From a virus (taxonomy: Duplodnaviria; Caudoviricetes): a DNA stretch of 64,000 nt. A model generated the notes under the pieces. The model did not search any database and was not told the DNA's origin. It saw nothing but the letters and a program-made list of their open reading frames with translations. Below are positions 1 to 64,000 of the stretch, one piece after another (positions within the stretch are counted from its first letter, which is position 1; every line of letters starts with the position of its first letter). The stretch covers positions 24,266-88,265 of IMG/VR virus record IMGVR_UViG_3300026549_000062. One strand, written 5' to 3'. Position numbers and translations under genes: made by a program.

Positions 1-937
1 TTACAGTACCTCCTTCAGTTTTGCAATCCGTAATGATAGAATCTATTATTACAGCTTCTGATATAATACCTTTAACAGTAGCATTAGTTACATAACCAGT
101 TGTTGGATCTTTGTCTCCATCTATATCACCAGATATAGCAATAGCATTTAGTATATAACCACTTGCTATAGAACCATTAGTAGAAGTGCCATTAATTACA
201 TAAATCTCATGACCACTTCTATTAGTTCCTTTGGCTATACCATCTACTGTCTTAGAGCCATTTAGAGAACCCTGTACAATAACACCTTTAAGAATATTAC
301 CATTAGCATCTAGCTCTGCATTAGTAACTATAGCATCTTTTATAAGAGCTGCTACAGTAGTACCATAAGAATGCGTAGATGTGTCTATAGTAGTATCTTC
401 ATCAGCATATTTTACATAAGCTCTTACATCTCTGATTTGATCTGATTTGATAACAACTACATTGTTATTATAGTTTACAGAGCAATCTAACTTAATTTTA
501 TATATACCAGTTTCTTCATCTAATGCATATACTTTATATATATCTTTTACCATACCAGAGCATTGTTTTAATTCACCATCTTCTAGATATTGAATCGTAT
601 ACATATTTCCTGGTATAATATCTACAGCATGATTAAAATCTGTATTTGTATAAATCATCTCTATTGTGAGAACTATCTTAGCTGTAGTTTCTACATTAGT
701 AAGCATTGTAGTAGTATGAGCACATTCACAATTGCATGTTAATGGGCCATCTTTTCTATAAAGACCACTCATAATACCTGGCTGTGAAACAGATATTTTA
801 TTGGTACAATCGTGACCGTATTGATGATTCCACGTACCATAAAATGCTGGTGGATTAGGATCAAATATATGATTTATATCATTGCAATCATGGAAGACTA
901 CATGCTCATGAAAATGATTGTTGCAGTTGCATGACAT
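1..937 (-). CDS. Partial ORF running off the window edge; Cys/His-rich N-terminus then Gly/Ile/Val/Thr-rich repeats; possible virion/fibre protein
   Basis: Translated by hand, not in the ORF track: ATG at 937 after GGAGG, MSCNCNNHFHEHVVFHDC..., open to base 1. Confidence 0.7.
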   Translation of the reverse strand, partial: MSCNCNNHFHEHVVFHDCNDINHIFDPNPPAFYGTWNHQYGHDCTNKISVSQPGIMSGLYRKDGPLTCNCECAHTTTMLTNVETTAKIVLTIEMIYTNTDFNHAVDIIPGNMYTIQYLEDGELKQCSGMVKDIYKVYALDEETGIYKIKLDCSVNYNNNVVVIKSDQIRDVRAYVKYADEDTTIDTSTHSYGTTVAALIKDAIVTNAELDANGNILKGVIVQGSLNGSKTVDGIAKGTNRSGHEIYVINGTSTNGSIASGYILNAIAISGDIDGDKDPTTGYVTNATVKGIISEAVIIDSIITDCKTEGGTV

Positions 938-963
938 TGAGAGAACCTCCTTTATTCATTTCA

Positions 964-1656
964 TTAATGAGATGTGGAGTTTACCTCTTTAAGTCTATTA
1001 TGCTCTAATACAACAATATAGTTTATCATTTTGATATAGTTTCTAGCGCAGTCTAGAATCCATGGATATTTATCTACTGTTTCTTGAGTACAATAGGAAA
1101 GGGTAGATAGATTATTCATTATATTCATTATATACCAGATATTGGCATAATCATATGGAGATATAGAGAATGCATATCTAGATAGAGCAGCAGTAAATAA
1201 AATATCATAATCTTCCGATAAGTTATCTTTATTTGTTAAATGATATCCAAAAGCCATACTAAAAGCTCTAACAATATCTGGTAGATAATAAGAATCAAAA
1301 TCAAACCCGGACTTATATACTATGCTATATAAATCATTGAAAGTTCTATTTAATCTATTTTTTTTAATTGCTTTAGATAGATTTGGCTTTTTAGAAGATA
1401 CAAAACCAATAAGAGGAATAGAGATAGTATCCTTACACATAGCTTGTATAAATCCGATAAAACAGGTTCTAACAAGCTTCTTTTGATTATCTGTAAGATC
1501 ACCATCGCTTTTGGCCATTTGATAAATGTGTTTCATTCCTTCTTCTTTAGTTTCAAAAGAATCGTGAAAAACTTTATAAAATTCTTTAGCATATTTGATT
1601 CCGAGACATTTGGAGAACATGTTTTCGGTTTGAATAGCTTCATCTTCTAATACCAT
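964..1656 (-). CDS. Hypothetical protein downstream of terminase
   Basis: 230-aa ORF, RBS GAGG, tightly packed operon. Confidence 0.75.
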   Translation of the reverse strand: MVLEDEAIQTENMFSKCLGIKYAKEFYKVFHDSFETKEEGMKHIYQMAKSDGDLTDNQKKLVRTCFIGFIQAMCKDTISIPLIGFVSSKKPNLSKAIKKNRLNRTFNDLYSIVYKSGFDFDSYYLPDIVRAFSMAFGYHLTNKDNLSEDYDILFTAALSRYAFSISPYDYANIWYIMNIMNNLSTLSYCTQETVDKYPWILDCARNYIKMINYIVVLEHNRLKEVNSTSH

Positions 1657-1660
1657 GATA

Positions 1661-2455
1661 TTACCTCTTCAATTCTTCTATATCTTCTATTTTCTTTGCA
1701 TGTGATTGTTGAATAGCAATTCTAATGTGTGTAATTATTGTTGGATAGAGTTTCTCATTAAAGAGGATTTTATTAAACGTTTCAAATAATGAAGTTCTTG
1801 GAGATACATAATCCTCAAATAGATTTAGAACAGGAACATTATTACCATATGCTACCTGATATATATATTTATCAGTAACAGGAAGATTCTTTAAATTGTT
1901 AAGAACTAAAGGAAGATTAGCAACTATATAAGCCATTACATCATCCTCACCAAAAGATATTCTACTATAATTAGAAGACATATCTCTTTCTTTTCTCATA
2001 TCTTCTAGATGGAATGTATTATAAATCTCTTCCTTCTGATCATCTATATATTGATCATAGAATGCAACCATGTAATTATTGAATCTAGATATAAAGAAAT
2101 CATAGAGATAATAACACAGTGTATATAGATCCATATACTCATCACCGTTATTATCATTTATATCTATCTGGAACCATTTAGTGATGATATCAATAATAGC
2201 TCTATAGGTTAGCATTCTAGTTTCTTCTATATTCTCTGTATCTGTAGGATACATGTTAGTTAGTTCTTTAAATATAGTTTCGTATGATTGCACTGCATTT
2301 GGGTATGGAATCATATTAAATGTAGACAACCTCTGTGCAATAGTATCTTCTATTACATTCATCACAAAATCAGAGTCAAACTGAGCTAATATAACTGATA
2401 TTTGATTATTAGCTCTTAACTCGTACTCCTTATCATTCGTTAAAAAACCGAGCAT
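1661..2455 (-). CDS. Hypothetical, probably virion/late protein
   Basis: ORF track; start moved to ATG after AAAGGAGG; late-type promoter at 2478-2489. Confidence 0.75.
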   Translation of the reverse strand: MLGFLTNDKEYELRANNQISVILAQFDSDFVMNVIEDTIAQRLSTFNMIPYPNAVQSYETIFKELTNMYPTDTENIEETRMLTYRAIIDIITKWFQIDINDNNGDEYMDLYTLCYYLYDFFISRFNNYMVAFYDQYIDDQKEEIYNTFHLEDMRKERDMSSNYSRISFGEDDVMAYIVANLPLVLNNLKNLPVTDKYIYQVAYGNNVPVLNLFEDYVSPRTSLFETFNKILFNEKLYPTIITHIRIAIQQSHAKKIEDIEELKR

Positions 2456-2509
2456 ATCTAATCCTCCTTTAATCAATTAATGTATTGTTTTTAAAAAATT
2501 CAAAGTATA

Positions 2510-2537
2510 TACTAGAGGCTAATAAAAGCCTCTAGTA
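2510..2537. terminator. Intrinsic terminator hairpin
   Basis: TACTAGAGGCT/AGCCTCTAGTA with T-run. Confidence 0.7.
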
Positions 2538-2540
2538 TTT

Positions 2541-4832
2541 TTATCTCATATCGTCATCATTATATACAAATTCTCTTCTATTTAATACTTTATAAATAGA
2601 ATCATTTTCCATCTCTTCTTCATCTTTATTGAAGTCTGTAAACAGAGATGGAGGAAGAGTTTGCTCTGATCCATAACTTCCAGAAGCATCGTTTATATCT
2701 ACAGACTCTTTTGGAACTCCATAATGTCTAGAATATGCTTCTCTTGCATTTTCATCTCTTAATAGTAGTTTAAGATGTTCTGATTCTAGTTTTCTTTCTT
2801 TATTTACAAATTCAGAGAAAAGAACACCTTTAGCTCTATTCATTTCTGTATTCTGAACTTGTATTTTCTGTTCCATAGATCCATCTGGAGTATTTATAGC
2901 AGCTATAGAAGGGGTCATATTTACTGCATTTGTGGCTCCGTCTAACTCTACTATATCATCTACAGATTCTTCTGTTTTAATACCAAACTTCTCTATACCA
3001 AATATCTCTTTTAAGTTCTTTCCTTCATACCAAACATAAAGAGCCATTAGATATGAGAATATCTGGTCATCATGGGTTAGATCAGAATGATCTACTCTAC
3101 CGTTCTTCTTTATTTCTAGACCTCTTAATTCATCATATAGAGTTTTAGAGATAAACTTATCTTTGTGATAAGTCATTCTTTCTCTAAGAATTTCTATTAG
3201 TTCGTCTCTAATATCTTTAGTATTATCTAAGCCATATACTTTTGTAAGTTTCTTATTCTTTACAACTCTACCATTAAGTATAGACTCCTCTAATACTCTT
3301 TCTTTCATCTCATAGTAAAGATTTTTCTTAACTTTAGTTTCTTTTAGTTTGCCTATAATTGCTTTACCAAAACCACCATTACGTTCAATATTAATTATAG
3401 CATTAGGCATCATATTGGTTACAATATACTCTAGTACTCTTGCCACATCAATAAGAGAAACAGTATTAGATCTTAATTCAGCAAATACTCTAGTTGTTCT
3501 AGAATCTACAAATGTTATGCATGAATAGTCTCTAGATACACCACCAGCAGGGTCAACACCGATTATAGGAGGATACTTAGGAACCAGATTAGATTTAAGA
3601 GGAATCTCTTCAAATATTTTAAGTTCATATTTACCAAATATAAGAATAGTCTTCTTAGGAGGTTTGCAGAACTTTCTTACTACATCTAGTTCTTCTTTAG
3701 TAAATGGGCAATTCTCTGCTTCATCAGACCACTCAAGAAGATACTCTCTTCTAATAAGTGGCATATCCCAATCAGCTTTCTTACATTTATCATAGAACCA
3801 TTCTTCAGAATATCCTAGTTCTTGATAGGTATACTGTATGAATACAAACGTGCTCATCTTATTAGAATCTATGATATTTCTTATCTGGAAATATGTAAGA
3901 TCATACCATGCTTCATTCCATGGAGTTGCATTATTAATAACAGAGTAGGCATATTTGCCTTCATCTGTTGTTAAAAATCCTGGTGTTGTTGTATATAGAA
4001 TACCATATGGTACATTATTCTTTTGGGCTATCTCGGTAGCCTTGCCCATAGCAGGAATCATGTTTCCATAAATGGTTTTCATAAATGGAATAAAAGCATA
4101 CTCGTCTGCCCAGAGTAATGGAAAAGTCTGACCACGAAGTAAGTTAGCAGCAGCTAATTCATTTCTTGCTTTAGCATACGTTCTAAGCTTATTATGATTT
4201 ACAGAATTCTCCATATAAACTGCTGTATTAGGAACTTTAGTCTTCTTACCATTAACAAGAGAAAATACAGCATCAAATCTAAGATACGTGGGAAGTAGGT
4301 CTCTTATAGCTCTTATTCTTGACAAGTTTTCCTTAGAATCTTTGAACTCTTTATTTAATAGAGAAATCTGTGTATTCTGTGTTCTAAAGTTGTATATATA
4401 AGTATAGAATGCAGCAGCACCTATTGTCTTACCTGTCTGACGAGGCATTATCTGTATGCAGTTTATATTCATTGTAGCTAAATATAAAAATGCCATATTG
4501 CCTCTATTAAGTATAAACTTACTAGGTTCACCAGCAGATGGAATACGTACTACTTCTCTTAAATAATACCAGAAGTTATTTCTAACTTCTGCTAATACTT
4601 TCATTTTATACTGATAAGATATATTAGGATCATGAGGATCTATATTAGCAAGGTCAGGATCTAGAAGAGATAGCATAAATCTATTATTCTTAATACCAAT
4701 AGCCTTTAAATAGTTACTCATTTCTACAAATGAGGTATTAGATGTAGACCGTTGGTAATATATTCGTATATTTTGATTCTCTACTAACTGAACTTGCTGA
4801 GAAGGAGAAACATTGCTATTATTTAACTGCAT
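2541..4832 (-). CDS. terL: Terminase large subunit
   Basis: Walker A MPRQTGKT, Walker B LLWADEYAF, YTTTPG coupling motif, nuclease GVDPAGG and HDDQIFSYL. Confidence 0.95.
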   Translation of the reverse strand: MQLNNSNVSPSQQVQLVENQNIRIYYQRSTSNTSFVEMSNYLKAIGIKNNRFMLSLLDPDLANIDPHDPNISYQYKMKVLAEVRNNFWYYLREVVRIPSAGEPSKFILNRGNMAFLYLATMNINCIQIMPRQTGKTIGAAAFYTYIYNFRTQNTQISLLNKEFKDSKENLSRIRAIRDLLPTYLRFDAVFSLVNGKKTKVPNTAVYMENSVNHNKLRTYAKARNELAAANLLRGQTFPLLWADEYAFIPFMKTIYGNMIPAMGKATEIAQKNNVPYGILYTTTPGFLTTDEGKYAYSVINNATPWNEAWYDLTYFQIRNIIDSNKMSTFVFIQYTYQELGYSEEWFYDKCKKADWDMPLIRREYLLEWSDEAENCPFTKEELDVVRKFCKPPKKTILIFGKYELKIFEEIPLKSNLVPKYPPIIGVDPAGGVSRDYSCITFVDSRTTRVFAELRSNTVSLIDVARVLEYIVTNMMPNAIINIERNGGFGKAIIGKLKETKVKKNLYYEMKERVLEESILNGRVVKNKKLTKVYGLDNTKDIRDELIEILRERMTYHKDKFISKTLYDELRGLEIKKNGRVDHSDLTHDDQIFSYLMALYVWYEGKNLKEIFGIEKFGIKTEESVDDIVELDGATNAVNMTPSIAAINTPDGSMEQKIQVQNTEMNRAKGVLFSEFVNKERKLESEHLKLLLRDENAREAYSRHYGVPKESVDINDASGSYGSEQTLPPSLFTDFNKDEEEMENDSIYKVLNRREFVYNDDDMR

Positions 4833-4890
4833 TAAATTTCACTTCTTTCACAAGATACTGTTTTACTAGAAAGTTGGAAAGTTAATTTTG

Positions 4891-4903
4891 TTTACATACT
4901 ATA
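4891..4903 (+). promoter_or_regulatory. Early-type phage promoter motif TTTACATACTATA (representative)
   Basis: Further + copies at 10426, 14033, 14823, 15272, 19259, 21261, 21813, 22383, 37793, 46484, 53344. Confidence 0.8.
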
Positions 4904-4922
4904 ATAGTGAGGAGATGATAAA

Positions 4923-5678
4923 TTGATTACTAAAGATGAAATAAGAAATATTGTAGAAATAACAAAGAATTTTTGGATACAGAAGAATATTACATTTACT
5001 CCGTATATAAACGTAATAGATATAAGTGGGTTAAATTTTGGAAAGTCTAATATCATTTATGGTATATGCTTATTTAATAATATAGGAATAGATATAGACA
5101 ATATAGAGCATTTGATTAATGTAGAAAATCTTAATAGAGAAAGATATTTAGGATTCATAATCCATATAGTAACTCATGAATTCTGCCATTTAGATCAAGA
5201 TATATCTTATTATAAACTAAACAATATTCCAAGATATATACTAGAGAATGATTGTGAAGCAATGGCTATAAAGTATATAAAGTCTAACTATAATGAATTA
5301 TGCAATGTATTTAATTGTAATATAGAGCAATATACACCTAGTAGATATAATGGATCTATAAATCATTCATATATAAGATATAATAGCATTCATTCTAAGA
5401 TTAAGACTTATATATTCTCTATTCTATTAGATGGAATAAATGAAAGTGATTATAAAAGAATGTGTGGTCTAAATCCAATGAAAAAGATCTATATATCTTA
5501 TATACTAAATAATATTATTCAGAAAAATATATTATTATTTGATCAAATCTATATAGTATCCGAAGAACTATTGAAATTCTTAGGATATCATGCAATGCAA
5601 TATCTTATTATGAGAAGAAAATTTAATGTATTCATAAAAGAATATGATGAAGCAGTTTATATTTACATAAAAGAATAA
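4923..5678 (+). CDS. Putative zincin metallopeptidase (HEXXH), early-type gene
   Basis: VTHEFCHLDQ plus downstream ENDC; TTG start after GAGGAG; early promoter 4891-4903. Confidence 0.6.
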   Translation: MITKDEIRNIVEITKNFWIQKNITFTPYINVIDISGLNFGKSNIIYGICLFNNIGIDIDNIEHLINVENLNRERYLGFIIHIVTHEFCHLDQDISYYKLNNIPRYILENDCEAMAIKYIKSNYNELCNVFNCNIEQYTPSRYNGSINHSYIRYNSIHSKIKTYIFSILLDGINESDYKRMCGLNPMKKIYISYILNNIIQKNILLFDQIYIVSEELLKFLGYHAMQYLIMRRKFNVFIKEYDEAVYIYIKE

Positions 5679-5721
5679 CCTATATAGGATGGGATATTAT
5701 TCCCATCCTATATAAATTTTT

Positions 5722-6543
5722 TCATAACAAGTTTACCATATTAAAGGCCTTATTTTCTTTTATTTTTCTTTTTTCATAGTTTCTTATCTTGTCCCTCTTA
5801 TAGACCACTATATTGTGATAAGAACTGTCAATCATCGTTTTAATCGTTCCTAAGATATAGATATAATTGAGAGAATCTTTATTAAACCATGACTGCTGAT
5901 ATAACTTCATTACTATACTTTCAAATATATCAGCAACGACGCTTTCAAAAGGAGATTTCCCTCCTTTCTTAACGTCAAAAAAGATTAAACTATAGAAATT
6001 TCTATAATCATTATTCTTAAGATAATCAAAGCATTTTATAGGAACTGTTCTAACATCTTTACTCAGGATCATATTATTCAGATTATCAAAATACATTGTT
6101 ATTATCTTTTCACATATAGACGTTAGAATTATAACGTTTAATTTATCTTTATGATCTATAGGTTGTGTAAAATATGGTTCTCTTGAAGAATCATATGCCT
6201 TGAATCTGCATTTGATACGATTTATAATTGTAAATGTAAGGGAAATGGTTCTCCTTGCATAATATATTTCTTCTTTTATGTTTGATATATGAATCCTATT
6301 AACAAGAGCTATTAGCATTATAACTCCGATAAAGCATGTAAATATAGATGCACTTATAATAGTTTCAAAATTAAAGCCTATACTAAGAATCAAAGAAGAA
6401 ATTATTGGTAATATGATACCCATAGAAAGAAGAAGACAGGTTAATGCTATTGTATAAGGTTCTAGACCCCATTTTATCTTAAAATGATTATACAATACCT
6501 CTAGTATTCGTTTATCTTCTTTTAGTTTTAATATGTAACCCAT
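5722..6543 (-). CDS. Hypothetical membrane protein (two N-terminal hydrophobic helices)
   Basis: Hydrophobic stretches IALTCLLLSMGIILPIISSLILSIGF and IISASIFTCFIGVIMLIALV. Confidence 0.7.
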   Translation of the reverse strand: MGYILKLKEDKRILEVLYNHFKIKWGLEPYTIALTCLLLSMGIILPIISSLILSIGFNFETIISASIFTCFIGVIMLIALVNRIHISNIKEEIYYARRTISLTFTIINRIKCRFKAYDSSREPYFTQPIDHKDKLNVIILTSICEKIITMYFDNLNNMILSKDVRTVPIKCFDYLKNNDYRNFYSLIFFDVKKGGKSPFESVVADIFESIVMKLYQQSWFNKDSLNYIYILGTIKTMIDSSYHNIVVYKRDKIRNYEKRKIKENKAFNMVNLL

Positions 6544-6554
6544 GATACATTCCT

Positions 6555-7325
6555 CTATTCAAATTTCTTTATATGGTCAATAACCTCGTTAATCATATTA
6601 GTATAATTTTCAGAGTCCGTAAGGGTTCCATCCCAAATATCTATAACTGTAATAGGAGATTGATTAATAGTAAGAATTTTAGACTCTTCTATATACATTT
6701 TGTATATAGACTTAATACTCTCTTCCTTGTCATTATACTCATTACTAGACCTTTCTTTAGCATGTTTTAAAACAACGTGCAAAGGGGGCAATATTAAGAA
6801 CAACTCATCTATGGATACTTGAGTTGAACAATAATATTTACTTATAATGTCCAGGTCACCCATTTTTTCCATTTCTTTATAGAGAGTACCACCATTGAGT
6901 TTATTGTATACAATGGTTGATAATATAGATCTATCTACAATATACATTGAGTATACATCGTCTTGTTTATATATCTTAGATGATTTGGATTCTATTTTAT
7001 TAAATGCATCTAACTGGTTTATGATATTTAGTGATTGAAGAATATCCGTTGGATAATTCTTGTATTCATCTGTAAGAAGACTTCTTATAAACGAATATCC
7101 ATAAGAATTCTTATCAGGAAGACAAAGAGAGTTAATCTCTATATCTGTATTATCTATTTCTTCTTCTTTAAGTGTTTTCACTATAGTATCAGTCATAGTT
7201 GTTTTTCCACAGCCATCTACGCCTTCAAGAATGAATACTTTAGGATCTACAAATATAGAACCGTCTTCATCTTCATAATAATCTGTTTCTTTATGGAAAT
7301 ATTTAATATTACCCACGAATTTCAT
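6555..7325 (-). CDS. tmk: Thymidylate-kinase-family dNMP kinase
   Basis: P-loop ILEGVDGCGKTT, DRSILSTIVY, lid-like LILPPLHVVLKHAKER. Confidence 0.85.
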   Translation of the reverse strand: MKFVGNIKYFHKETDYYEDEDGSIFVDPKVFILEGVDGCGKTTMTDTIVKTLKEEEIDNTDIEINSLCLPDKNSYGYSFIRSLLTDEYKNYPTDILQSLNIINQLDAFNKIESKSSKIYKQDDVYSMYIVDRSILSTIVYNKLNGGTLYKEMEKMGDLDIISKYYCSTQVSIDELFLILPPLHVVLKHAKERSSNEYNDKEESIKSIYKMYIEESKILTINQSPITVIDIWDGTLTDSENYTNMINEVIDHIKKFE

Positions 7326-8397
7326 CCTCCCCAATCTCCTCATCTACATAGATATCGTTATCTTCTGAAAATGATTTACATAGAGATCCCTCAGAAGAGA
7401 GTTTGTTATTATTATCAAAATATCTTAAAAATAAGAAAGTATTATCATTGTTAGGAGTAAATACAATAACTTTCCTATCATCATAAAACTCTCCTACTTT
7501 ATCCATGTTATCCATGAAAGAGAGTATATTTTTTCTTGTATTCATTCTCCCATTACTTACTAATTTACAAACCATCTTACTATTTAAATCAGGCATCTTA
7601 TTATTTAATATGATACCAAGATAAGCTATATGAACAGGATCTGCTAAAGAATCCTTAATATAATCCATTACAGTTATACTTTTAGATATATTCATCTTTC
7701 TCATTAATTCTTCTACCAAATCCCAAGTATTAGAATAAATCTTTGGTATAAATGAGAAATTCTTTAATAAACTCTTAGCTTGATTATCTAATGAATCATC
7801 AGCATCTTTGAATATCTTATTTATATAATCATAATTGAATGGTTTGATCTTAAAGAGTTCATCTTTACATTCTCTTATTATAGCAGCTGCATTATAAATT
7901 GTTATTATATTATAAACTTCATTGATAGATCTATAAAGAAGTTTTAAATCTATCTTAAACTTTACAGCCATTTGAGGTCCTTCTTGTTTCTCTAGATCTG
8001 TGAGTTTCTTATTCATATTTCTAGAGATTACATCTAGAGATAGATTATGACTATTCTTTTCTCTATCTGTAGTATTCATGCTCAGTTCAGTGCATAAGCA
8101 GAGAAGAATAACAGACCTCATCTTTTCAAACCATTCTTCGTCTTTTTTAAATTCTCCTAATTCACTTACTTTAACAGAATCTTTTATTACATTATCTATA
8201 TTGAATACAAATTTGTTAGTATCGAATCTTATCATACTAGAAATTCCAACAACATCTTTAAACTCTATTGTTTTATTTGATACTATAGTATTTGCCAAAT
8301 ATGTATCTCTTATTAGATTATAGTATCTTCTTGTAGAATACTTAAGGCTATTTAATTCTCTTTGAGTTAATTGAATCATTAAGATCTCTTCTTTCAA
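7309..8397 (-). CDS. Hypothetical protein
   Basis: 362-aa ORF; start uncertain (8397 or 8379). Confidence 0.7.
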   Translation of the reverse strand: MKEEILMIQLTQRELNSLKYSTRRYYNLIRDTYLANTIVSNKTIEFKDVVGISSMIRFDTNKFVFNIDNVIKDSVKVSELGEFKKDEEWFEKMRSVILLCLCTELSMNTTDREKNSHNLSLDVISRNMNKKLTDLEKQEGPQMAVKFKIDLKLLYRSINEVYNIITIYNAAAIIRECKDELFKIKPFNYDYINKIFKDADDSLDNQAKSLLKNFSFIPKIYSNTWDLVEELMRKMNISKSITVMDYIKDSLADPVHIAYLGIILNNKMPDLNSKMVCKLVSNGRMNTRKNILSFMDNMDKVGEFYDDRKVIVFTPNNDNTFLFLRYFDNNNKLSSEGSLCKSFSEDNDIYVDEEIGEDEIRG

Positions 8398-8442
8398 TTT
8401 GAAGTATGGATAGCCAAAAAATTCGGCTATCCATATGTAATC

Positions 8443-9339
8443 TTAAAATAATTTATTGATCTCGTTGATTAGTTCTTTCTGTACTGATTGCTCTAGACTT
8501 AACTCTACAGTGTTTCCATCTTTTGTTTTCATTGTAACAAGATCCATATTTGGGTTTATTTTCATTGATTCATATAGAACGTCAAATGTATTCATAGCAA
8601 GTTTAACATTAGCAGACTCTGTTACAATATAATTACTTATCTGGCTCTGTGTTAGAGGAATCTGAATAGTTGATTCCATTACAGGAGAATTGCCCTTTTG
8701 GGCTTGCTTATTAATCTCCATTGCTTTAGAGAAATAATAATCATCTGGATCTATATTGTATACATTGTATTTTACAGGTTCAGCAACAACAGATTCTGTT
8801 GTTACAATCTTTGTAGTATAAGCTTTAGAGTGCGATGGGAAATATACACGATCGTATGTGATCATCTGCATATTTCTAACAGTCATTCTACCTCCTTCAT
8901 TAACAAGAGAACCAAGAGCTCTTAGAGAGAATGAAGGATGTTGCCCACGTTTAAGATCTTCATTGAATGATCTACCAAGATCATTAGAAGTACCAGTAAA
9001 ATGAGCTTTTACTAGATCTCCTTCCATCCAAATCTTCTTATACCAGACTTGAACATTAGTTGGATCTATTTTAGCCTGTCTCTGTAATGATGCATCTGAT
9101 GGATGTCCTGCTTCACCCATTAGATTTCCAGTAGTCATAAGTTCTACAATACGTGGAGAATGTATTGCTCTATTAAGTTCTTCTGTAGGATAATAACGCT
9201 TATTTCTATTTACAGCATTACCATTCTGAAGAACTCCTTCAGCTAGAACAAAACCAGATTTATCTTCGCTTTTTATTTTAAATTCAACAGCATCGGATAC
9301 CTCTTCACTAAGAAGGTACCCAACTATATTATCTTTCAT
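8443..9339 (-). CDS. Prohead core protease (T4 gp21-like)
   Basis: LAEGVLQNGNAVNRNKRYYP, GEAGHP (catalytic His), SFSLRALG (catalytic Ser), ITYDRV.FPSH. Confidence 0.9.
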   Translation of the reverse strand: MKDNIVGYLLSEEVSDAVEFKIKSEDKSGFVLAEGVLQNGNAVNRNKRYYPTEELNRAIHSPRIVELMTTGNLMGEAGHPSDASLQRQAKIDPTNVQVWYKKIWMEGDLVKAHFTGTSNDLGRSFNEDLKRGQHPSFSLRALGSLVNEGGRMTVRNMQMITYDRVYFPSHSKAYTTKIVTTESVVAEPVKYNVYNIDPDDYYFSKAMEINKQAQKGNSPVMESTIQIPLTQSQISNYIVTESANVKLAMNTFDVLYESMKINPNMDLVTMKTKDGNTVELSLEQSVQKELINEINKLF

Positions 9340-9444
9340 ATAAATCACCTTATCTAGTACTAAGTAAGTAATGTCATTATTACAATGTCTGGAAAATGGG
9401 AGTATGCCATTTTAGCATACTCCCTGTAATTATAATATATAAAA

Positions 9445-9954
9445 TTATTTATGATTCTTATTATTGTTATGATTATTGTAGTTCTTGCTATTATTGTTAT
9501 TCTGTGAAGTAACAGTAGCCTTGATATCAGCTTTGACCTCTGTTTTAACTTCTTCTTTCTTTTCTTCCTTAGCTGGAGCAGTTTCTTCTTTAAGAGCAAC
9601 TTTTACATTATTCTGTTTATTGTTCTTCTTACTGCTCTTACCATAAAAAGAGACCGTATCAACAACTTTACCAGACTGATCTGTAATATTAACATTATTC
9701 TTTGAATAAGACTTAATATTGGTTGCAGCAACAGCACTCTCTGGAACAGTCGAGATACCATTTTCTGTGTTGTAATTATTAAAGTCTAGAGGAACTGTTT
9801 TACCACCAAGAAGAACCTCTTCTACTAGAGCCTTGTTTTCTATGCAGACTTTAATAGCTTCTGAATCTAGAATAACACCAACACAATTACCGGCAAATGG
9901 AATACCATTAATGGAGAACGGGCGATAACATGAAATATTTACCTTCTTAAGCAT
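9445..9954 (-). CDS. Late protein with small N-terminal domain and low-complexity tail; paralog of 54672-55187
   Basis: Shared GN...K..IE...E.L...L..NY..NG pattern; late promoter 9987-9998. Confidence 0.65.
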   Translation of the reverse strand: MLKKVNISCYRPFSINGIPFAGNCVGVILDSEAIKVCIENKALVEEVLLGGKTVPLDFNNYNTENGISTVPESAVAATNIKSYSKNNVNITDQSGKVVDTVSFYGKSSKKNNKQNNVKVALKEETAPAKEEKKEEVKTEVKADIKATVTSQNNNNSKNYNNHNNNKNHK

Positions 9955-10009
9955 TTACTATAAACCTCCTAAAAAATGAAAAAGATTATCTTACTGTTGA
10001 CTATGTAAA

Positions 10010-10201
10010 TTAATAGTCATAGTTTGGATCTTGCTGGTCTACCATATCTATCATATTAAAATCTGGATTCGAGTACATAAGATCATCTTCTGCTTCATTA
10101 CCTTCATCTATATCCATATCAGCAACTAGCATAGCAGGATCATTAATTATTTCGTCTCTAAATCTTCCATCATCCATTGAATCTATTATATCTTGATCCA
10201 T
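10010..10201 (-). CDS. Small very acidic protein
   Basis: 63-aa D/E-rich ORF, RBS GAGGTG. Confidence 0.65.
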   Translation of the reverse strand: MDQDIIDSMDDGRFRDEIINDPAMLVADMDIDEGNEAEDDLMYSNPDFNMIDMVDQQDPNYDY

Positions 10202-10213
10202 GTTTATCACCTC

Positions 10214-10369
10214 TTAAAATAGCTGATCATCATCCACTACAGAATCTGTTTCTTCATCATAACCAATCATAGTATCTATAGCTTGTTTAAAAGAATATTT
10301 ATCTTGTAAATCTACTCTGTCTTCTTCTAACATATTTTGAAGAAGAACTTCATCAACAGCTTTTGACAT
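10214..10369 (-). CDS. Small acidic protein (51 aa, not in track)
   Basis: MSKAVDEVLLQNMLEEDRVD...; RBS GGAGGA; late promoter 10394-10405. Confidence 0.65.
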   Translation of the reverse strand: MSKAVDEVLLQNMLEEDRVDLQDKYSFKQAIDTMIGYDEETDSVVDDDQLF

Positions 10370-10484
10370 TATAAGTCCTCCTTTTGACTTAATTACTTAA
10401 ATGTGGGATAGTAAATTTTCTTTGAAATACATACTATAGAAATGATGGTATTATATATAGTGGCATTTTAGGAGGTAATCTTTT

Positions 10485-10931
10485 ATGTTTTTAAGTGGAG
10501 TTAAAAGAAAAAAATATATATTCGAAAAGGAAAAACTTATTAGAAGTATAACCGATATGAAGAATATACTAAATATTTACAAAAATATTAAAAATGAAGA
10601 TGAATTAGATAAATACATAATATCTCTAAATTTAAACGAATGCAGGATAAGAGATATTTTAGGATCTTATTATCCAATTTCAGAAATAATAAATATAAAT
10701 CCTCCAGAATATTTAAAAAACACATTCGAAGAAAATAAAAAAATTGTTGATATATTGGAAAAAGAAAAAGATGCATTTTATAATGAATTTTATGAGTTTT
10801 TATGTATATCTTCCGACTTTTATAAAAAAGCATTTAAGAATAATTTCATAGATTATCCATACAATTTAATAAATGAAGAAGTAAAGAAAATAATAATCTA
10901 TAGTTTTAGTAGAGGGATGTTCGACTATTAA
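10485..10931 (+). CDS. Partner protein of transglutaminase-like cassette 1
   Basis: Clear paralog of 12605-13078 (YIISLNL, KDAFYNEF, YPYNLI..., FDY). Confidence 0.75.
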   Translation: MFLSGVKRKKYIFEKEKLIRSITDMKNILNIYKNIKNEDELDKYIISLNLNECRIRDILGSYYPISEIININPPEYLKNTFEENKKIVDILEKEKDAFYNEFYEFLCISSDFYKKAFKNNFIDYPYNLINEEVKKIIIYSFSRGMFDY

Positions 10932-10952
10932 TCAAATAGGAAGGGTAATAAA

Positions 10953-11789
10953 ATGATAAATATAAATTTTAGTGATTCATTTAAATCTTTGTGTGAAAAT
11001 TATCAATTTGAGAATCCAAAAATGCTTATTAAATTTATAAATGATAATTTAGCACATGATGGATCTATTACAGGGGATTATAATATTCATAATATTCAAT
11101 GGCCCGAAATGTTATTGAAATCATGCATTGGTAATTGTATAGATTTATCAGTATTTGTTTATTATGTATATTACTATTTAAAGAATCTTCCATTTAAGAA
11201 ATATAAATATGATGCATGTATACTTTTAATGAATATATTGGCATTATCTATAGAAGATATGAGTAATAAAGAAAATGTTTATAGATTCTTTTCACATGCA
11301 GTTCCAATAATAAAAATCAATGATGATTTTTATGAAGTGAACTGTGATTCATATTTCTCTAAAAATGGTATGAAAATAAGAGATTCCAACTATATAGGGC
11401 CGTTCAAATCTTTTGAAGATGCTGCTAATAAAATATTTGGGTATTTTCAATCTACTATATTAAAATATAATGAAGGAAATTTTAAGAATTTTGAAAATAA
11501 ACAATATGAAAAATATTGTTTACTTTATGAAAAAGATATGAATTATATAAGTAGCTTTTATGGGAAAGAGAATATAAGGTAAAAAGATTTATTAAATAAT
11601 ATACCAAAAGCTAGAGAAATGCAATATCTATTCGATTCTGTAGTAAAAACAGTTAGTACTAATGTAATATATATGCCAACAAACAATAATACCTATCGTA
11701 TGATGAAATATTTAGGTTTTACAAAGTACAGTATAAATAAAAATCTAAAATCATCATATTATAAAACAAAATTATTTAAATCAAAATAA
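10953..11789 (+). pseudogene. Transglutaminase-like Cys-His-Asp enzyme, cassette 1, with in-frame TAA at 11580-11582
   Basis: WPE..LK..IGNCIDLS, HAVP, NCD; frame continues 68 codons past the stop and ends SSYYKTKLFKSK like paralog NSYIKTKMFKCQ. Confidence 0.7.
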
Positions 11790-11919
11790 TAGAACAACAA
11801 ATATATAAGCGATCAATATTCAAACATGCTTCGCTTCTTCTTTTATTCCATGGATGCTGTAATAGCATCCATGGTCTTAATGTGTAAAATATAAATATCT
11901 GTACAAAGGAGTGTTGAAT

Positions 11920-12546
11920 ATGTATAGACTTGTTATGCATAACAAGCCAAAAGATCCAGTTTATGATGAACAAATCATAGATACAGTTTTATATGAAGGA
12001 GATGATGTAGAAAAACTAATGTATCTATATACGTGTTACAATTATTTCTATAAAGATAAAGAAAATTATACATTAGAAGCAACTAAACATGAAAATCTAA
12101 ATATTCCAGATGTAGATATGCTTCTTATGTGTGTTCAAAAAGCATATATGGATAATGGAAGAATTATGAGATTTGAACAATATGATCTTATTCATGAAGA
12201 TGGATATCTAAAAAATGATGAAGCAGTAAATAGAGCTTTAGATAGAGTTATTAAAAATAGCTTCCAAAATTATTGTGTATTAGATAAAGATGGTAACGTT
12301 GTAGATATTCCTGTGGATATTACAATTCCAAAAAATTATAAAGATATTCTTCCAGAAGAGAAAGTCTTTAAAGTATATAAGGTAGAAGATCCAAGAAATG
12401 TTAACAAAGAAGATTTGAATAATAATCCAGATATACTGGTTGCATGGAAACATGTATATGTAAAGCCATCTAATATAAATGTAGTAAAGCTTAATTGTTT
12501 TAATATGTTACAAACTATCATTGAATCATACGTTGAAAGAAAATAA
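11920..12546 (+). CDS. Hypothetical protein
   Basis: ORF track; start moved to ATG after AAAGGAG. Confidence 0.7.
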   Translation: MYRLVMHNKPKDPVYDEQIIDTVLYEGDDVEKLMYLYTCYNYFYKDKENYTLEATKHENLNIPDVDMLLMCVQKAYMDNGRIMRFEQYDLIHEDGYLKNDEAVNRALDRVIKNSFQNYCVLDKDGNVVDIPVDITIPKNYKDILPEEKVFKVYKVEDPRNVNKEDLNNNPDILVAWKHVYVKPSNINVVKLNCFNMLQTIIESYVERK

Positions 12547-12554
12547 ATAGTATA

Positions 12555-12590
12555 ATAGGAGTAGACTAATTGTCTACTCCTATTATTTTG
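12555..12590 (+). terminator. Intrinsic terminator
   Basis: AATAGGAGTAGAC/GTCTACTCCTATT then T-rich tail. Confidence 0.7.
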
Positions 12591-12604
12591 TATTTGAAAG
12601 GAAA

Positions 12605-13078
12605 ATGTATATGTCATGTTTAGATATCTATAAAGCAAATTTTAAATATAATTTTGATAAAAAAGAAATTATAAGTTCTCTAAAAATAATGCTATCTATA
12701 ATCAAAACTTACAATTCTGGAAATTATAATTATGAATATATAATTTCACTAGATCTATCAGATATAATGTGTTATAATGTATTATCTTATCACTATTACA
12801 ATGTATTTGAAAATCCTAATGATAAAGCTGTGAACGTAATAAAAAATAGGAATAATATTATCATTTATGAATTATTGACTAATCATAAAGATGATTTTTA
12901 TAATATCTTTTCTAAATATTGTTTTAGCAAATCAAAGAATTTTTATATAGAAGCAATTAGAAACAAATTCTCTGAATATCCGTACAATTTGATAAAAGAA
13001 AGAAATAGGAAAATAGTGTTTAATCTTCTATTTGGTGATTTTTACGATTATTCAAAGGGGAAGTTATCATTATGGTAA
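12605..13078 (+). CDS. Partner protein of transglutaminase-like cassette 2
   Basis: Paralog of 10485-10931; overlaps next gene by 7 nt. Confidence 0.75.
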   Translation: MYMSCLDIYKANFKYNFDKKEIISSLKIMLSIIKTYNSGNYNYEYIISLDLSDIMCYNVLSYHYYNVFENPNDKAVNVIKNRNNIIIYELLTNHKDDFYNIFSKYCFSKSKNFYIEAIRNKFSEYPYNLIKERNRKIVFNLLFGDFYDYSKGKLSLW

Positions 13079-13926
13079 TTTATTCTAAGGAATTCTCTGA
13101 ATTTTGTGATTCACTAAATTTAGACGATCCAGGAAAATTAATAGATTTTTTAAACAACAATATATATCATGATGGAACATTTTTTGATCCATCATTAGGT
13201 AGATTGAATAGTAAACATATAATGCAATGGCCAGAATTAACTATAAAGAAAAGATGCGGGGATTGCGTAGATTTAGCCTACTTAGTATATTCTATTTATC
13301 AATATTTCAAATCTAGACCATTATTGAATAGATATGATTCTGCAATAATGCTTTTAATATCAGTAGCTACAACAATTGATGATTTGAGTAATAGAAATAA
13401 TGATAAGAGGATTTTTGCACATGCTATTCCTATGATAAGTCTAGATGATGATGTTTATATTGTAAACTGCGATTCATGCTACGATAATAAAGGGAACAAA
13501 ATAAAAAATTCATCTTTATTTGGTTCATTTAAATCTTTTGATTTAGCATCAGGAAAATTATTTGAACTTTGGCAATTGGAAGTAACCAAAATAGAACATA
13601 GTCCAATTTTATTCAAAGGGCAAAGATATTTACAATATTGTGTATTGTATGAAAAAGACTTAGAACCAATAGATAAATATTATGGAAATACTATGATGTA
13701 CCAAGGAGAAATACTAAATAAAATATATAAAGTACAAGTTATAACCAAAAATATAGAAGAGTCTTTAAATATGACTATCAAAACAGGCATGTCTGATAGA
13801 GTTACATATGTTAATATGCATCTAAACAATAAAAAGGTTGCAAAATTCTTTAATCAAACTATGCAATCTATAAAGAGAGATTATAAAAACTCTTATATTA
13901 AAACTAAAATGTTTAAATGTCAATAA
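13072..13926 (+). CDS. Transglutaminase-like Cys-His-Asp enzyme, cassette 2
   Basis: QWPELTIKKRCGDCVDLA, HAIP, NCD, GSFKSF. Confidence 0.75.
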   Translation: MVIYSKEFSEFCDSLNLDDPGKLIDFLNNNIYHDGTFFDPSLGRLNSKHIMQWPELTIKKRCGDCVDLAYLVYSIYQYFKSRPLLNRYDSAIMLLISVATTIDDLSNRNNDKRIFAHAIPMISLDDDVYIVNCDSCYDNKGNKIKNSSLFGSFKSFDLASGKLFELWQLEVTKIEHSPILFKGQRYLQYCVLYEKDLEPIDKYYGNTMMYQGEILNKIYKVQVITKNIEESLNMTIKTGMSDRVTYVNMHLNNKKVAKFFNQTMQSIKRDYKNSYIKTKMFKCQ

Positions 13927-13979
13927 CAAATAATTAATAGGATAATTTGTAAAAATCAACCTATTTCTTTCTTTTAAAA

Positions 13980-14004
13980 GGGGTAGTGGAAATTCCACTA
14001 CCCC
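13980..14004 (+). terminator. Intrinsic terminator
   Basis: GGGGTAGTGGAA/TTCCACTACCCC. Confidence 0.75.
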
Positions 14005-14080
14005 TATTTATGTGTAAAAATCAATATTTTTAGTTACATACTATAGCGGTGCAAAGTCAACAATATATAAAGATAAGGAG

Positions 14081-14356
14081 TTGTTTATCATGTATTTTGG
14101 TATGTTCTCTGGCGATGCTCTTGTTGATTTCCTTCTGTTTTCGTACCTGATGGTGACGGTTGTTTATAACACTGTCACCCATCGTTGGAAGGAATACTTC
14201 AAGGAGGGATGGTATGGTATGAACTGTCCTGAATGCTTGAACGCTATGTGGAATCTGAAAATCACAAAGATCTTCCGCGTGGCTCTTGTCGTGATTCTTC
14301 AGGGAATCATTGATTTCGTTTCTCTCTCCGTCCAAATTATCAAAGGGCGGAGATGA
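14081..14356 (+). CDS. Small hydrophobic early protein, GC-richer codon usage
   Basis: Own early promoter, RBS AAGGAG, UUCG-loop terminator. Confidence 0.7.
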   Translation: MFIMYFGMFSGDALVDFLLFSYLMVTVVYNTVTHRWKEYFKEGWYGMNCPECLNAMWNLKITKIFRVALVVILQGIIDFVSLSVQIIKGRR

Positions 14357-14469
14357 GAAACAAAAACAACGAAATGGCGGGACTTCGGTCTCGTCATTTT
14401 TGCCTTAATAGCCTAATTCTGACATAATGATAAGATAAACATTTTTTTAAATAAGGAGATGATTGGAGG

Positions 14470-14766
14470 GTGTTGGACGAAATTATAAATCCTGATAAAC
14501 AGTATGAAGAACTTCTAACAGACAATAGTAAATATAAGATAAGAGTGGATTTCTTAAAAGAAGAAGCAAAAGCATTTGTTAAATTAAAAACAATGATAGA
14601 TAATTGCTCTAGTGAGAAATCATTCTTGGAAAATTTAGACGAAATGATCGGATTGTGTAATAAGATTAGAAGCGTGAGCTTAAACATACTGTATGATAAA
14701 TACAAGATATATCAAATAAAGAAACGCAATTATATAAGAAAACTAAGAGAAAAAATTCAAAGATGA
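14470..14766 (+). CDS. Hypothetical protein
   Basis: GTG start after GGAGG; terminator hairpin follows. Confidence 0.65.
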   Translation: MLDEIINPDKQYEELLTDNSKYKIRVDFLKEEAKAFVKLKTMIDNCSSEKSFLENLDEMIGLCNKIRSVSLNILYDKYKIYQIKKRNYIRKLREKIQR

Positions 14767-14893
14767 TACACCTAGATCGAGTGATCTAGGTGTTAAAATT
14801 GTTTGTAAATATATTTTTTTCATTTACATACTATAGTAGTGATAGCAGTACAAGATACGTAAGACTATCGTATACTATATAGGAGGAATAGTT

Positions 14894-15193
14894 ATGACAA
14901 GAACCGAAATGGATCTGTTCGGTCAGCTCCTCAGTCACAGTGCTGATGGATCAATGGCCGAAATGGGGGATATCCACAGTTTGTGCGACCATATCTCCGA
15001 ATTCGGACTCCGCGACGAACTCCAGTACAAGATCGCCAAACTCGCATTGGTGAACTGGGTTGGTTCTACCCCTATGAGCGATATTAATCGTGACCGTCAG
15101 TTGATCAAGGCTGCAGTTGAGTATTACGAGCTCCGCCACGACATCAGCCAGCAGAAGAGAGAGCTTAGCGATATAGACATCTTCTACTACTAA
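14894..15193 (+). CDS. Small early protein, GC-richer codon usage
   Basis: Early promoter 14823, conserved leader, RBS AGGAGG. Confidence 0.75.
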   Translation: MTRTEMDLFGQLLSHSADGSMAEMGDIHSLCDHISEFGLRDELQYKIAKLALVNWVGSTPMSDINRDRQLIKAAVEYYELRHDISQQKRELSDIDIFYY

Positions 15194-15315
15194 TTTCAGT
15201 AGAAAGAAGGAAAATGAACTTGAGGAGTCATTTGTATAGTGACTCCTTATTTTTTATTAAATTTAGTTTCATTTACATACTATAATACTGAAAGTATATC
15301 ATTAAGGAGGTAAAA

Positions 15316-15513
15316 ATGTTATTCATATTTTGTTTACTATCTTTTAGTATTGGTATTAAATATGGAATGCTTAAAAGTTTAAAAGAAGAAGAGAACGCTA
15401 AACCATCTTTTATTCTAAGAATTCTATATTCATTAGTACCTGCTATGAAAGTTTATATTATTTACCAAATCTATTTATTCATTACTAAATTAAAAATTAT
15501 ATTTGGAATCTAA
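15316..15513 (+). CDS. Small membrane protein
   Basis: Two hydrophobic segments; RBS AAGGAGG; early promoter 15272. Confidence 0.65.
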   Translation: MLFIFCLLSFSIGIKYGMLKSLKEEENAKPSFILRILYSLVPAMKVYIIYQIYLFITKLKIIFGI

Positions 15514-15526
15514 GGAGCATTTTACT

Positions 15527-15694
15527 ATGAATCTTTCTGAATTGGACCATATAATCAAATACGTCATTTCCAATCCATCTCTTAATAGAGATGGATTTGT
15601 TCGTCTGCTAAATAAGATTAGTAAATACTATGATGATATGAAATTACTAAAATATTCTACTCCAATGGAGGTATATAATGATTTAATCCATTAA
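15527..15694 (+). CDS. Small hypothetical protein
   Basis: ATG after AAGGAG. Confidence 0.55.
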   Translation: MNLSELDHIIKYVISNPSLNRDGFVRLLNKISKYYDDMKLLKYSTPMEVYNDLIH

Positions 15695-15917
15695 AAACAC
15701 AAAGGAGTATGCAGGATGGAACCGAACCCATCCTGCATTTTTTGGAAATGAACTCAAGAAAAAGAAGACAGAAAATAGGATACTTTTAAAATATAGTGTA
15801 TGTGGAAGGAGGACTATATTGCATAATATAACCCATGCCAAATTATATTATGCTACGGAAATAAGACGGAAAATTATTTCCTTAAAAATATCCTATTACT
15901 ATATTGTTCCGGGATAT

Positions 15918-17210
15918 TTATTTTCTAACAGCATAACACTTTTCCATATATTCTTTACTGTCATCATCTGTAGTGGATGATGACGTATTATCTGTCTGCA
16001 AAGACATAGCATAATCTTTTATTATATACATAAGAATTGGTATTTCATAAAATAGATCTTTAGAATATCTATAATTGAGATTTATAAGATTATCTATTTC
16101 CACATCATTTACAGAGAAATCTTCATTATTCATATAATTGATAATGATATTTCTATATATAGGATTCTTTATATCATCTTCATCATAAGGCAAATTATTT
16201 TGTATTCTATCAAATAGATCATTATCTAACCAATTTATAGGATGCTGGAGTGAATGATGAAGATTTATAGACAATTCAAAATAATCTTCCATTCTATCTA
16301 CTAATAGACTATTTGGATCGTGAACAGGAACTGGATAGCAGCTATTAGTATGAAGTAATGGTTCTTTATTTTCCACATCTCTAAATATTGTATGATCATA
16401 CTCTATTGCAAATGTAGATGGGATATGAACTGCTTGAGATACGTAGAGATATGATTCATCATCTGTTACATAGAGTCTATTACGTATAATAAACTCTGTT
16501 AAATATGGATCATATATAAACATATCTAAATATCCATATATGAATGCTTGTACATTTCTTCTATAAAATAGATTCATATAGTAAGACTTTAGAGTGCTAT
16601 ATATAGAATCTAATTTAGAAATTAACTGTGCATCAGACGATTCTAGTAATGCTATAAAGTTAGATCCAGCATTAGACGGTATATATTCGTATTCTTTAAC
16701 AAGTTGACGATTATTTAGAGACTCTAAATAATCTTCTCTTGTATTGTCTAGTACAAAGTCTATTTTATAAAAATTAGCACCGGATTCTATTGTATCATTT
16801 GATACTTTGTTTACTCTAAACAATAATGACTTATCTTTAGCATAAGTAATTGTAAAATAATCATCTGGAAATGGTATTAAAGTATTTGGTAATATTAAAG
16901 CTTCTCCTTGAAGAGGAGAGGATTCTATACCATATTCTTCTAGATTAAGATCTACTATAAAACGCGGAATACCATATAATTGGAAGTTGTTTATCTTATT
17001 ATATCTTAATGGAGACTTTTCTCCTAATTGATCGTAAGTTGTCTTAGATCCTTGATCTAAAGTTGACTTCTTCGTGTTTATATTCCAGTATGTAACGGTA
17101 GTAGGTTTCTTATCAGAAAACTTATAATAAGGATTATCTAATCTATTTTGAAGTCCAGTAACAAGACTATCTACAGTAGTCCTATAGGTTGTATTAGTGA
17201 AGTTGCCCAA
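15918..17210 (-). CDS. Virion structural protein, possibly neck/head-closure type
   Basis: Late promoter 17238-17249; GEALILPNTLIPFPDDYF...FRV..V pattern resembles head-tail joining beta-barrels. Confidence 0.5.
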   Translation of the reverse strand: MGNFTNTTYRTTVDSLVTGLQNRLDNPYYKFSDKKPTTVTYWNINTKKSTLDQGSKTTYDQLGEKSPLRYNKINNFQLYGIPRFIVDLNLEEYGIESSPLQGEALILPNTLIPFPDDYFTITYAKDKSLLFRVNKVSNDTIESGANFYKIDFVLDNTREDYLESLNNRQLVKEYEYIPSNAGSNFIALLESSDAQLISKLDSIYSTLKSYYMNLFYRRNVQAFIYGYLDMFIYDPYLTEFIIRNRLYVTDDESYLYVSQAVHIPSTFAIEYDHTIFRDVENKEPLLHTNSCYPVPVHDPNSLLVDRMEDYFELSINLHHSLQHPINWLDNDLFDRIQNNLPYDEDDIKNPIYRNIIINYMNNEDFSVNDVEIDNLINLNYRYSKDLFYEIPILMYIIKDYAMSLQTDNTSSSTTDDDSKEYMEKCYAVRK

Positions 17211-17275
17211 CGTATTTCTCTCCTTCCATATTTCTATTAACTAGATGTGGAAGAAAGCTATTAAGGAGGATATTC

Positions 17276-17923
17276 ATGGTATACTATGTGTTAAAAGAAA
17301 TCAAAAACAATAAGTTTAAAAATGTTGCGTTCTTTAAAGATAGAGAAGAAGCTGAGAAGTTAAGAGACAAATTAGAAAATATATCTATAAATGGTTCTGA
17401 TTGGTGGTATGAAACTGATAAAAAGAATCATATTGACCATTCTGTATTAAGGGGACAAAATATAACTTATTATAAAATCGAATGTGAAGGATTTAATTTG
17501 TTAAATAGTGCTGATGATTATGTAATTGAAGAACAAAAAGATTCTAAAGAAAAGTACAAATATTTATTAATTAATATTTATGCTTTAAGATCAGAGAAAG
17601 ATAAAAATGAATTTGAATTAGATATGTATTCTGAAAGATGTGAAGAGATTGAGCATAATTATATGATTAAGAGAGTTACAGAGCAGGATATTTCTCTGTT
17701 TGGTATAGATATAACTAGAAGATGCCTGATGTATTCGGATGCTATTGATGTTAGAGATATCAAAACATTTAATGAATTAGATAAGAAAGTATCAAATATA
17801 GTAGATGAAGGGCAAGCGCACCTTACTTTAGCTATATCAAGACGTTATCACTCTAAAAATATTATCAATCTTATTGATACCCAAAAGATGTTGTATACTA
17901 AATATGATTATATAGATGATTGA
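17276..17923 (+). CDS. Hypothetical, member of the F..xEEA N-terminal motif family
   Basis: Paralog of 18009-18428 (F..xEEA.KL..xLE.ISIN...WWYETD). Confidence 0.75.
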   Translation: MVYYVLKEIKNNKFKNVAFFKDREEAEKLRDKLENISINGSDWWYETDKKNHIDHSVLRGQNITYYKIECEGFNLLNSADDYVIEEQKDSKEKYKYLLINIYALRSEKDKNEFELDMYSERCEEIEHNYMIKRVTEQDISLFGIDITRRCLMYSDAIDVRDIKTFNELDKKVSNIVDEGQAHLTLAISRRYHSKNIINLIDTQKMLYTKYDYIDD

Positions 17924-18008
17924 TTAAATTTAAAAAATACTAAAAATGTATGAATAAAAATATATCTATTGTCTAAATGGAAACAAAACTATCTAGGAGA
18001 AAATAACC

Positions 18009-18428
18009 TTGAAAGTATTTGTGTTAAAAAAGACTGTAAATAATAAAGAAGAAATTATAGCACTTTTTAGAAATAAAGAGGAAGCGCAAAAATTAAAAAA
18101 TAGATTAGAATTTATTTCTATCAATGATCCTAATTGGTGGTATGAAACAGATGCTCTTTATAGTAAATGTGGAGGGAAAACTGATAAATTAAATTTTATG
18201 TATAGTAGAAATATTCCATATTATAAAATTGAGGATAAAGAATATACATTATTTGACGATGCTGATGATTATACTACTGGAGATATTAAAATTTGCCCTT
18301 CTAAAAAATTTCTAATTATTTACGTAATTGCTGTTAAAGATAAAGTAGAAAAAATTTCTCATACCATTTTCAAAGGGTATAATATAAAAGAAATAAAATT
18401 GATAAGAGATTATGATGATTTAGATTAA
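18009..18428 (+). CDS. Paralog of 17276-17923, possibly C-terminally truncated
   Basis: Strong similarity over ~90 aa; shorter; followed by broken frames. Confidence 0.65.
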   Translation: MKVFVLKKTVNNKEEIIALFRNKEEAQKLKNRLEFISINDPNWWYETDALYSKCGGKTDKLNFMYSRNIPYYKIEDKEYTLFDDADDYTTGDIKICPSKKFLIIYVIAVKDKVEKISHTIFKGYNIKEIKLIRDYDDLD

Positions 18429-18623
18429 GAGGAAAATATATAATGGAATATTCATTAAGAAAAAGATAACAAAAGATAGAAAGACCGGTAAAATATTATT
18501 TAGAGAAGATCTGCCAAATAAATATGCAGATATAAGAATGGGAAGAACGTAAAGAAAAGATATGGAATTCCATGGAAGCTAAAGTGAAAGAATACGAAGA
18601 GTATGTAAAGAGGAGGTCTAATA

Positions 18624-19247
18624 ATGAAGATATATAATCTTGTAAGATATGTATTGGAAGAAAAAATTAAACATAATGAAGATGAAAGCAATGAGTTTTC
18701 ATCTATTGCAGACTATTTTAATTCTCACACTATAATTAAAGAAAGAACAATTATTAAGTCGTTTAAAGATTTATCTTTAGCGCAAAGATATTTAGACTAT
18801 ATAAATTTTAGAGATTTATATATGAATTTTGATGATTCATATAGTTATCAGATAGAAGAAATAGATCTAGATAAGGAAGATGAAGAAAACAAAATGGAAT
18901 ATTGTTGTTTTCTAGATAATAGTAAAGTGATTAAAGAAGTTCTTGTAGAATGCGTTATCAGAGTAGATGATATGGATTATAACCAGGTAAATGTGTTAAA
19001 ATATTTTGTTTGTCCTCCCAAGTACTATAATGGTACTAATATGAAAATAGATAAACCATATACAGAAAATTGTATGGATGGTTATACAGACTATTGTTAC
19101 AATTTCATTATTAAATATAATTTTAAAGAAGATATTAAAGACTTTGTAAAGAGACTTGAAGATAAATGTAAAGAAATTATTGATAAACACTTTAAAGATC
19201 TAGATGTAAAACGTATTGAATTTGCTAGATATGAGGATGAATTGTAA
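18624..19247 (+). CDS. Hypothetical, same N-terminal motif family (distant)
   Basis: IIKSFKDLSLAQRYLDY; RBS GAGGAGG. Confidence 0.7.
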   Translation: MKIYNLVRYVLEEKIKHNEDESNEFSSIADYFNSHTIIKERTIIKSFKDLSLAQRYLDYINFRDLYMNFDDSYSYQIEEIDLDKEDEENKMEYCCFLDNSKVIKEVLVECVIRVDDMDYNQVNVLKYFVCPPKYYNGTNMKIDKPYTENCMDGYTDYCYNFIIKYNFKEDIKDFVKRLEDKCKEIIDKHFKDLDVKRIEFARYEDEL

Positions 19248-19333
19248 AAATCTTTCCATTTATATACTATATATTTGATACCATATGTAATATGGTAAAG
19301 ACTATTCATATTATATACTAAGGAGAAATTAAA

Positions 19334-19639
19334 ATAAAAGAATATCAGGCACGTAAATGCAAAGAAAATAATTCAAAAAATTATATTGTAGAATGTGTAT
19401 TTGATATTGACCAGATGATTTTCTACAATAAACCTAATGTATTAGGTTTTATGGTTAAGGAAATTAAAGATGAAGAATTAGAGAATTATACTATTAGCAA
19501 AATATACCAACAGGGTAATTACGTGAAATATAACTTCAATGGTACTTATCCATTAGATATTCGATTAAAAGATGTATTATTGTTTATTGAAAAAGACGTA
19601 AAACAAATTGCTAAGGATAAATTTAAAAATAATAAATAG
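19334..19639 (+). CDS. Hypothetical protein with apparent ATA start
   Basis: Frame of track ORF 19415-19639 is open back to ATA at 19334, 8 nt after AAGGAG; early-type promoter 19259. Confidence 0.5.
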   Translation: MKEYQARKCKENNSKNYIVECVFDIDQMIFYNKPNVLGFMVKEIKDEELENYTISKIYQQGNYVKYNFNGTYPLDIRLKDVLLFIEKDVKQIAKDKFKNNK

Positions 19640-19645
19640 AAAGGT

Positions 19646-19927
19646 TTGGGATATATGATATTTAGAATTAAAAGTGCAAAGAAACCATATTGTCGTAATG
19701 ATGATGAATTATATAATAGTTTAATTTCAGAATATCCTATTTTAAAGAAATATAACTTTAGAAAAACTGAAAATGAAACATTTGGAGATTATTTACTTAT
19801 AAATATAGAAGATTTAGAAAGCTTTTTAAAATTCCAAGAGGAATTAAAAGAAGATATTATTTATAAAGGAAAATTTGAGGATGAAGATTATCCTACTTTG
19901 GTTATTTATGACGATTATGTAGAATAA
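19646..19927 (+). CDS. Hypothetical protein
   Basis: 93-aa ORF in operon. Confidence 0.65.
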   Translation: MGYMIFRIKSAKKPYCRNDDELYNSLISEYPILKKYNFRKTENETFGDYLLINIEDLESFLKFQEELKEDIIYKGKFEDEDYPTLVIYDDYVE

Positions 19928-19937
19928 AATATATTAT

Positions 19938-20438
19938 ATGGGTATGGATATAAATCCATACCCATATAATATTTCTAGAGAAAAGGAGAAGAAAATGATT
20001 CATAAGATATTCAGTAATAAAATTAAAGGTGTAAAAAATGGAGAATACAATATAGTGCATTTGTTCTTGCATGATCATATGATGAGGATTATCTTTCCTC
20101 CATGTTTTAAAAAGCAAGTAATAAATATTGTTGGTAATTATGGATTTTATGTAGGGTTTAGATGTAAAAGACCAATTGGAAAGAAGCTTAGCGAATATAT
20201 TGAAGATCAAATCTATGATGGGCTAGAAGAAATTGATAATGATGGTATCAATATCTATATCTACATTGTAGAAGATAAAGATGAAATAAATAAAACTAGA
20301 AATGAAATGAGAAAAGCAGATTTTGAGAGAAAGAATAAAGACTTATTAAAAGAATGCAATTACAAGTATAAGCAATGTAAATTAAAAGGCCCTATCAAAG
20401 GAGATTATAAAGGGCTTTTATTCAGCAAAGATAAATAA
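19938..20438 (+). CDS. Hypothetical protein
   Basis: 166-aa ORF in operon. Confidence 0.6.
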   Translation: MGMDINPYPYNISREKEKKMIHKIFSNKIKGVKNGEYNIVHLFLHDHMMRIIFPPCFKKQVINIVGNYGFYVGFRCKRPIGKKLSEYIEDQIYDGLEEIDNDGINIYIYIVEDKDEINKTRNEMRKADFERKNKDLLKECNYKYKQCKLKGPIKGDYKGLLFSKDK

Positions 20439-20449
20439 AGGAGGAAATT

Positions 20450-21118
20450 ATGTATACAGTTATAAAGAAACAAGAATACGAAAAAGATGAAATTTTAAAA
20501 ACTTTTGATACAAAAGAAGAAGCAGAAGAATATAAAGATTATTATGAAAGACTGCATTTTGATTATATACTAGATAGAGATAGTTGCTATGATAGAACAG
20601 AAGTATTCGTTGTACAAGAAAAGAAACCTACAGATAAAAATATTTATAAACCTAAATTTGTAAATAGTATTATGAACGTTTCGATTAAATTAAGTGAAAG
20701 AATTAATAGCGAACCATTTCTTATTATCGAAATTAATATTGATAAAACACGAGATAGTGAAAATATGGTTGATACCGAAAAAGTATTTGAAAATGACGGT
20801 AAATTTGCTTGTTGTTCGTTTATTAGGTATAGTAAAAATATGAATTTTATAGATTATTGCAGATTAGCGCGGGAAGAATTCTTTAAGAACGTAACAAAGA
20901 TTTTCTGTGAAATGAATGATAATTTAGAAGATTTTGGACTTGTTAAATTGGCATGTATTAATAGTGGAACAATTATGTGTATAGAAAGAGAAACAAATTT
21001 ATTCTATGAAAAATATTTAGATAATGTAAAAGATATTGATAACAGGATCAAATTAAAATTATTAGATTGCTATAATGAAGCTAATACAAGATTTGGTAGT
21101 GAAAGTTATGAATTATGA
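20450..21118 (+). CDS. Hypothetical, F..xEEA N-terminal motif family
   Basis: ILKTFDTKEEAEEYKDY; RBS AAGGAGG. Confidence 0.75.
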   Translation: MYTVIKKQEYEKDEILKTFDTKEEAEEYKDYYERLHFDYILDRDSCYDRTEVFVVQEKKPTDKNIYKPKFVNSIMNVSIKLSERINSEPFLIIEINIDKTRDSENMVDTEKVFENDGKFACCSFIRYSKNMNFIDYCRLAREEFFKNVTKIFCEMNDNLEDFGLVKLACINSGTIMCIERETNLFYEKYLDNVKDIDNRIKLKLLDCYNEANTRFGSESYEL

Positions 21119-21318
21119 CAGAAGTATATGATTTTAAAGATCTTGATTTAGATAAGAAAATAGAAGTATTTATAGATTGTATAAATGATATTAAGAATAA
21201 TATATAATGGTATCTTAAATGATACCATTATATATTTTTGTAAAAAATTTTTATTTTTCATTTACATACTATAGTGGTGAGCATTAGTTATGAGTATTTA
21301 ACGAAGGAGGTAATAACG

Positions 21319-21744
21319 ATGCTTGATGTTAAAATGAAGTACGGGAGAAACTATGATGGCGATGGAAGCACATATTTATCCAGAACGTCTGGAAACGTCA
21401 AAGAGACCTTGGTCTGGTTTAATGAATATTCTGATATTGATCAGGAAATCGAAACCCCTCAATGCATGGTAGCAACCATTCCAGTGAACAGAGTGAAGGC
21501 TACCTATTATGGTACCAAAAAAGAACTAAAAATCATATGCATCAACTTCCATCGGGAAGAGAAAGTGATCAATTTCACTCACGGTGGTTATGACTATTAC
21601 CCAGTGCCGGACAATCTTATCAGGATTTTCTCTGATGGGAAGCTGGTGCACCAGTACTCATTGGGTGGTGATTTCCATCTCACGAAAGAAAAATTTGCAA
21701 AGGAGGTGAAAGGAGAACTTAGTTACTTAGTCACAGAGAAATGA
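21319..21744 (+). CDS. Early protein, GC-richer codon usage
   Basis: Early promoter 21261, RBS AAGGAGG, terminator 21764-21786. Confidence 0.75.
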   Translation: MLDVKMKYGRNYDGDGSTYLSRTSGNVKETLVWFNEYSDIDQEIETPQCMVATIPVNRVKATYYGTKKELKIICINFHREEKVINFTHGGYDYYPVPDNLIRIFSDGKLVHQYSLGGDFHLTKEKFAKEVKGELSYLVTEK

Positions 21745-21763
21745 TCAACTCAATATCAATTAT

Positions 21764-21786
21764 CCCCGTGGAATTTTCCACGGGGA
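21764..21786 (+). terminator. Intrinsic terminator
   Basis: CCCCGTGGAA/TTCCACGGGG then TCTTTTT. Confidence 0.75.
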
Positions 21787-21867
21787 TCTTTTTGTAAAAT
21801 CTTTGTTTTTTATTTACATACTATAGAAGTGGAGAAGGTCGATTTCTATTCACAGGAGGATAAAGAA

Positions 21868-22311
21868 ATGAAAGAATTTGCTGACTTCAAAAAAGAGGCC
21901 TATCTCTGCCTCTCCGAAATCTTCGGACTCTTCGAGTTCCTGAGCATGTACAAAAAGATGTACAACATGGACGAGAAGAGCAAACTTCCGGAAGCTTTCG
22001 ATATCATCATCTGGTTCATCTACAGCAAAAAGGAGGAGCTGAAGGGGATGAGAAAAGAAAATATGAATTTCACAGACGAATACCACGATCGTTTCTATGC
22101 AAAATGCATGAAAGATTCTGAAATCAAACATCTGAAAAGCATAAAACGTTTCATGGCTGAGTCGGTCAAAATGGAAATCAATTCGTGGGATCTGCAGAAA
22201 TTGCAGTATACCTATGATCGGCTTCTGGACCGTATGCCAAACACTGAGTTCGCAGCAGTTGTAAAGAGGATCGTCATCGACAAACTCTTGGAGAAAGGAG
22301 GAAATCTCTAA
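21868..22311 (+). CDS. Early protein, GC-richer codon usage
   Basis: Early promoter 21813, RBS AGGAGG, terminator after. Confidence 0.75.
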   Translation: MKEFADFKKEAYLCLSEIFGLFEFLSMYKKMYNMDEKSKLPEAFDIIIWFIYSKKEELKGMRKENMNFTDEYHDRFYAKCMKDSEIKHLKSIKRFMAESVKMEINSWDLQKLQYTYDRLLDRMPNTEFAAVVKRIVIDKLLEKGGNL

Positions 22312-22445
22312 TCCAAGAAGTTTGTCATCACTACAGAATCCGGTACTATATAGTACCGGATTTTTATATAAATTTTATTTTATTTACATACTATAATAGT
22401 GAGAAGTGTTAACTATATTATTTTATACTATAGGAGGTATAAATA

Positions 22446-22781
22446 ATGCTGTACGCAAGAAAAGTAGTTGGTCTCTTCAGTATCGAAGATCGTCCTGAAT
22501 ATGTGATATTTAAGGACAAAGAAGATTGTTTTGTAAAAGGACCAGGATGCGCAAAGAATGCAAAATTCTATACTATGATTGAAACTCACAGAGTAGATAA
22601 CAAACCAGATTACAGATATGCTGATATTGTGATTCTCCCAAGCAAAATGGGTTTTCCTGACTATCATCATCCGTTGTATAGGGAAGTGATCAAAGACTCG
22701 GAATGCAATGATGGTGTTCTCATTGATAAGACTTCTAATTATCTCAAAGAAGATATTGAAGTAGTAGACACAAGAAGCTAA
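22446..22781 (+). CDS. Early hypothetical protein
   Basis: Early promoter 22383, RBS AGGAGG. Confidence 0.75.
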   Translation: MLYARKVVGLFSIEDRPEYVIFKDKEDCFVKGPGCAKNAKFYTMIETHRVDNKPDYRYADIVILPSKMGFPDYHHPLYREVIKDSECNDGVLIDKTSNYLKEDIEVVDTRS

Positions 22782-22804
22782 AAAGAAAATAATTAAATAT
22801 AAAT

Positions 22805-22830
22805 TCCCCATACTCAATATGAGTATGGGG
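22805..22830. terminator. Bidirectional terminator between convergent genes
   Basis: TTCCCCATACTCA/TGAGTATGGGGAA. Confidence 0.75.
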
Positions 22831-22838
22831 AATATTTT

Positions 22839-23885
22839 TTATACTAATTTATATACATATTCTCTTATATGATTTTTATCTACACCAAAATCTTTTTCTC
22901 CGGTAAATGTATTTACATGTACCCATATACTTATCTCTAAATTTTTAAAAGTTCTTTGTATATTTGGTAGTACATATTTCTTTATATCGTTATCTATGTA
23001 TATATGAAATTCAGCATTTACTATTCCTAATTCACATATGCAATATTCGATAACCTTCTCATATGTATTACCACCAATACTAATATATACATTATTTTTT
23101 CTATTAGCATTTCTAAGATTATAGAATACAGATAATATATCAAAAGTTCCTTCTGCTAAATGTATCTGTATCATATCATATAGATTACATAAACTAGGAA
23201 TGATATAATACCCAAAGAATGGATTATTGTTAAATAGTTTATACTTCACATATCTATCACTAATAGACTCTGGAAGTTTAATATCTCCATTAGTTATATT
23301 TCTAAATATAATAGAAGAGTTATTGTTTGTTAAGAAACCAACAAAGTATTTATCCAAACAATTTATAATATATTCGTTTCTAGTAATCTGGTTTATATAG
23401 TTATACTTTATAAGATTAGTAAGGCTAAATACTATCTTATCCTTTAATAGTTCATCAAAGGATAGATCCAATCCTAAACGCTTACAGATATACTGTCTTT
23501 TTAGTTCATCTTCTTTTCTAATGTAAGGAGATACTTTAAAGTTATACTTACCATTATTCCTAATAGTATATCTAACCCTATTATATTCTCTTTTACTATT
23601 AGACTTTAGTTTATCCATTAAATCATCGTTAACTAAGACAGGATTATCCACTAAAGAGGACAAAGCCTCTTTAGTGAGTAAACCTTTATGGGTAGAATCT
23701 TTAAAACAATTGTACTGTGGAGCTCCTTTATATCCCAAAGATATATACATGTGATGACCATGATCCTCGTGTCCTTCTCTCTTACATAAAGGACAATTAA
23801 TCATAACCTCAGTCTTAGCCCCATTATCTTTAGCATCTGGAAATAAATAGTGTAAATGATTTCTTAGTTCATCTTGAATACTCAT
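22839..23885 (-). CDS. DNA primase (Zn-binding domain plus TOPRIM)
   Basis: CPLC..H.H...YNCFK..HKG Zn ribbon; LAEGTFDILS, IDND, KDFG. Confidence 0.85.
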   Translation of the reverse strand: MSIQDELRNHLHYLFPDAKDNGAKTEVMINCPLCKREGHEDHGHHMYISLGYKGAPQYNCFKDSTHKGLLTKEALSSLVDNPVLVNDDLMDKLKSNSKREYNRVRYTIRNNGKYNFKVSPYIRKEDELKRQYICKRLGLDLSFDELLKDKIVFSLTNLIKYNYINQITRNEYIINCLDKYFVGFLTNNNSSIIFRNITNGDIKLPESISDRYVKYKLFNNNPFFGYYIIPSLCNLYDMIQIHLAEGTFDILSVFYNLRNANRKNNVYISIGGNTYEKVIEYCICELGIVNAEFHIYIDNDIKKYVLPNIQRTFKNLEISIWVHVNTFTGEKDFGVDKNHIREYVYKLV

Positions 23886-25663
23886 ATTAGCATCACAAAC
23901 CTACAAACCTCTTCTGATACAATATCTGGAATGATATTGATCTGGATACCGTTATTCTCTGGATTATAGTAGTCTATAGTCTGGAACTCTGAAGATAGTA
24001 TTTGAGCAATAAGGGACAGAAGTACATCTTTCTCAATCTTTTCATTATTATACTTCTTATGAATAAGAGGATAATACTTAGAAGATTCTATTTTTTGCAG
24101 TTCTTTCTTATTAATATTCTTTCTAGTTACAACACGATTTACACGTCCACCAATAATATATGGTAATTGATACATACCATAAGACTGTAATAATCTTCTA
24201 GCAGCAATGATAAGAATAATATATTGACGAATATTGATAATACGAGCAGACTGTGGATCATCAAATTCTTTAGCAAAGAGATAAGTAACCAAAGTCTTTT
24301 GAAGAGAATTTACTGTAAATTGACCATTCTTACAAAGCTGAGTATAATAGAACTTAATCTCATTTTCATCAAATGGTCCATAAGAAAGTTCTATACGTTG
24401 CATTGTAGTATTGCAATTTACATTAGTCTGAATCATGATTGCTTCGTTAATCTTAGCAGCATGAGCTTCAAACTTATCACATTCACTATTGTTATCTTCA
24501 TCTCTATTTGAAGAGGAAAGAACTACAAATCCAAATTCGTATGGCACTTCTGTTACTTTATACTTAAGGTCTCTATTAATAGCATTATAATTGAAGTGAA
24601 TGATATTCTTATTATAGCTATACTTTGGGATAATCTGCATGATAATGTTTTCTTCTGTTTCTATAGAATGTGTTGTAGCATTCTTAGAACGGATAGGTTG
24701 CATTTCCCAAAGAGTAGAGTTATTTGAGATATTCTTAGTAACGTTAGATGAAGTTGTCTCATAAATCTTAGAGCCAATATCTACGTTATAAATCTCATTA
24801 GAAATTTGGAATAGAAGATCAAATGCTTTTAAGAGAATACCTCTAATATCTTTCTGATCAATATTACGTTTAGTAATAAAGTGAGTAATAAGAGGAATCA
24901 TCATATTCTGCATAACAGAAATCTTAAGCATAATCTTAGCATGGAAATTAGAATACTCAAGTACAGGAGACTTATTATTCTTATAATCCAATACAAGATT
25001 ATACTGTTCATTATTCATCTTATCTAGGCAATAGTTAAGATATTGAGAGGTATAAGTACAATTAGGATTGATAAAGTCTTTCCATAAATCATGAAGAAAC
25101 ATATCAAGATTGTAACGTGGTTCGCAATCAATCATATATTTCTCTTTAGCATATAAACCTAGGAGTTGCAATTCTTTATCATAATAGGTTTCAAAGTAAT
25201 TCATGTAGTTTGTGCAATGATCTCTAAAACCTACATTAACTTTACCGTCTTTAATCTTTGTATCACTATTATAGCATCTTTTCGCGGTAACATAGAAAAA
25301 GTCGATCATATTTATAGCTTCAGTATTATCGTCACTAATACCAAAGAACTTATGAATCGGCGCAATGATAGCCCCACGAATGTGAGTAAAAATTCTTTCT
25401 TCTGGTTTAGTAGGAACCCATTCATCAATAGGAATTTGATGTTCTATATTAGGATTTCCTTCATCTGTCTTCAAGTAACTTCTCTTATCATGTGTTGAAA
25501 TCTTATTAGCGTTGGAATAAATATTCTTATTAATCTGAATAGCAGCAGGAATAAGCTTTCCTTCCGGATATAGAGATTTGTCCAACGTATAATGAGGAGC
25601 ATAGAATCGTTGGTCATTATAAGTTAATTTACCATCGTTAATAGATTTCTCGTCATATGGCAT
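23882..25663 (-). CDS. Probable promoter-specificity (sigma-like) subunit of non-virion RNAP, AR9 gp226/phiKZ gp68-like
   Basis: Synteny as recalled (next to primase, two genes from chaperonin), size, own early promoter 25711-25723; no diagnostic motif recognised. Confidence 0.5.
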   Translation of the reverse strand: MPYDEKSINDGKLTYNDQRFYAPHYTLDKSLYPEGKLIPAAIQINKNIYSNANKISTHDKRSYLKTDEGNPNIEHQIPIDEWVPTKPEERIFTHIRGAIIAPIHKFFGISDDNTEAINMIDFFYVTAKRCYNSDTKIKDGKVNVGFRDHCTNYMNYFETYYDKELQLLGLYAKEKYMIDCEPRYNLDMFLHDLWKDFINPNCTYTSQYLNYCLDKMNNEQYNLVLDYKNNKSPVLEYSNFHAKIMLKISVMQNMMIPLITHFITKRNIDQKDIRGILLKAFDLLFQISNEIYNVDIGSKIYETTSSNVTKNISNNSTLWEMQPIRSKNATTHSIETEENIIMQIIPKYSYNKNIIHFNYNAINRDLKYKVTEVPYEFGFVVLSSSNRDEDNNSECDKFEAHAAKINEAIMIQTNVNCNTTMQRIELSYGPFDENEIKFYYTQLCKNGQFTVNSLQKTLVTYLFAKEFDDPQSARIINIRQYIILIIAARRLLQSYGMYQLPYIIGGRVNRVVTRKNINKKELQKIESSKYYPLIHKKYNNEKIEKDVLLSLIAQILSSEFQTIDYYNPENNGIQINIIPDIVSEEVCRFVMLI

Positions 25664-25710
25664 GTTTCATTTTCCTCCCTTTACTATTATACCCTTCCTG
25701 TATACATTAC

Positions 25711-25723
25711 TATAGTAAGTAAA
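25711..25723 (-). promoter_or_regulatory. Early-type promoter motif on minus strand (representative)
   Basis: Further - copies at 30200, 32421, 32701 (TTGACGTAATATA variant), 33011, 40230 (variant), 57004, 60918. Confidence 0.75.
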
Positions 25724-25734
25724 CGAAAATAATT

Positions 25735-26526
25735 TTAATAATGTTTATTAACGTATTTAACAGTTTTAGAACTTCGTTTTTTGTTATCTCTTTCTACCAT
25801 TTTAGTATGTTTAATACTCTTAGTTCTAGAGGTATATCTATTTACTTTATCTGAAATTTCTCCTTCATTCTCAGGATTTGCTATATGAACATTTCCATAC
25901 TTAATATCCTTACTAAGTTTAGATAGAGATTGTGCTTGTATAACCTTATTCTCTGAATTCATTACCCATCTATTAATAAATCCCTCAAATCTAGATATAT
26001 CGGCTGCATTAATCCACATGAGCTTATTATCTAGACCTCTGCTTTTTATAAACAGATAAGCAAAATAAATAGACTTTACATAACCAACCATCTTATTTGG
26101 GTTGGTTGTTTTTGGTTTTTCTTTTAATGATTTAGGAGATAATTTAGATTTGAGTTCTGGGATTATAAGTCCTCTTTTATTAAATACGTAAGCGTAAGTA
26201 AATGTAAAGTTTGGATCGTTAGAGAAGAATCTAACATAATAACCGTTTAAATTACCAATTCTCTTTTTAACGTCTTCTGTAGTTATAAAGTCTAATACTA
26301 CATCATAAAACAACTTAGGTGTATTCTCTGAAGGAATCTTAAGATAGATTATATATCTTTCTTGGTCCTTCTTAAATAATACATAATTTATATTATTGGC
26401 TACTTTGAGCATAAGTTTGTTATACTTATCAGTATAAACATTTCTTGCTACTTCTTCTTCACCAGTAATTCTTGTTCTTGCTCCACTAGGATTTTTAATA
26501 TATTGATCGAGTGTAATCTTATCCAT
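25735..26526 (-). CDS. Conserved-looking basic hypothetical protein
   Basis: 263 aa; LKIPSE..FYDVVLDF..FFSNDPNFTFTYAY..TNP..GYVKSIYFAY. Confidence 0.75.
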   Translation of the reverse strand: MDKITLDQYIKNPSGARTRITGEEEVARNVYTDKYNKLMLKVANNINYVLFKKDQERYIIYLKIPSENTPKLFYDVVLDFITTEDVKKRIGNLNGYYVRFFSNDPNFTFTYAYVFNKRGLIIPELKSKLSPKSLKEKPKTTNPNKMVGYVKSIYFAYLFIKSRGLDNKLMWINAADISRFEGFINRWVMNSENKVIQAQSLSKLSKDIKYGNVHIANPENEGEISDKVNRYTSRTKSIKHTKMVERDNKKRSSKTVKYVNKHY

Positions 26527-26626
26527 AAAATTTCCTCAACTTTAATTGTGGGTAGGAATTTTAAATCCTACCCACAATCTATATTTTCTAGTAGTTTATA
26601 AAATTCTTATTTAATAATTATGTTCT

Positions 26627-28579
26627 TCAGTCTTTATTAATTAATTCTGATACAGGAACTGATTCTGGTTTCTGTTCAACAACTTCTGGTTCTGTAACAT
26701 TCTCAACCTGCTTTGTGTTATTAATAGAAATCTTATCATCTCCCATAGTATAAATATTGAACTGTGGAGATGGGAGAAGGAACTGATTAGTATCATAGAG
26801 AATACTCATAATTCTTGAGATAGAATCAAGAATAGCAGGTTCTGTCTTAATAGAAGTCAGAACCTTATCATCAAAGTCTTCTGAGATGATATTAAATGGC
26901 TTTCTAAGGCTTTCATCTTCATTAGCAAGGCTAAGAGCAACAATCTTAAGAGCATCTTTTTCATTATCATCAGTATATGGAAGATAAATAAGCTCTACAA
27001 GTCTTACGTAAGAACGAAGAAGAGCATCGGATACTTCAGCTTTAATCTTAGCAATAAGAAGTTCATCTTCAGATGCATTCTTATTGTCTTCAACTTTCTT
27101 AAGTTCTTCTTCATATTTAGAACTCATAGAATTAAAGACTCTAAGACCTTCATAATTGGCACCATAACCAACACCATCTTGAGCTGCTGAACGGCAATTA
27201 AGAACAGCATCTTCTACAGAATCTGATAGAGCCATTCTATCTGTTGTACCAATACCACCAACAAATAGATCTACCATGTTACCACAGAGACGATTGATTC
27301 TTCTCTTTAGTTTACCAATAAGAACGACTTCCTGATTGGTTTCTTCGTACTTAGCAAGTTCTGCTTTAAGCGAATCAATATACTGGTTAAAGAAAGTAGA
27401 AAGTTCTCCCTTTTCATCATACTTCTTAGAAGGATTAATAATTTTCATAGAGGTAGAGTCGATAACAGCCTTTTCTGTAGTTCCAGCAAATGTTTTAATA
27501 TTCATTGCTGTTGGGAAGAGACCTTCTTTTTCATCGCGTTTCTTCTCTTCTGGATCAATATACTTCTTAATAGTCTTACCACCAGTAAGTTCTTTGATAT
27601 CAATGATATCATTTTCGTCTTTAAATCCAGAAACAATGCAGAACTTAGCACGCTGTTCAACTGGTGTATTGGTAAAGTTAGTAACAAGAGAATCAATATA
27701 ACTATTTGCATCTCTTGTAATAAATGGGCAAATAATAAGAATATCATTAGGCCATGGGGTTTTAATCTTATTAGGATTCTGTGTCTTCTGATATTCTGCA
27801 TTGATCTTTCTATATGGAGCATCCACTTCAACAATATAGATCATCTTGAGAATATCAATCATTTCTGGAGTATCAATTGGAGAATGGAATAGATAAACAT
27901 GAGGATTATTGAGAACACAAGAATTTGTAGTTGGATCATTGATAAAGCATGGATCAATATAACCGCAATTATAATCCATACCACCATAAACCTTAATCAC
28001 AGTATCTGGTGTGTTAGATGCTGATACATCAATAAATGTATCAAACCCATTCTTATCATAAATATCCCTAATTGTCTTAGCCATCTCTTCATTACCATTA
28101 AGAGACGTAAAAGCAATGTTATAGATATCATCTAGAGTGCATTTATGGCCTTTAGACTCTATCTCTTTACTTGCTTCCTTAATAAGTTCCTTAAAGACCT
28201 TGATAATCTTTCTCTTTGGGAATCCTTTATTCTGAAGATCTAGAAGAGAATTAAAGATATTGTAAGCAAGAATTGTAGCTGATGTGGTTCCGTCACCTAC
28301 AGTCTTAATTACCTGAGTACAGATAGTAATAATCTCTTCTCTAATCATAGCTTCAATAGGCTTATCTACTTGAATATTTTTAAGAACGGTAAAACCATCC
28401 TTAGAGTAATTACAAACTACTGAAGTTTGTGATTTAGACGAAGTAGATCTACTATAAGCAGAATATCCACCCATAGGGCCATATGTATGACCAACTGTAT
28501 CTGCCATTAATTTAAGAGCTCTAAGCTGAGCTTCTCTAAGCTGTTTTTCTGGTACGACGTTATCAACAAGTTTTTGCAT
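26627..28579 (-). CDS. groEL: Phage GroEL-like chaperonin
   Basis: TYGPMG, SKDGFTVLKNI, VGDGTTSATILA, DSVEDAV, GVGYGA. Confidence 0.95.
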   Translation of the reverse strand: MQKLVDNVVPEKQLREAQLRALKLMADTVGHTYGPMGGYSAYSRSTSSKSQTSVVCNYSKDGFTVLKNIQVDKPIEAMIREEIITICTQVIKTVGDGTTSATILAYNIFNSLLDLQNKGFPKRKIIKVFKELIKEASKEIESKGHKCTLDDIYNIAFTSLNGNEEMAKTIRDIYDKNGFDTFIDVSASNTPDTVIKVYGGMDYNCGYIDPCFINDPTTNSCVLNNPHVYLFHSPIDTPEMIDILKMIYIVEVDAPYRKINAEYQKTQNPNKIKTPWPNDILIICPFITRDANSYIDSLVTNFTNTPVEQRAKFCIVSGFKDENDIIDIKELTGGKTIKKYIDPEEKKRDEKEGLFPTAMNIKTFAGTTEKAVIDSTSMKIINPSKKYDEKGELSTFFNQYIDSLKAELAKYEETNQEVVLIGKLKRRINRLCGNMVDLFVGGIGTTDRMALSDSVEDAVLNCRSAAQDGVGYGANYEGLRVFNSMSSKYEEELKKVEDNKNASEDELLIAKIKAEVSDALLRSYVRLVELIYLPYTDDNEKDALKIVALSLANEDESLRKPFNIISEDFDDKVLTSIKTEPAILDSISRIMSILYDTNQFLLPSPQFNIYTMGDDKISINNTKQVENVTEPEVVEQKPESVPVSELINKD

Positions 28580-28594
28580 ATTGTTTCCTCCTAT

Positions 28595-29257
28595 TTATCC
28601 TTCAGGTAATCTGAAATCAGCATATGGAGATATAAACTTAAACTCTACTGAATCAGCATATTTAACAACCGTAGGATTTATAGCTTTGTTTTCCATATCA
28701 AAATCTAAATAATTCAAAGCATAATCGAATACGTATATAGTCTTACATATTACATTCTTCATATTATTCAATTCATTTAGATCATGTATATATAAGCATC
28801 CATAATCAGATACATCTTCTTCATTTATCTTAGTAATCCAATTAGTATTCTTAGCTACTATCTCAATATGTTTCTTCTCATACTCATTTCTACAATTTAT
28901 ATATATTCTATACCCAGATTTCTTATAACCAGAATAGATCATTTTGAGAATATCGGTACGAGGAGAAAATTTAATTACATTAACCCATCTTTTATCTAAT
29001 AATTCTTTATATAGATTATCAGCGGATGATTGGTAATCTTTATTTAGTAATATACAAATAGGATTTACTTCTTTTCTAGTAATAGAAGCATATTTGAAGA
29101 AAAATATATTATCTTGAAATAAATATGGCTTAAAGAATTTAGACCTAGGATATCTATCCATAAGATAATATAGAACCCCTAAATCAGTATCAAATAGCAT
29201 ATTAAAGTCTACTAATATATTCCTTCTTTTTGCTTGCTCAACATAATGATCTTCCAT
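28595..29257 (-). CDS. Possible HAD-fold protein (degenerate motif I)
   Basis: N-terminal ILVDFNMLFDTD resembles HAD motif I. Confidence 0.35.
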   Translation of the reverse strand: MEDHYVEQAKRRNILVDFNMLFDTDLGVLYYLMDRYPRSKFFKPYLFQDNIFFFKYASITRKEVNPICILLNKDYQSSADNLYKELLDKRWVNVIKFSPRTDILKMIYSGYKKSGYRIYINCRNEYEKKHIEIVAKNTNWITKINEEDVSDYGCLYIHDLNELNNMKNVICKTIYVFDYALNYLDFDMENKAINPTVVKYADSVEFKFISPYADFRLPEG

Positions 29258-29335
29258 GTATCTCTATCTCCTAAAAATAAATCACTCCATAAGACTTTCA
29301 TCTTATGGAGTGATATTCTTATAAGATAATTTAAA

Positions 29336-30103
29336 TTATTGAATTAGGTTCTTAAATTGTGATGCATCATAAGTCTGAGTTGTTGTCTGACCATTCATCT
29401 GAAAACCATTAGTTGCCTGACCTTGCTGGCCACCAGTAAAGAAACCAGACTTACGCTGATAATTAGTTGAAAGATCTACACCAACTTTAGCTGCAATTTT
29501 ATCGAGATATGGATAAAGTTCATGAGCAACAGTAAATGCAATAGTCTTCGTCATGGCTACATAATACTGCTCAAGTTGTTCGATAATCATATCAATATCA
29601 AGGTTCTTAAACATCTCAAAATCCTGTTTATAGTCTTTTGGAGATGAAGCACTGAATCCCACCACTGAGCTATAGAAGTCATTGCGGCATTCATAAGAAT
29701 AAGAGAGCTCAATGTTACCAGCATCGCCGAGTTTACGAATAGTAATAACTGGATCATTGGTATCTTTGCCAAAAGTCTTTGCGCTATCTACAGAAATAAT
29801 GCATTGAGGAGTATTAACACCATAGTTTGAATACTTCTCCGGGTCTTCTTTAAACTTCTTAAGAATTGTAGCAAACATGTGTGCTTTAGACGGAGTTAAA
29901 AAGATTGTAGCTGAATTGCGATAATCATATTTAGCAGGTTCATCATTACCAGCACCACTTTCGATAACAGGAATGATAGAAACCTTAAGAGTAGTTTTCC
30001 ACATACTAAATGTAAGACCAGTTTTATCAATTGTAGACACTGGGTTATACATTGCATAACCACTATAAACTGTTGGCGAATAACCTTGATCCTGATAACT
30101 CAT
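29336..30103 (-). CDS. Highly expressed protein, possible ssDNA-binding protein
   Basis: Biased codon usage, G/Q-rich flexible C-terminal tail, early and late promoters upstream; function inferred only. Confidence 0.35.
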   Translation of the reverse strand: MSYQDQGYSPTVYSGYAMYNPVSTIDKTGLTFSMWKTTLKVSIIPVIESGAGNDEPAKYDYRNSATIFLTPSKAHMFATILKKFKEDPEKYSNYGVNTPQCIISVDSAKTFGKDTNDPVITIRKLGDAGNIELSYSYECRNDFYSSVVGFSASSPKDYKQDFEMFKNLDIDMIIEQLEQYYVAMTKTIAFTVAHELYPYLDKIAAKVGVDLSTNYQRKSGFFTGGQQGQATNGFQMNGQTTTQTYDASQFKNLIQ

Positions 30104-30156
30104 ACATAGTCCTCCTTAAAAATAAATGAACTATAAAGATGTTGAAGACGTTGTAA

Positions 30157-30184
30157 AGTACTAGAGGACAAAGCCTCTAGTACT
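30157..30184. terminator. Terminator/attenuator hairpin
   Basis: AGTACTAGAGG/CCTCTAGTACT, nearly identical to 2510-2537. Confidence 0.65.
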
Positions 30185-30223
30185 CTTTATCTTCATAATA
30201 ATAGTATGTAAACAAAAAATCTT

Positions 30224-31399
30224 TTACTGCATATCAGCAGCTTTGTATGTATTAATCATCTTTCTCTGTGGAACGTAATAACCTTTACTTGTAATCTGTT
30301 TACGTCTTTTTGCAAGCTCTTGGTACATAGCATTCCACTGTTTAAATGCATCTTTATCTGTCTCATGATTTTCTGCATAATCTTTCATGAGCATCATATT
30401 ATTATTTATAGAATGAAGAAGATCTGGAATTGCATCCGGCTCATTGTGATCTAGATTCTCTTGCTTAAGAACAATACCAACTAAATCATTCTTTGAAATA
30501 TCCAGACAATCAAATACGTTTGTATCTACTGGGTATTTGGATTTACGAATAGATTCTAATAGAGGGTCTACAGACTCTAGTAGAGTATCATCATCTATAC
30601 GAGATAATCTACGGGCCATATTATTCATTTCTTTTCTCTCTATTTGTGATGCAGTGAGTAGCTGGCAACGTTGTAGAGTTTTTAGAGCTCTAATACGATT
30701 ACCAAGAACGTCTTTATAAATTCTCATTACCCAAGAGAGACAAATAAATTTATTATCTACTTCTCTATTGTAGTTATCCCACATCTTATCTATCTTATTG
30801 AAACCAGACTGTACACAATCTGCATAATTGGTCCATGTAATAAAGTCTGCCATTATATCGTTCTCTCTATCATAAGAGCCTTTTTCAAATATAGTAGTAG
30901 ACTTTCTAACAGCATCTCTAAAACCATAAGATAAAATTTCTTTATAATGGATAGAATCAGATAGCTTTAAAGTCTCATGATTATCTTTAAGATACTGGTC
31001 TATATTCTTATTTACTTCTTCACATGGAGAAGAGTCATTAACCATAGAACCAATATCATGAATAAGAAGAGCAGTTATCTCTTTCTTAGTAAGGTTTACA
31101 GTAAAGCTAAAGAGTTTAGAATCTAGTTCTACATAGTATTCTTTTACTCTATAACGTTTGTCTGTAGTAATAACTTTTATAACCTCATCTGCTGGAATAA
31201 CTGGCATTGTATATATACCGAAGAATAGTTTATCTATATTATTTGTATATATAACACCTTTGCACTTAGAATCATTAAAGAATTTATTTAAAGAATCTCT
31301 TAATTCATTAAGAAACTTTTGAGAAGGATCACTCATTATATTAGTGACACTTATTTCCACGTCTTCATAAGCATCTTTTATTTTACTTTCTGAAAGCAT
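30224..31399 (-). CDS. Probable head protein with degenerate zincin motif
   Basis: LLIHDIGS resembles LLHEIGH; LLES sites. Confidence 0.5.
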   Translation of the reverse strand: MLSESKIKDAYEDVEISVTNIMSDPSQKFLNELRDSLNKFFNDSKCKGVIYTNNIDKLFFGIYTMPVIPADEVIKVITTDKRYRVKEYYVELDSKLFSFTVNLTKKEITALLIHDIGSMVNDSSPCEEVNKNIDQYLKDNHETLKLSDSIHYKEILSYGFRDAVRKSTTIFEKGSYDRENDIMADFITWTNYADCVQSGFNKIDKMWDNYNREVDNKFICLSWVMRIYKDVLGNRIRALKTLQRCQLLTASQIERKEMNNMARRLSRIDDDTLLESVDPLLESIRKSKYPVDTNVFDCLDISKNDLVGIVLKQENLDHNEPDAIPDLLHSINNNMMLMKDYAENHETDKDAFKQWNAMYQELAKRRKQITSKGYYVPQRKMINTYKAADMQ

Positions 31400-31470
31400 A
31401 TGTATATAAACCTCCTTAGCACAGACATATTAACAAGATGTCTCTGAATGCTTATTTTAGGAGGTTTGTA

Positions 31471-31626
31471 ATGAATAATAGAGCTTTGAATGATTATACA
31501 GCAAATAAAAGTAATGAAGTAAAGAAAGATTGGAAAGAACCTAAAAAAGTAGATAAGATAATTGATAGTGATTCTCCAATGGAGAATAGTAATACATCAT
31601 ATGTGTATGCAGGAAAAAATAAATAA
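31471..31626 (+). CDS. 51-aa protein carrying the capsid C-tail motif RA(L/M)NDYTANK
   Basis: RBS AGGAGG, terminator hairpin follows; motif matches the MCP segment at 33321-33350. Confidence 0.75.
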   Translation: MNNRALNDYTANKSNEVKKDWKEPKKVDKIIDSDSPMENSNTSYVYAGKNK

Positions 31627-31684
31627 AAAATAATCCCAGAGCTTGATTGCTCTGGGATTATTATATTAATTGAACCTAAGTGTA

Positions 31685-32227
31685 TTACTTAGATTCACTG
31701 GAGGATGCATTTTCATCCTTCTGTGGAAGGTTTGGCTTCACACCATAGAGACTCTCAAGACGGTTCCTTGCTTCGCTAGCGAGATGATTGATCTCACTCT
31801 TATCGTGAAGTTTCAGAATCTCTTCTTTATAGCTATCAACAATGCTCTTTGATGCAATGTTGAAAGCACTGAGAATCTCCGGTGACGGAGCAGTACTTTT
31901 GAGGATAATATGACTCTGGCAAATTGTGATACGAGCGATAGCACCATAACGGATACGGTCAAGATTTGCTTCGACACGCATCTCCTCAAGAGTATTTCTC
32001 ATTTCATCTGTAATGAAAGAGCAATCTTCAAGTCCTTCATAGCGCTTGAGATCGTTCTCAATCGGATTGAATTTCTTTTTCTTTCCGTTGCTTTCAATTT
32101 CATTCTTTTTACGGAATTCTTTCTGGTTTTCATCCAGCTTCGAATCACTGCTGTCTACTACAGCCTTAAGCTTTTTGAGGTCTTCCTGCGAGACTTCTGC
32201 TTTTTCATTTTTGATTTCTTCTGACAT
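31685..32227 (-). CDS. Early protein, GC-richer codon usage
   Basis: RBS GGAGG; early promoter 32421-32433 and long hairpin-rich leader. Confidence 0.75.
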   Translation of the reverse strand: MSEEIKNEKAEVSQEDLKKLKAVVDSSDSKLDENQKEFRKKNEIESNGKKKKFNPIENDLKRYEGLEDCSFITDEMRNTLEEMRVEANLDRIRYGAIARITICQSHIILKSTAPSPEILSAFNIASKSIVDSYKEEILKLHDKSEINHLASEARNRLESLYGVKPNLPQKDENASSSESK

Positions 32228-32481
32228 TTTGTTTTCCTCCAGTTTCAAATTGTCTATTAGCAACTCCTATATTACTAATAGAACTAGTCTCTGATATTTG
32301 TATAGAATAGATATATTTATCCCATACTTATATCTTACTCAGTAATCTCATTTCATTTTCACTATCCTCCTTAGAATGAAATGAGATATAGTATAATTGA
32401 ATAGATATACTATTCACTAATATAGTATGTAAATGAAAAAAATATTAAAAATCCGCAGACTATACAAATCTGCGGATTTCA

Positions 32482-32658
32482 TCAGAGAACATTGTACTTC
32501 ACGATAGTGAAGACAATGCCCTCTTTGGTAACCACACGGTTGTTTTTGATTTCCTCGTTTCCAACGCGGTCCTTGATGCATTCCACTGCATTTTCAAGAA
32601 ACTTAAACTTGTTGCCGAGGAAATCATGGCCATTCATTTTTACAACAAACATACACAT
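32482..32658 (-). CDS. Small early protein
   Basis: RBS AAGGAG; variant early promoter 32701-32713. Confidence 0.65.
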   Translation of the reverse strand: MCMFVVKMNGHDFLGNKFKFLENAVECIKDRVGNEEIKNNRVVTKEGIVFTIVKYNVL

Positions 32659-32774
32659 ATGAATCATCTCCTTCGTTATACATGTGCTGTTTATCACTTC
32701 TATATTACGTCAATAAAAAAATACTATTTTTACAAAAATATAGGGCTAGACCATATTGGTCTAGCCCTAATAAG

Positions 32775-32969
32775 TCATAATACAGGTTCTTCAACAATAT
32801 AATACTTGATATTCTGTACATCTTTCTCTTCATAGATAGATTCTAATTTTTCTTTATAGATTGAAGCATCCATTTTTTCTTTGAAGATATAGATAAGATT
32901 ATTATCTATTTCTCCGTTTAGTTTCTGATATGCCATAAAGAGTGCATATACTACTTCTTGTTGTTCCAT
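32775..32969 (-). CDS. Small early protein, F..x.DA motif family
   Basis: IYIFKEKMDASIYKEKLE; early promoter 33011-33023. Confidence 0.65.
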   Translation of the reverse strand: MEQQEVVYALFMAYQKLNGEIDNNLIYIFKEKMDASIYKEKLESIYEEKDVQNIKYYIVEEPVL

Positions 32970-33039
32970 AAGATTTACCTCCTATACATATGATATTACC
33001 ATACCATATCTATAGTATGTAAATCAAACAACATTTAAA

Positions 33040-33064
33040 AGGGTAGACCAATTTGGTCTACCCT
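33040..33064 (-). terminator. Terminator after MCP
   Basis: GGGTAGACCAA/TTGGTCTACCC. Confidence 0.75.
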
Positions 33065-33089
33065 TGAATAGTCTAGATAAAAATTTATA

Positions 33090-35138
33090 TTAGTGTTTAC
33101 CACCATTAACTGGAGGGAAAATTGTTGATGGATTAGCAGGAGCTGGGTTTGATGGATCATATGTTGCATAGTTTGGTCCATAGATGTACTTAACATCACG
33201 AACAGCATCTGCGAATTCACCTGGAGCAGCCGTCTCAGGATCAATAGCGCTATGTGGCGTGTTAGGAATTGCATCCTTATCGAACTCAACAAACTTCTTC
33301 GTATCTCTATCATACGTAACTTTGTTAGCCGTATAGTCATTCATAGCACGATCACCAATTGGATTATCATTGTCGATCTGCTCACGGAGACCCGTCGGGT
33401 TGACAATCTGGATACGACCCTGAACTGGCTGATAGCTGATGAAGAGGAATCTCTCAAAAGCCGTTACAGCTGGGAGCTGGTAGTTATCCGTATCACGGAT
33501 TTCATTACCAACGTAGAGCTGATAATCGTAAATCTTGTAGATTACACGATTGCTGTTTCTTGGGCAAAGAATAATGATAAGGTTGTTATCATTACGAAGC
33601 TTGTTTGAAGAAATGAACTGATAAATACGATTATCACTCGTCTTAACAGTCTTCTTATAATCAAGCATAACAGGACCAATGTTTGGAGGCGTTACATAAG
33701 AATACTCTTTTGGTGTAATCTTACGGATGAGTTCTGGACGACCAAAAATACTAACAGTTACATTCTCATCATTGAGAACCTGGAGGAGATACGTAACCTG
33801 AGTATCAAGGTAATCCATGAACGTCTCATAACGCCACGTAACGAAGGACCCCATGAAGCTGTCAGGAGGAGCAAAATCAAATGCACCAGAGACTTTGGAG
33901 GTCTGTGGGAGGTTGAGGAAGGACGTATCGAGATCTTCAAGAATCTTATCATCCTTGTAGTTGAGAAGCGCAAGCTTGATCATGCTCATGATCTTCGTGA
34001 GCTGATTGACGTTGTACATAGCCTGAACGTCTTTCGTCTCTTCTGGGGAGATCGTGACCGTGATGTGTGGTGCTTCTGGAATCTCGAAGTAATCCGTACG
34101 AGCGCTCCATTTAACTTTTGGCGTCTCATATGCTGCACTTGAAACATCAAGAGCTGCAGAAAGGATAACATGCGTAACATTAGCTGACGTGCTCATGAAC
34201 GTAAACTTGTTGTTATGCATTGAACCAGCAAGCTGGAACTCTTCATTACGAACTGTACCCGTACCATCCGTTGGAAGAATCATATCAATTCTCTTCTGGA
34301 ACGTACGATCATACTGACCAAATGAAGCAACAAAACGAATTGGCTCAATTGGAATAATCTTCTCAGCAAGAGCACCAGTATCAGACGTATAAACCTGAAC
34401 CTTCTTCTGGCCAGGATTATCTGGATCATCAACTAGAACTTCGTCACCCTTTGTTGCCCAAACATCTTTGACAACGAGTTTCGTGACCTTTGATGCACGA
34501 GAAACATTTGCCGTAGCTCTATTAACAGCACCAAGTAGGCCAAGAACATCTGTCTTCTGGTCTTCTGGAACTGGGATAATAATATCCTTACGAGGAACAG
34601 CAGACTCAATCATATCCTTGATCTTGTTCTGCTCAAGGAACATATCAATCTGCGTACCATCTGGAGCATAAAGAGTTCTCGTTTCCATGGTGAGCGTGAA
34701 CTGTGGACCAGCAGCTACATCCTTTGGAATTGCACCTTTATCAAATACAGTCGTCATAAGAAGATTCTTATGCATTGGGAAGGTAATACCAACCACTGGG
34801 TTATAAGCACCAAGTGGAGCAGCCTCACAAAGACCATTAACATCGTTCTCATAAAGACGATTAAGGTCAGCATAAGCTTCATTAACAGCTTCTGGATCAT
34901 CCTTATACTTAGGATCATTTGGGTCAAATGCAGACTCGATGAAGAACTTCTTCATCTGATTTGAAAGTGTCGGATTCTGGAAGAATCTTGACGGATCAGA
35001 ATAGAAATCAACACCCTCATTTAGACCTGCCTTAGCAATATCAGTAAACTGCTCAGCAAGGCCGTGGAGCGGATTTTTATTATAACTACGAAGTACTTCG
35101 CTATTCTGCTGTTTTTTATCTGTTCCAACAACAGCCAT
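33090..35138 (-). CDS. Major capsid protein precursor
   Basis: 682 aa, strongly biased codons, N-terminal propeptide ending near GLCE/AAP, late promoter 35258-35269, jumbo-phage MCP-like motifs (YN.NQ.TKIMS, D..I..LD.SF). Confidence 0.85.
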   Translation of the reverse strand: MAVVGTDKKQQNSEVLRSYNKNPLHGLAEQFTDIAKAGLNEGVDFYSDPSRFFQNPTLSNQMKKFFIESAFDPNDPKYKDDPEAVNEAYADLNRLYENDVNGLCEAAPLGAYNPVVGITFPMHKNLLMTTVFDKGAIPKDVAAGPQFTLTMETRTLYAPDGTQIDMFLEQNKIKDMIESAVPRKDIIIPVPEDQKTDVLGLLGAVNRATANVSRASKVTKLVVKDVWATKGDEVLVDDPDNPGQKKVQVYTSDTGALAEKIIPIEPIRFVASFGQYDRTFQKRIDMILPTDGTGTVRNEEFQLAGSMHNNKFTFMSTSANVTHVILSAALDVSSAAYETPKVKWSARTDYFEIPEAPHITVTISPEETKDVQAMYNVNQLTKIMSMIKLALLNYKDDKILEDLDTSFLNLPQTSKVSGAFDFAPPDSFMGSFVTWRYETFMDYLDTQVTYLLQVLNDENVTVSIFGRPELIRKITPKEYSYVTPPNIGPVMLDYKKTVKTSDNRIYQFISSNKLRNDNNLIIILCPRNSNRVIYKIYDYQLYVGNEIRDTDNYQLPAVTAFERFLFISYQPVQGRIQIVNPTGLREQIDNDNPIGDRAMNDYTANKVTYDRDTKKFVEFDKDAIPNTPHSAIDPETAAPGEFADAVRDVKYIYGPNYATYDPSNPAPANPSTIFPPVNGGKH

Positions 35139-35257
35139 TGTATAATTCCTCCTTTAAAGGTCTTTGTCTATATTAATTAATATAACAAAGTCATTATTTA
35201 AATATTCAAAATATAGCAACGGTATATAACGAAAGCCGCAAAAAGCTATATTGATAT

Positions 35258-35269
35258 TACAGTGATGTT
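35258..35269 (-). promoter_or_regulatory. Late-type promoter AACA-N6-TA upstream of MCP (representative)
   Basis: Also 2478, 4851, 9987, 10394, 17238, 30132, 37685, 38113, 39889, 56325, 60507 (-) and 43982 (+); matches AR9 late consensus. Confidence 0.7.
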
Positions 35270-35305
35270 TATAAAAGGACTTTCTAATGCACTAAATATA
35301 AAGGG

Positions 35306-36169
35306 TTATTGTATCTCATAATTCCTACTAAATGTAGGAAGATCAAGAAAACTCTTATTGTGTTTGACCTCTTTATTTATAATCTCAGTAATCTTATTCT
35401 GACGTTTAATACGAGATTCATAGACTTTGTCCATAAGATTCGTGAGATAATTAAATACTGTAATCATTCTCTGAAGCTCTATCTCATTCTCTAAATACGT
35501 TCTTGTATTGAATGTATCTGTCAGAGTGTCTCTAGATAAGTTCTTTAGAGCTAGAAGTTTTCTTACAATGAAATTTAATAATTCATCATCATAAGAAGTA
35601 TGAGATATCTTATTTATCTTATCAATAGAATCAATGATAATAGAATTGAGAGATCTAAATTGTTTTCTCAATTCTTTCTTCTTAATCTCCATTTGCTCTG
35701 GTTTAAGATCTTTGAAAGTATCTTGTTCTAATTGATCTAGATCAACTGTTTGAGCTTCTGGAGATTCAGCAGACATTTCATCTCCTTCAGGAGCTTGCAA
35801 ATCACTACCGTCATTATTAGGATCTTGAGGTTGTTCTTCCTGTTGTCCTTGCATTTGTGCATTAGGATCATTTGAATCTGCAGCTCCCATATCCATTCCT
35901 TGCTGATCAGGACCTTGAGCACCCATTTGTGTAGGATCTCCTTGTGGAGCTCCTTGTTGAGTTGGATCCGGTTGCATACCAGTATCCTGTTGTTGTGATG
36001 ATGCTTGTGGTGCTGCGCCCTGCTGAGCATTAGGATCTTGTTGCTGAGTAAAATCAGGAACGTCTTGTTGATTTTGATCTATTTTATTCTGTACCGCAGG
36101 AGTTTGATTTGGTTGTTGTTTAGGAGGATTAGCTTCATGAAGTATGAATCTAGTAAATGCATCCATTAT
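35306..36169 (-). CDS. Possible scaffold/head protein (Q/P/D-rich with helical C-terminus)
   Basis: Directly upstream of MCP; ILHE/AN site; low-complexity N-half. Confidence 0.5.
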   Translation of the reverse strand: MMDAFTRFILHEANPPKQQPNQTPAVQNKIDQNQQDVPDFTQQQDPNAQQGAAPQASSQQQDTGMQPDPTQQGAPQGDPTQMGAQGPDQQGMDMGAADSNDPNAQMQGQQEEQPQDPNNDGSDLQAPEGDEMSAESPEAQTVDLDQLEQDTFKDLKPEQMEIKKKELRKQFRSLNSIIIDSIDKINKISHTSYDDELLNFIVRKLLALKNLSRDTLTDTFNTRTYLENEIELQRMITVFNYLTNLMDKVYESRIKRQNKITEIINKEVKHNKSFLDLPTFSRNYEIQ

Positions 36170-36173
36170 ATTT

Positions 36174-37655
36174 TTATTCCTCCTTTCTCTCTGATTTATC
36201 TGCAACTTGTTTAAATTTATCTAAAACAGTTGGTACTTTCTCGCCAACTGGATTTACATAACTTTGATTTGAAATACTGGAGAAATCAGGAGAATCTATT
36301 CTTCTCTTTATTTCATCATTAAGTTCATCTGTTGTTTTGTCTCGTTGTTTATCATACTCTTTTTCTAATAATTCAATGTTATTATTTACACTATCAAGAT
36401 ATGCAAGAAGTTTAGACTTCCTCTCACTATCTTTAGTATCTTCTATCTTTCTTTCTATAGAGCGTTTATGCTCTTTCCATTCTCTAATAGAATCTTTTAA
36501 GTATTCTTTATTCAGATGAGAATGAAGAATGATAGAAGTTATAAAGCTTAAAATACCAGGGAATATACCTACAGAGAATGCACCAAGAGTTACTAATGCA
36601 TAGAAAGCAATTGCTAATGCATTATGAGTACCTTGTGCTATATCCTGTAATCTATTTATAACAAATACTGCTCTTATAGCTTCTTTAACCATTGATACTG
36701 TCTTATATGGAGCTATCTTAATCTTAGTGATTAATTCTTTTGCTTTATCCAGTATAGCAACCTCATATATTGCTTGAAGTGATTTATTCATCACAGCAAA
36801 ATCATCAAACGATTTAGACATTCCATACACAGAATCATCTTTGTATTTATTAAGAACTTCTTTGTCATAATCAGGTTCTTGATTATTCATCTTCTTATAT
36901 ACAGAATCAATATAATTTATATATTCTTCTGCAATAGGAGATATAAAGTTATCGTTCCTAATAGCACAAGATATATCTTCTATAAAGCTATCAGTATTTG
37001 TAGTACCATAATTTATAATAAAATAATCTATTACATTCTCTAGTATAGCTTTCTCTGGTAATTGAGAAGTGTAACGATTAATTGCATACAAACAAGACTC
37101 TGTACAAACACAGAACTTTTGTTTTAATCCCATATTATAAGTATCTATGAGTTCACAAAGAGAGTATACAAGATCTGTAATTCCTGTATTCTCTAGAATA
37201 GAATTGGCAACTATCTTGTCTATATTAAATCTCTTCATTATAGTATTATAGTTCCCAACTACTCTATCACAATCCACTTGCTCAGCTATCTTTTCTTTTA
37301 TGGGCTCTGAAAAAGATTCTTCTAACTTGTTGAAGTAAGATTTATACATGTTGGGGTTTGGTAGTGAAGAGATAATATAATCATTTACTATTCTAAGTGC
37401 ATTGTTCTTATCATCTATTGAACCATTCTCTTGAACAACAGACAATATATCTACAACTTTCTTTATATTTGAATCTAATCTATTTGAATAATTATCCCAC
37501 TTATACAGACTCTCAGAGAGATTATTAAAATTATATAACTCTTTTATCTTATAAGTTTCATATAGAGGGTAATTAGTAAGTGTTCGTTGCTTTCTATATT
37601 CTAGATTATTTGTTCTTTCTTCGATAGCTTTAATTGGAATTAGAACCTTCTTCAT
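36174..37655 (-). CDS. Probable head protein with hydrophobic hairpin
   Basis: Late promoter 37685-37696; IAFYALVTLGAFSVGIFPGILSFITSIIL then coiled coil. Confidence 0.6.
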   Translation of the reverse strand: MKKVLIPIKAIEERTNNLEYRKQRTLTNYPLYETYKIKELYNFNNLSESLYKWDNYSNRLDSNIKKVVDILSVVQENGSIDDKNNALRIVNDYIISSLPNPNMYKSYFNKLEESFSEPIKEKIAEQVDCDRVVGNYNTIMKRFNIDKIVANSILENTGITDLVYSLCELIDTYNMGLKQKFCVCTESCLYAINRYTSQLPEKAILENVIDYFIINYGTTNTDSFIEDISCAIRNDNFISPIAEEYINYIDSVYKKMNNQEPDYDKEVLNKYKDDSVYGMSKSFDDFAVMNKSLQAIYEVAILDKAKELITKIKIAPYKTVSMVKEAIRAVFVINRLQDIAQGTHNALAIAFYALVTLGAFSVGIFPGILSFITSIILHSHLNKEYLKDSIREWKEHKRSIERKIEDTKDSERKSKLLAYLDSVNNNIELLEKEYDKQRDKTTDELNDEIKRRIDSPDFSSISNQSYVNPVGEKVPTVLDKFKQVADKSERKEE

Positions 37656-37809
37656 TTAGTTGACCTCCCCATAAATACTTCACTTACCTTCATGTTTCAG
37701 TTTTTAATTCATTGGTATATTTTGACAAAAGATACTGGGGTAGAGGAATATCCTCTACTCCATATAATTTTGTATAAAATTATAAAATTTGAATTATATA
37801 CTATAATTG

Positions 37810-38111
37810 TGCATAAGAGGAGAAATAAGTTTAGGAGGTGATCTAATGACTTATCTAAACTTTCGTAGCAAAACATTTAAAAAGCCACCGTTTGTTAAAA
37901 GATTAAGGATGAGAAAAGCAAGTCCAACCCTTCCAAAGTGACTACTTATTATAGCCATCCTTATATCTGAATAAAAGCAGTAAATACTCCTGTATCATAT
38001 GCGGTAGTATAACCATTACTGTGATTTGTTACTTGTGATAGATACACTAAGCAGGTATCTATTTCTGAAAAGCTCAAATTGATAGAGTTACTGCTGATCT
38101 CCTCTTATGCA
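37810..38111 (+). ncRNA. Panhandle structured RNA element 1 (contains small ORF)
   Basis: Perfect 14-bp terminal inverted repeat TGCATAAGAGGAGA; 3' motifs CTAAGCAGG and GTTACTGCTGATC shared with element 2. Confidence 0.6.
37846..37941 (+). CDS. 31-aa basic peptide MTYLNFRSKTFKKPPFVKRLRMRKASPTLPK
   Basis: AGGAGGTG RBS held in a hairpin; inside element 1. Confidence 0.5.
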   Translation: MTYLNFRSKTFKKPPFVKRLRMRKASPTLPK

Positions 38112-38139
38112 TTATTTTTCTGTTATACTGATAATAAAA

Positions 38140-39861
38140 TTAGAATACTGGATCTTTTAGTTTATTTTTATCATCAGGAAGAACAAGGGTTAGATTATAA
38201 AGAGATTGTATAGCTTCCTTAGAAGCATTCATGCTATTCTCACCACCAAGGGAGATATAATGTTTCTTAGAGTTAATCTCTTTTAACATTTCATCATTTG
38301 CCTCTATAGAGAATATACCTTTAGATGATACTGTATCACCATCGAAGTCACCACCAATAGAATCTAGGCGAACGTTATTTGGTAGTGCTACATCAACAAA
38401 CTTGTTTGTAGTATTTTTATTGATATCCTGTATACGAATCTTTGGGTATTCTCTATAAAAAGTATTGTTTACTATCATAGGTTCTGTATCTATTGTAGAT
38501 ACAACTTTTATTTTAGCAGGGAACTGGTTCCAGTATGTATCTACAGGGAAACGTGTTATAAGAACTGCTTTATCCTTAGTGATTTCTATAGCAGCCATGT
38601 AAATTAGATCACACCAAGTAAGAGGGCGTTCTTTAATATAGAAATTTAAACCATCTGTAGTCATAGAAGAACCAGTTTTTGTTTTCTCTATTATAGCTTC
38701 ATCTTCTACATTATATCCTTTAAATATAAGATAAGGTTTAGCTCCTTTAGGCATTCTTATATTTTCTTCTATAGGAGCTTCTATAGCAACAAAACGGTTA
38801 CTCATACCATGCATGAATCTATCTAATTCTTTCTTTATTCTATCATCAGAATATACTTCTCTCCAGTCCTTAATATGAACTGTATGGGTTTTCTTATTCT
38901 TAGGATCTACTGCTAATACGTCATCTGTATCAGTCATATTATTTTCAAACCATTTACGAATATGATATAGCATATAAGGATAGAAATTAGCACATAGAGC
39001 TGCTATAGGAAGCCCAACAGAATCCAGATCTACATCAATATCTGATAATGATTCTTTGCGAAGATTTTGTGTACAGATAACTAGTCTTGCACCCCAGTCG
39101 AATGATTTCTTCATTCCTGAACGTCTAATAAGACCAAGTTTTCTAGATAGACCAGTAGCTGGAGATTCTACACCGTATCTATCTCTACCAAATGCAAGAA
39201 AGTCATATACGGCTACTATAGAATCTTGTATTCTTCCTCTTAAGGAACCTGAAAGAGATAGACCATAATCATCTGATTCTTTCAATGCATTACAATCTCT
39301 TATAATAGCATTATACATTTCATTTATTTCACCTACAGTAACCTTACCAGGTTTATCTGTAGTAACGTCTCTGTATCCAGCTGGTATTACAAGAAAATTA
39401 TCTATAAATAGTTTCTCTCTATATTTTTCTAAGAATGTAACCTTTACATTTCTCTTATCAGAATCTGTTTTAGGAATTTTTAGATCTTTGATAATTTTTC
39501 TGAGATACTTAATACCAGTTTCTCCATTTGGGTCTTGTTCTAACTTACCAGTTTCTTTATTGACTTTAAAGTTGTACATTTCATAAGCACAGAGCTTTAC
39601 ATTCTTATCTAATCTGCACCATATCTTGTATCCTAATGGATGCATGAATGTTTCCCCAGCAAGATGTATATATCCAAATATAGAAGTTCTATCATCTTTA
39701 GTAATGCCAAAAATTTCATTAGAAAGAAGGCCACCAGGAGCTGGCATATTTTTACTACTAAAGAATACAGGGTCTGTTATCTCTTTTACATCATTTACTT
39801 TTATAAAACCATCAACATCAAGAGGTTTTAACTCAAGATGCTTATTTTGTGTTTTAGCCAC
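38140..39861 (-). CDS. rpoC: Multisubunit RNA polymerase beta' N-terminal half with catalytic loop; probably virion RNAP
   Basis: PGGLLSNEIFG, FGYIHL, VIPAGYRD, KKSFDWGARLVI, ITRFP, GGDFDGD; GTG start after GGAGG; late-type promoter 39889-39900. Confidence 0.9.
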   Translation of the reverse strand: MAKTQNKHLELKPLDVDGFIKVNDVKEITDPVFFSSKNMPAPGGLLSNEIFGITKDDRTSIFGYIHLAGETFMHPLGYKIWCRLDKNVKLCAYEMYNFKVNKETGKLEQDPNGETGIKYLRKIIKDLKIPKTDSDKRNVKVTFLEKYREKLFIDNFLVIPAGYRDVTTDKPGKVTVGEINEMYNAIIRDCNALKESDDYGLSLSGSLRGRIQDSIVAVYDFLAFGRDRYGVESPATGLSRKLGLIRRSGMKKSFDWGARLVICTQNLRKESLSDIDVDLDSVGLPIAALCANFYPYMLYHIRKWFENNMTDTDDVLAVDPKNKKTHTVHIKDWREVYSDDRIKKELDRFMHGMSNRFVAIEAPIEENIRMPKGAKPYLIFKGYNVEDEAIIEKTKTGSSMTTDGLNFYIKERPLTWCDLIYMAAIEITKDKAVLITRFPVDTYWNQFPAKIKVVSTIDTEPMIVNNTFYREYPKIRIQDINKNTTNKFVDVALPNNVRLDSIGGDFDGDTVSSKGIFSIEANDEMLKEINSKKHYISLGGENSMNASKEAIQSLYNLTLVLPDDKNKLKDPVF

Positions 39862-39978
39862 ATTAATACCTCCAATACATGAAGTCATTATGGAAATGTC
39901 TCGAACACAAAAAATACGGTAAAGGAAAAAATGAGGCAGGTTTTACCCTGCCCCATTTCTCATGTGCTTTGCCGATCC

Positions 39979-40164
39979 TCAGTGGATGTATTCCAGGATG
40001 CGGGTCGGATGGCAGCCGTCCACTTTGACAACGCCGTAGTAGACCACATGGTGATCCACGAGAAGAGACTTCAGTGCCGCGATCGCCTCTTCTTCACGAT
40101 CATAGAAATTGTTGGTTCTGACGTTTTCGTCTTTGTCAACGATGACGATGAGATATCTGGACAT
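39979..40164 (-). CDS. Small early protein, GC-richer codon usage
   Basis: RBS GAGGAGG; variant early promoter 40230-40242; conserved leader. Confidence 0.7.
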   Translation of the reverse strand: MSRYLIVIVDKDENVRTNNFYDREEEAIAALKSLLVDHHVVYYGVVKVDGCHPTRILEYIH

Positions 40165-40307
40165 GATGTTTCCTCCTCTGAACTTGTATTCGAATAGTCT
40201 TACGTATACTATACTGCTATTCTCACCACTATATTACGTCAATGAAAAAATCGACTTTTACACAAATAAACATGGTATACCCAAATTGGGTATACCATGC
40301 ATGTATG

Positions 40308-40625
40308 TTAAACTTCCACTAGAGTAAAATCAAGCACATTAGAGTTCCTATTTATATTAATCTCATAAAGAGGCTTAAACGCTCCTGGTACTATTTGTTT
40401 ATCCATATTTAGTTCTGCATTTTTAGCAATTTCCTCTGTAGATATCGTAACTGAGAATATTGGCCTAACAATACTCCTACTAATCTTAATATCCAATATA
40501 TCTTTATCCAGGAACATTCCATTCAATATATTAAACATTGTTACCTCTTCAGAGAAGTAGTTTGTTTTAGATAATACGTTATCTTGATCAGAGGATATTT
40601 TGTTATAAAAATCTATTAGATTCAC
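40308..40625 (-). CDS. Hypothetical protein
   Basis: GTG start after GGAGG. Confidence 0.7.
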   Translation of the reverse strand: MNLIDFYNKISSDQDNVLSKTNYFSEEVTMFNILNGMFLDKDILDIKISRSIVRPIFSVTISTEEIAKNAELNMDKQIVPGAFKPLYEININRNSNVLDFTLVEV

Positions 40626-40629
40626 ATTC

Positions 40630-40872
40630 TTATCCTCCTAAATCGCTATCTATTGATGCAGATAAGTTCTTTAGATCTTTCTTGTTCTTATCCAATGCTT
40701 TAAGTTTAGCGTTCTCTTCTTTCTTAGTTTTCACATAAAGAAAGTTAAGGAAGCCAACAGGAAGATCAAAAGCTTCTGCGTATGTCAATTTACCTTTATT
40801 ATGGTCAACAAGCCAACTTACTCGCGTATAGAAGCCATTCCGTTCGGTAAATTGGCTCGTGTAAAAAGCAAA
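40630..40872 (-). CDS. Startless -1 frame; probable frameshift extension of the gp26-like protein
   Basis: Frame opens just before CTT TTT (40868-40863); encodes ...FYTRVSWLVDHNKGKLTYAEAFDLPVGFLNFLY...; no suitably placed start/RBS. Confidence 0.55.
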   Translation of the reverse strand, partial: FAFYTSQFTERNGFYTRVSWLVDHNKGKLTYAEAFDLPVGFLNFLYVKTKKEENAKLKALDKNKKDLKNLSASIDSDLGG

Positions 40873-42968
40873 TCAATAGAACGAGATTCAAAGGATTCGA
40901 CTTTCTTATGACATACTGGGCACTCGTCTTCTGGAATCTGATATTTGATTGGGCTCTTATCAATTGATGCCTCTACAATCTCATTAACCTTATCCATGAG
41001 AATTGCTCTCTCATCAATTGTAAAGTTCTTAATGATAGTATTAAGACCACGAATCTTTCTCATAGTAGTCTTCTCAAGATCTTTAGCAATAACACCAAAG
41101 TCTATAGGAGAAAGTGTCTTAGACTTCTCATCTACATAATAAACCTTGTTTATATACTGAGAGATATAAACCTCAGTTGTATATTTCTTTGTGAAATCTT
41201 CTTTAAGAGAAGATGGCTCAAAGAGTGCTGAATAGATAGAAGGAGTGCAGAAACTAAATGCATAATGGTCATTAATAAGGGTTGGTTTCGTCTTAAACAT
41301 AAGAGTCTTCTGCTCTTCTCCATTATAAATCTTATAGAATCTATTCTTAACCTTATCATCAGCAAAGATGAGCATATCCTTTATATCACGTTTTCTAAGG
41401 AATACATTTTTGCATTCCTTATTCTTACACTCATATGGGAGGTAGTTAATATCTTTGAAGTTATCCACATAAATTGCAAAGATGATATTAACAGTTTCAT
41501 TCTCAGAAATGCTCTTAAGCCAAGTTTCATATGATGGTTTATTTCTATCATAAAGATGCTTATAAATTGTAGCAAAGAAGTCTCTAAGATCAAGATTGTT
41601 ATTATTCGTAATAGAGATTATCTCTTCACCAGAAAGTGGTGTAAGAGAGATATTCTTACCCGAATAATAGAGAGGCCATGAAGTATGAATCTGACTTTGT
41701 CTATTTGTTCTAGCTGCAAGAGCAAGATTCATCTTAACTGGCTTTGCAGAAATAGTAAAGTCAGAAAGAGCAGAACTCTTATCAAGATTTAGGTCAGTAA
41801 TAAGCTGTTTTACATATCTTTTACGAATAACCTTCATCTCTTCATCAGAAACAAGATTATCATCTTCATCTGTTTCATCTGTAGAATCTGCATCTTCCGT
41901 TGTATCATCTGCGTCATCATCGGAAGAATCTACTGTGACTAGGTCATCGTCTTCTGTAGATGGAGTAACTTCTTCTACTTCAGGAACTACAGGTTCTTCT
42001 GATTTAGCAACATAATACGTTTTCTTTGGTTGATTATTCTTAGCCTTCTCGACTTCTGCCTTTTCTTCATCTGTAAGAAGATCATCAATATCTTTCTCTG
42101 GAAGTTCATTAGAAGGAGAATCATCTTTACCAAGACTTACAGAATCTGAATTGAAATCTGCAATATCATCTTCATCATCAAAACCTTCAGACATTTTATC
42201 TACGTCTTCAGATGCATCAGAAGATAGACGTGCAGAATGCTCTTTCATCGGTCTCTCTTTAAAGCCAAAGTCTTTATCAGAAATGCCAACCTTTTCATCA
42301 TGAGCAACCTTAAAAAGAATATAACCTTTTCTCTCATGCTCTGTAATACCATCAAACTCAGGATATGTATCAATGAGGTTATCTACATATTCGATGTGCT
42401 TCTTAAGTTTAGGAGACTTTTTAGCTCTCTTCATAAGAAGATCATAACGATATTCGATATACTTAAACTTGGCTTCATCAATTCTACCACCAGGGGCAGT
42501 AAGTTCTTTCTTTGTTCTTTCTATACCCTTATCAGCAAGGTCATAGAGATTATCAAGAGTCTGTCTAATAGGATTCTCCTTCTTGCTAATAGGTTTCTTA
42601 GCAAACTCATTAATGCTAATCTTTCTACCATATTTAGCAGTACCATCAGCATTATTTGCAGAAGCATCTTTGGCAGCTACTACATTCTGCTGAAGATCTT
42701 TCTCGATCTTCTCCTCTCTGTTAGTAGCAACTTCAATCTTCTTGTGTTCTTTTGGCTCTGTTTCTATCTTCTTTACAAGTTTAGGATCTACCTTCATCTC
42801 ATGTATCTCTACACCAGACTTTTCGTCCTTAATAACTTTATTCTCTTCAACTACTTTCTTATCAGCGGTCTTTTTGTTTTCTTTTTCAGCCTTTTCAGCG
42901 GGGGTTTCTTGTTCTTCGAGACCAAGATCTTCCAACGTAAGTTCCTGATCTTTCTTATCTTCTGCCAT
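40818..42968 (-). CDS. T4 gp26-like baseplate hub/tail assembly protein with long acidic N-extension
   Basis: C-terminal ISLTPLSGEE.., IFAIY, C..K.C and CP.C motifs. Confidence 0.6.
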   Translation of the reverse strand: MAEDKKDQELTLEDLGLEEQETPAEKAEKENKKTADKKVVEENKVIKDEKSGVEIHEMKVDPKLVKKIETEPKEHKKIEVATNREEKIEKDLQQNVVAAKDASANNADGTAKYGRKISINEFAKKPISKKENPIRQTLDNLYDLADKGIERTKKELTAPGGRIDEAKFKYIEYRYDLLMKRAKKSPKLKKHIEYVDNLIDTYPEFDGITEHERKGYILFKVAHDEKVGISDKDFGFKERPMKEHSARLSSDASEDVDKMSEGFDDEDDIADFNSDSVSLGKDDSPSNELPEKDIDDLLTDEEKAEVEKAKNNQPKKTYYVAKSEEPVVPEVEEVTPSTEDDDLVTVDSSDDDADDTTEDADSTDETDEDDNLVSDEEMKVIRKRYVKQLITDLNLDKSSALSDFTISAKPVKMNLALAARTNRQSQIHTSWPLYYSGKNISLTPLSGEEIISITNNNNLDLRDFFATIYKHLYDRNKPSYETWLKSISENETVNIIFAIYVDNFKDINYLPYECKNKECKNVFLRKRDIKDMLIFADDKVKNRFYKIYNGEEQKTLMFKTKPTLINDHYAFSFCTPSIYSALFEPSSLKEDFTKKYTTEVYISQYINKVYYVDEKSKTLSPIDFGVIAKDLEKTTMRKIRGLNTIIKNFTIDERAILMDKVNEIVEASIDKSPIKYQIPEDECPVCHKKVESFESRSIDLLFTRANLPNGMASIRE

Positions 42969-43494
42969 GTTTTTTCCTCCTATAGAATCTATTAATATTA
43001 TTCTTATGGAAAGAATGACCAATCTTCTTATTTCTAGCTACTGCTCTCTTTTTTGCTTTACCCAATCCTTGGTCTAGCAAATTACTCACAGCACCATCAT
43101 CTAATTTACCATTATGATAACATGATGCTCTTTCTTCATGAACTGATGAAACTATACCAGGTGCAGATTGAGACTCTATAATATCTTTGATATTAAATTT
43201 TCTTTCTTTTTCAGATTCTTCTGTAGAGTATACGAGTTCCATCTTTACAGGGTCAAATTCTTCCCTCTTTACGGAATGTTTAACTCCTGTACTTTCATCT
43301 TTAAATGTAGCAGTTAGAAATAGATGATTAGATCTGAATTCTTTATTAATCTTTTCTAGATCTTCATCAGATATATTGAGTTTGCTCATTAAGGATTCAT
43401 CATAATCCTTAACTTTAATCTGTTTAGTTTCTTCTCTCCAATCGTTATTTAGTTTAACAAATATGATATCATTATCCTTAAGCAAAATTATCAC
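42955..43494 (-). CDS. Hypothetical protein
   Basis: 179 aa; GTG start overlaps upstream TGA. Confidence 0.65.
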   Translation of the reverse strand: MIILLKDNDIIFVKLNNDWREETKQIKVKDYDESLMSKLNISDEDLEKINKEFRSNHLFLTATFKDESTGVKHSVKREEFDPVKMELVYSTEESEKERKFNIKDIIESQSAPGIVSSVHEERASCYHNGKLDDGAVSNLLDQGLGKAKKRAVARNKKIGHSFHKNNINRFYRRKKHGRR

Positions 43495-43919
43495 TTATCC
43501 TTTATACCATCAATGGTTTGACTATCAATATCATATAATATTTCATAAGCTGATTTATCTATCATGATAAGAATCATAACTTTAGTCTTATTATCCTTAT
43601 CATGATACAAACTAGCATTAACCTGAATAGAAGAAAATTCGGGTAAATATGTAGCACATTGATCCATTATATCTCTACTGAGCTGGGTTAATTCTGATTC
43701 AAAAGCAAATCTATAATTAGCTCTTATATCTACACCCATATCAGGTTGATCAGCATAAGTTCCTTTACGTAGTAAAATAAGTCTTGCTATCATAAGAATA
43801 GCAGAATTCATTACACCAGACTGTATGATAGACATGTCTATCATTTTAGGCTGTTGCAAATCATCCAATCCTAGCAAATAGTCTCTTACATTGGCTTCTT
43901 CATCGAATTTTACTGGCAT
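43491..43919 (-). CDS. gp25/GPW-like baseplate wedge protein
   Basis: IARLILLRKGTYADQPDMGVDI, L..DI.DQ..TYLP. Confidence 0.75.
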   Translation of the reverse strand: MPVKFDEEANVRDYLLGLDDLQQPKMIDMSIIQSGVMNSAILMIARLILLRKGTYADQPDMGVDIRANYRFAFESELTQLSRDIMDQCATYLPEFSSIQVNASLYHDKDNKTKVMILIMIDKSAYEILYDIDSQTIDGIKDK

Positions 43920-44017
43920 TATTTCACCACCCTTATAATGCATTACCAATTTGTATTTAACATCATTTTTTAACATACTGCCACATCTTAATAACGTTAA
44001 ACAAGGAGGAATTAGTT

Positions 44018-44674
44018 ATGAATGAAGCAATGGGATTAGCTAGCTTTACTCCTGTTGTAGGACCGTCAAAACCAGATGGCCTAATGATACAAAATCAAGT
44101 AGATAAAGATCTTAAAGATAATAGGATCTCATTCTCTAGAACTATAGATAAAGATAGTAAGAGATTAGAAATAGATGATAATGGAAAAGTAGATTTAAAA
44201 GACAATTCTGATTTAGAAGAATCTTTTCAATCTATATACCAAATGAAGACTGTTGATGAAGATAAAGTAAATGAATTAATAAAAGAAGCCTCTCTTCCAT
44301 ATGAAGAGAGACCTATTCATGATAAAAATTACATCTATGAATTACTAACTAATCATAAACTACTTACTGAAGATCAATTAGATTATGATCCATTATTAGA
44401 GAAAGTATATCTTGATAAGATTTCTAAAACTCTTCAAAATGATATAGGAACTCTTAAAGGAGATATAGATTCCATAGAAAATAAAGAAAAGAAAGATGGC
44501 TTCTATACTCCAGATACAACTCATCCATATAATGGAGATTATGATGAAGAAGATGCATCTGTAAAATTTCCAATGCTAGAAAATACAGAAAGTGATTATA
44601 TAAATCATATAAAAAATAATATATCTTCTAGAATAAATCAAATTCTTGGAGAGGAGGATGAAGAGATTGAGTGA
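44018..44674 (+). CDS. Probable head protein
   Basis: Late promoter 43982-43993; MNEA and LEES sites. Confidence 0.6.
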   Translation: MNEAMGLASFTPVVGPSKPDGLMIQNQVDKDLKDNRISFSRTIDKDSKRLEIDDNGKVDLKDNSDLEESFQSIYQMKTVDEDKVNELIKEASLPYEERPIHDKNYIYELLTNHKLLTEDQLDYDPLLEKVYLDKISKTLQNDIGTLKGDIDSIENKEKKDGFYTPDTTHPYNGDYDEEDASVKFPMLENTESDYINHIKNNISSRINQILGEEDEEIE

Positions 44675-46472
44675 AGAAATAGATCTTAATATAGATAGAA
44701 CTTATGATGACCCTAGATTTATTACAGATTCCGCAAAGAGAGAGGAAATAACTAGATTTGAACATAAATTCCCTGGTGCTGTAGTATTGAATGATAAATA
44801 TGATAGTGAAAAAGATTTAGATAGCGATTGGACTAAGTATAATCTTCTTCCATACTCACTAAAGATACTATCTAATGAAAGATGTCTTAAGTATTATGGA
44901 ATGAAGAATGAAGATCTTTATTACAAACTTAAGAAAAAGTTCTTAGATCAAAATATAGAAAACACAGAACCAGAACAGAAAGAATATATACCTGGAAGTA
45001 ATATGAATGAAGTAACCAATCTTGATGTATTATCTATGGCTAATAAAGAAGCTAGAGATTATATGGAAAAAGGTGGTCATGAATTAATACCACAGGATAT
45101 AAAGAATCTAGATGATTTGAATTCTTTTTGGTATAGATTCAACAATCAATGCGATGAACATAAAGCGAAGGCTAATGATAAATCTGTTCATCTGTATGGT
45201 ATTCGAGTACCAGAAATGTATCATAAACTTCTTCATAAATTCCTTCATAATGATATTTCATATAAAGACAATTTTGATATATTAAAGAATCCAGAAGTAG
45301 GTTCTGTATTTGTAGGAACAGAAGCTTATGATTCTATTATGGATACGGAAGATATATTAGAATCAAGTATATACCTAGATAGGTTAAATAGAAAAGAAAA
45401 AGAATCAGGATTAGATATTATAGAATCTTCTATCAGGGATTCTATAATAGAAAATAATATAAGTATCTTAGAAGATAAAGAAGATTATGTAAAGGGTGCT
45501 TCATTCTTAACTCCTAATGAAATACTATCTGCTATAGGAGAAGAAAATATAGTAGATAAAAAATGGTTTAATAATTATAGAGCTAAGTTTGTTGGATTAA
45601 AACCAGAATATAAAAATTTCTATTCAGTAAGGGACCAATCTATATATGAAGCATACAAAGAAAAGGATGATAAAAAGATGATCTCTTTTGGTTGGAACCC
45701 AATGCTAGAATATACAAAAGAAAATCTATTTCTATCTTCTACAAGAGCAAATAATGAAGTGAGATCTAATATGAACTTTAGTTTTGTTGATCTTACTAAG
45801 ACTAAAGAAACAAATAAAGATACATTCCCAACTGGAATTAGTGTATTCTTTATAAAAGAATCAGATCCTGATATTAACCATTTTAAGAATCCAGTTTATA
45901 GTATGCTATTCTCATTTAACCCATTGAATAAGAATGATTTCTATTCTATAGATCTTGCCGGTATACATTCTAATCTTTCATATGATTTCTTTGTTGGAGA
46001 ATTCTATAAAAAGCCATTAATAACGATATTCTTCTTACCATTAGATAAAGACTTCTATAACGAATGTATAGATCATATAAATGATATAGTTCTAAATTAC
46101 CATAGTCAAGATTCAGAACTTAAGTCTGCTATAATGGGACTTGGCAAAGATAAAATAGAGATAGCAAATAAACGTCTATTTACTTCTGTACTTATCAATA
46201 CTTTATTAGGATCTGTAAAATCTAATGATAATATATTACACTTTACTGATAAAAATGAAATCATTTACATACTATTTAATAGAGTACCGTATATATACAA
46301 TGATATAATTAAGTCTTATTCCAAGATTAATATTTTTGATGAATATAGAAATCTTACAGAATCTACATTCTTGGATAATATAGTAGAATCTTATAAGCCC
46401 TATATAAAGAAGAGAGATACTAAAGTTAACACATTTAAGAAATTGAGAAACTTTATAAGCAATACAATCTAA
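44658..46472 (+). CDS. Probable head protein with repeated N-terminal unit
   Basis: Repeat DLDSDWTKYN / DLNSFWYRFN...YGM.NE / YGI.V.E; several I/L-x-ES sites. Confidence 0.6.
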   Translation: MKRLSEEIDLNIDRTYDDPRFITDSAKREEITRFEHKFPGAVVLNDKYDSEKDLDSDWTKYNLLPYSLKILSNERCLKYYGMKNEDLYYKLKKKFLDQNIENTEPEQKEYIPGSNMNEVTNLDVLSMANKEARDYMEKGGHELIPQDIKNLDDLNSFWYRFNNQCDEHKAKANDKSVHLYGIRVPEMYHKLLHKFLHNDISYKDNFDILKNPEVGSVFVGTEAYDSIMDTEDILESSIYLDRLNRKEKESGLDIIESSIRDSIIENNISILEDKEDYVKGASFLTPNEILSAIGEENIVDKKWFNNYRAKFVGLKPEYKNFYSVRDQSIYEAYKEKDDKKMISFGWNPMLEYTKENLFLSSTRANNEVRSNMNFSFVDLTKTKETNKDTFPTGISVFFIKESDPDINHFKNPVYSMLFSFNPLNKNDFYSIDLAGIHSNLSYDFFVGEFYKKPLITIFFLPLDKDFYNECIDHINDIVLNYHSQDSELKSAIMGLGKDKIEIANKRLFTSVLINTLLGSVKSNDNILHFTDKNEIIYILFNRVPYIYNDIIKSYSKINIFDEYRNLTESTFLDNIVESYKPYIKKRDTKVNTFKKLRNFISNTI

Positions 46473-46575
46473 AATAAAAATCAGTTACATACTATAATAG
46501 TGAGTATAAATCCCATAGACCATTATGGTCTATGGGAATATTAAATGTCAATGTATAGAGGAGGATGAAAATTTT

Positions 46576-47646
46576 ATGGTGACAGACAAAATAGTTCATA
46601 AAATTATCTACAAAACAAAGGATTACAAAAGAATCAGGAAAGACTATTTATATGTAGACCATGAAAGATCAATAAAAGATACATATAAATGTATTGATCT
46701 TACATGGGATAAAACTCATTGGCAGATATTTGATAAAGATGAAATCTTTGAATACTTCAATGTAGTCAAACCAATGTATGTAATTGGTTATAGAAAATTC
46801 ATTGGAGATAAATTCAAAAATGATTCAGAATATATCTTCATCAACAAATATAGAGGTGATGAAGATAAAACTAAGATGGAAACATACTATGCATTCAATC
46901 TTACTTATCTTAAGAATAATCTTGGTAAACTATTATCTAATGATAGAGAAACAAGACAAGAAGTTGCCAAAGATCTTAGGAAAGAACTAAGATATGTAAC
47001 AGTAGATACAAATAGTTGTGTAGAGCTTCCTAAAGATGTGGAAGTATCTAATGAACAATATTGGTATGGATACTATCTTACTAATATCAATAAAGTAGTA
47101 TCAGAAATTGCAAAAGAGCAAGATGTATTTCCAAAGAATAAAGTATGCAGAGATAAGTATAAAGAGATTGTAAAATCTTATATCGAATATGCTGTATCTG
47201 CATTGTTCCCAGAGATTGTATTTGAATCGAATTCTTATGTAAATAAGTTCCTTCATATGTGCATGAAAGATAGTTCATTTATGAAGAAATACGATAGCAC
47301 AAAAAAAGGATTAAATGATATCTATTCTCCGAATACTGTTATGCTGTATCTTATGAGAGAATATGATCCTAAATTTAAATTCATTGATTTTCAAAATATG
47401 AATTACAATTCTACTAATGCAGATATTGTATTCAACACATTAAATGTAATCAAATATGATCTTAGATTTGATTTAGAAGAATTCAAAAAGAAATACCTAT
47501 TGTACAATACATTAGTGATTGTAGATGATGATAAATGGAACACATATGTATTTGGTTATGAAGTTCCTGCTCCTACATTCATTAATAAAGAAGAGAATAT
47601 TCTTAGTGATGATGAAATGAAAACATTCCTCACAAGAAAGTTCTAA
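46576..47646 (+). CDS. Early hypothetical protein
   Basis: Early promoter 46484; RBS GAGGAGG. Confidence 0.7.
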   Translation: MVTDKIVHKIIYKTKDYKRIRKDYLYVDHERSIKDTYKCIDLTWDKTHWQIFDKDEIFEYFNVVKPMYVIGYRKFIGDKFKNDSEYIFINKYRGDEDKTKMETYYAFNLTYLKNNLGKLLSNDRETRQEVAKDLRKELRYVTVDTNSCVELPKDVEVSNEQYWYGYYLTNINKVVSEIAKEQDVFPKNKVCRDKYKEIVKSYIEYAVSALFPEIVFESNSYVNKFLHMCMKDSSFMKKYDSTKKGLNDIYSPNTVMLYLMREYDPKFKFIDFQNMNYNSTNADIVFNTLNVIKYDLRFDLEEFKKKYLLYNTLVIVDDDKWNTYVFGYEVPAPTFINKEENILSDDEMKTFLTRKF

Positions 47647-47758
47647 ATATGATAGTTACAATCAGTAATGATTGTTTCTATATAGATGCGGGTATGGTCA
47701 AGAGCTCTGACCAACATATACCCATTCCAAAATCTTATATATATAAGGAGGAGTTAAC

Positions 47759-48547
47759 ATGAGCATGTTAACCGCAGAAGCACAGACCACAGTCGAATCC
47801 CAGGAGAAGAAAGACCAAAAGCAGGTTAATTTCAACACTCCAAACAGGAAACACATCAAGTCTGTAAAAGCAGAGTTCCCATCTTTCATCAGTACTATGT
47901 ACGGAGATAATGAAGTATTCTGCAATCTCGTAAATCAGTATCTGAAGCCAGTATTTCCACAGCTTCATGGTTCTGTTATCTCAATCAGTAATGATAACCG
48001 TACTCTTTATACTGTTATCTATTTCCTCGATCGTCCAGATACAACATATCAGGATGGTCAGGTGAAAGCAATTGAAAAGGTTCTCGATAAGAAGGACCTC
48101 AGCAGCTCGATTAATCGTATCCGTGCTATTAATCAGATCAGTTCTGCTAATCGTCGTTTCTATAAACTTACTGATGAAGCGAAAGAACTGCTTATGGATG
48201 TAATTCCTATGATGGCAGTCAATCGTCAGAATGGTAAAGTTGATTGGAACAAGATTCAGGACGAAGTTACTGATGGCAATGGTATCGTGTATACTCGTGT
48301 TATGATTGACCTTGGTCGTGTTCTTAAAGCCATCTATGGCAATAAGGACGAGAGCGGTAAGGGTAACTATCTTTATAACATTATGGTTGGTAAGCCAATC
48401 AATGCAGTTCGTTCTCCGAGCGGCATGATTCTTGAAGATCGTTGGCAGATCTTCGTTATGCGTGTCAATAGTCTCGATGTTGAGAAGGTAGCAGCACAGT
48501 ATGGTTATGTTGCTACTGGCAATCAGTTCGGTATTGTGACTGCATAA
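47759..48547 (+). CDS. Highly expressed hypothetical protein
   Basis: Strong codon bias, RBS AAGGAGGAG, structured leader. Confidence 0.8.
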   Translation: MSMLTAEAQTTVESQEKKDQKQVNFNTPNRKHIKSVKAEFPSFISTMYGDNEVFCNLVNQYLKPVFPQLHGSVISISNDNRTLYTVIYFLDRPDTTYQDGQVKAIEKVLDKKDLSSSINRIRAINQISSANRRFYKLTDEAKELLMDVIPMMAVNRQNGKVDWNKIQDEVTDGNGIVYTRVMIDLGRVLKAIYGNKDESGKGNYLYNIMVGKPINAVRSPSGMILEDRWQIFVMRVNSLDVEKVAAQYGYVATGNQFGIVTA

Positions 48548-48587
48548 AATTACATTTACACAGAAACTTAGATTAGTATAAGAAGAT

Positions 48588-48617
48588 AATGAGATAGAGG
48601 ATATCCTCTATCTCATT
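48588..48617 (+). terminator. Intrinsic terminator
   Basis: AATGAGATAGAGGA/TCCTCTATCTCATT then T-run. Confidence 0.75.
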
Positions 48618-48649
48618 ATTTTTTAATATATGCAAGGAGAGACTAAACT

Positions 48650-49054
48650 ATGGATAAAAAGAATATCACATACGATGTAAAAAAAGATGGTATTGACGAA
48701 ATTATTGAAGAAACTAAGAATGCTACTATGATGCTAAGAGAAGTGGCATGGAATGGTAGAGATTATCATCTAGAATTAAGAAAATGGATTATTAGTGGAG
48801 AAGAGCTTAAACCACTAAGAGGTATTTCATTCTCTACGGAAGATGGTCCTAATAATCTTGTTGATGTAATGACTGATCTTGGATTTGGTCATACTAAGAA
48901 AATGCTTAAATCTCTTAAAGATAGAGAAGACTTTGAAGACAGTCTTGTATATACTATTGGTAAAAAGAAAGTAGAAGAAAGTAAAGATAAAGAAGTAGTC
49001 ATTAATGAAGATGATTACTTTGATCCAGTTGCAGATGAATCTATAATTAAATAA
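48650..49054 (+). CDS. PC4/YdbC-like ssDNA-binding protein
   Basis: LREVAWNGRDYHLELRKW...KPLRGISFS pattern. Confidence 0.7.
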   Translation: MDKKNITYDVKKDGIDEIIEETKNATMMLREVAWNGRDYHLELRKWIISGEELKPLRGISFSTEDGPNNLVDVMTDLGFGHTKKMLKSLKDREDFEDSLVYTIGKKKVEESKDKEVVINEDDYFDPVADESIIK

Positions 49055-49124
49055 AAGTATAGGTATGACTGTCTTGTAATGAGACAGTCATACTTTTATG
49101 TGTTTAATTAGGAGATGTATACTT

Positions 49125-49601
49125 ATGGCATTACTTGATAATAATCAGAATCTAGAGATAATTGGTGAAGGTCAAAGAACTGGTGACCAATTAGTTGCTA
49201 TGGAAAAATGCAGAAAACTAGATGAAGATACAGATAAACAATGCAAATATATTGATAACTATGGGAACTGCATCTTTGATAATTGTATTTGGGATATGAA
49301 CGAAATCCCTAATACTACTAAAAAATGGTGGTATAAGTGTATTATATGCGATCAACCATCATCTATTAATCCAAGATATATGAAAGCCCACATTTGTCAA
49401 TCTTGCCAGGATAGAATGTGGAAAGCAGAAAAACTTCCATTTACATGTGTTCATTGTGGAAAAACTCAAAACCATCCGTCTAAACTAATGTTTTCAGGTA
49501 TATGTGATGAATGTTTTAAGCACGAAGTATTCAATGATTGCTATACTGTAAGACATCATACCTATATGAGAAAGGACCAATCGCATGAAGTCTCACTTTG
49601 A
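49125..49601 (+). CDS. Multi-CxxC zinc-binding protein
   Basis: CIIC, CQSC, CVHC, CDEC plus N-terminal Cys cluster. Confidence 0.7.
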   Translation: MALLDNNQNLEIIGEGQRTGDQLVAMEKCRKLDEDTDKQCKYIDNYGNCIFDNCIWDMNEIPNTTKKWWYKCIICDQPSSINPRYMKAHICQSCQDRMWKAEKLPFTCVHCGKTQNHPSKLMFSGICDECFKHEVFNDCYTVRHHTYMRKDQSHEVSL

Positions 49602-50709
49602 TTCATTCTATATGAGAGACGATTCAGAAGAAAGAATAATATACTCTACTTTGGTAAAATTTACTTCACTAGATAGAATTTTTAAGTATACTTATCCATA
49701 CAATGATAGAAATTTCCACTTTGGAAGAATAAATCTATTTATTGATTTGACTTCTATGGTTAGACCACTATATATGAGAAGCGATATCATTGATATAGAA
49801 GGTGTATTGTCTGCTATAGCAAACAATATAATCAACTATCGTCACTATTTCAATAAGTTCAATATAGTAAGTACTCTATTTGTTATCTTCTCTACTAATA
49901 ACTCTATTAACAATATTAGATATCTTGGGGAATACAATAGCAAAGAAATTGAAGCTAGAACAAGGCATGAAGTAGATGATACTTTATTTAATATCATAAA
50001 TCTACTAAAATCTCTTATTCAATACTTCCCTGGAGTATATCTTAAAGAAGGAACTGTAGAACCATCTGTAATTGCATATCATTATATGAAGAATTGTTGT
50101 ATGAATACTCCTGAAGGGATGAACGTTCCTAATGTATTTATTACATCTTCTCAATATGCAGCACAGATTCCTAGAGTTATAAATAACAATGTTCTTCATT
50201 CTATTATTAAAAGCAGGCATTTAGTTTCTAAAGATCCATATGTATATGAAGATAATAGTTATATAGTAACTCCAGATAGACCATTGGATATTTATCTAGA
50301 GCATAGCAAGAATTCTTCTAATAGTTCTGGAATACTAAACAATGATAAGAATTATGTAGGATTGTTTATGATATTAAATGGATTGAAATCTAGAGGAGTT
50401 AAGAGTATACTTGATAGATATAAATCCGTCACAGTTATGAATTATATGCTACAAAACTATCTAGATATAACTCCCGATAATATTTATAATTCTATTGTAG
50501 ATACATTTGGATCTGCTATAGTAGATAAAGCAGAAATCGAATCTAGATATTGTGCATTAGATATAGAATACCAAGATAAATTGTATAGTCAAATGCCAGA
50601 ATCTCTAGAAACTGGTTTCTTAAAAGACTTGTATAATTTTGATGAATTAAATAATGTAATTCAAAAGATGTTTCCAGCTGATAAGCATATCAATATAGAA
50701 TATTTGTAA
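49585..50709 (+). CDS. T4 RNase H/FEN-like 5' nuclease fold, apparently degenerate
   Basis: LFIDL, EPSVIA (vs EADDVIA), ITSSQY..Q (vs I.S.DKD..Q), NGLKSRGVKSI (vs GD.SDNIPG). Confidence 0.45.
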   Translation: MKSHFDSFYMRDDSEERIIYSTLVKFTSLDRIFKYTYPYNDRNFHFGRINLFIDLTSMVRPLYMRSDIIDIEGVLSAIANNIINYRHYFNKFNIVSTLFVIFSTNNSINNIRYLGEYNSKEIEARTRHEVDDTLFNIINLLKSLIQYFPGVYLKEGTVEPSVIAYHYMKNCCMNTPEGMNVPNVFITSSQYAAQIPRVINNNVLHSIIKSRHLVSKDPYVYEDNSYIVTPDRPLDIYLEHSKNSSNSSGILNNDKNYVGLFMILNGLKSRGVKSILDRYKSVTVMNYMLQNYLDITPDNIYNSIVDTFGSAIVDKAEIESRYCALDIEYQDKLYSQMPESLETGFLKDLYNFDELNNVIQKMFPADKHINIEYL

Positions 50710-50748
50710 AATTTGATCAGGTAAGGCAATATTGCCTTACCTGGTTTA

Positions 50749-53283
50749 TTAATGTAAAATAGTTTTAGAAAGTATATCAAATGCACTAAATTTATTTTTC
50801 TTTTGTTCTGTACTTCTTGTAGTAAGAACACCGCTAGAACCATCAGAAGATACAGTAGTTCCTGTATCATCAAGAGTTGTATTGGTAGATGCCGTTCTCC
50901 AATCCATAACTTCATACTCTTGATCTTCTTCTGTAGAATCTGTCTCTTGTATCTTAGCAAGATTTAATTGTGTATTACATACAAAAGAATCATCTTCTCT
51001 AGTGAATACCTCTGTTTTCTTATTGATAATGAATATACCATCTTTATCTGAATGACCATCATAGTTGTTTACTATATAACGCTTGTTAGGAGTAAATACA
51101 GATGGATCTAATCCAAACTTATTTATAGTAAGTTGGTTAGTCATTGTCTCTACTTCAGACTTTATATTCTTTATTTCATTAGGATTATCGTTTCTAACTC
51201 TAAGAATCTTAACACCAGCTTTATTATATCCTAATACACCACCAGTATTAAGTATAGACTTAAAGTTTGATATACCCAATTGACCTATCTTAGATAAATC
51301 AAATTTTGCTAATTCTTTTTGCATTCTAATAAGGTCTTGATACTGAAGTTTTCCTTTATTGAAGTTCTTGCTTATATCAGAAAAGCTTATATCTTTTAAT
51401 GGGGTCTTTATACCGTTATTGTAATCTGTATGTCCAAATAGACCTATAGAAGTATTATCCAATAGATTAAAATCTTCAGGATTGAAGGTATACTTATTCT
51501 TATCCTGAACAAAATTTGATTTAATATCTATTGTTTTAATCTGGCTAAGAGGTTGAGCAAAATTAGATATAGATGAAGTAAATTTAGACAAAGATCCTAC
51601 AAATCCAGTTATATTAGACATAAATCCTTTTATAGAATTTGTAGCAGAGCTTATCTCTTTAGCTATACCTTGCATACGTTCTAGATTTGTAGCAACTTTT
51701 GCTATACCTTCTGTAGTACCAGATGATAGATATGCACCATAAGGTCCATTTATTACTTTTTGAAGTTTTTCATTAGCAGTAGCTACTTTGTCTACTACTC
51801 CTGATATATGAGAATTTAAGCTATCAAGATGACCTAACTGCGAATTTACTTTACTTATACCAGAGGTTAAAGGACCTAATCCCTTATTAAGGAACCCTAA
51901 TTGTTTTATAGTAGCATCTATAACATCTTGAGCATTGATATAAGATACAGAATCAAGAAGATTATCTAAATACTCTGCTCTATAAAATGAAGGAGTACCT
52001 GCTAATATAGTATCGTTTAAAGTATTCTGAAATTGGTTTACTTTATCTAATGATTGTGTAGCTTTGCCAAATATAGATTTCATACCAGACGATGTAGCAG
52101 ACTTTAATGCAGAAGATATAATGTCTACAGATACTGTAGTCTTTCCTATCTTTACACTTTCACTTATAGGAATCTCTCCAAGATTGCTAGTAACTCCTGA
52201 TATGAATTTATTTTGCAAATCCGTTAGAGGTTTTAAGAAATCTTGGCACTGGGCAAATATACCTTTATTGCTCTTATTAATCTTCTCAGCCATATTCTTT
52301 ATTTCTTTAGAATATTGTTCTATAGACTTTTTAAAATTCTCTATTACTTTCTGTATATGGGTTTTAGCAATTTGGTTATCTGATTGCTTATCTGCTGTAT
52401 TATCATCGTTTGGATTTATTACAGCGTCTATCTGATCAACAACTTTGGAAGTATCATGATCTATTGTATACATAGAATCCATTACAGATATATCTGTCAC
52501 ATATGAAGAAGTCTCTGGGTCTTCTTCCATTCCTTCTTTCATACTATTGCTATCTGTAATAGATTTCATCTTAATATTTACGTTATTATATAATTCTCTC
52601 TTAGATTTAACCCCTTTGCCAGATCTAGATACTAGATATGTAGCAAATGGTTCGTCTATAAAGAAAAGATATTGAGTATCATAAAATACTTTAATGGAAT
52701 TAAGATATTCTATAGTAGCAGCTAATGTTTCTTTAGGAGGTATTATTAACTGTCTTTCCATTTCATTATGATCAAATGGTTCTATAAGAAGATGAGTATT
52801 CTGCATATAACTCATTACTATATCTTGCATATTAGAGTTGTATACAGTAGAGTTTGCTACTATTTTATTAGCATCTATACACTGTTTTCCTATAAGACCT
52901 ATATATGTTTCTTTATAAACGTTCCCTTTAGTACCGCTTAAATCAGTACTATTATAATCCAATTCTTTGTTATAATTTATATCATTTGATATCATAACAG
53001 AAAAATCATCCTGGAGATATATAGTACCTCCAGGAGGGTTTACTTCTGTCATTTTGCTAAACTTCTCTATAGTAAGTCTTATAACAGCAGTTTGTGCATG
53101 TTTAATTATCTTATCAAATAACGCTTTATCTATAGAAAGTCTAGTAAGTATAATAGGCATATTACGTTGTTGATAATCGCTTATACGAATAAGGTTAACA
53201 AAATTCTCTGGGTGTATTTCTACATTAGTACCATCATCAGGAATGAATACCCTTCCTGAAATACGGAAATGCCAATTTTGCAT
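50749..53283 (-). CDS. Probable tail/baseplate-associated virion protein
   Basis: 844 aa; central amphipathic S/G/K-rich coiled region flanked by globular parts. Confidence 0.5.
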   Translation of the reverse strand: MQNWHFRISGRVFIPDDGTNVEIHPENFVNLIRISDYQQRNMPIILTRLSIDKALFDKIIKHAQTAVIRLTIEKFSKMTEVNPPGGTIYLQDDFSVMISNDINYNKELDYNSTDLSGTKGNVYKETYIGLIGKQCIDANKIVANSTVYNSNMQDIVMSYMQNTHLLIEPFDHNEMERQLIIPPKETLAATIEYLNSIKVFYDTQYLFFIDEPFATYLVSRSGKGVKSKRELYNNVNIKMKSITDSNSMKEGMEEDPETSSYVTDISVMDSMYTIDHDTSKVVDQIDAVINPNDDNTADKQSDNQIAKTHIQKVIENFKKSIEQYSKEIKNMAEKINKSNKGIFAQCQDFLKPLTDLQNKFISGVTSNLGEIPISESVKIGKTTVSVDIISSALKSATSSGMKSIFGKATQSLDKVNQFQNTLNDTILAGTPSFYRAEYLDNLLDSVSYINAQDVIDATIKQLGFLNKGLGPLTSGISKVNSQLGHLDSLNSHISGVVDKVATANEKLQKVINGPYGAYLSSGTTEGIAKVATNLERMQGIAKEISSATNSIKGFMSNITGFVGSLSKFTSSISNFAQPLSQIKTIDIKSNFVQDKNKYTFNPEDFNLLDNTSIGLFGHTDYNNGIKTPLKDISFSDISKNFNKGKLQYQDLIRMQKELAKFDLSKIGQLGISNFKSILNTGGVLGYNKAGVKILRVRNDNPNEIKNIKSEVETMTNQLTINKFGLDPSVFTPNKRYIVNNYDGHSDKDGIFIINKKTEVFTREDDSFVCNTQLNLAKIQETDSTEEDQEYEVMDWRTASTNTTLDDTGTTVSSDGSSGVLTTRSTEQKKNKFSAFDILSKTILH

Positions 53284-53403
53284 AATTTCACTCCCTAATG
53301 AATTCTTAATTACTAATGTGTAATTTTTATAAATTTAGACTCAATTACATACTATTGTTATGGTATAGTAATAGAGCACAATAATGTAAGGAGGTATTTA
53401 AAA

Positions 53404-53796
53404 ATGTTGATCAGATTTTTTGGGAGATCTGAGGAAGAAATAAGGAAAATGGTAGAACCAACAAAAGAGGAAGTGAATTTTATAGTAGATTATATTAAAA
53501 AATATAATGAATTAAATTTCCCAGATTTTATAAACTATATTAAAAAATATGATTTTAAAGAATATTATTTATTCTATTATAAAATTAAATATTATAAAGA
53601 CCCACTACTTATAAAAGAAAATAAAAGAAATGAAGTTGATAATTTGATAATTTCAGTCTATCCATATTTTAAAGAATTTAAGAATAACTTTGAAAATATA
53701 TGGATGAAATACATAAAATATTCTTCTAATAATAAAGATGATGAATTTTGTAAAATGGTTTTAAATATAGCTTTAGGAAAAGGATTCAGTGAATAA
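53404..53796 (+). CDS. Partner protein of transglutaminase-like cassette 3
   Basis: FKNNFENIWMKY and KMVLNIALG resemble motifs in the other partners; early promoter 53344. Confidence 0.6.
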   Translation: MLIRFFGRSEEEIRKMVEPTKEEVNFIVDYIKKYNELNFPDFINYIKKYDFKEYYLFYYKIKYYKDPLLIKENKRNEVDNLIISVYPYFKEFKNNFENIWMKYIKYSSNNKDDEFCKMVLNIALGKGFSE

Positions 53797-53798
53797 AA

Positions 53799-54596
53799 AT
53801 GACAATATCATTCACAGATTTCTGTATGCATAGAAATAGAGAAATGGCTAATCTCTGTAATTTAATGAATTGGATGAAACTAAATATAAATTTTAATCCA
53901 TATATTTGGGAGAAACAATATAAAAATAGGAATTCTAAACCAGTATTTTGGCCTAATTATGTTATAAATAAAAAAGAAGCTAATTGTGTAGATATAGGAA
54001 TATTTCTATATTTCTTATCTGAATTTTATCATTTTGAATGTGAACTTACTTTTATGAGTATAAATAGTAAAGAAAAAGTTCTTGATACAAGTGCAACTTC
54101 AATGCTTCATGTAATCCCTCTTGTAAGAACTACTGATAATAATATTTACATATTTGATTATATTGGAAATGTTAATTCATCATTAGTTCATGGTCCATTT
54201 GAAACTTTTGAAGGTGCTTGTGAGAAAATTTCAAAGTTTTATGAAATGATAAAATTGTCTTTTACAGATTATTCTGGAAAAGTGTATAATACTGAACCTT
54301 ATTTAGATTTTCATTTAGTAAAAAATAAAGATCTTGAAGTGCTTCATAAATTTAAAAATAAAAATATTAGCCAATATGAATTATTTACACATATTAAAGA
54401 TCTTAAAGAATTTGTAGATATGTGTTATCAAAAACAAGATTTGTCTAATGCAGGAAATTATATTATATATGTTCCTCCAAAGAGAGTAATAAAATCTATA
54501 TTTAATACAGATCCGTTAAACATGTTTAAACAAATGGAACATGCTGCATTTTGTAAAGGAAAAGGATACTTATCCTTATTTAAACCTAAAAAATAA
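53799..54596 (+). CDS. Transglutaminase-like Cys-His-Asp enzyme, cassette 3
   Basis: FWPNYVINKKEANCVDIG, HVIP, IFD, HGPFETFEGA. Confidence 0.7.
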   Translation: MTISFTDFCMHRNREMANLCNLMNWMKLNINFNPYIWEKQYKNRNSKPVFWPNYVINKKEANCVDIGIFLYFLSEFYHFECELTFMSINSKEKVLDTSATSMLHVIPLVRTTDNNIYIFDYIGNVNSSLVHGPFETFEGACEKISKFYEMIKLSFTDYSGKVYNTEPYLDFHLVKNKDLEVLHKFKNKNISQYELFTHIKDLKEFVDMCYQKQDLSNAGNYIIYVPPKRVIKSIFNTDPLNMFKQMEHAAFCKGKGYLSLFKPKK

Positions 54597-54671
54597 TATT
54601 ATATAGCTATGAAATTTATATCCGTAGGTCTGTTTGACCTACGGATATTTTTATTATGAAATTGTTTTTTA

Positions 54672-55187
54672 TTAACCTTTAGAACCTGAACCTGTAGTTG
54701 TCGTTGAACCTGTTCCTTCACTTGATGACGTACCACTAGATTCTGTTGATGAACCTGAACCACTAGTAGACGAAGAACTAGAACTTGAAGAACCTGCTGC
54801 AGCTGCAATCTCTGCAGCAACTTTATCAAAATATGCTTTAAACTCTTTACCTACAGCTTCTTCTTTTTCTTTCTTAAGAGTTGCATACATATCAGCTCTC
54901 TGGTCTTCTATGTCTGGGATAACTGTAACTGCAGTTTCATCAACAACTTTACCGCCATTATCAGCAGCATAGTTCTCTAGTGTAAGTTGCTTATACTTAT
55001 CCTCTGTATCAGAGTCAGAAGCCGGTTTAAGAAGTTCAAAGCAAAGAATACCTCTCTCAAGAGCCTTCTTTACAAGAGTTACAGCAACTGGATATGCATA
55101 ATGACTATTACCAGTCATACCAACAAAATTAAGTGTAGCACCGCCTGGGCCTACAAATCTAACATATTTATATTTTGGAGCAGCCAT
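54672..55187 (-). CDS. Protein with Ser/Thr/Gly tail; paralog of 9445-9954
   Basis: Shared N-terminal pattern; low-complexity C-terminus. Confidence 0.65.
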   Translation of the reverse strand: MAAPKYKYVRFVGPGGATLNFVGMTGNSHYAYPVAVTLVKKALERGILCFELLKPASDSDTEDKYKQLTLENYAADNGGKVVDETAVTVIPDIEDQRADMYATLKKEKEEAVGKEFKAYFDKVAAEIAAAAGSSSSSSSSTSGSGSSTESSGTSSSEGTGSTTTTGSGSKG

Positions 55188-55248
55188 TGTTTATCATACC
55201 TTTCTATATGAAGTTTTACATATCAGATTATCTAAATGTCGAGTTACA

Positions 55249-56301
55249 TCATAGAAGTCCTATAATATATCCTTCTTTTATATCTATAGGATCTTTGAAG
55301 AAAGAATCAAAATCAAACAGTTTATCTTTTTCAAACTTTTTACTAAGTTTATCCATATCATTTTCAAACTTCTTTAGTTTAGATTTATTTATATATTTAG
55401 GCCTTATAGTATAAACTGCCTTTACTTGTCTATCTGTTTCTGGGTCATCTATTATTTCTTCTCTACGTTCTATTGAGTATTCTTCTTCATCTAAACAAGA
55501 AAGTTTATCCTTTATCATATCATAAAGAAGTTCTTGATTCTCATGTATTCTATATACTTTAGAATCATTATGGTCAACAACATTCATTTTTAGTTCTGCT
55601 AATATACTAAGAAGCTGTCCAAAGTCATTATTAGTCAATCTAATATAAGAATATGTTCCCATATTAGTAATCATCTTTTCTTTAGCAACTTGTTTGGCTC
55701 TATATATTGGCATACTACGAGTATTTGGATTATTCCCTCCATCTTTTACTTCTATGATAAGATTGTAAGGAATTATAAGAAAATCAGTTATCCAATGAAG
55801 TTTCTTTCCTTTAAATTCATACTCAAGTATAGGCCCTGGTGCTATAACTTCATTTGATTTATACTCTAATACTTTATCAAGAAACTCCATCAGTTTCTTT
55901 TCATAAGTACCTGTATAAGTCATTTCTTTACCATCAGACCATTTATACTTTCCAGATATCTTTCTATGCGCTAACATCTTTTCCTGGAATTTAGGATCAT
56001 CAAGAAGATGTGGCTTATTATACACTCTCATCATACGTTCGTGATAAGTCTTTTTTATTTGTTCATAACACTTTGGATCTCCACAAAGTCTATTGTATTT
56101 CTGTCTTTTCTCATTCCATTTAGTTGGTTTACCACATACAACACAATTACCATGACCATGTTTACCATTTACTACATCATATACCATTCTATATGGTGTA
56201 TACCCTAATGGTAATTGGTCTTTATGCTCTTTTTCAATATGCTTTAAAAGTTTTATCTTATTGAATCTTTCATCACAATATGGACAGTTAAAATTCTTCA
56301 T
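55249..56301 (-). CDS. Zn-finger plus TnsA/T4 gp4-like PD-(D/E)xK endonuclease
   Basis: CPYC..H..H, CVVC..C; YTGTYEKKL, WITDFLI..IIEVKDG; late promoter 56325-56336. Confidence 0.75.
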   Translation of the reverse strand: MKNFNCPYCDERFNKIKLLKHIEKEHKDQLPLGYTPYRMVYDVVNGKHGHGNCVVCGKPTKWNEKRQKYNRLCGDPKCYEQIKKTYHERMMRVYNKPHLLDDPKFQEKMLAHRKISGKYKWSDGKEMTYTGTYEKKLMEFLDKVLEYKSNEVIAPGPILEYEFKGKKLHWITDFLIIPYNLIIEVKDGGNNPNTRSMPIYRAKQVAKEKMITNMGTYSYIRLTNNDFGQLLSILAELKMNVVDHNDSKVYRIHENQELLYDMIKDKLSCLDEEEYSIERREEIIDDPETDRQVKAVYTIRPKYINKSKLKKFENDMDKLSKKFEKDKLFDFDSFFKDPIDIKEGYIIGLL

Positions 56302-56446
56302 TAGATAAACCCTCCCTCATTTATTACAAAAATGTTTTCGGAAGACAAAAAAGTACGAGGAATAAGCATACTGCTTTTATCCCCGCACTCTTTTTAATAA
56401 TATTAATTTAGACAAATCTAAGTTCTTATTGAATCTTATTGAAGTT

Positions 56447-56533
56447 TTACTTTAGAAAGCTCTTACATTTTGAATATAACATTTTTTCTAAACCGTACAG
56501 CAACAAATTTAGTGGATTAAATTTCTGTATCAT
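56447..56533 (-). CDS. 28-aa peptide MIQKFNPLNLLLYGLEKMLYSKCKSFLK
   Basis: RBS AAGGAG 7 nt upstream. Confidence 0.45.
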   Translation of the reverse strand: MIQKFNPLNLLLYGLEKMLYSKCKSFLK

Positions 56534-56562
56534 TTTGTTTCTCCTTATAAATCGTTATTCTT

Positions 56563-56667
56563 TTACTTTTTACCAAACAGACTGATCAAGATTACATACA
56601 CATCAGAATCATCTGCTGCTCTGTAAATTGATTTATTCTTTTCAACAAACATATTTAACATATTCAT
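56563..56667 (-). CDS. 34-aa peptide MNMLNMFVEKNKSIYRAADDSDVYVILISLFGKK
   Basis: RBS GAAAGGA. Confidence 0.45.
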   Translation of the reverse strand: MNMLNMFVEKNKSIYRAADDSDVYVILISLFGKK

Positions 56668-56707
56668 GATGGTTTCCTTTCTTATAATCACTTTAACTTA
56701 TTTATAA

Positions 56708-56998
56708 GCAATATAAGATGAGGATCAGCAGTAACATATAATATGCTAATAGATGTATACATCCTGCTTAGCGTGCATACTATAAGGAATTCGGAATTTA
56801 GCTTATGCTAATTTTTTGTTTCGATAAGTATATCTTACACCGTTTTTAGTAAGCCATTTATCAAGGATCTGGGAATTGGAGATCCGTACAGATCCTAAAT
56901 ATTCAGGCTTATCTCTATAGATAGGATTCTTACCGTTTACGTTATGGTAAACCATAAGACATTACCTCCTTTCTATGCATTTCCTCATCTAATATTGC
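56708..56998 (-). ncRNA. Panhandle structured RNA element 2 (contains small ORF)
   Basis: 16/17-bp terminal inverted repeat GCAATA(T/A)TAGATGAGGA-type; same 3' motifs as element 1. Confidence 0.6.
56803..56955 (-). CDS. 50-aa basic peptide MVYHNVNGKNPIYRDKPEYLGSVRISNSQILDKWLTKNGVRYTYRNKKLA
   Basis: AAGGAGGT RBS 8 nt upstream; inside element 2. Confidence 0.55.
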   Translation of the reverse strand: MVYHNVNGKNPIYRDKPEYLGSVRISNSQILDKWLTKNGVRYTYRNKKLA

Positions 56999-57074
56999 AC
57001 AACTATAGTATGTAAATAAAATGAGTAAAAATTACACATAAAAAGGATGGGCTACACCATATGGTGTAGCCTTT

Positions 57075-58325
57075 TTATTGTTGTTGATTTTGATTAGGCT
57101 GATTATTCGTATAAGATGCTACATGCATTCTCATAAGAAACATAAAGTCCCTATATACCATTCCCATAGCAGTAAGTTTAGCATTAAAACAATCTCTAAC
57201 TATATTGCAAACTATTTGTTTCTTCTTATATGCTATAGCATTAGCATCTACAGAAGGAACACCATTAGGCTGTTGTTTATTAACAGCATTATTTTGAGTT
57301 ACATTAGCATTTGGATCTGTATTATTGGTTGTTATAGAACCAGCATTCTTAGTAGATGGTTGAAGTGCTGATTTTAATCCAGATGGTACACCAGATGAAG
57401 AACCAAATGTTGCTTGATTTGGTGTTGAAGCTTGAACTGGTTGATTTGGTAATGCTTCATTAAATATATCAGTTTGGAAATACTTTCTCATAAATAATGA
57501 GTAATCAGTATCTGCATTTACTGGTCTAGATACACCATTATTAGCACCTGGATTAGTACTAGCAAATCCAGCTTGTTTAAGAGCTTGATTCTGTTGTTGA
57601 GAAGCTGCTATCATATTCTGATCTGCTTGTGTAGTAGGATTATTCTCTCCAGTATTTGGGTCTTTGTTTATATAAGAGATAATTCCATTAGCATCTACAG
57701 AGCAAGATTTAGTATTAGCAGAATAATTAGAGCAGAACTGATAAGCTGCTGGCATTAATGCTGCTAATTGTCTTGTATTCATATTTAATCTAGTTTCTCC
57801 ACCATAAAAATATTGCTTAGCAAATTGGGAGAAATCTGAATTACCATCATATTCTGGTATTAATAACTTCTGTATCATTAGATTAGATCCTTTATTAGTC
57901 TGATCTGTATCTACTTTATTCATATTAATACCATTAAGAGATGTAGATAAAGGTCTCTTTAATCTTTGTAAAGCTGCTTGATAATTAGGAACATTTTGAG
58001 CTTGATTAGAGGTCTTTACAGGATATTGTCTTTGATTCATTATTATTTGTTGATACTTTTCTAACCATCCTGAATCTTGTGCTATTTGCTGCTGAGTAAA
58101 ATTAGCAAATTTAGTAAGTGTATCTTTTATCTGACTTACTATATTTCCTTTCCATTTAGTAAACCATTGCTGTACATTTGCTGTAGATGCTTCGTCAAAA
58201 TAATACCCATTCTCTTCTATCCATTGTTTAAATTCGAAGTTCAATTCTATAATAGATTCGTTTATATTATAAAATACTTCTTCATTATTAGGATCAAAAA
58301 AATCTAACTGATCAATCGAGGTCAT
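57075..58325 (-). CDS. Probable head protein, Q/N-rich
   Basis: INES, FDEA, FNEA sites; amphipathic WFTKWK..IV..IK helix. Confidence 0.6.
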   Translation of the reverse strand: MTSIDQLDFFDPNNEEVFYNINESIIELNFEFKQWIEENGYYFDEASTANVQQWFTKWKGNIVSQIKDTLTKFANFTQQQIAQDSGWLEKYQQIIMNQRQYPVKTSNQAQNVPNYQAALQRLKRPLSTSLNGINMNKVDTDQTNKGSNLMIQKLLIPEYDGNSDFSQFAKQYFYGGETRLNMNTRQLAALMPAAYQFCSNYSANTKSCSVDANGIISYINKDPNTGENNPTTQADQNMIAASQQQNQALKQAGFASTNPGANNGVSRPVNADTDYSLFMRKYFQTDIFNEALPNQPVQASTPNQATFGSSSGVPSGLKSALQPSTKNAGSITTNNTDPNANVTQNNAVNKQQPNGVPSVDANAIAYKKKQIVCNIVRDCFNAKLTAMGMVYRDFMFLMRMHVASYTNNQPNQNQQQ

Positions 58326-59238
58326 TTATCTTTTTCACCTCTTCTTTAACTGATTTCAATCCAGTAAGTCCAATATCATTACCAAATTTTCTTAGTATTT
58401 CTTTTGCTTCTTCTACAGTAATCTTAAAGTATTTTTCTGGAGGATCTTGTACATGAGTAGCAACCATTTTATCTCCATCTTTAAATGAATAAACAGTTAG
58501 ATTATTCATTATGAATGCCCCAGGTCTATACGTTATACCAAATCCTATAACGTTATTTTTTACTTCTGCAAGAAGATCATATATAGAACCACCAGACATA
58601 TAAACTCCACAATAACCAAATGCTATCTTAATTGGTAATGCTAGAACTATAGAACCTTTGAATGGAAATACATCTGCTGATACTATTTTTATAGCATTCT
58701 GAATAGATAAACCACCTATGTATTTTGCTATCTCTTTAGCTCTTTTATCTCTAAACTCTGCACACATGTAATTGAACATACTGGATTTCATAAATTTCTC
58801 TGCATTACATGGTGTATAGTTCTTATGCTTCTTATATACTGAATCTATTTGTTTGTATATAAAATTCATTATATATTTATTATTAGTAGTTTTCTTCATT
58901 TCTCTTATAGCAATCTTGCTTAAAGCCAAGTTTGTATATTTATTTATAATAAAGCCTACTAATATTTTTGTAATAACTACAGTAAGTCTTAGTAAAGCTT
59001 CTTCTTTAGTTTTAGGAGGTTCTTTACTAGAAGATATCTCTCCTTGACCTATAATATCTCCTATAGTTGTTTCTTTGTCTTTAACATCATTAGAAGTATC
59101 GGTTTTATCTAAAAATCTAATATTACCCTTTTCTATTTTAACCATAGAAGCTGGAATCTGAGCTTGTTTTATAGCAAATTTGATTAAATCATTATATTCT
59201 CTGTTATCCTCCACAGAGAACTTCTTGAAATAATTCAT
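58312..59238 (-). CDS. Hypothetical, probably virion protein
   Basis: 308 aa in late operon. Confidence 0.6.
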   Translation of the reverse strand: MNYFKKFSVEDNREYNDLIKFAIKQAQIPASMVKIEKGNIRFLDKTDTSNDVKDKETTIGDIIGQGEISSSKEPPKTKEEALLRLTVVITKILVGFIINKYTNLALSKIAIREMKKTTNNKYIMNFIYKQIDSVYKKHKNYTPCNAEKFMKSSMFNYMCAEFRDKRAKEIAKYIGGLSIQNAIKIVSADVFPFKGSIVLALPIKIAFGYCGVYMSGGSIYDLLAEVKNNVIGFGITYRPGAFIMNNLTVYSFKDGDKMVATHVQDPPEKYFKITVEEAKEILRKFGNDIGLTGLKSVKEEVKKINDLD

Positions 59239-59239
59239 A

Positions 59240-59506
59240 TTATACCTCCTTATCGAGGTACTTTCTTAATCTATTCTTTTCTCCTACAACGTCAGGAGAT
59301 ATATTGTATTCTTTCATCTTCTTTATTATATTTCTAGCAAGTTCTTCTTCATGTTCTTCATCAACATGATTAAACATACGAATTGCTGCTAATACATGTG
59401 CTTTATCTGGCATCGGATATTTCTTCAATTCTGGAATACCAAAATCTGTTCTTTCATCAGCTGTTAGCTTTCTTTCATTAAATGAAGTAAATGTTATGTA
59501 TTTCAT
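59240..59506 (-). CDS. Small DUF6582-like protein
   Basis: DFGIPELKKYPMPDKAHVLAAIRMFN resembles the recalled DFA.P..RKYP..D..H...A..F pattern. Confidence 0.55.
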   Translation of the reverse strand: MKYITFTSFNERKLTADERTDFGIPELKKYPMPDKAHVLAAIRMFNHVDEEHEEELARNIIKKMKEYNISPDVVGEKNRLRKYLDKEV

Positions 59507-60483
59507 TGACTCTTTAGCTCCTTTTTAATATCTTCATACATTGTATTTATAAGATCTTTATATTTAGATGCGATAATAAGGAATTCTTTATAGTAAGCAT
59601 AATACCAGTTAACCATAGCATTTATGGTAGCACAATGTAAATTAACTAGAGAGCGATAATTATCTACTACATATTTAGGTTCATATTTAGTAGGTAATTC
59701 TTTATCCTTTATCTTCTCGCATTCTTCTTTGTACTTATTCATTATCTCTAGATTTATATGATAACGAGATTTTATGTAATTAAGATTTTCCTTACTCTCT
59801 TGAAGAAAAGAAAGGAAATCATCAATAAACTCTTTTGCTTCTATATTATCTGGACTAGATTTTTTGAAAGCTTTTTCTGTTTTAAGCTGTTCTACTATAT
59901 CGGTATATCCTCTTTTATCTTTTATAATATCTTTAGCTAATTCATCTGTGGTTAATGGTTTATTAACCCAAGATGATTTTCTCCTAAAATCTCTATATTT
60001 AGTATATGCCTTTATAAACTCTTTATCATCACAGAAAGGATATATATGAGGATCTAATCTATATGGTTTATTAGTCCAATAAGTTCTAGTACCTAAATAT
60101 GGCTGATGTTTTATAGAAGATTGTATAAATCTTATTTGGCCAGATAAATCTAAATTAGAGACTAATAATTTATTTAGTTTAGTCATTGTAGTATCATAAA
60201 ACTCAGATGAATTAGTAGTGACTATCTTGTATTTAGATTGCATTATCTTATATGCAATATCTCCTATATCATCATCATTTATTACTTTAGATTTATCAAT
60301 AGAAGAAAACATAGACTTCTGCATGTCTAGAAATTGTTTATGAGTATTAATTTTCATATCAGAAAATTCTTTATCAAAATTTTGTAAGAATTTATTAATA
60401 TCTTTATCATAAGAAGACCATTTGGAAATTTTTCCGAATACTGTTAATGGAAACATTATCCCATCAAAAAAATTAAAACTCAT
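59503..60483 (-). CDS. Hypothetical helical protein, probably virion
   Basis: Late promoter 60507-60518. Confidence 0.6.
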   Translation of the reverse strand: MSFNFFDGIMFPLTVFGKISKWSSYDKDINKFLQNFDKEFSDMKINTHKQFLDMQKSMFSSIDKSKVINDDDIGDIAYKIMQSKYKIVTTNSSEFYDTTMTKLNKLLVSNLDLSGQIRFIQSSIKHQPYLGTRTYWTNKPYRLDPHIYPFCDDKEFIKAYTKYRDFRRKSSWVNKPLTTDELAKDIIKDKRGYTDIVEQLKTEKAFKKSSPDNIEAKEFIDDFLSFLQESKENLNYIKSRYHINLEIMNKYKEECEKIKDKELPTKYEPKYVVDNYRSLVNLHCATINAMVNWYYAYYKEFLIIASKYKDLINTMYEDIKKELKSQ

Positions 60484-60579
60484 ACATACACCACCTTATA
60501 TAAACTTACCTTAATGTGGGAAAAGAAGAAAAACAACGAACGTTATCCGCCAGGATCTAGTCGTTGTTTTTGCGATTTA

Positions 60580-60870
60580 TTAGTGATCGCTACCGTTGTT
60601 CTTCATGTCGTTGGCCGTATAGTTGATATGGCTTTTGACTTTCACGTTCTCCCAGTGGATAGAGACGTGATAAAGCTTGTTACGTTTGCCATTCTCGATC
60701 TCGCAGTACTTCTTGAGATATTCCGCATCGATCTTAACCACACCGATGTGTTCAATGTAGTCATGAAGAATGAAACGGAACTTGTCGAAGTTCTCGTAGT
60801 TGGACGGATGAGCATCAGCTGCCACATCCATCTCATAGATGAGATGTGCAATATAATTGTCCTGAAGCAT
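60580..60870 (-). CDS. Early protein, GC-richer codon usage
   Basis: Early promoter 60918-60930; RBS GGGGGT. Confidence 0.7.
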   Translation of the reverse strand: MLQDNYIAHLIYEMDVAADAHPSNYENFDKFRFILHDYIEHIGVVKIDAEYLKKYCEIENGKRNKLYHVSIHWENVKVKSHINYTANDMKNNGSDH

Positions 60871-60981
60871 GGTTATACCCCCAATATATTTTAGGACGTT
60901 GACTACTTCTTCACCACTATAGTATGTAATTGATTTTTGACACTTTTACAATCCCTAGGTTGTAATAACCTAGGGATATTT

Positions 60982-62067
60982 TTAATTATTATTTTTAGAA
61001 TCACTATTTGAATTATTTACTACTGTTGATGAAGTAGATTTATTAGCAGTATCAGGTTGTTTATTATTGTTATTAACAACTACAGCTGATGAAGAAGTTT
61101 GCTGTTTATTATTATTGCCAGAATTTGTAACTATAGAATTTGATCCAGACACTGTATTTGGTTGATTCTTTATTGATTCTGCTGATTGAGGAATATTAGG
61201 TTGATTCTTGACTGTTTCTGGTTGCACAGTATTTGGTTGGGACTGTATAGGATTCTGTTGATTATTATTAAACCAACCAGATACTTTATTCATAAGATTA
61301 TTTAAGAATCCTCCATTATCTCCATTTTGATTATTAGCATTACCAGTTAACCAGTTTTTAAATGCAGCAAATTTCTGTGCTAACCATGAAGGTTCTTGTT
61401 TTACTGGAGCATTGTACTGTTGGTCAAATCCAGCTTGTTGCTGTGATTGTTGTGTGTTTGTTGTATTAACAGAAGATTGTGAATCCTGTTGTTTATTAAC
61501 AGCAATCTGCTGAGATTGTTTAGATCTCATAGAATTTATTTGATTCTGTATACCTTGCATTTTAGACAGCCTATCAGGATCATCTGTATTTTGCATTATA
61601 TCTTGATACTGTCTTCTAAGCTCCATTATCTTCTTATTACGTTCTATAATTGATTTATCTACTTCTAGAAATGTATCTACAGTAGACATATCTCCGGTTT
61701 CTAGATACATATCCATGCATAGATTACAGAACTGGTTAACAGGTAAATTCTCATTAATCGGTTCTATTATATAATTTGGAATAAAAGATAATATAGAAGA
61801 ATTCTCATATATCTTATACTCTGGAATAGAAACCTTTATATATTTAACAGGTATACCATTAATCTCAGAAAGAAGAGAAATAGATTCTTTATAACCCATA
61901 TCATATTCTTCTGAAATTAATTCTATATCTTTAAATCTTACTATAATAGAATGAAGTCTATCATTCTCTACTAATGGTATAGCACGTATATCAAATTTAT
62001 TATCTTCCAATACTGGAAGTGTATCTAAAAGAGAAGAATGTTCTTCTTTGTATATCAATTTTAACAC
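60982..62067 (-). CDS. Head-protein paralog A: shared ~135-aa N-domain plus Q/N-rich cargo
   Basis: N-domain similar to 62457-63956 (P..EN.RL.S, IS..YD, FC...MYLETGD). Confidence 0.7.
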   Translation of the reverse strand: MLKLIYKEEHSSLLDTLPVLEDNKFDIRAIPLVENDRLHSIIVRFKDIELISEEYDMGYKESISLLSEINGIPVKYIKVSIPEYKIYENSSILSFIPNYIIEPINENLPVNQFCNLCMDMYLETGDMSTVDTFLEVDKSIIERNKKIMELRRQYQDIMQNTDDPDRLSKMQGIQNQINSMRSKQSQQIAVNKQQDSQSSVNTTNTQQSQQQAGFDQQYNAPVKQEPSWLAQKFAAFKNWLTGNANNQNGDNGGFLNNLMNKVSGWFNNNQQNPIQSQPNTVQPETVKNQPNIPQSAESIKNQPNTVSGSNSIVTNSGNNNKQQTSSSAVVVNNNNKQPDTANKSTSSTVVNNSNSDSKNNN

Positions 62068-62188
62068 TCCTTTAAAAATTATATTACTTAAAAGTCTTTA
62101 AATTTAATCAAAGTACTTTTTAATACAAAAAAAGAATAGAATTATTTTTCTATTCTTTAAATGTTAATTTTAGTTAAAGATTTATTAT

Positions 62189-62383
62189 TTACATGAGTCT
62201 TTCTTCATTAGGGATCCAAGACCCACACAATTTTCCATCCGTATGGAATACCATTTCATAAACAGTATCTGGATGATTGCCTTTTTCTTTATATTGCCTT
62301 TCAAGATTTGCTGCTTCACTAGCAATTGTACATCCATTCTTAATAATACGTAAGTATGATATTACAATATAATAGTACATCAC
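62189..62383 (-). CDS. Possible small protein; start uncertain
   Basis: 64-aa ORF with no clear RBS. Confidence 0.3.
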   Translation of the reverse strand: MMYYYIVISYLRIIKNGCTIASEAANLERQYKEKGNHPDTVYEMVFHTDGKLCGSWIPNEERLM

Positions 62384-62406
62384 TGAAAAAAAAATTAAAA
62401 GTTATT

Positions 62407-62434
62407 AGGCTATGGGATTTAACCCATAGCCTAG
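62407..62434 (-). terminator. Intrinsic terminator
   Basis: TAGGCTATGGG/CCCATAGCCTA. Confidence 0.7.
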
Positions 62435-62456
62435 TTATTTTATACAAATAAAGTTA

Positions 62457-63956
62457 TCAATGTCTATCAGAGAGTTTCTGCATTTTAGCAAGAAGTGCAT
62501 CTATAACCTGCAGAACTTTGGCTGCTGCACTCTTAAGAATGTTTGCTTTACCAGCATCAGATTGTTTCTTAGCAACTTCGAGCCACTTGGAATAAATATT
62601 ACGAAGTGCTGCAATCTTTCTAGCAATCCAGGATTTTGGTTTATTCTCAGATTGTTTAAGAATATGATGAATAATAGCAACAGAACCAGCAACGCCTGCT
62701 ACTGCACCAACACCTATACCAACTTTCTTAAGTGAAGTACCCTCTCCACCATTATTGGCTGCAGATGATGCAGCAGAAGATACACTATTTGCTACACTGC
62801 TAGCAGCATTTTTAACTGTTTTCGCAACTGATGAAGAAGTTGATTCTTTCTTATCTTCCTTCTTACCACCAGAAAAAGCCTGACCGACTTTATCTGCTAG
62901 TGATGAAGATGAAGAGCTAGAGCTTGAAGAACCACCAGTTACTTTATCAACAGCATCTTTAACTTTCTGAGTTACTGAAGAATCACTCTTGTTGGAACTG
63001 CTGGAAGAGCCTACAATTGGAAGACCCTTAAATATTCCTTTTTTATCCTTCTTGCCAAGACTACCAAGATCAACCTTAGGAGGTATAAATCTTTTCTTAA
63101 CAGAGTCTAGTGTTGCAGGAAGCATACTGCTACTACCTTTTTCTTCTTTACTAGACGTAGACGAATCTGATTTAGAAGAACCAACACCGAGTGCTTTACC
63201 AGCTCTTGAAAATAGCGAATTTATTGTGCCGCCACCAGAGATTTCCTTGTCTCCAGATCTGTCATCAGTATCTACAAATCCAGGGAATTCTCCTTCTTTA
63301 TTCTTTAGCCAATTCTTAATATGTGGACTCATCTTACCAAAATCGGAAGCATGAATAATACCATCACTACCTGGGATTACACCACTCTGTTTATCAGTTG
63401 ATAAAGAGGACTTTACACCAGCTAGTTTATTACCAACATTAGATAGTGCAGATTGTACTGTTGTAAGAGCACCAGAATCTGATGATGATTTACCCATAAG
63501 ATTTCTAGCTCTATCAAGCATACGACCTTTCTTATGAACATCTTCATCTACAATAACGTTAAGATACTCTTCATCACCAGTCTCTAGATACATTTCTAGA
63601 GCACTCTCACAGAATTTATAAGCAAGACTATCTTCAGATTCTGGTTTGATAACAATATTGTTTATTTCATTAACAATATCTGGATCTTCAATAATCTTAT
63701 ACTCATCTATCATTACCGTAGCATCATCTAGATCATTAGATTCTGTTATAGAAGATAGAGCCGTAAGATAATCGCAATCATAATCTTCAGAAATCTTTTC
63801 TATATAAGAGAAATCTACAACATTAGATTTCAGTCTAGAATTCTCTATTACAGGAACTGTAACAACATTAGTCTTTGATTCTTCTTGTGTTAGATATACA
63901 CATTCGTCAAGATTAACGCTATTCTGTTCTTGCAAATCTTGTTCTTTGAAAAGCAT
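62457..63956 (-). CDS. Head-protein paralog B: shared N-domain plus Ser/Lys-rich cargo and C-terminal hydrophobic helix
   Basis: See paralog A; VGIGVGAVAGVAGSVAII segment. Confidence 0.75.
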   Translation of the reverse strand: MLFKEQDLQEQNSVNLDECVYLTQEESKTNVVTVPVIENSRLKSNVVDFSYIEKISEDYDCDYLTALSSITESNDLDDATVMIDEYKIIEDPDIVNEINNIVIKPESEDSLAYKFCESALEMYLETGDEEYLNVIVDEDVHKKGRMLDRARNLMGKSSSDSGALTTVQSALSNVGNKLAGVKSSLSTDKQSGVIPGSDGIIHASDFGKMSPHIKNWLKNKEGEFPGFVDTDDRSGDKEISGGGTINSLFSRAGKALGVGSSKSDSSTSSKEEKGSSSMLPATLDSVKKRFIPPKVDLGSLGKKDKKGIFKGLPIVGSSSSSNKSDSSVTQKVKDAVDKVTGGSSSSSSSSSSLADKVGQAFSGGKKEDKKESTSSSVAKTVKNAASSVANSVSSAASSAANNGGEGTSLKKVGIGVGAVAGVAGSVAIIHHILKQSENKPKSWIARKIAALRNIYSKWLEVAKKQSDAGKANILKSAAAKVLQVIDALLAKMQKLSDRH

Positions 63957-64000
63957 AATTTTCTCTCCTTATTTATTAAATTTAATAGGGGGGGGGGGGA

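Follow-up and report, generated by a model that had tools for sequence, protein, structure and literature searches.

Small early-gene cassettes with complementary transcript ends in an uncultured AR9-like jumbo phage

Early transcripts of jumbo phages are the product of an injected polymerase and must survive the host RNases from the first minute. The stretch of DNA analysed here (the window, 64,000 nt, i.e. bases 24266-88265 of an 88-kb IMG/VR record) contains a 484-nt spacer in which an early-promoter motif is followed by a unit of 302 nt whose two ends are perfectly complementary over 14 nt. This locus, called E1 below, raises the question of what such a unit produces: a messenger with paired ends, a sense/antisense pair of RNAs, a substrate for processing, an RNA without coding function or, in the case of a mobile DNA element, no RNA of its own.

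The 88-kb record represents about one third of a jumbo-phage genome and has a GC content of about 30%. Directly to the right of the E1 unit, a split piece of the RNA-polymerase β′ subunit is encoded on the minus strand (38140-39888). This piece shows about 30% identity to its counterparts in Listeria phage LPJP1, in Bacillus phages Goe21 and BpSp and in Staphylococcus jumbo phages, and the phage was therefore assigned to the AR9/PBS1-like group, in which early genes are transcribed by the virion RNA polymerase and late genes by the non-virion RNA polymerase. Strains near-identical to it are present in pig and other animal-gut metagenomes, and the source of the locus is an uncultured AR9-like jumbo phage of the animal gut. 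The AR9 early consensus places an AT-rich block ahead of (6N)-G+1, and late promoters of that phage conform to AACA-(6N)-TA/G (PMC5312081).

The surroundings of E1 show several peculiarities of their own. In one sister-strain contig (L047:520-2249), the gene caller cuts the 582-aa β′ piece into two ORFs of 324 and 209 aa; this split could reflect an assembly error as well as a genuine frameshift or stop codon. In the interval that separates the polymerase gene from the following one, positions 39924-40464 of the window are hypervariable, with about 120 differences per about 540 nt relative to strain L033, from which the flanks differ by only about 1%. This stretch has the look of an accessory gene acquired horizontally or undergoing recombination, and includes a GC-rich ORF (39979-40164, minus strand; about 50% GC, 61 aa) equipped with a strong terminator and a ribosome-binding site of its own. 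An ENA contig of 955 nt (L034) carries a 285-aa ORF combining a reverse-transcriptase domain (PF00078) with the last ~110 residues of the 493-aa protein encoded next to E1; this fusion was set aside as a probable assembly chimera, its junction being located at a short shared peptide. Further into the window, the two 28-nt arms of an inverted repeat (49973-50000 and 50365-50392; 79% complementary, with a perfect 15-nt AT-rich core) are found 364 nt apart within a 374-aa ORF.

On the plus strand of E1, the early-promoter motif of the virion RNA polymerase type occupies 37793-37805 and the predicted start site is the GTG at 37808-37810, 0-2 nt from the first base of the terminal helix P1. The 5′ arm of P1 (37810-37823) is purine-rich and Shine-Dalgarno-like, the 3′ arm (38098-38111) pyrimidine-rich and anti-Shine-Dalgarno-like, and their duplex has a predicted energy of −23.4 kcal/mol and a pairing probability of 0.96. 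In the minimum-free-energy fold of the 302-nt unit, this terminal helix is closed. A local hairpin predicted at 37826-37863 encloses both the ribosome-binding site AGGAGG (37833-37838), predicted to be paired, and the start codon (37846-37848) of a 31-codon ORF (37846-37941). Downstream are hairpin A (38038-38045/38055-38062; 8-bp stem and 9-nt loop), hairpin B (38071-38075/38085-38089; 5 bp including one G.U pair), the conserved box ACUGCUGAUC (38090-38099), the 3′ arm and a U-rich tail (38112-38126). On the minus strand, a late-promoter-type motif AACA-N6-TA (38113-38124) is directed into the unit, with a predicted antisense start at 38113, 2 nt outside the arm. Upstream of the early promoter, the terminator scan revealed a GC-rich, terminator-like hairpin of 12 bp, detected on both strands (37736-37762), which could serve as an end point for antisense or late transcripts crossing E1. 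The early motif, the 14-nt inverted repeat, the hairpin around the ribosome-binding site, the 3′ hairpins and the box described in an earlier note on this DNA are all present and had been placed to within 1-2 nt; its picture of an end-paired, promoter-proximal unit is in agreement with the fold and with the predicted start.

The same note had mentioned a second element. This one corresponds to E2 and, with a third copy, E3, brings the number of paralogous cassettes in the 88-kb record to three, so that the family has at least three members. E2 (56708-56999, minus strand, 292 nt) contains hairpins A and B, the CUGCUG box and a 50-aa ORF (P0020; 56803-56955, minus strand) behind an early promoter (57004-57016, minus strand). 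E3 (L094:1288-1590), 6.2 kb before the window, contains a 40-codon ORF and a U-rich tail; its ends form 15 base pairs without a mismatch, and its 11-bp hairpin has the loop of E1. All three share the early promoter, the terminal helix, a strong ribosome-binding site, an ORF of 40-59 codons, the loop hairpin and the CUGCUG sequence of the box, which lies 1-2 nt before the 3′ arm, or directly before it in E3. A hairpin terminator precedes each promoter, at ~30 nt in E1, ~33 nt in E2 and ~28 nt in E3. Between E1 and E2, the 5′ block (promoter to first codons) is 73% identical and the 3′ block (hairpin A to 3′ arm) 71% identical, and the middle is unrelated. The terminal helix comprises 14 bp in E1, 17 bp with one internal mismatch in E2 and 15 bp in E3; the arm sequences are unrelated among the copies and the stabilities nearly equal (−23.4, −22.3 and −23.1 kcal/mol, with pairing probabilities of 0.84-0.96). 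Fold z-scores were −4.8 for the sense strand of E1 and −7.3 for E2.

Hairpin A combines three different stems with one loop, GCUAAGCAG in all three cassettes, in which UAAGCAG is unchanged among the paralogues. When its stems were aligned (alignment A7), 91.7% of the cells were paired, versus 12-68% with the partner slid, and three pairs had changed on both sides. The covariation score of 0.507, obtained from three independent paralogues only and with E2 slightly out of register in A7, was reached in 0 of 500 shuffles, which gave 0.234. The terminal helix and this first 3′ hairpin both covary between the three copies, and of the two 3′ hairpins originally proposed, hairpin A is a feature of the whole family; hairpin B covaries between E1 and E2, where one compensatory T-A to C-G change also distinguishes strains of E2, and is absent from E3. 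Fixed G.U pairs were found in hairpin A of E2 and E3 and in hairpin B of E1 and E2, and an A-to-G change at 37821 in the P1 allele of two sister strains (L033 and L047) is compatible with pairing, as G.U, in the sense RNA alone. Since these pairs would be C.A mismatches on the other strand, they point to an RNA structure on the promoter strand and constitute evidence against a DNA feature or an antisense-strand fold. Pairs are weakened in some strain alleles: L039 has A.C in P1, and L037 has both A.C and C.A in hairpin B. The loop of hairpin A (AGCAG) could furthermore pair with the box (CUGCU) over 5 bp, both segments being nearly invariant; such a pairing would be stacked on P1. Among three allelic changes at these positions, two keep a wobble pair and one breaks the pair.

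The significance of promoter and repeat was evaluated against chance. The genome early consensus, TTACATACTATA-N3-[GA]TG, gave 57 matches at ≤2 mismatches versus 24 expected; the E1 motif belongs to this recurrent set, one position off the consensus, and the E2 motif matches it in full. One promoter position is C or T depending on the strain (ACTAT versus ATTAT) at both E1 (window 37801) and E3 (17786 of genome G000), and the T form resembles the AR9 early consensus; the deviation of E1 from the consensus weighs against this promoter, as changes of this kind are reported to affect the AR9 virion RNA polymerase (PMC5312081). Perfect 14-nt inverted repeats with a spacing of 150-500 nt occur four times in the 88-kb record versus 0.7 expected. 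A single one is weak evidence by itself, and that of E1 gains its meaning from its position and from its recurrence in three paralogues. Among 240 promoter-like sites drawn from this phage and three relatives, E1 and E2 rank second and third for pairing of the 5′ end with downstream sequence, at −26.0 and −23.5 kcal/mol in a distribution with a mean of −13.2 and an sd of 3.4. Other early transcripts of the phage and its relatives begin with local 5′ hairpins, so that hiding the 5′ end looks like a general habit of the group. Such a hairpin is located right at the predicted start at position 9642 of G000 and at window 32421 (minus strand), among others, and in the relative G001 it is seen in two tandem paralogous early cassettes (51082 and 51492).

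From this anatomy we infer, with a probability of about 0.55 and by analogy with known bacterial messengers, that E1 is a structured early mRNA cassette in which end-pairing shields the message from host RNases. Transcription by the virion RNA polymerase would begin 0-2 nt ahead of the 5′ arm and yield an mRNA of ~300 nt with a strong ribosome-binding site and, in its intact forms, a 40-59-codon ORF. The purine-rich 5′ end of this mRNA would pair with the pyrimidine-rich 3′-UTR segment ~280 nt downstream, forming a helix of 14-17 bp (about −22 to −23 kcal/mol) adjoined by hairpin A and the CUGCUG box. In low-GC Gram-positive hosts, mRNA decay proceeds from the 5′ end (RNase J1) or through RNase Y cleavage in leaders. 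By hiding the 5′ end and the 3′-UTR from both 5′-end-dependent and endonucleolytic decay, the long-range helix should stabilise and delimit the short early message. In E1 and E3, which are antisense within late gene clusters, late transcription across the cassette might later remove it. Protection of the ends is favoured because the geometry of the hbs mRNA of B. subtilis is reproduced, with a helix that begins at the first transcribed bases. The analysis is computational, concerns one uncultured lineage and starts from an E1 copy whose gene is broken; within this scope, the three cassettes offer a compact, testable model of how jumbo-phage early messages may be stabilised or timed, and an example of small accessory genes packaged with a regulatory RNA architecture and inserted into conserved late operons.

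The alternative that survives best is the early/late sense-antisense switch initially suggested for this locus, in which the late promoter would fire back into the unit, the antisense RNA would pair with the early mRNA and, with degradation of this duplex, production of the early peptide would cease. Because of the terminal repeat, both RNAs would have near-identical 5′ ends, and such a layer could be added to end protection, with which it is compatible. The 493-aa gene has its own late-type promoter AACA-N6-TA (37685-37696, minus strand, 29 nt upstream of the gene), found at the same place in four relatives (L005-L007 and L009), and the motif at 38113-38124 is therefore not needed by this gene. 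The motif AACA-N6-T[AG] lies on the opposite strand just outside the 3′ arm, at a distance of 2 nt in E1 and 0 nt in E3, within a 12-nt block of which 11 positions are identical in E1 and E3 even though the arms are unrelated; this block is, however, also a U-tract on the sense strand. In both copies, which are antisense to their late clusters, the hairpin terminator located ~30 nt past the early promoter could be the end point of an antisense RNA of ~370 nt, and AR9 provides a precedent with seven late promoters that drive antisense transcription (PMC5312081). Against this, 129 such motifs occur in 88 kb, i.e. ~0.7 expected per 484-nt spacer. Where the motif stands upstream of a gene, AACA is commonly preceded by A and TA by G, and neither base is present at the E1 and E3 sites. 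At the same place E2, which is co-oriented with its neighbours, has AACT, and in alleles L047-L049 a 1-nt insertion alters the spacing of the motif. Of the convergent late promoter, what stands is a homologous site beside E3; by count the motif is at chance level, and it is absent beside E2. A functional antisense layer in E1 and E3 is accordingly possible, with slightly less than even odds, and the same odds apply to the switch. We consider as doubtful the more elaborate proposal of a module with an early and a late promoter at the ends of a ~300-bp inverted-repeat unit, whose sense and antisense RNAs would both start at an arm and both close a panhandle, and which would have spread as a cassette into late operons. 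If true, such a module would time a burst of a small host-directed peptide and then erase its message.

Returning to the end-paired mRNA, the helix itself could be used in another way, either as an RNase III stalk through which the unit is excised or as a translational fold-back maintained until processing, as in the fbi of hok or in icaR. In length, the helix would suffice as a double-stranded RNA substrate. Behind the 3′ arm of E2 come two more small ORFs, and since no promoter separates them from the arm, the E2 helix lies inside a longer transcript, where processing fits as well as end protection; E1 and E3, by contrast, seem monocistronic, with a U-tract right after the arm. The Shine-Dalgarno-like and anti-Shine-Dalgarno-like character of the arms, together with this internal helix, makes RNase III processing or translational gating a real alternative. 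The true ribosome-binding site of E1 is also predicted to be paired, and icaR offers a precedent (PMC3868564). Yet the partner of the 3′ arm is a 5′-terminal decoy and not the functional ribosome-binding site, whose accessibility varies widely from copy to copy (probability of being unpaired 0.05 in E1, 0.29 and 0.54 in the others). We regard these uses of the helix as unlikely.

Whether the cassettes carry a gene at all depends on the ORF. The 31-codon ORF of the window proved to be a truncated allele: a 1-base deletion in the A-run 37893-37896 (−1 frameshift) interrupts a gene that is intact over 59 codons in sister strains (P0019, matching 37846-38024), and in the original frame the window contains TGA at 37968 and TAA at 38010 ahead of the original stop (38022-38024). 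The small basic ORF noticed at first sight is therefore present as a frameshifted allele and not as an intact gene. Among sister contigs, E1 alleles of 95, 59, 41 and 31 codons were found. The 41-codon allele contains three stop codons, and in the 95-codon allele (P0023) the TGA at codon 60 is changed to TTA and 1 nt is inserted after the arm. The 59-codon form appears ancestral by parsimony over two strain clades. The 95-aa reading, according to which the 3′ block would be coding, was rejected as the ancestral state: the TGA at codon 60 is ancestral by parsimony, and in E2 and E3 the ORF ends ahead of the 3′ block. Broken E1 ORFs are present in the window genome and in L050; in the window, the frameshift and the two stops have inactivated the gene and left the RNA architecture intact. 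Compared with strain L033, E1 shows 13 changes in 332 nt, versus 0.7-0.9% in the flanking genes, and evolves 4-5 times faster than they do. Selection on E1 is relaxed or diversifying by this measure, which is what an accessory early gene would be expected to show. Because of the fast evolution and the broken ORF, this particular copy may be decaying, and its structure may no longer be relevant.

The variation in ORF length bears on a further possibility, that the cassette is an RNA-only element in which the ORF is incidental and the hairpin-A loop and CUGCUG box form the product, a protein-binding or target-pairing RNA. Between near-identical strains, the RNA motifs persist when the ORFs change in length, not only in E1 but also in E3, where a frameshift polymorphism gives 40 or 45 aa, and the peptides belong to no known fold or family. 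Pfam, PHROGs and the ESM Atlas gave nothing usable, and a peptide profile run against 1.8 billion representative proteins, IMG/VR and JGI metagenomes recovered only orthologues of the same lineage. The AlphaFold model of the E2 peptide is a three-stranded β-sheet (pLDDT 74) without any informative structural neighbour in Foldseek. All copies nevertheless possess a strong ribosome-binding site at the correct spacing. The 50-codon ORF of E2 is open in 10 of 10 sister contigs, with changes between strains that amount to four synonymous codons (including CGG to AGA) versus six replacements, and the three peptides, all basic and hydrophilic, share the N-terminal motif M-x-Y-[HL]-N-[FV]-x-G-[KR], written with different codons. 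The motif kept through different codons and the synonymous changes of E2 indicate that the peptide is under selection. An RNA-only element is thus quite improbable, and E1 is a small protein-coding early mRNA or a pseudogene of one.

The family was then considered in related phages. In four of five relatives whose β′ protein is 62-66% identical, the E1 gap measures 3-70 nt. In the fifth (L005:7690-8009), the same gap is occupied by an antisense unit without relation to E1, composed of an early-promoter motif and tiny ORFs together with a bidirectional terminator, so that this junction has been colonised repeatedly. The E3 junction is ~110-130 nt long in two of three relatives versus 517 nt here, and the E2 junction belongs to a variable region that is filled differently in each phage. 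By this comparison, the cassettes are insertions relative to related phages. All six E1-bearing contigs contain the complete E1, and no precise excision at the repeat ends was seen among them. Three dispersed copies, whose junctions in relatives are short or contain other sequence, could also suggest a DNA-level miniature transposon (MITE) with terminal inverted repeats as transposase sites, a reading that was rejected as very improbable, since the arms differ in all three copies although transposase sites would be shared, no target-site duplication flanks any of them, the homology runs past the arms by ~45 nt upstream and ~20 nt downstream, and the G.U pairs point to RNA.

The spacer had no blastn match among 50,697 phage records. 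Rfam returned no match at the gathering score over the whole window and none at E up to 1 at the E1, E2 and E3 loci; at E up to 10, two sub-threshold matches around E1 were centred upstream of it or over its 5′ end. The initial impression that no named RNA family is involved is borne out at both gathering and permissive thresholds. An exact two-motif pattern scan of IMG/VR produced 21 matches, all of them chance occurrences in coding sequence, and the box pattern matched only coding sequence in five related records. In three complete related genomes (G001, G004 and G005), scans for promoter plus panhandle, loop plus box and loop in hairpin revealed no family member, and only unrelated early genes with local 5′ hairpins were encountered. 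A covariance model of the 3′ module (R1), which had been the search advised for relatives, recovered only the training copies over 974 kb, the best other matches (E 0.12 and 0.18) being in coding sequence. In the searched sets, no relatives of the cassette were found outside one phage lineage.

To our knowledge, few bacterial mRNAs (hbs, icaR, hok) have been described in which the 5′- and 3′-UTRs pair over a long range, and we know of no description of it in jumbo-phage early transcripts. [quoted passage not shown] Like hbs, E1-E3 are short small-protein mRNAs with a strong ribosome-binding site and a long 5′/3′ pairing, fully complementary over 14 nt and of −19 kcal/mol in hbs versus 14-17 bp and −22 to −23 kcal/mol here. 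With at least 14 nt of complementarity and, in E1 and E3, a U-rich tract after the arm, they fit the hbs-type class, which is a mechanistic class with no sequence homology to them. Unlike hbs, their pairing involves the first transcribed bases, they are phage-encoded products of a virion polymerase, they contain an additional conserved hairpin loop and box, and they form a family of paralogous cassettes. In S. aureus icaR, an anti-Shine-Dalgarno-like motif of the 3′-UTR pairs with the purine-rich 5′-UTR, a possible RNase III substrate (PMC3868564); the target in icaR is the functional ribosome-binding site, whereas in E1-E3 it is a decoy upstream of the real one.

With mRNAs of the hok/Sok type, the cassettes have in common the end-to-end pairing of a 300-400-nt small-peptide mRNA and a possible antisense RNA, and this 5′-3′ fold-back is what stands of the likeness to type I toxin-antitoxin systems drawn in the earlier note. 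Beyond this pairing, the peptides are hydrophilic and not hydrophobic membrane-active toxins, and the gene is dispensable in nature, as it is broken in some strains. The late-type motif that could drive an antisense antitoxin RNA is present beside E1 and E3 and absent beside E2, and no dedicated antitoxin RNA would thus be common to all copies. Membership of the type I toxin-antitoxin class is not supported. As mobile-looking units, the cassettes rather recall the PeSLs of T4-type phages, in which a stem-loop and an early promoter accompany small non-essential early genes that are scattered in variable junctions and vary from one close relative to another (Arbiol et al. 2010, PMC2839356). E1-E3 likewise associate a stem-loop and an early promoter with small accessory ORFs in variable junctions; PeSLs, however, have σ70 promoters and local terminator hairpins, whereas E1-E3 have a jumbo-phage virion-polymerase promoter and a long-range 5′-3′ helix. 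The cassette family is real, conserved and previously uncatalogued, and represents a variant of the known class of long-range 5′/3′-UTR interactions.

Follow-up and report, generated by a model that had tools for sequence, protein, structure and literature searches.

Three paralogous early mini-gene units with predicted fold-back mRNAs and a possible late antisense off-switch in an AR9/PBS1-like jumbo phage

Introduction

The toxins of type I toxin-antitoxin systems are small peptides, usually hydrophobic or membrane-active. MITEs and the MPME elements of mycobacteriophages are small, are bounded by terminal inverted repeats and can be present as dispersed copies in a phage genome. In hok/Sok and aapA/IsoA, an mRNA of a few hundred nucleotides carries a small ORF, is closed by a very stable helix between its 5' and 3' ends, and is opposed by a cis antisense promoter (PMC6733600). 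In the T4-like phages RB49 and phi1, elements termed PeSLs place a stem-loop terminator and an early promoter at the head of scattered small ORFans; through them early expression is kept apart from late genes, and recombination is given a way to shuffle the cassettes (PMC2839356).

Phage AR9 has two types of promoter, an AT-rich early type with the consensus AAATATATATTAT-N6-G(+1), in which the starting G lies 6 nt downstream, and a late type with the consensus AACA-N6-T(A/G), in which the last base is the start (PMC5312081). Seven late promoters of AR9 drive antisense transcription, mostly late in infection, and the most abundant antisense RNAs lie over g125 and g126 (PMC5312081). We considered g125 and g126 as analogous cassettes and dropped them; they are late structural genes, given in the AR9 record as a virion protein and a tail sheath protein. 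The account of AR9 does not describe a family of end-paired mini-genes (PMC5312081).

Here we describe three units, el1, el2 and elC, in a phage that, by sequence analogy, has the same two promoter types as AR9. By analogy, their closest mechanistic counterparts would be the type I fold-back mRNAs (PMC6733600) and the AR9 late antisense transcripts. Type I membership, however, fails on two counts: the encoded peptides are hydrophilic and basic rather than membrane toxins, and the closing helix pairs an upstream pseudo-Shine-Dalgarno tract and not the real RBS, so that the Shine-Dalgarno sequence is not sequestered. In further contrast to hok and aapA, the predicted antisense RNA is full-length and comes from a phage late promoter, and the carrier is a lytic jumbo phage. 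PeSLs use sigma-70 promoters, whereas the units, in which a hairpin likewise precedes an early promoter, use the phage-RNAP type (one weak sigma-70-like match, 9/12, lies over the el2 promoter, and none over that of el1); the resemblance is functional only. PeSLs also lack 5'-3' transcript pairing, a conserved 3' UTR module and a convergent late promoter, all of which are predicted for the units.

Results

The record IMGVR_UViG_3300026549_000062 is 88,265 bp long, by estimate about one third of the genome. The window, meaning the whole 64,000-nt stretch analyzed here, comprises bases 24266-88265 of the record and has a G+C content of about 30%. The gene at 38140-39888 on the minus strand encodes a piece of a split RNA-polymerase beta' subunit with a DFDGD motif, the best matches of which were from Listeria phage LPJP1, Bacillus phage Goe21 and Staphylococcus jumbo phages. 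Because these matches were at 31-33% identity, we regard this uncultured phage as distantly related to the AR9/PBS1 group. Pig and wolf gut metagenomes and further gut samples yielded near-identical contigs, of which one has a length of 312 kb, and the orthologous loci in gut metagenomes retain the units. Accessions that contain the phage include ENA ERZ28656509 and ERZ940847 and Logan SRR33322331.

An earlier note on this DNA had described el2 as a 291-nt unit with a terminal repeat, a strong RBS and a 50-aa basic ORF, sharing its 3' motifs with a second unit, el1. These parts were all recovered. The repeat arm GCAATATTAGATGAGGA (56998-56982, minus strand) pairs with 56724-56708 at 16 of 17 positions. 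Each unit contains one copy of the motif CTAAGCAGG and one of GTTACTGCTGATC, and the window has no others, while shuffled sequences gave about 1.25 matches at <=2 mismatches. CTAAGCAGG is found once more in the record, at position 8187, within a gene, and this site was set aside as chance. The features of el2, in their order along the minus strand, are as follows.

57050-57071, both strands: hairpin upstream of the el2 promoter, bidirectional and terminator-like (GGCTACACC-ATAT-GGTGTAGCC)
56999-57020, minus: early promoter TTTATTTACA-TACTAT-AGTTGT; the next base, 56998, is the predicted +1 G
56708-56998, minus: the el2 unit, 291 nt, with a 16/17 terminal inverted repeat, RBS, 50-aa ORF and 3' motifs
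56982-56998, minus: 5' arm of the terminal helix P1, GCAAUAUUAGAUGAGGA, 17 nt, purine-rich and Shine-Dalgarno-like
56970-56964, minus: RBS AGGAGGT, near the ORF start
56955 (ATG) to 56803 (stop), minus: 50-aa basic ORF, pI 10.1
56755-56780, minus: hairpin 1, stem GUAUGCA/UGUAUAC with one G.U, loop with the conserved CUAAGCAG
56733-56747, minus: hairpin 2, AGCAUA-UUA-UAUGUU
56725-56731, minus: conserved CUGCUG(A), abutting P1
56708-56724, minus: 3' arm of P1, UCCUCAUCUUAUAUUGC, pyrimidine-rich and anti-Shine-Dalgarno-like
56695-56706, plus: convergent late-promoter-like motif AACTTATTTATA, which differs from AACA-N6-TA at one base, predicted start at 56706

The paralogous unit el1 has its parts in the same order.

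37736-38124, plus: the whole el1 unit
37736-37762: upstream hairpin of the el1 unit
37799-37804, plus: early promoter TACTAT, predicted +1 G at 37811
37811-37823 and 38098-38110, plus: P1 arms, 13 of 13 pairs
37846-37941, plus: RBS and 31-aa ORF
38038-38062, plus: hairpin 1
38071-38089, plus: hairpin 2
38091-38096, plus: CTGCTG; the unit also has a U-tract
38113-38124, minus: opposite-strand late motif AACAGAAAAATA

The terminal helix of el1 is a perfect 13 bp as RNA (14 bp as DNA). A third copy, elC, raised the number of elements in the record from the two first reported to three; it lies 6.5 kb before the start of the window, at record position ~17.8 kb. It has the hairpin, the early promoter, a 13-bp terminal helix of a third sequence, an RBS and a 40-aa ORF. 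Its hairpin 1 carries the same loop, GCUAAGCAG, on a third stem, and CUGCUG stands directly before the 3' arm, which is followed by a U-tract; there is no counterpart of hairpin 2. A six-frame profile search of the 88-kb record returned exactly three family members. Judged by their sequences, the three are structured early mini-gene transcription units that form a real family, specific to the lineage.

The hairpin upstream of el2 is terminator-like on both strands (0.3 expected in shuffles). It closes the upstream minus-strand gene and would also stop an antisense RNA made from the plus strand. Equivalent hairpins stand before el1 and elC, and that of el1 scores as a terminator on the sense strand only. 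Read by eye, the elC hairpin looks terminator-like on the antisense-RNA strand. A U-tract follows the closing helix in two of the three copies; el2 has none.

The promoter strings that the earlier note had regarded as a context shared by the two elements are present, ACTATAGTTGTGCA at 56996-57009 (minus) and ACTATAATTGTGCA at 37800-37813 (plus). However, they are not specific to the elements, being mostly the general early promoter consensus of this phage, TTTACA-TACTATARTRGTGA. TTTACA-TACTATARTRGTG is common to about 20 sites in the record, 16 of 20 with a G 6 nt past TACTAT. By sequence analogy, the units thus have the AT-rich consensus and the downstream start, usually G, of an AR9-type early unit. 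In each copy, pairing in the terminal helix begins exactly with the +1 G predicted by the AR9 rule, and the last base of the 3' arm is +300 in el1, +291 in el2 and +299 in elC. That the helix edge coincides with the predicted RNA end is the strongest single reason for thinking that the repeat acts at the RNA level. When early-promoter-like sites of the 88-kb record were scanned for pairing between the 5' end and downstream sequence, the duplex was -22 to -24 kcal/mol in the three units, at a near-identical distance, compared to -7 to -15 kcal/mol at the other 17 of the 20 sites. For el2, the P1 duplex was -26.9 kcal/mol when the first 24 nt were folded against the last 45 nt, and -23.5 kcal/mol in the scan. 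The starts and ends of the transcripts, the antisense RNA and translation are predictions by analogy to AR9, of which the RNAP subunit is ~31-33% identical.

The P1 arms are three unrelated sequences, paired at 13/13 (el1), 16/17 (el2) and 13/13 (elC) positions. Likewise, hairpin 1 has three different stems (AUAGAUAC, GUAUGCA and UGAUUAU) below one conserved loop. The suggestion that hairpin 2 covaries and keeps a G.U pair held: el1 has AGCTC/GAGTT and el2 AGCATA/TATGTT, each with one G.U. In the orthologous L015 lineage, hairpin 2 has a compensatory change of U-A to C-G, but also a change of G.U to A.C, and P1 of another orthologous locus (L016) has one A.C. Sense-strand folds had z-scores against shuffles of -5.8 (el2), -4.8 (el1) and -6.35 (elC); the antisense values were -4.8, -4.15 and -5.55, so that the sense strand was slightly better in all three. 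The view that selection acts on RNA pairing and not on transposase binding is borne out on several counts. The three helix sequences keep their pairing from the predicted +1 G, three hairpin-1 stems carry one loop, there are four G.U pairs on the ORF strand versus one A.C in one orthologue lineage, and homology runs past the repeats into both promoters with no target-site duplication. In the MAFFT alignment, the el2 hairpin-1 strands were out of register with the other copies.

The CUGCU segment is complementary to AGCAG in the hairpin-1 loop, with 5/5 Watson-Crick pairs in all copies; a C to U change in the loop at two orthologous loci (L018 and L019) leaves a G.U with CUGCU. Loop and CUGCU could form an H-type pseudoknot abutting P1. 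Because both partners are otherwise invariant, this candidate has no true covariation; its geometry is plausible. The real RBS lies outside the closing helix, and masking of the RBS by local hairpins is not conserved; the elC RBS is unpaired in the minimum-energy fold. No part of the window matched Rfam at the gathering threshold, and permissive thresholds gave chance-level matches only (<=21.5 bits vs thresholds of >=33).

A near-consensus late promoter had been reported to face the 3' end of el2, and AACTTATTTATA is indeed found there. An AR9-type late motif lies opposite each of the three units, 0-2 nt outside the 3' arm, that of el2 being an AACT variant. The elC motif is AACATAAAAATG, with orthologues reading ...ATA, and in the L015 lineage the el2 motif keeps its fixed positions with a changed N6 spacer. 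Of 82 crude gene starts, 11 have AACA-N6-T(A/G) at a distance of 18-64 nt upstream, compared to 3.4 +/- 1.9 in random windows, an approximately 3-fold enrichment; sites before genes include 37685-37696 and 56325-56336. RNA from the opposite-strand motif would span the whole unit and reach the upstream hairpin.

All three copies have a near-perfect, correctly spaced RBS and an open frame; in el2, AAAGGAGGT lies 7 nt before the ATG at 56955. The ORFs begin MVYHNVNGKN, MIYHNFKGRN and MTYLNFRSKT, with the common pattern M-x-Y-H/L-N-V/F-x-G/S-K/R. The el2 and elC peptides are identical at 7/13 residues (pairwise E of 5e-4 over 13 residues), and the N-terminal Tyr, Asn and Gly are kept through synonymous codons (TAC/TAT, AAC/AAT and GGT/GGA). 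Past about codon 13, the peptide bodies are not alignable. The earlier note had called the peptides unrelated and had pictured an RNA scaffold with swappable peptide cargo; since all three ORFs have a homologous N-terminus, we regard the units instead as diverged paralogues of one small gene. The peptides are 31-50 aa, hydrophilic (GRAVY -0.86 to -0.99) and basic (pI 9.9-12), and have no membrane segment, the best 15-residue hydropathy window being <=0.01.

Among 5.8 billion proteins, the only relatives were orthologues of el2 (98% and 88% identity) and of elC; the 31-aa ORF of el1 was absent among the proteins returned by this search. Compared to the L015 lineage, el2 has 4 synonymous and 6 non-synonymous codon changes, among them a two-base change of CGG to AGA, both Arg. 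The elC orthologues differ by 1 synonymous and 7 non-synonymous changes, and frameshifts in a poly-A run alter the elC C-terminus. By these counts, constraint on the peptide between orthologues is weak. Searches of Pfam and PHROGs with the peptides gave no match, and the ESM Atlas search no usable match. AlphaFold2 modeled the 50-aa peptide as a three-stranded beta-meander with moderate confidence (pLDDT 74, pTM 0.49). A Foldseek search of the PDB with this model had no match at E <=0.001, and so gave no functional lead for the peptide.

The earlier note had proposed a look for copies elsewhere. Such copies were found in the record (elC) and as orthologues in gut samples; the motif pair, however, was absent from five related records, three of which are complete jumbo genomes. 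A profile of the peptide family also found nothing in those three genomes. We obtained no relatives of the el1 and el2 units by blastn against 50,697 phage records, nothing in an exact motif-pair scan of viral contigs, and no confirmed matches when viral contigs and JGI metagenome contigs were scanned with peptide patterns. All three copies in the phage's own 88-kb record were recovered by a structural descriptor, which asked for the loop AAG[CT]AG, a stem of >=6 bp beneath it and CTGCT; in the complete relative G005, it gave two weak, chance-like matches only. Within the searches made, the CUAAGCAG/CUGCUG module appears specific to this phage lineage.

At the el1 site, the gap after the RNAP gene is 3-70 nt in four of five phages with an RNAP piece 62-66% identical, and the fifth (L003) has a different small early unit in this slot. 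In two relatives, the elC site is a gap of ~120 nt. Neither site has room for a unit in most of the phages whose flanking proteins are 60-72% identical, and judged on this comparison the units there are lineage-specific insertions. Recombination at promoter and terminator modules, as shown for PeSLs (PMC2839356), would be a reasonable route for their dispersal.

Discussion

We propose, and give it about an even chance of being right, that the units encode three paralogous early mini-gene mRNAs with a hok/aapA-like fold-back and a late antisense off-switch in an AR9/PBS1-like jumbo phage. The anatomy, the paralogy, the covarying helices, the positions of the motifs and the empty sites in relatives can be read directly from the DNA. 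Each copy would be a self-contained cassette with a terminator hairpin, an early promoter of the virion-RNAP type and a transcript of ~300 nt. The first 13-17 nt of this transcript would pair with its last 13-17 nt to form a fold-back helix, and between them would lie a strong RBS and the ORF for a basic peptide of 31-50 aa with the shared N-terminus. In the 3' UTR, hairpin 1 would present CUAAGCAG, of which AGCAG could pair with CUGCU beside the closing helix. The closed, stacked ends may protect and delimit the early mRNA. Later, a non-virion-RNAP late promoter outside the 3' arm would produce a full-length antisense RNA back to the upstream bidirectional hairpin, and this RNA would shut the peptide off by duplex formation, probably with RNase III cleavage. 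More tentatively, and with clearly less confidence than in the proposal itself, P1, the CUAAGCAG hairpin and CUGCUG might act as one stacked, pseudoknotted device that, together with the convergent late promoter, sets the lifetime or timing of small early proteins, a design that might recur with other sequences across AR9-like jumbo phages.

The units could instead be ordinary small early genes with no regulatory RNA device, the repeat being an insulating or terminating structure of a cassette that lies antisense in late operons, and the AACA motif incidental or serving neighboring late genes. Cassettes of a terminator and an early promoter with ORFans are known in T4-like phages as PeSLs (PMC2839356), L003 has its different small early unit in the post-RNAP slot, two copies have U-tracts after the helix, and AACA-N6-TR is found 129 times in the record. 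We consider this explanation unlikely. The loop CUAAGCAG and CUGCUG were kept while the stems and ORF bodies diverged past alignment, and their arrangement is found nowhere else in the record. Furthermore, the late motif holds its 0-2 nt offset from copy to copy, and the gene downstream of el1 has a late promoter of its own at 37685-37696. A mainly non-coding or dual-function structured RNA, with the conserved ends and 3' module as its working part (such as a scaffold that binds protein or RNA, or an anti-Shine-Dalgarno decoy) and a secondary or untranslated ORF, would account for the strong fold z-scores, the covarying helices, the near-neutral peptide body with its frameshifts, and arms that are Shine-Dalgarno-like and anti-Shine-Dalgarno-like. 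In the jumbo relative G005 (~147.1 kb), an early-promoter RNA likewise has its ends joined in a helix of 12-14 bp but lacks a convincing ORF. However, this account leaves unexplained why all three copies combine a near-perfect RBS with correct spacing and an open frame, why the first 10-13 codons are conserved as amino acids with synonymous changes, and why an orthologue has a two-base Arg-to-Arg change. With no Rfam family match in addition, we hold it to be improbable to the same degree.

A type I toxin-antitoxin system, in which the peptide is toxic, the fold-back mRNA an inert store and the late antisense RNA the antitoxin, would share with hok/Sok and aapA/IsoA a small ORF, a long-distance 5'-3' interaction and a cis antisense promoter (PMC6733600). 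The units also resemble prophage-borne, 3'-overlapping systems of Bacillus. However, the peptides are hydrophilic and basic (GRAVY ~-0.9) with no membrane segment, the Pfam and PHROGs searches gave no match, the long-distance helix leaves the real RBS unmasked, and addiction would be of no obvious use to a lytic jumbo phage; a system of this type is therefore quite unlikely here. Least probable of all, and in our view very unlikely, is a MITE-like mobile DNA element with the inverted repeats as transposase or recombinase sites. Terminal inverted repeats, a size of ~300 bp, three dispersed copies, related phages with sites lacking the unit, and an endonuclease gene (phrog_15137) 0.5 kb downstream of el2 would fit such an element. 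Unlike in MITEs and MPME elements, however, the repeats differ wholly between copies in one genome, and homology between el1 and elC extends outside the repeats (20/20 bases ahead of the promoter core, and 14/16 across the U-tract and the late motif). The units have no transposase-like ORF, none of the flanks read at the three copies shows a target-site duplication, the repeat begins at the predicted RNA 5' end, and the G.U pairs favor one strand.

Should the more tentative reading, of one stacked device whose design recurs across AR9-like jumbo phages, be true, the units would belong to a class of phage gene-timing cassette not yet described. With two RNA polymerases, jumbo phages of this kind need to shut off early genes without host factors, and a self-contained cassette would give them a compact off-switch in the form of a protected, end-paired early mRNA and a late antisense promoter. 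The architecture would help to find mini-genes that gene callers miss, and the loop/CUGCUG module would be a precise mutational target. Fast-evolving, basic and specific to the phage lineage, the peptides have the profile expected of host-takeover or anti-defense factors. The el2 N-terminus was alike at 7/10 residues to residues 39-48 of the neighboring endonuclease (pairwise E of 0.047), with 21/30 bases matching in a hand comparison of the DNA, a likeness that we judged to be probably chance.

Related units outside the window

A third copy of the mini-gene unit, elC, lies before the window start in the same virus record:

G000:C1:17727-18110 (locus L008:727-1110), plus strand: elC, third copy of the unit

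It has minus-strand late genes on both sides (805 aa and 315 aa), and its ORF is 40 aa long with the N-terminus MIYHNFKGRN. Among elC orthologues, a poly-A run varies from 5 to 7 A, giving three different C-termini.

A predicted RNA with paired ends also lies behind an early promoter in a related complete jumbo phage:

G005:C1:147040-147340 (locus L034), plus strand: end-paired early-promoter RNA

At this locus, a terminator hairpin is followed by an AR9-type early promoter (TATATATTAT-N6-G) and then by a predicted RNA of ~240 nt, whose SD-like first 12-14 nt (GGUAAGGAGUGU) are complementary to its own end (-22 kcal/mol, compared to a median end-pairing energy of -9.5 for 254 promoter-like sites). 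The unit has no convincing ORF, and its opposite strand has no late motif. It is a possible non-coding relative of the end-paired mini-gene design.

Predicted hairpins at early transcript starts

A hairpin directly at +1 is also predicted for several further early transcripts, e.g. GAAUAGAG...CUCUAUUC:

Record 9659, plus strand (~14.6 kb before the window start): predicted early start with +1 hairpin
Record 56680, minus strand (window 32415): the same
Record 70767, plus strand (window 46502): the same

Protection of the 5' end therefore seems to be a general habit of early RNAs in this phage; el1, el2, and elC use a long-range form of this protection. The GCUGAUC plus pyrimidine arm of el2 (window 56708-56731, minus strand) and el1 (38091-38110, plus strand) loosely resembles the 16S rRNA 3' tail (GGAUCACCUCCUU), and this likeness raises the idea of a candidate anti-Shine-Dalgarno mimic.

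Neighboring genes

Two features lie beside el2:

Window 56563-56691, minus strand: ORF of 35-42 aa with its own RBS, directly after el2, called in orthologous contigs
Window 55249-56301, minus strand: zinc-finger endonuclease, 350 aa (phrog_15137, E 1e-44)

Because el2 lacks a U-tract, its transcript may run on into the small ORF. The endonuclease has its own AACA-N6-TA motif (56325-56336). Its residues 39-48 (MVYDVVNGKH) are similar to the start of the el2 peptide (pairwise E 0.047), which is probably chance.

A further jumbo phage relative has a different early antisense unit in the slot after the RNA-polymerase beta' gene that adjoins el1:

L003:5690-5960, minus strand: TATACTAT promoter, two tiny ORFs, and a strong terminator

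This slot appears to be a hotspot where small early cassettes occur.
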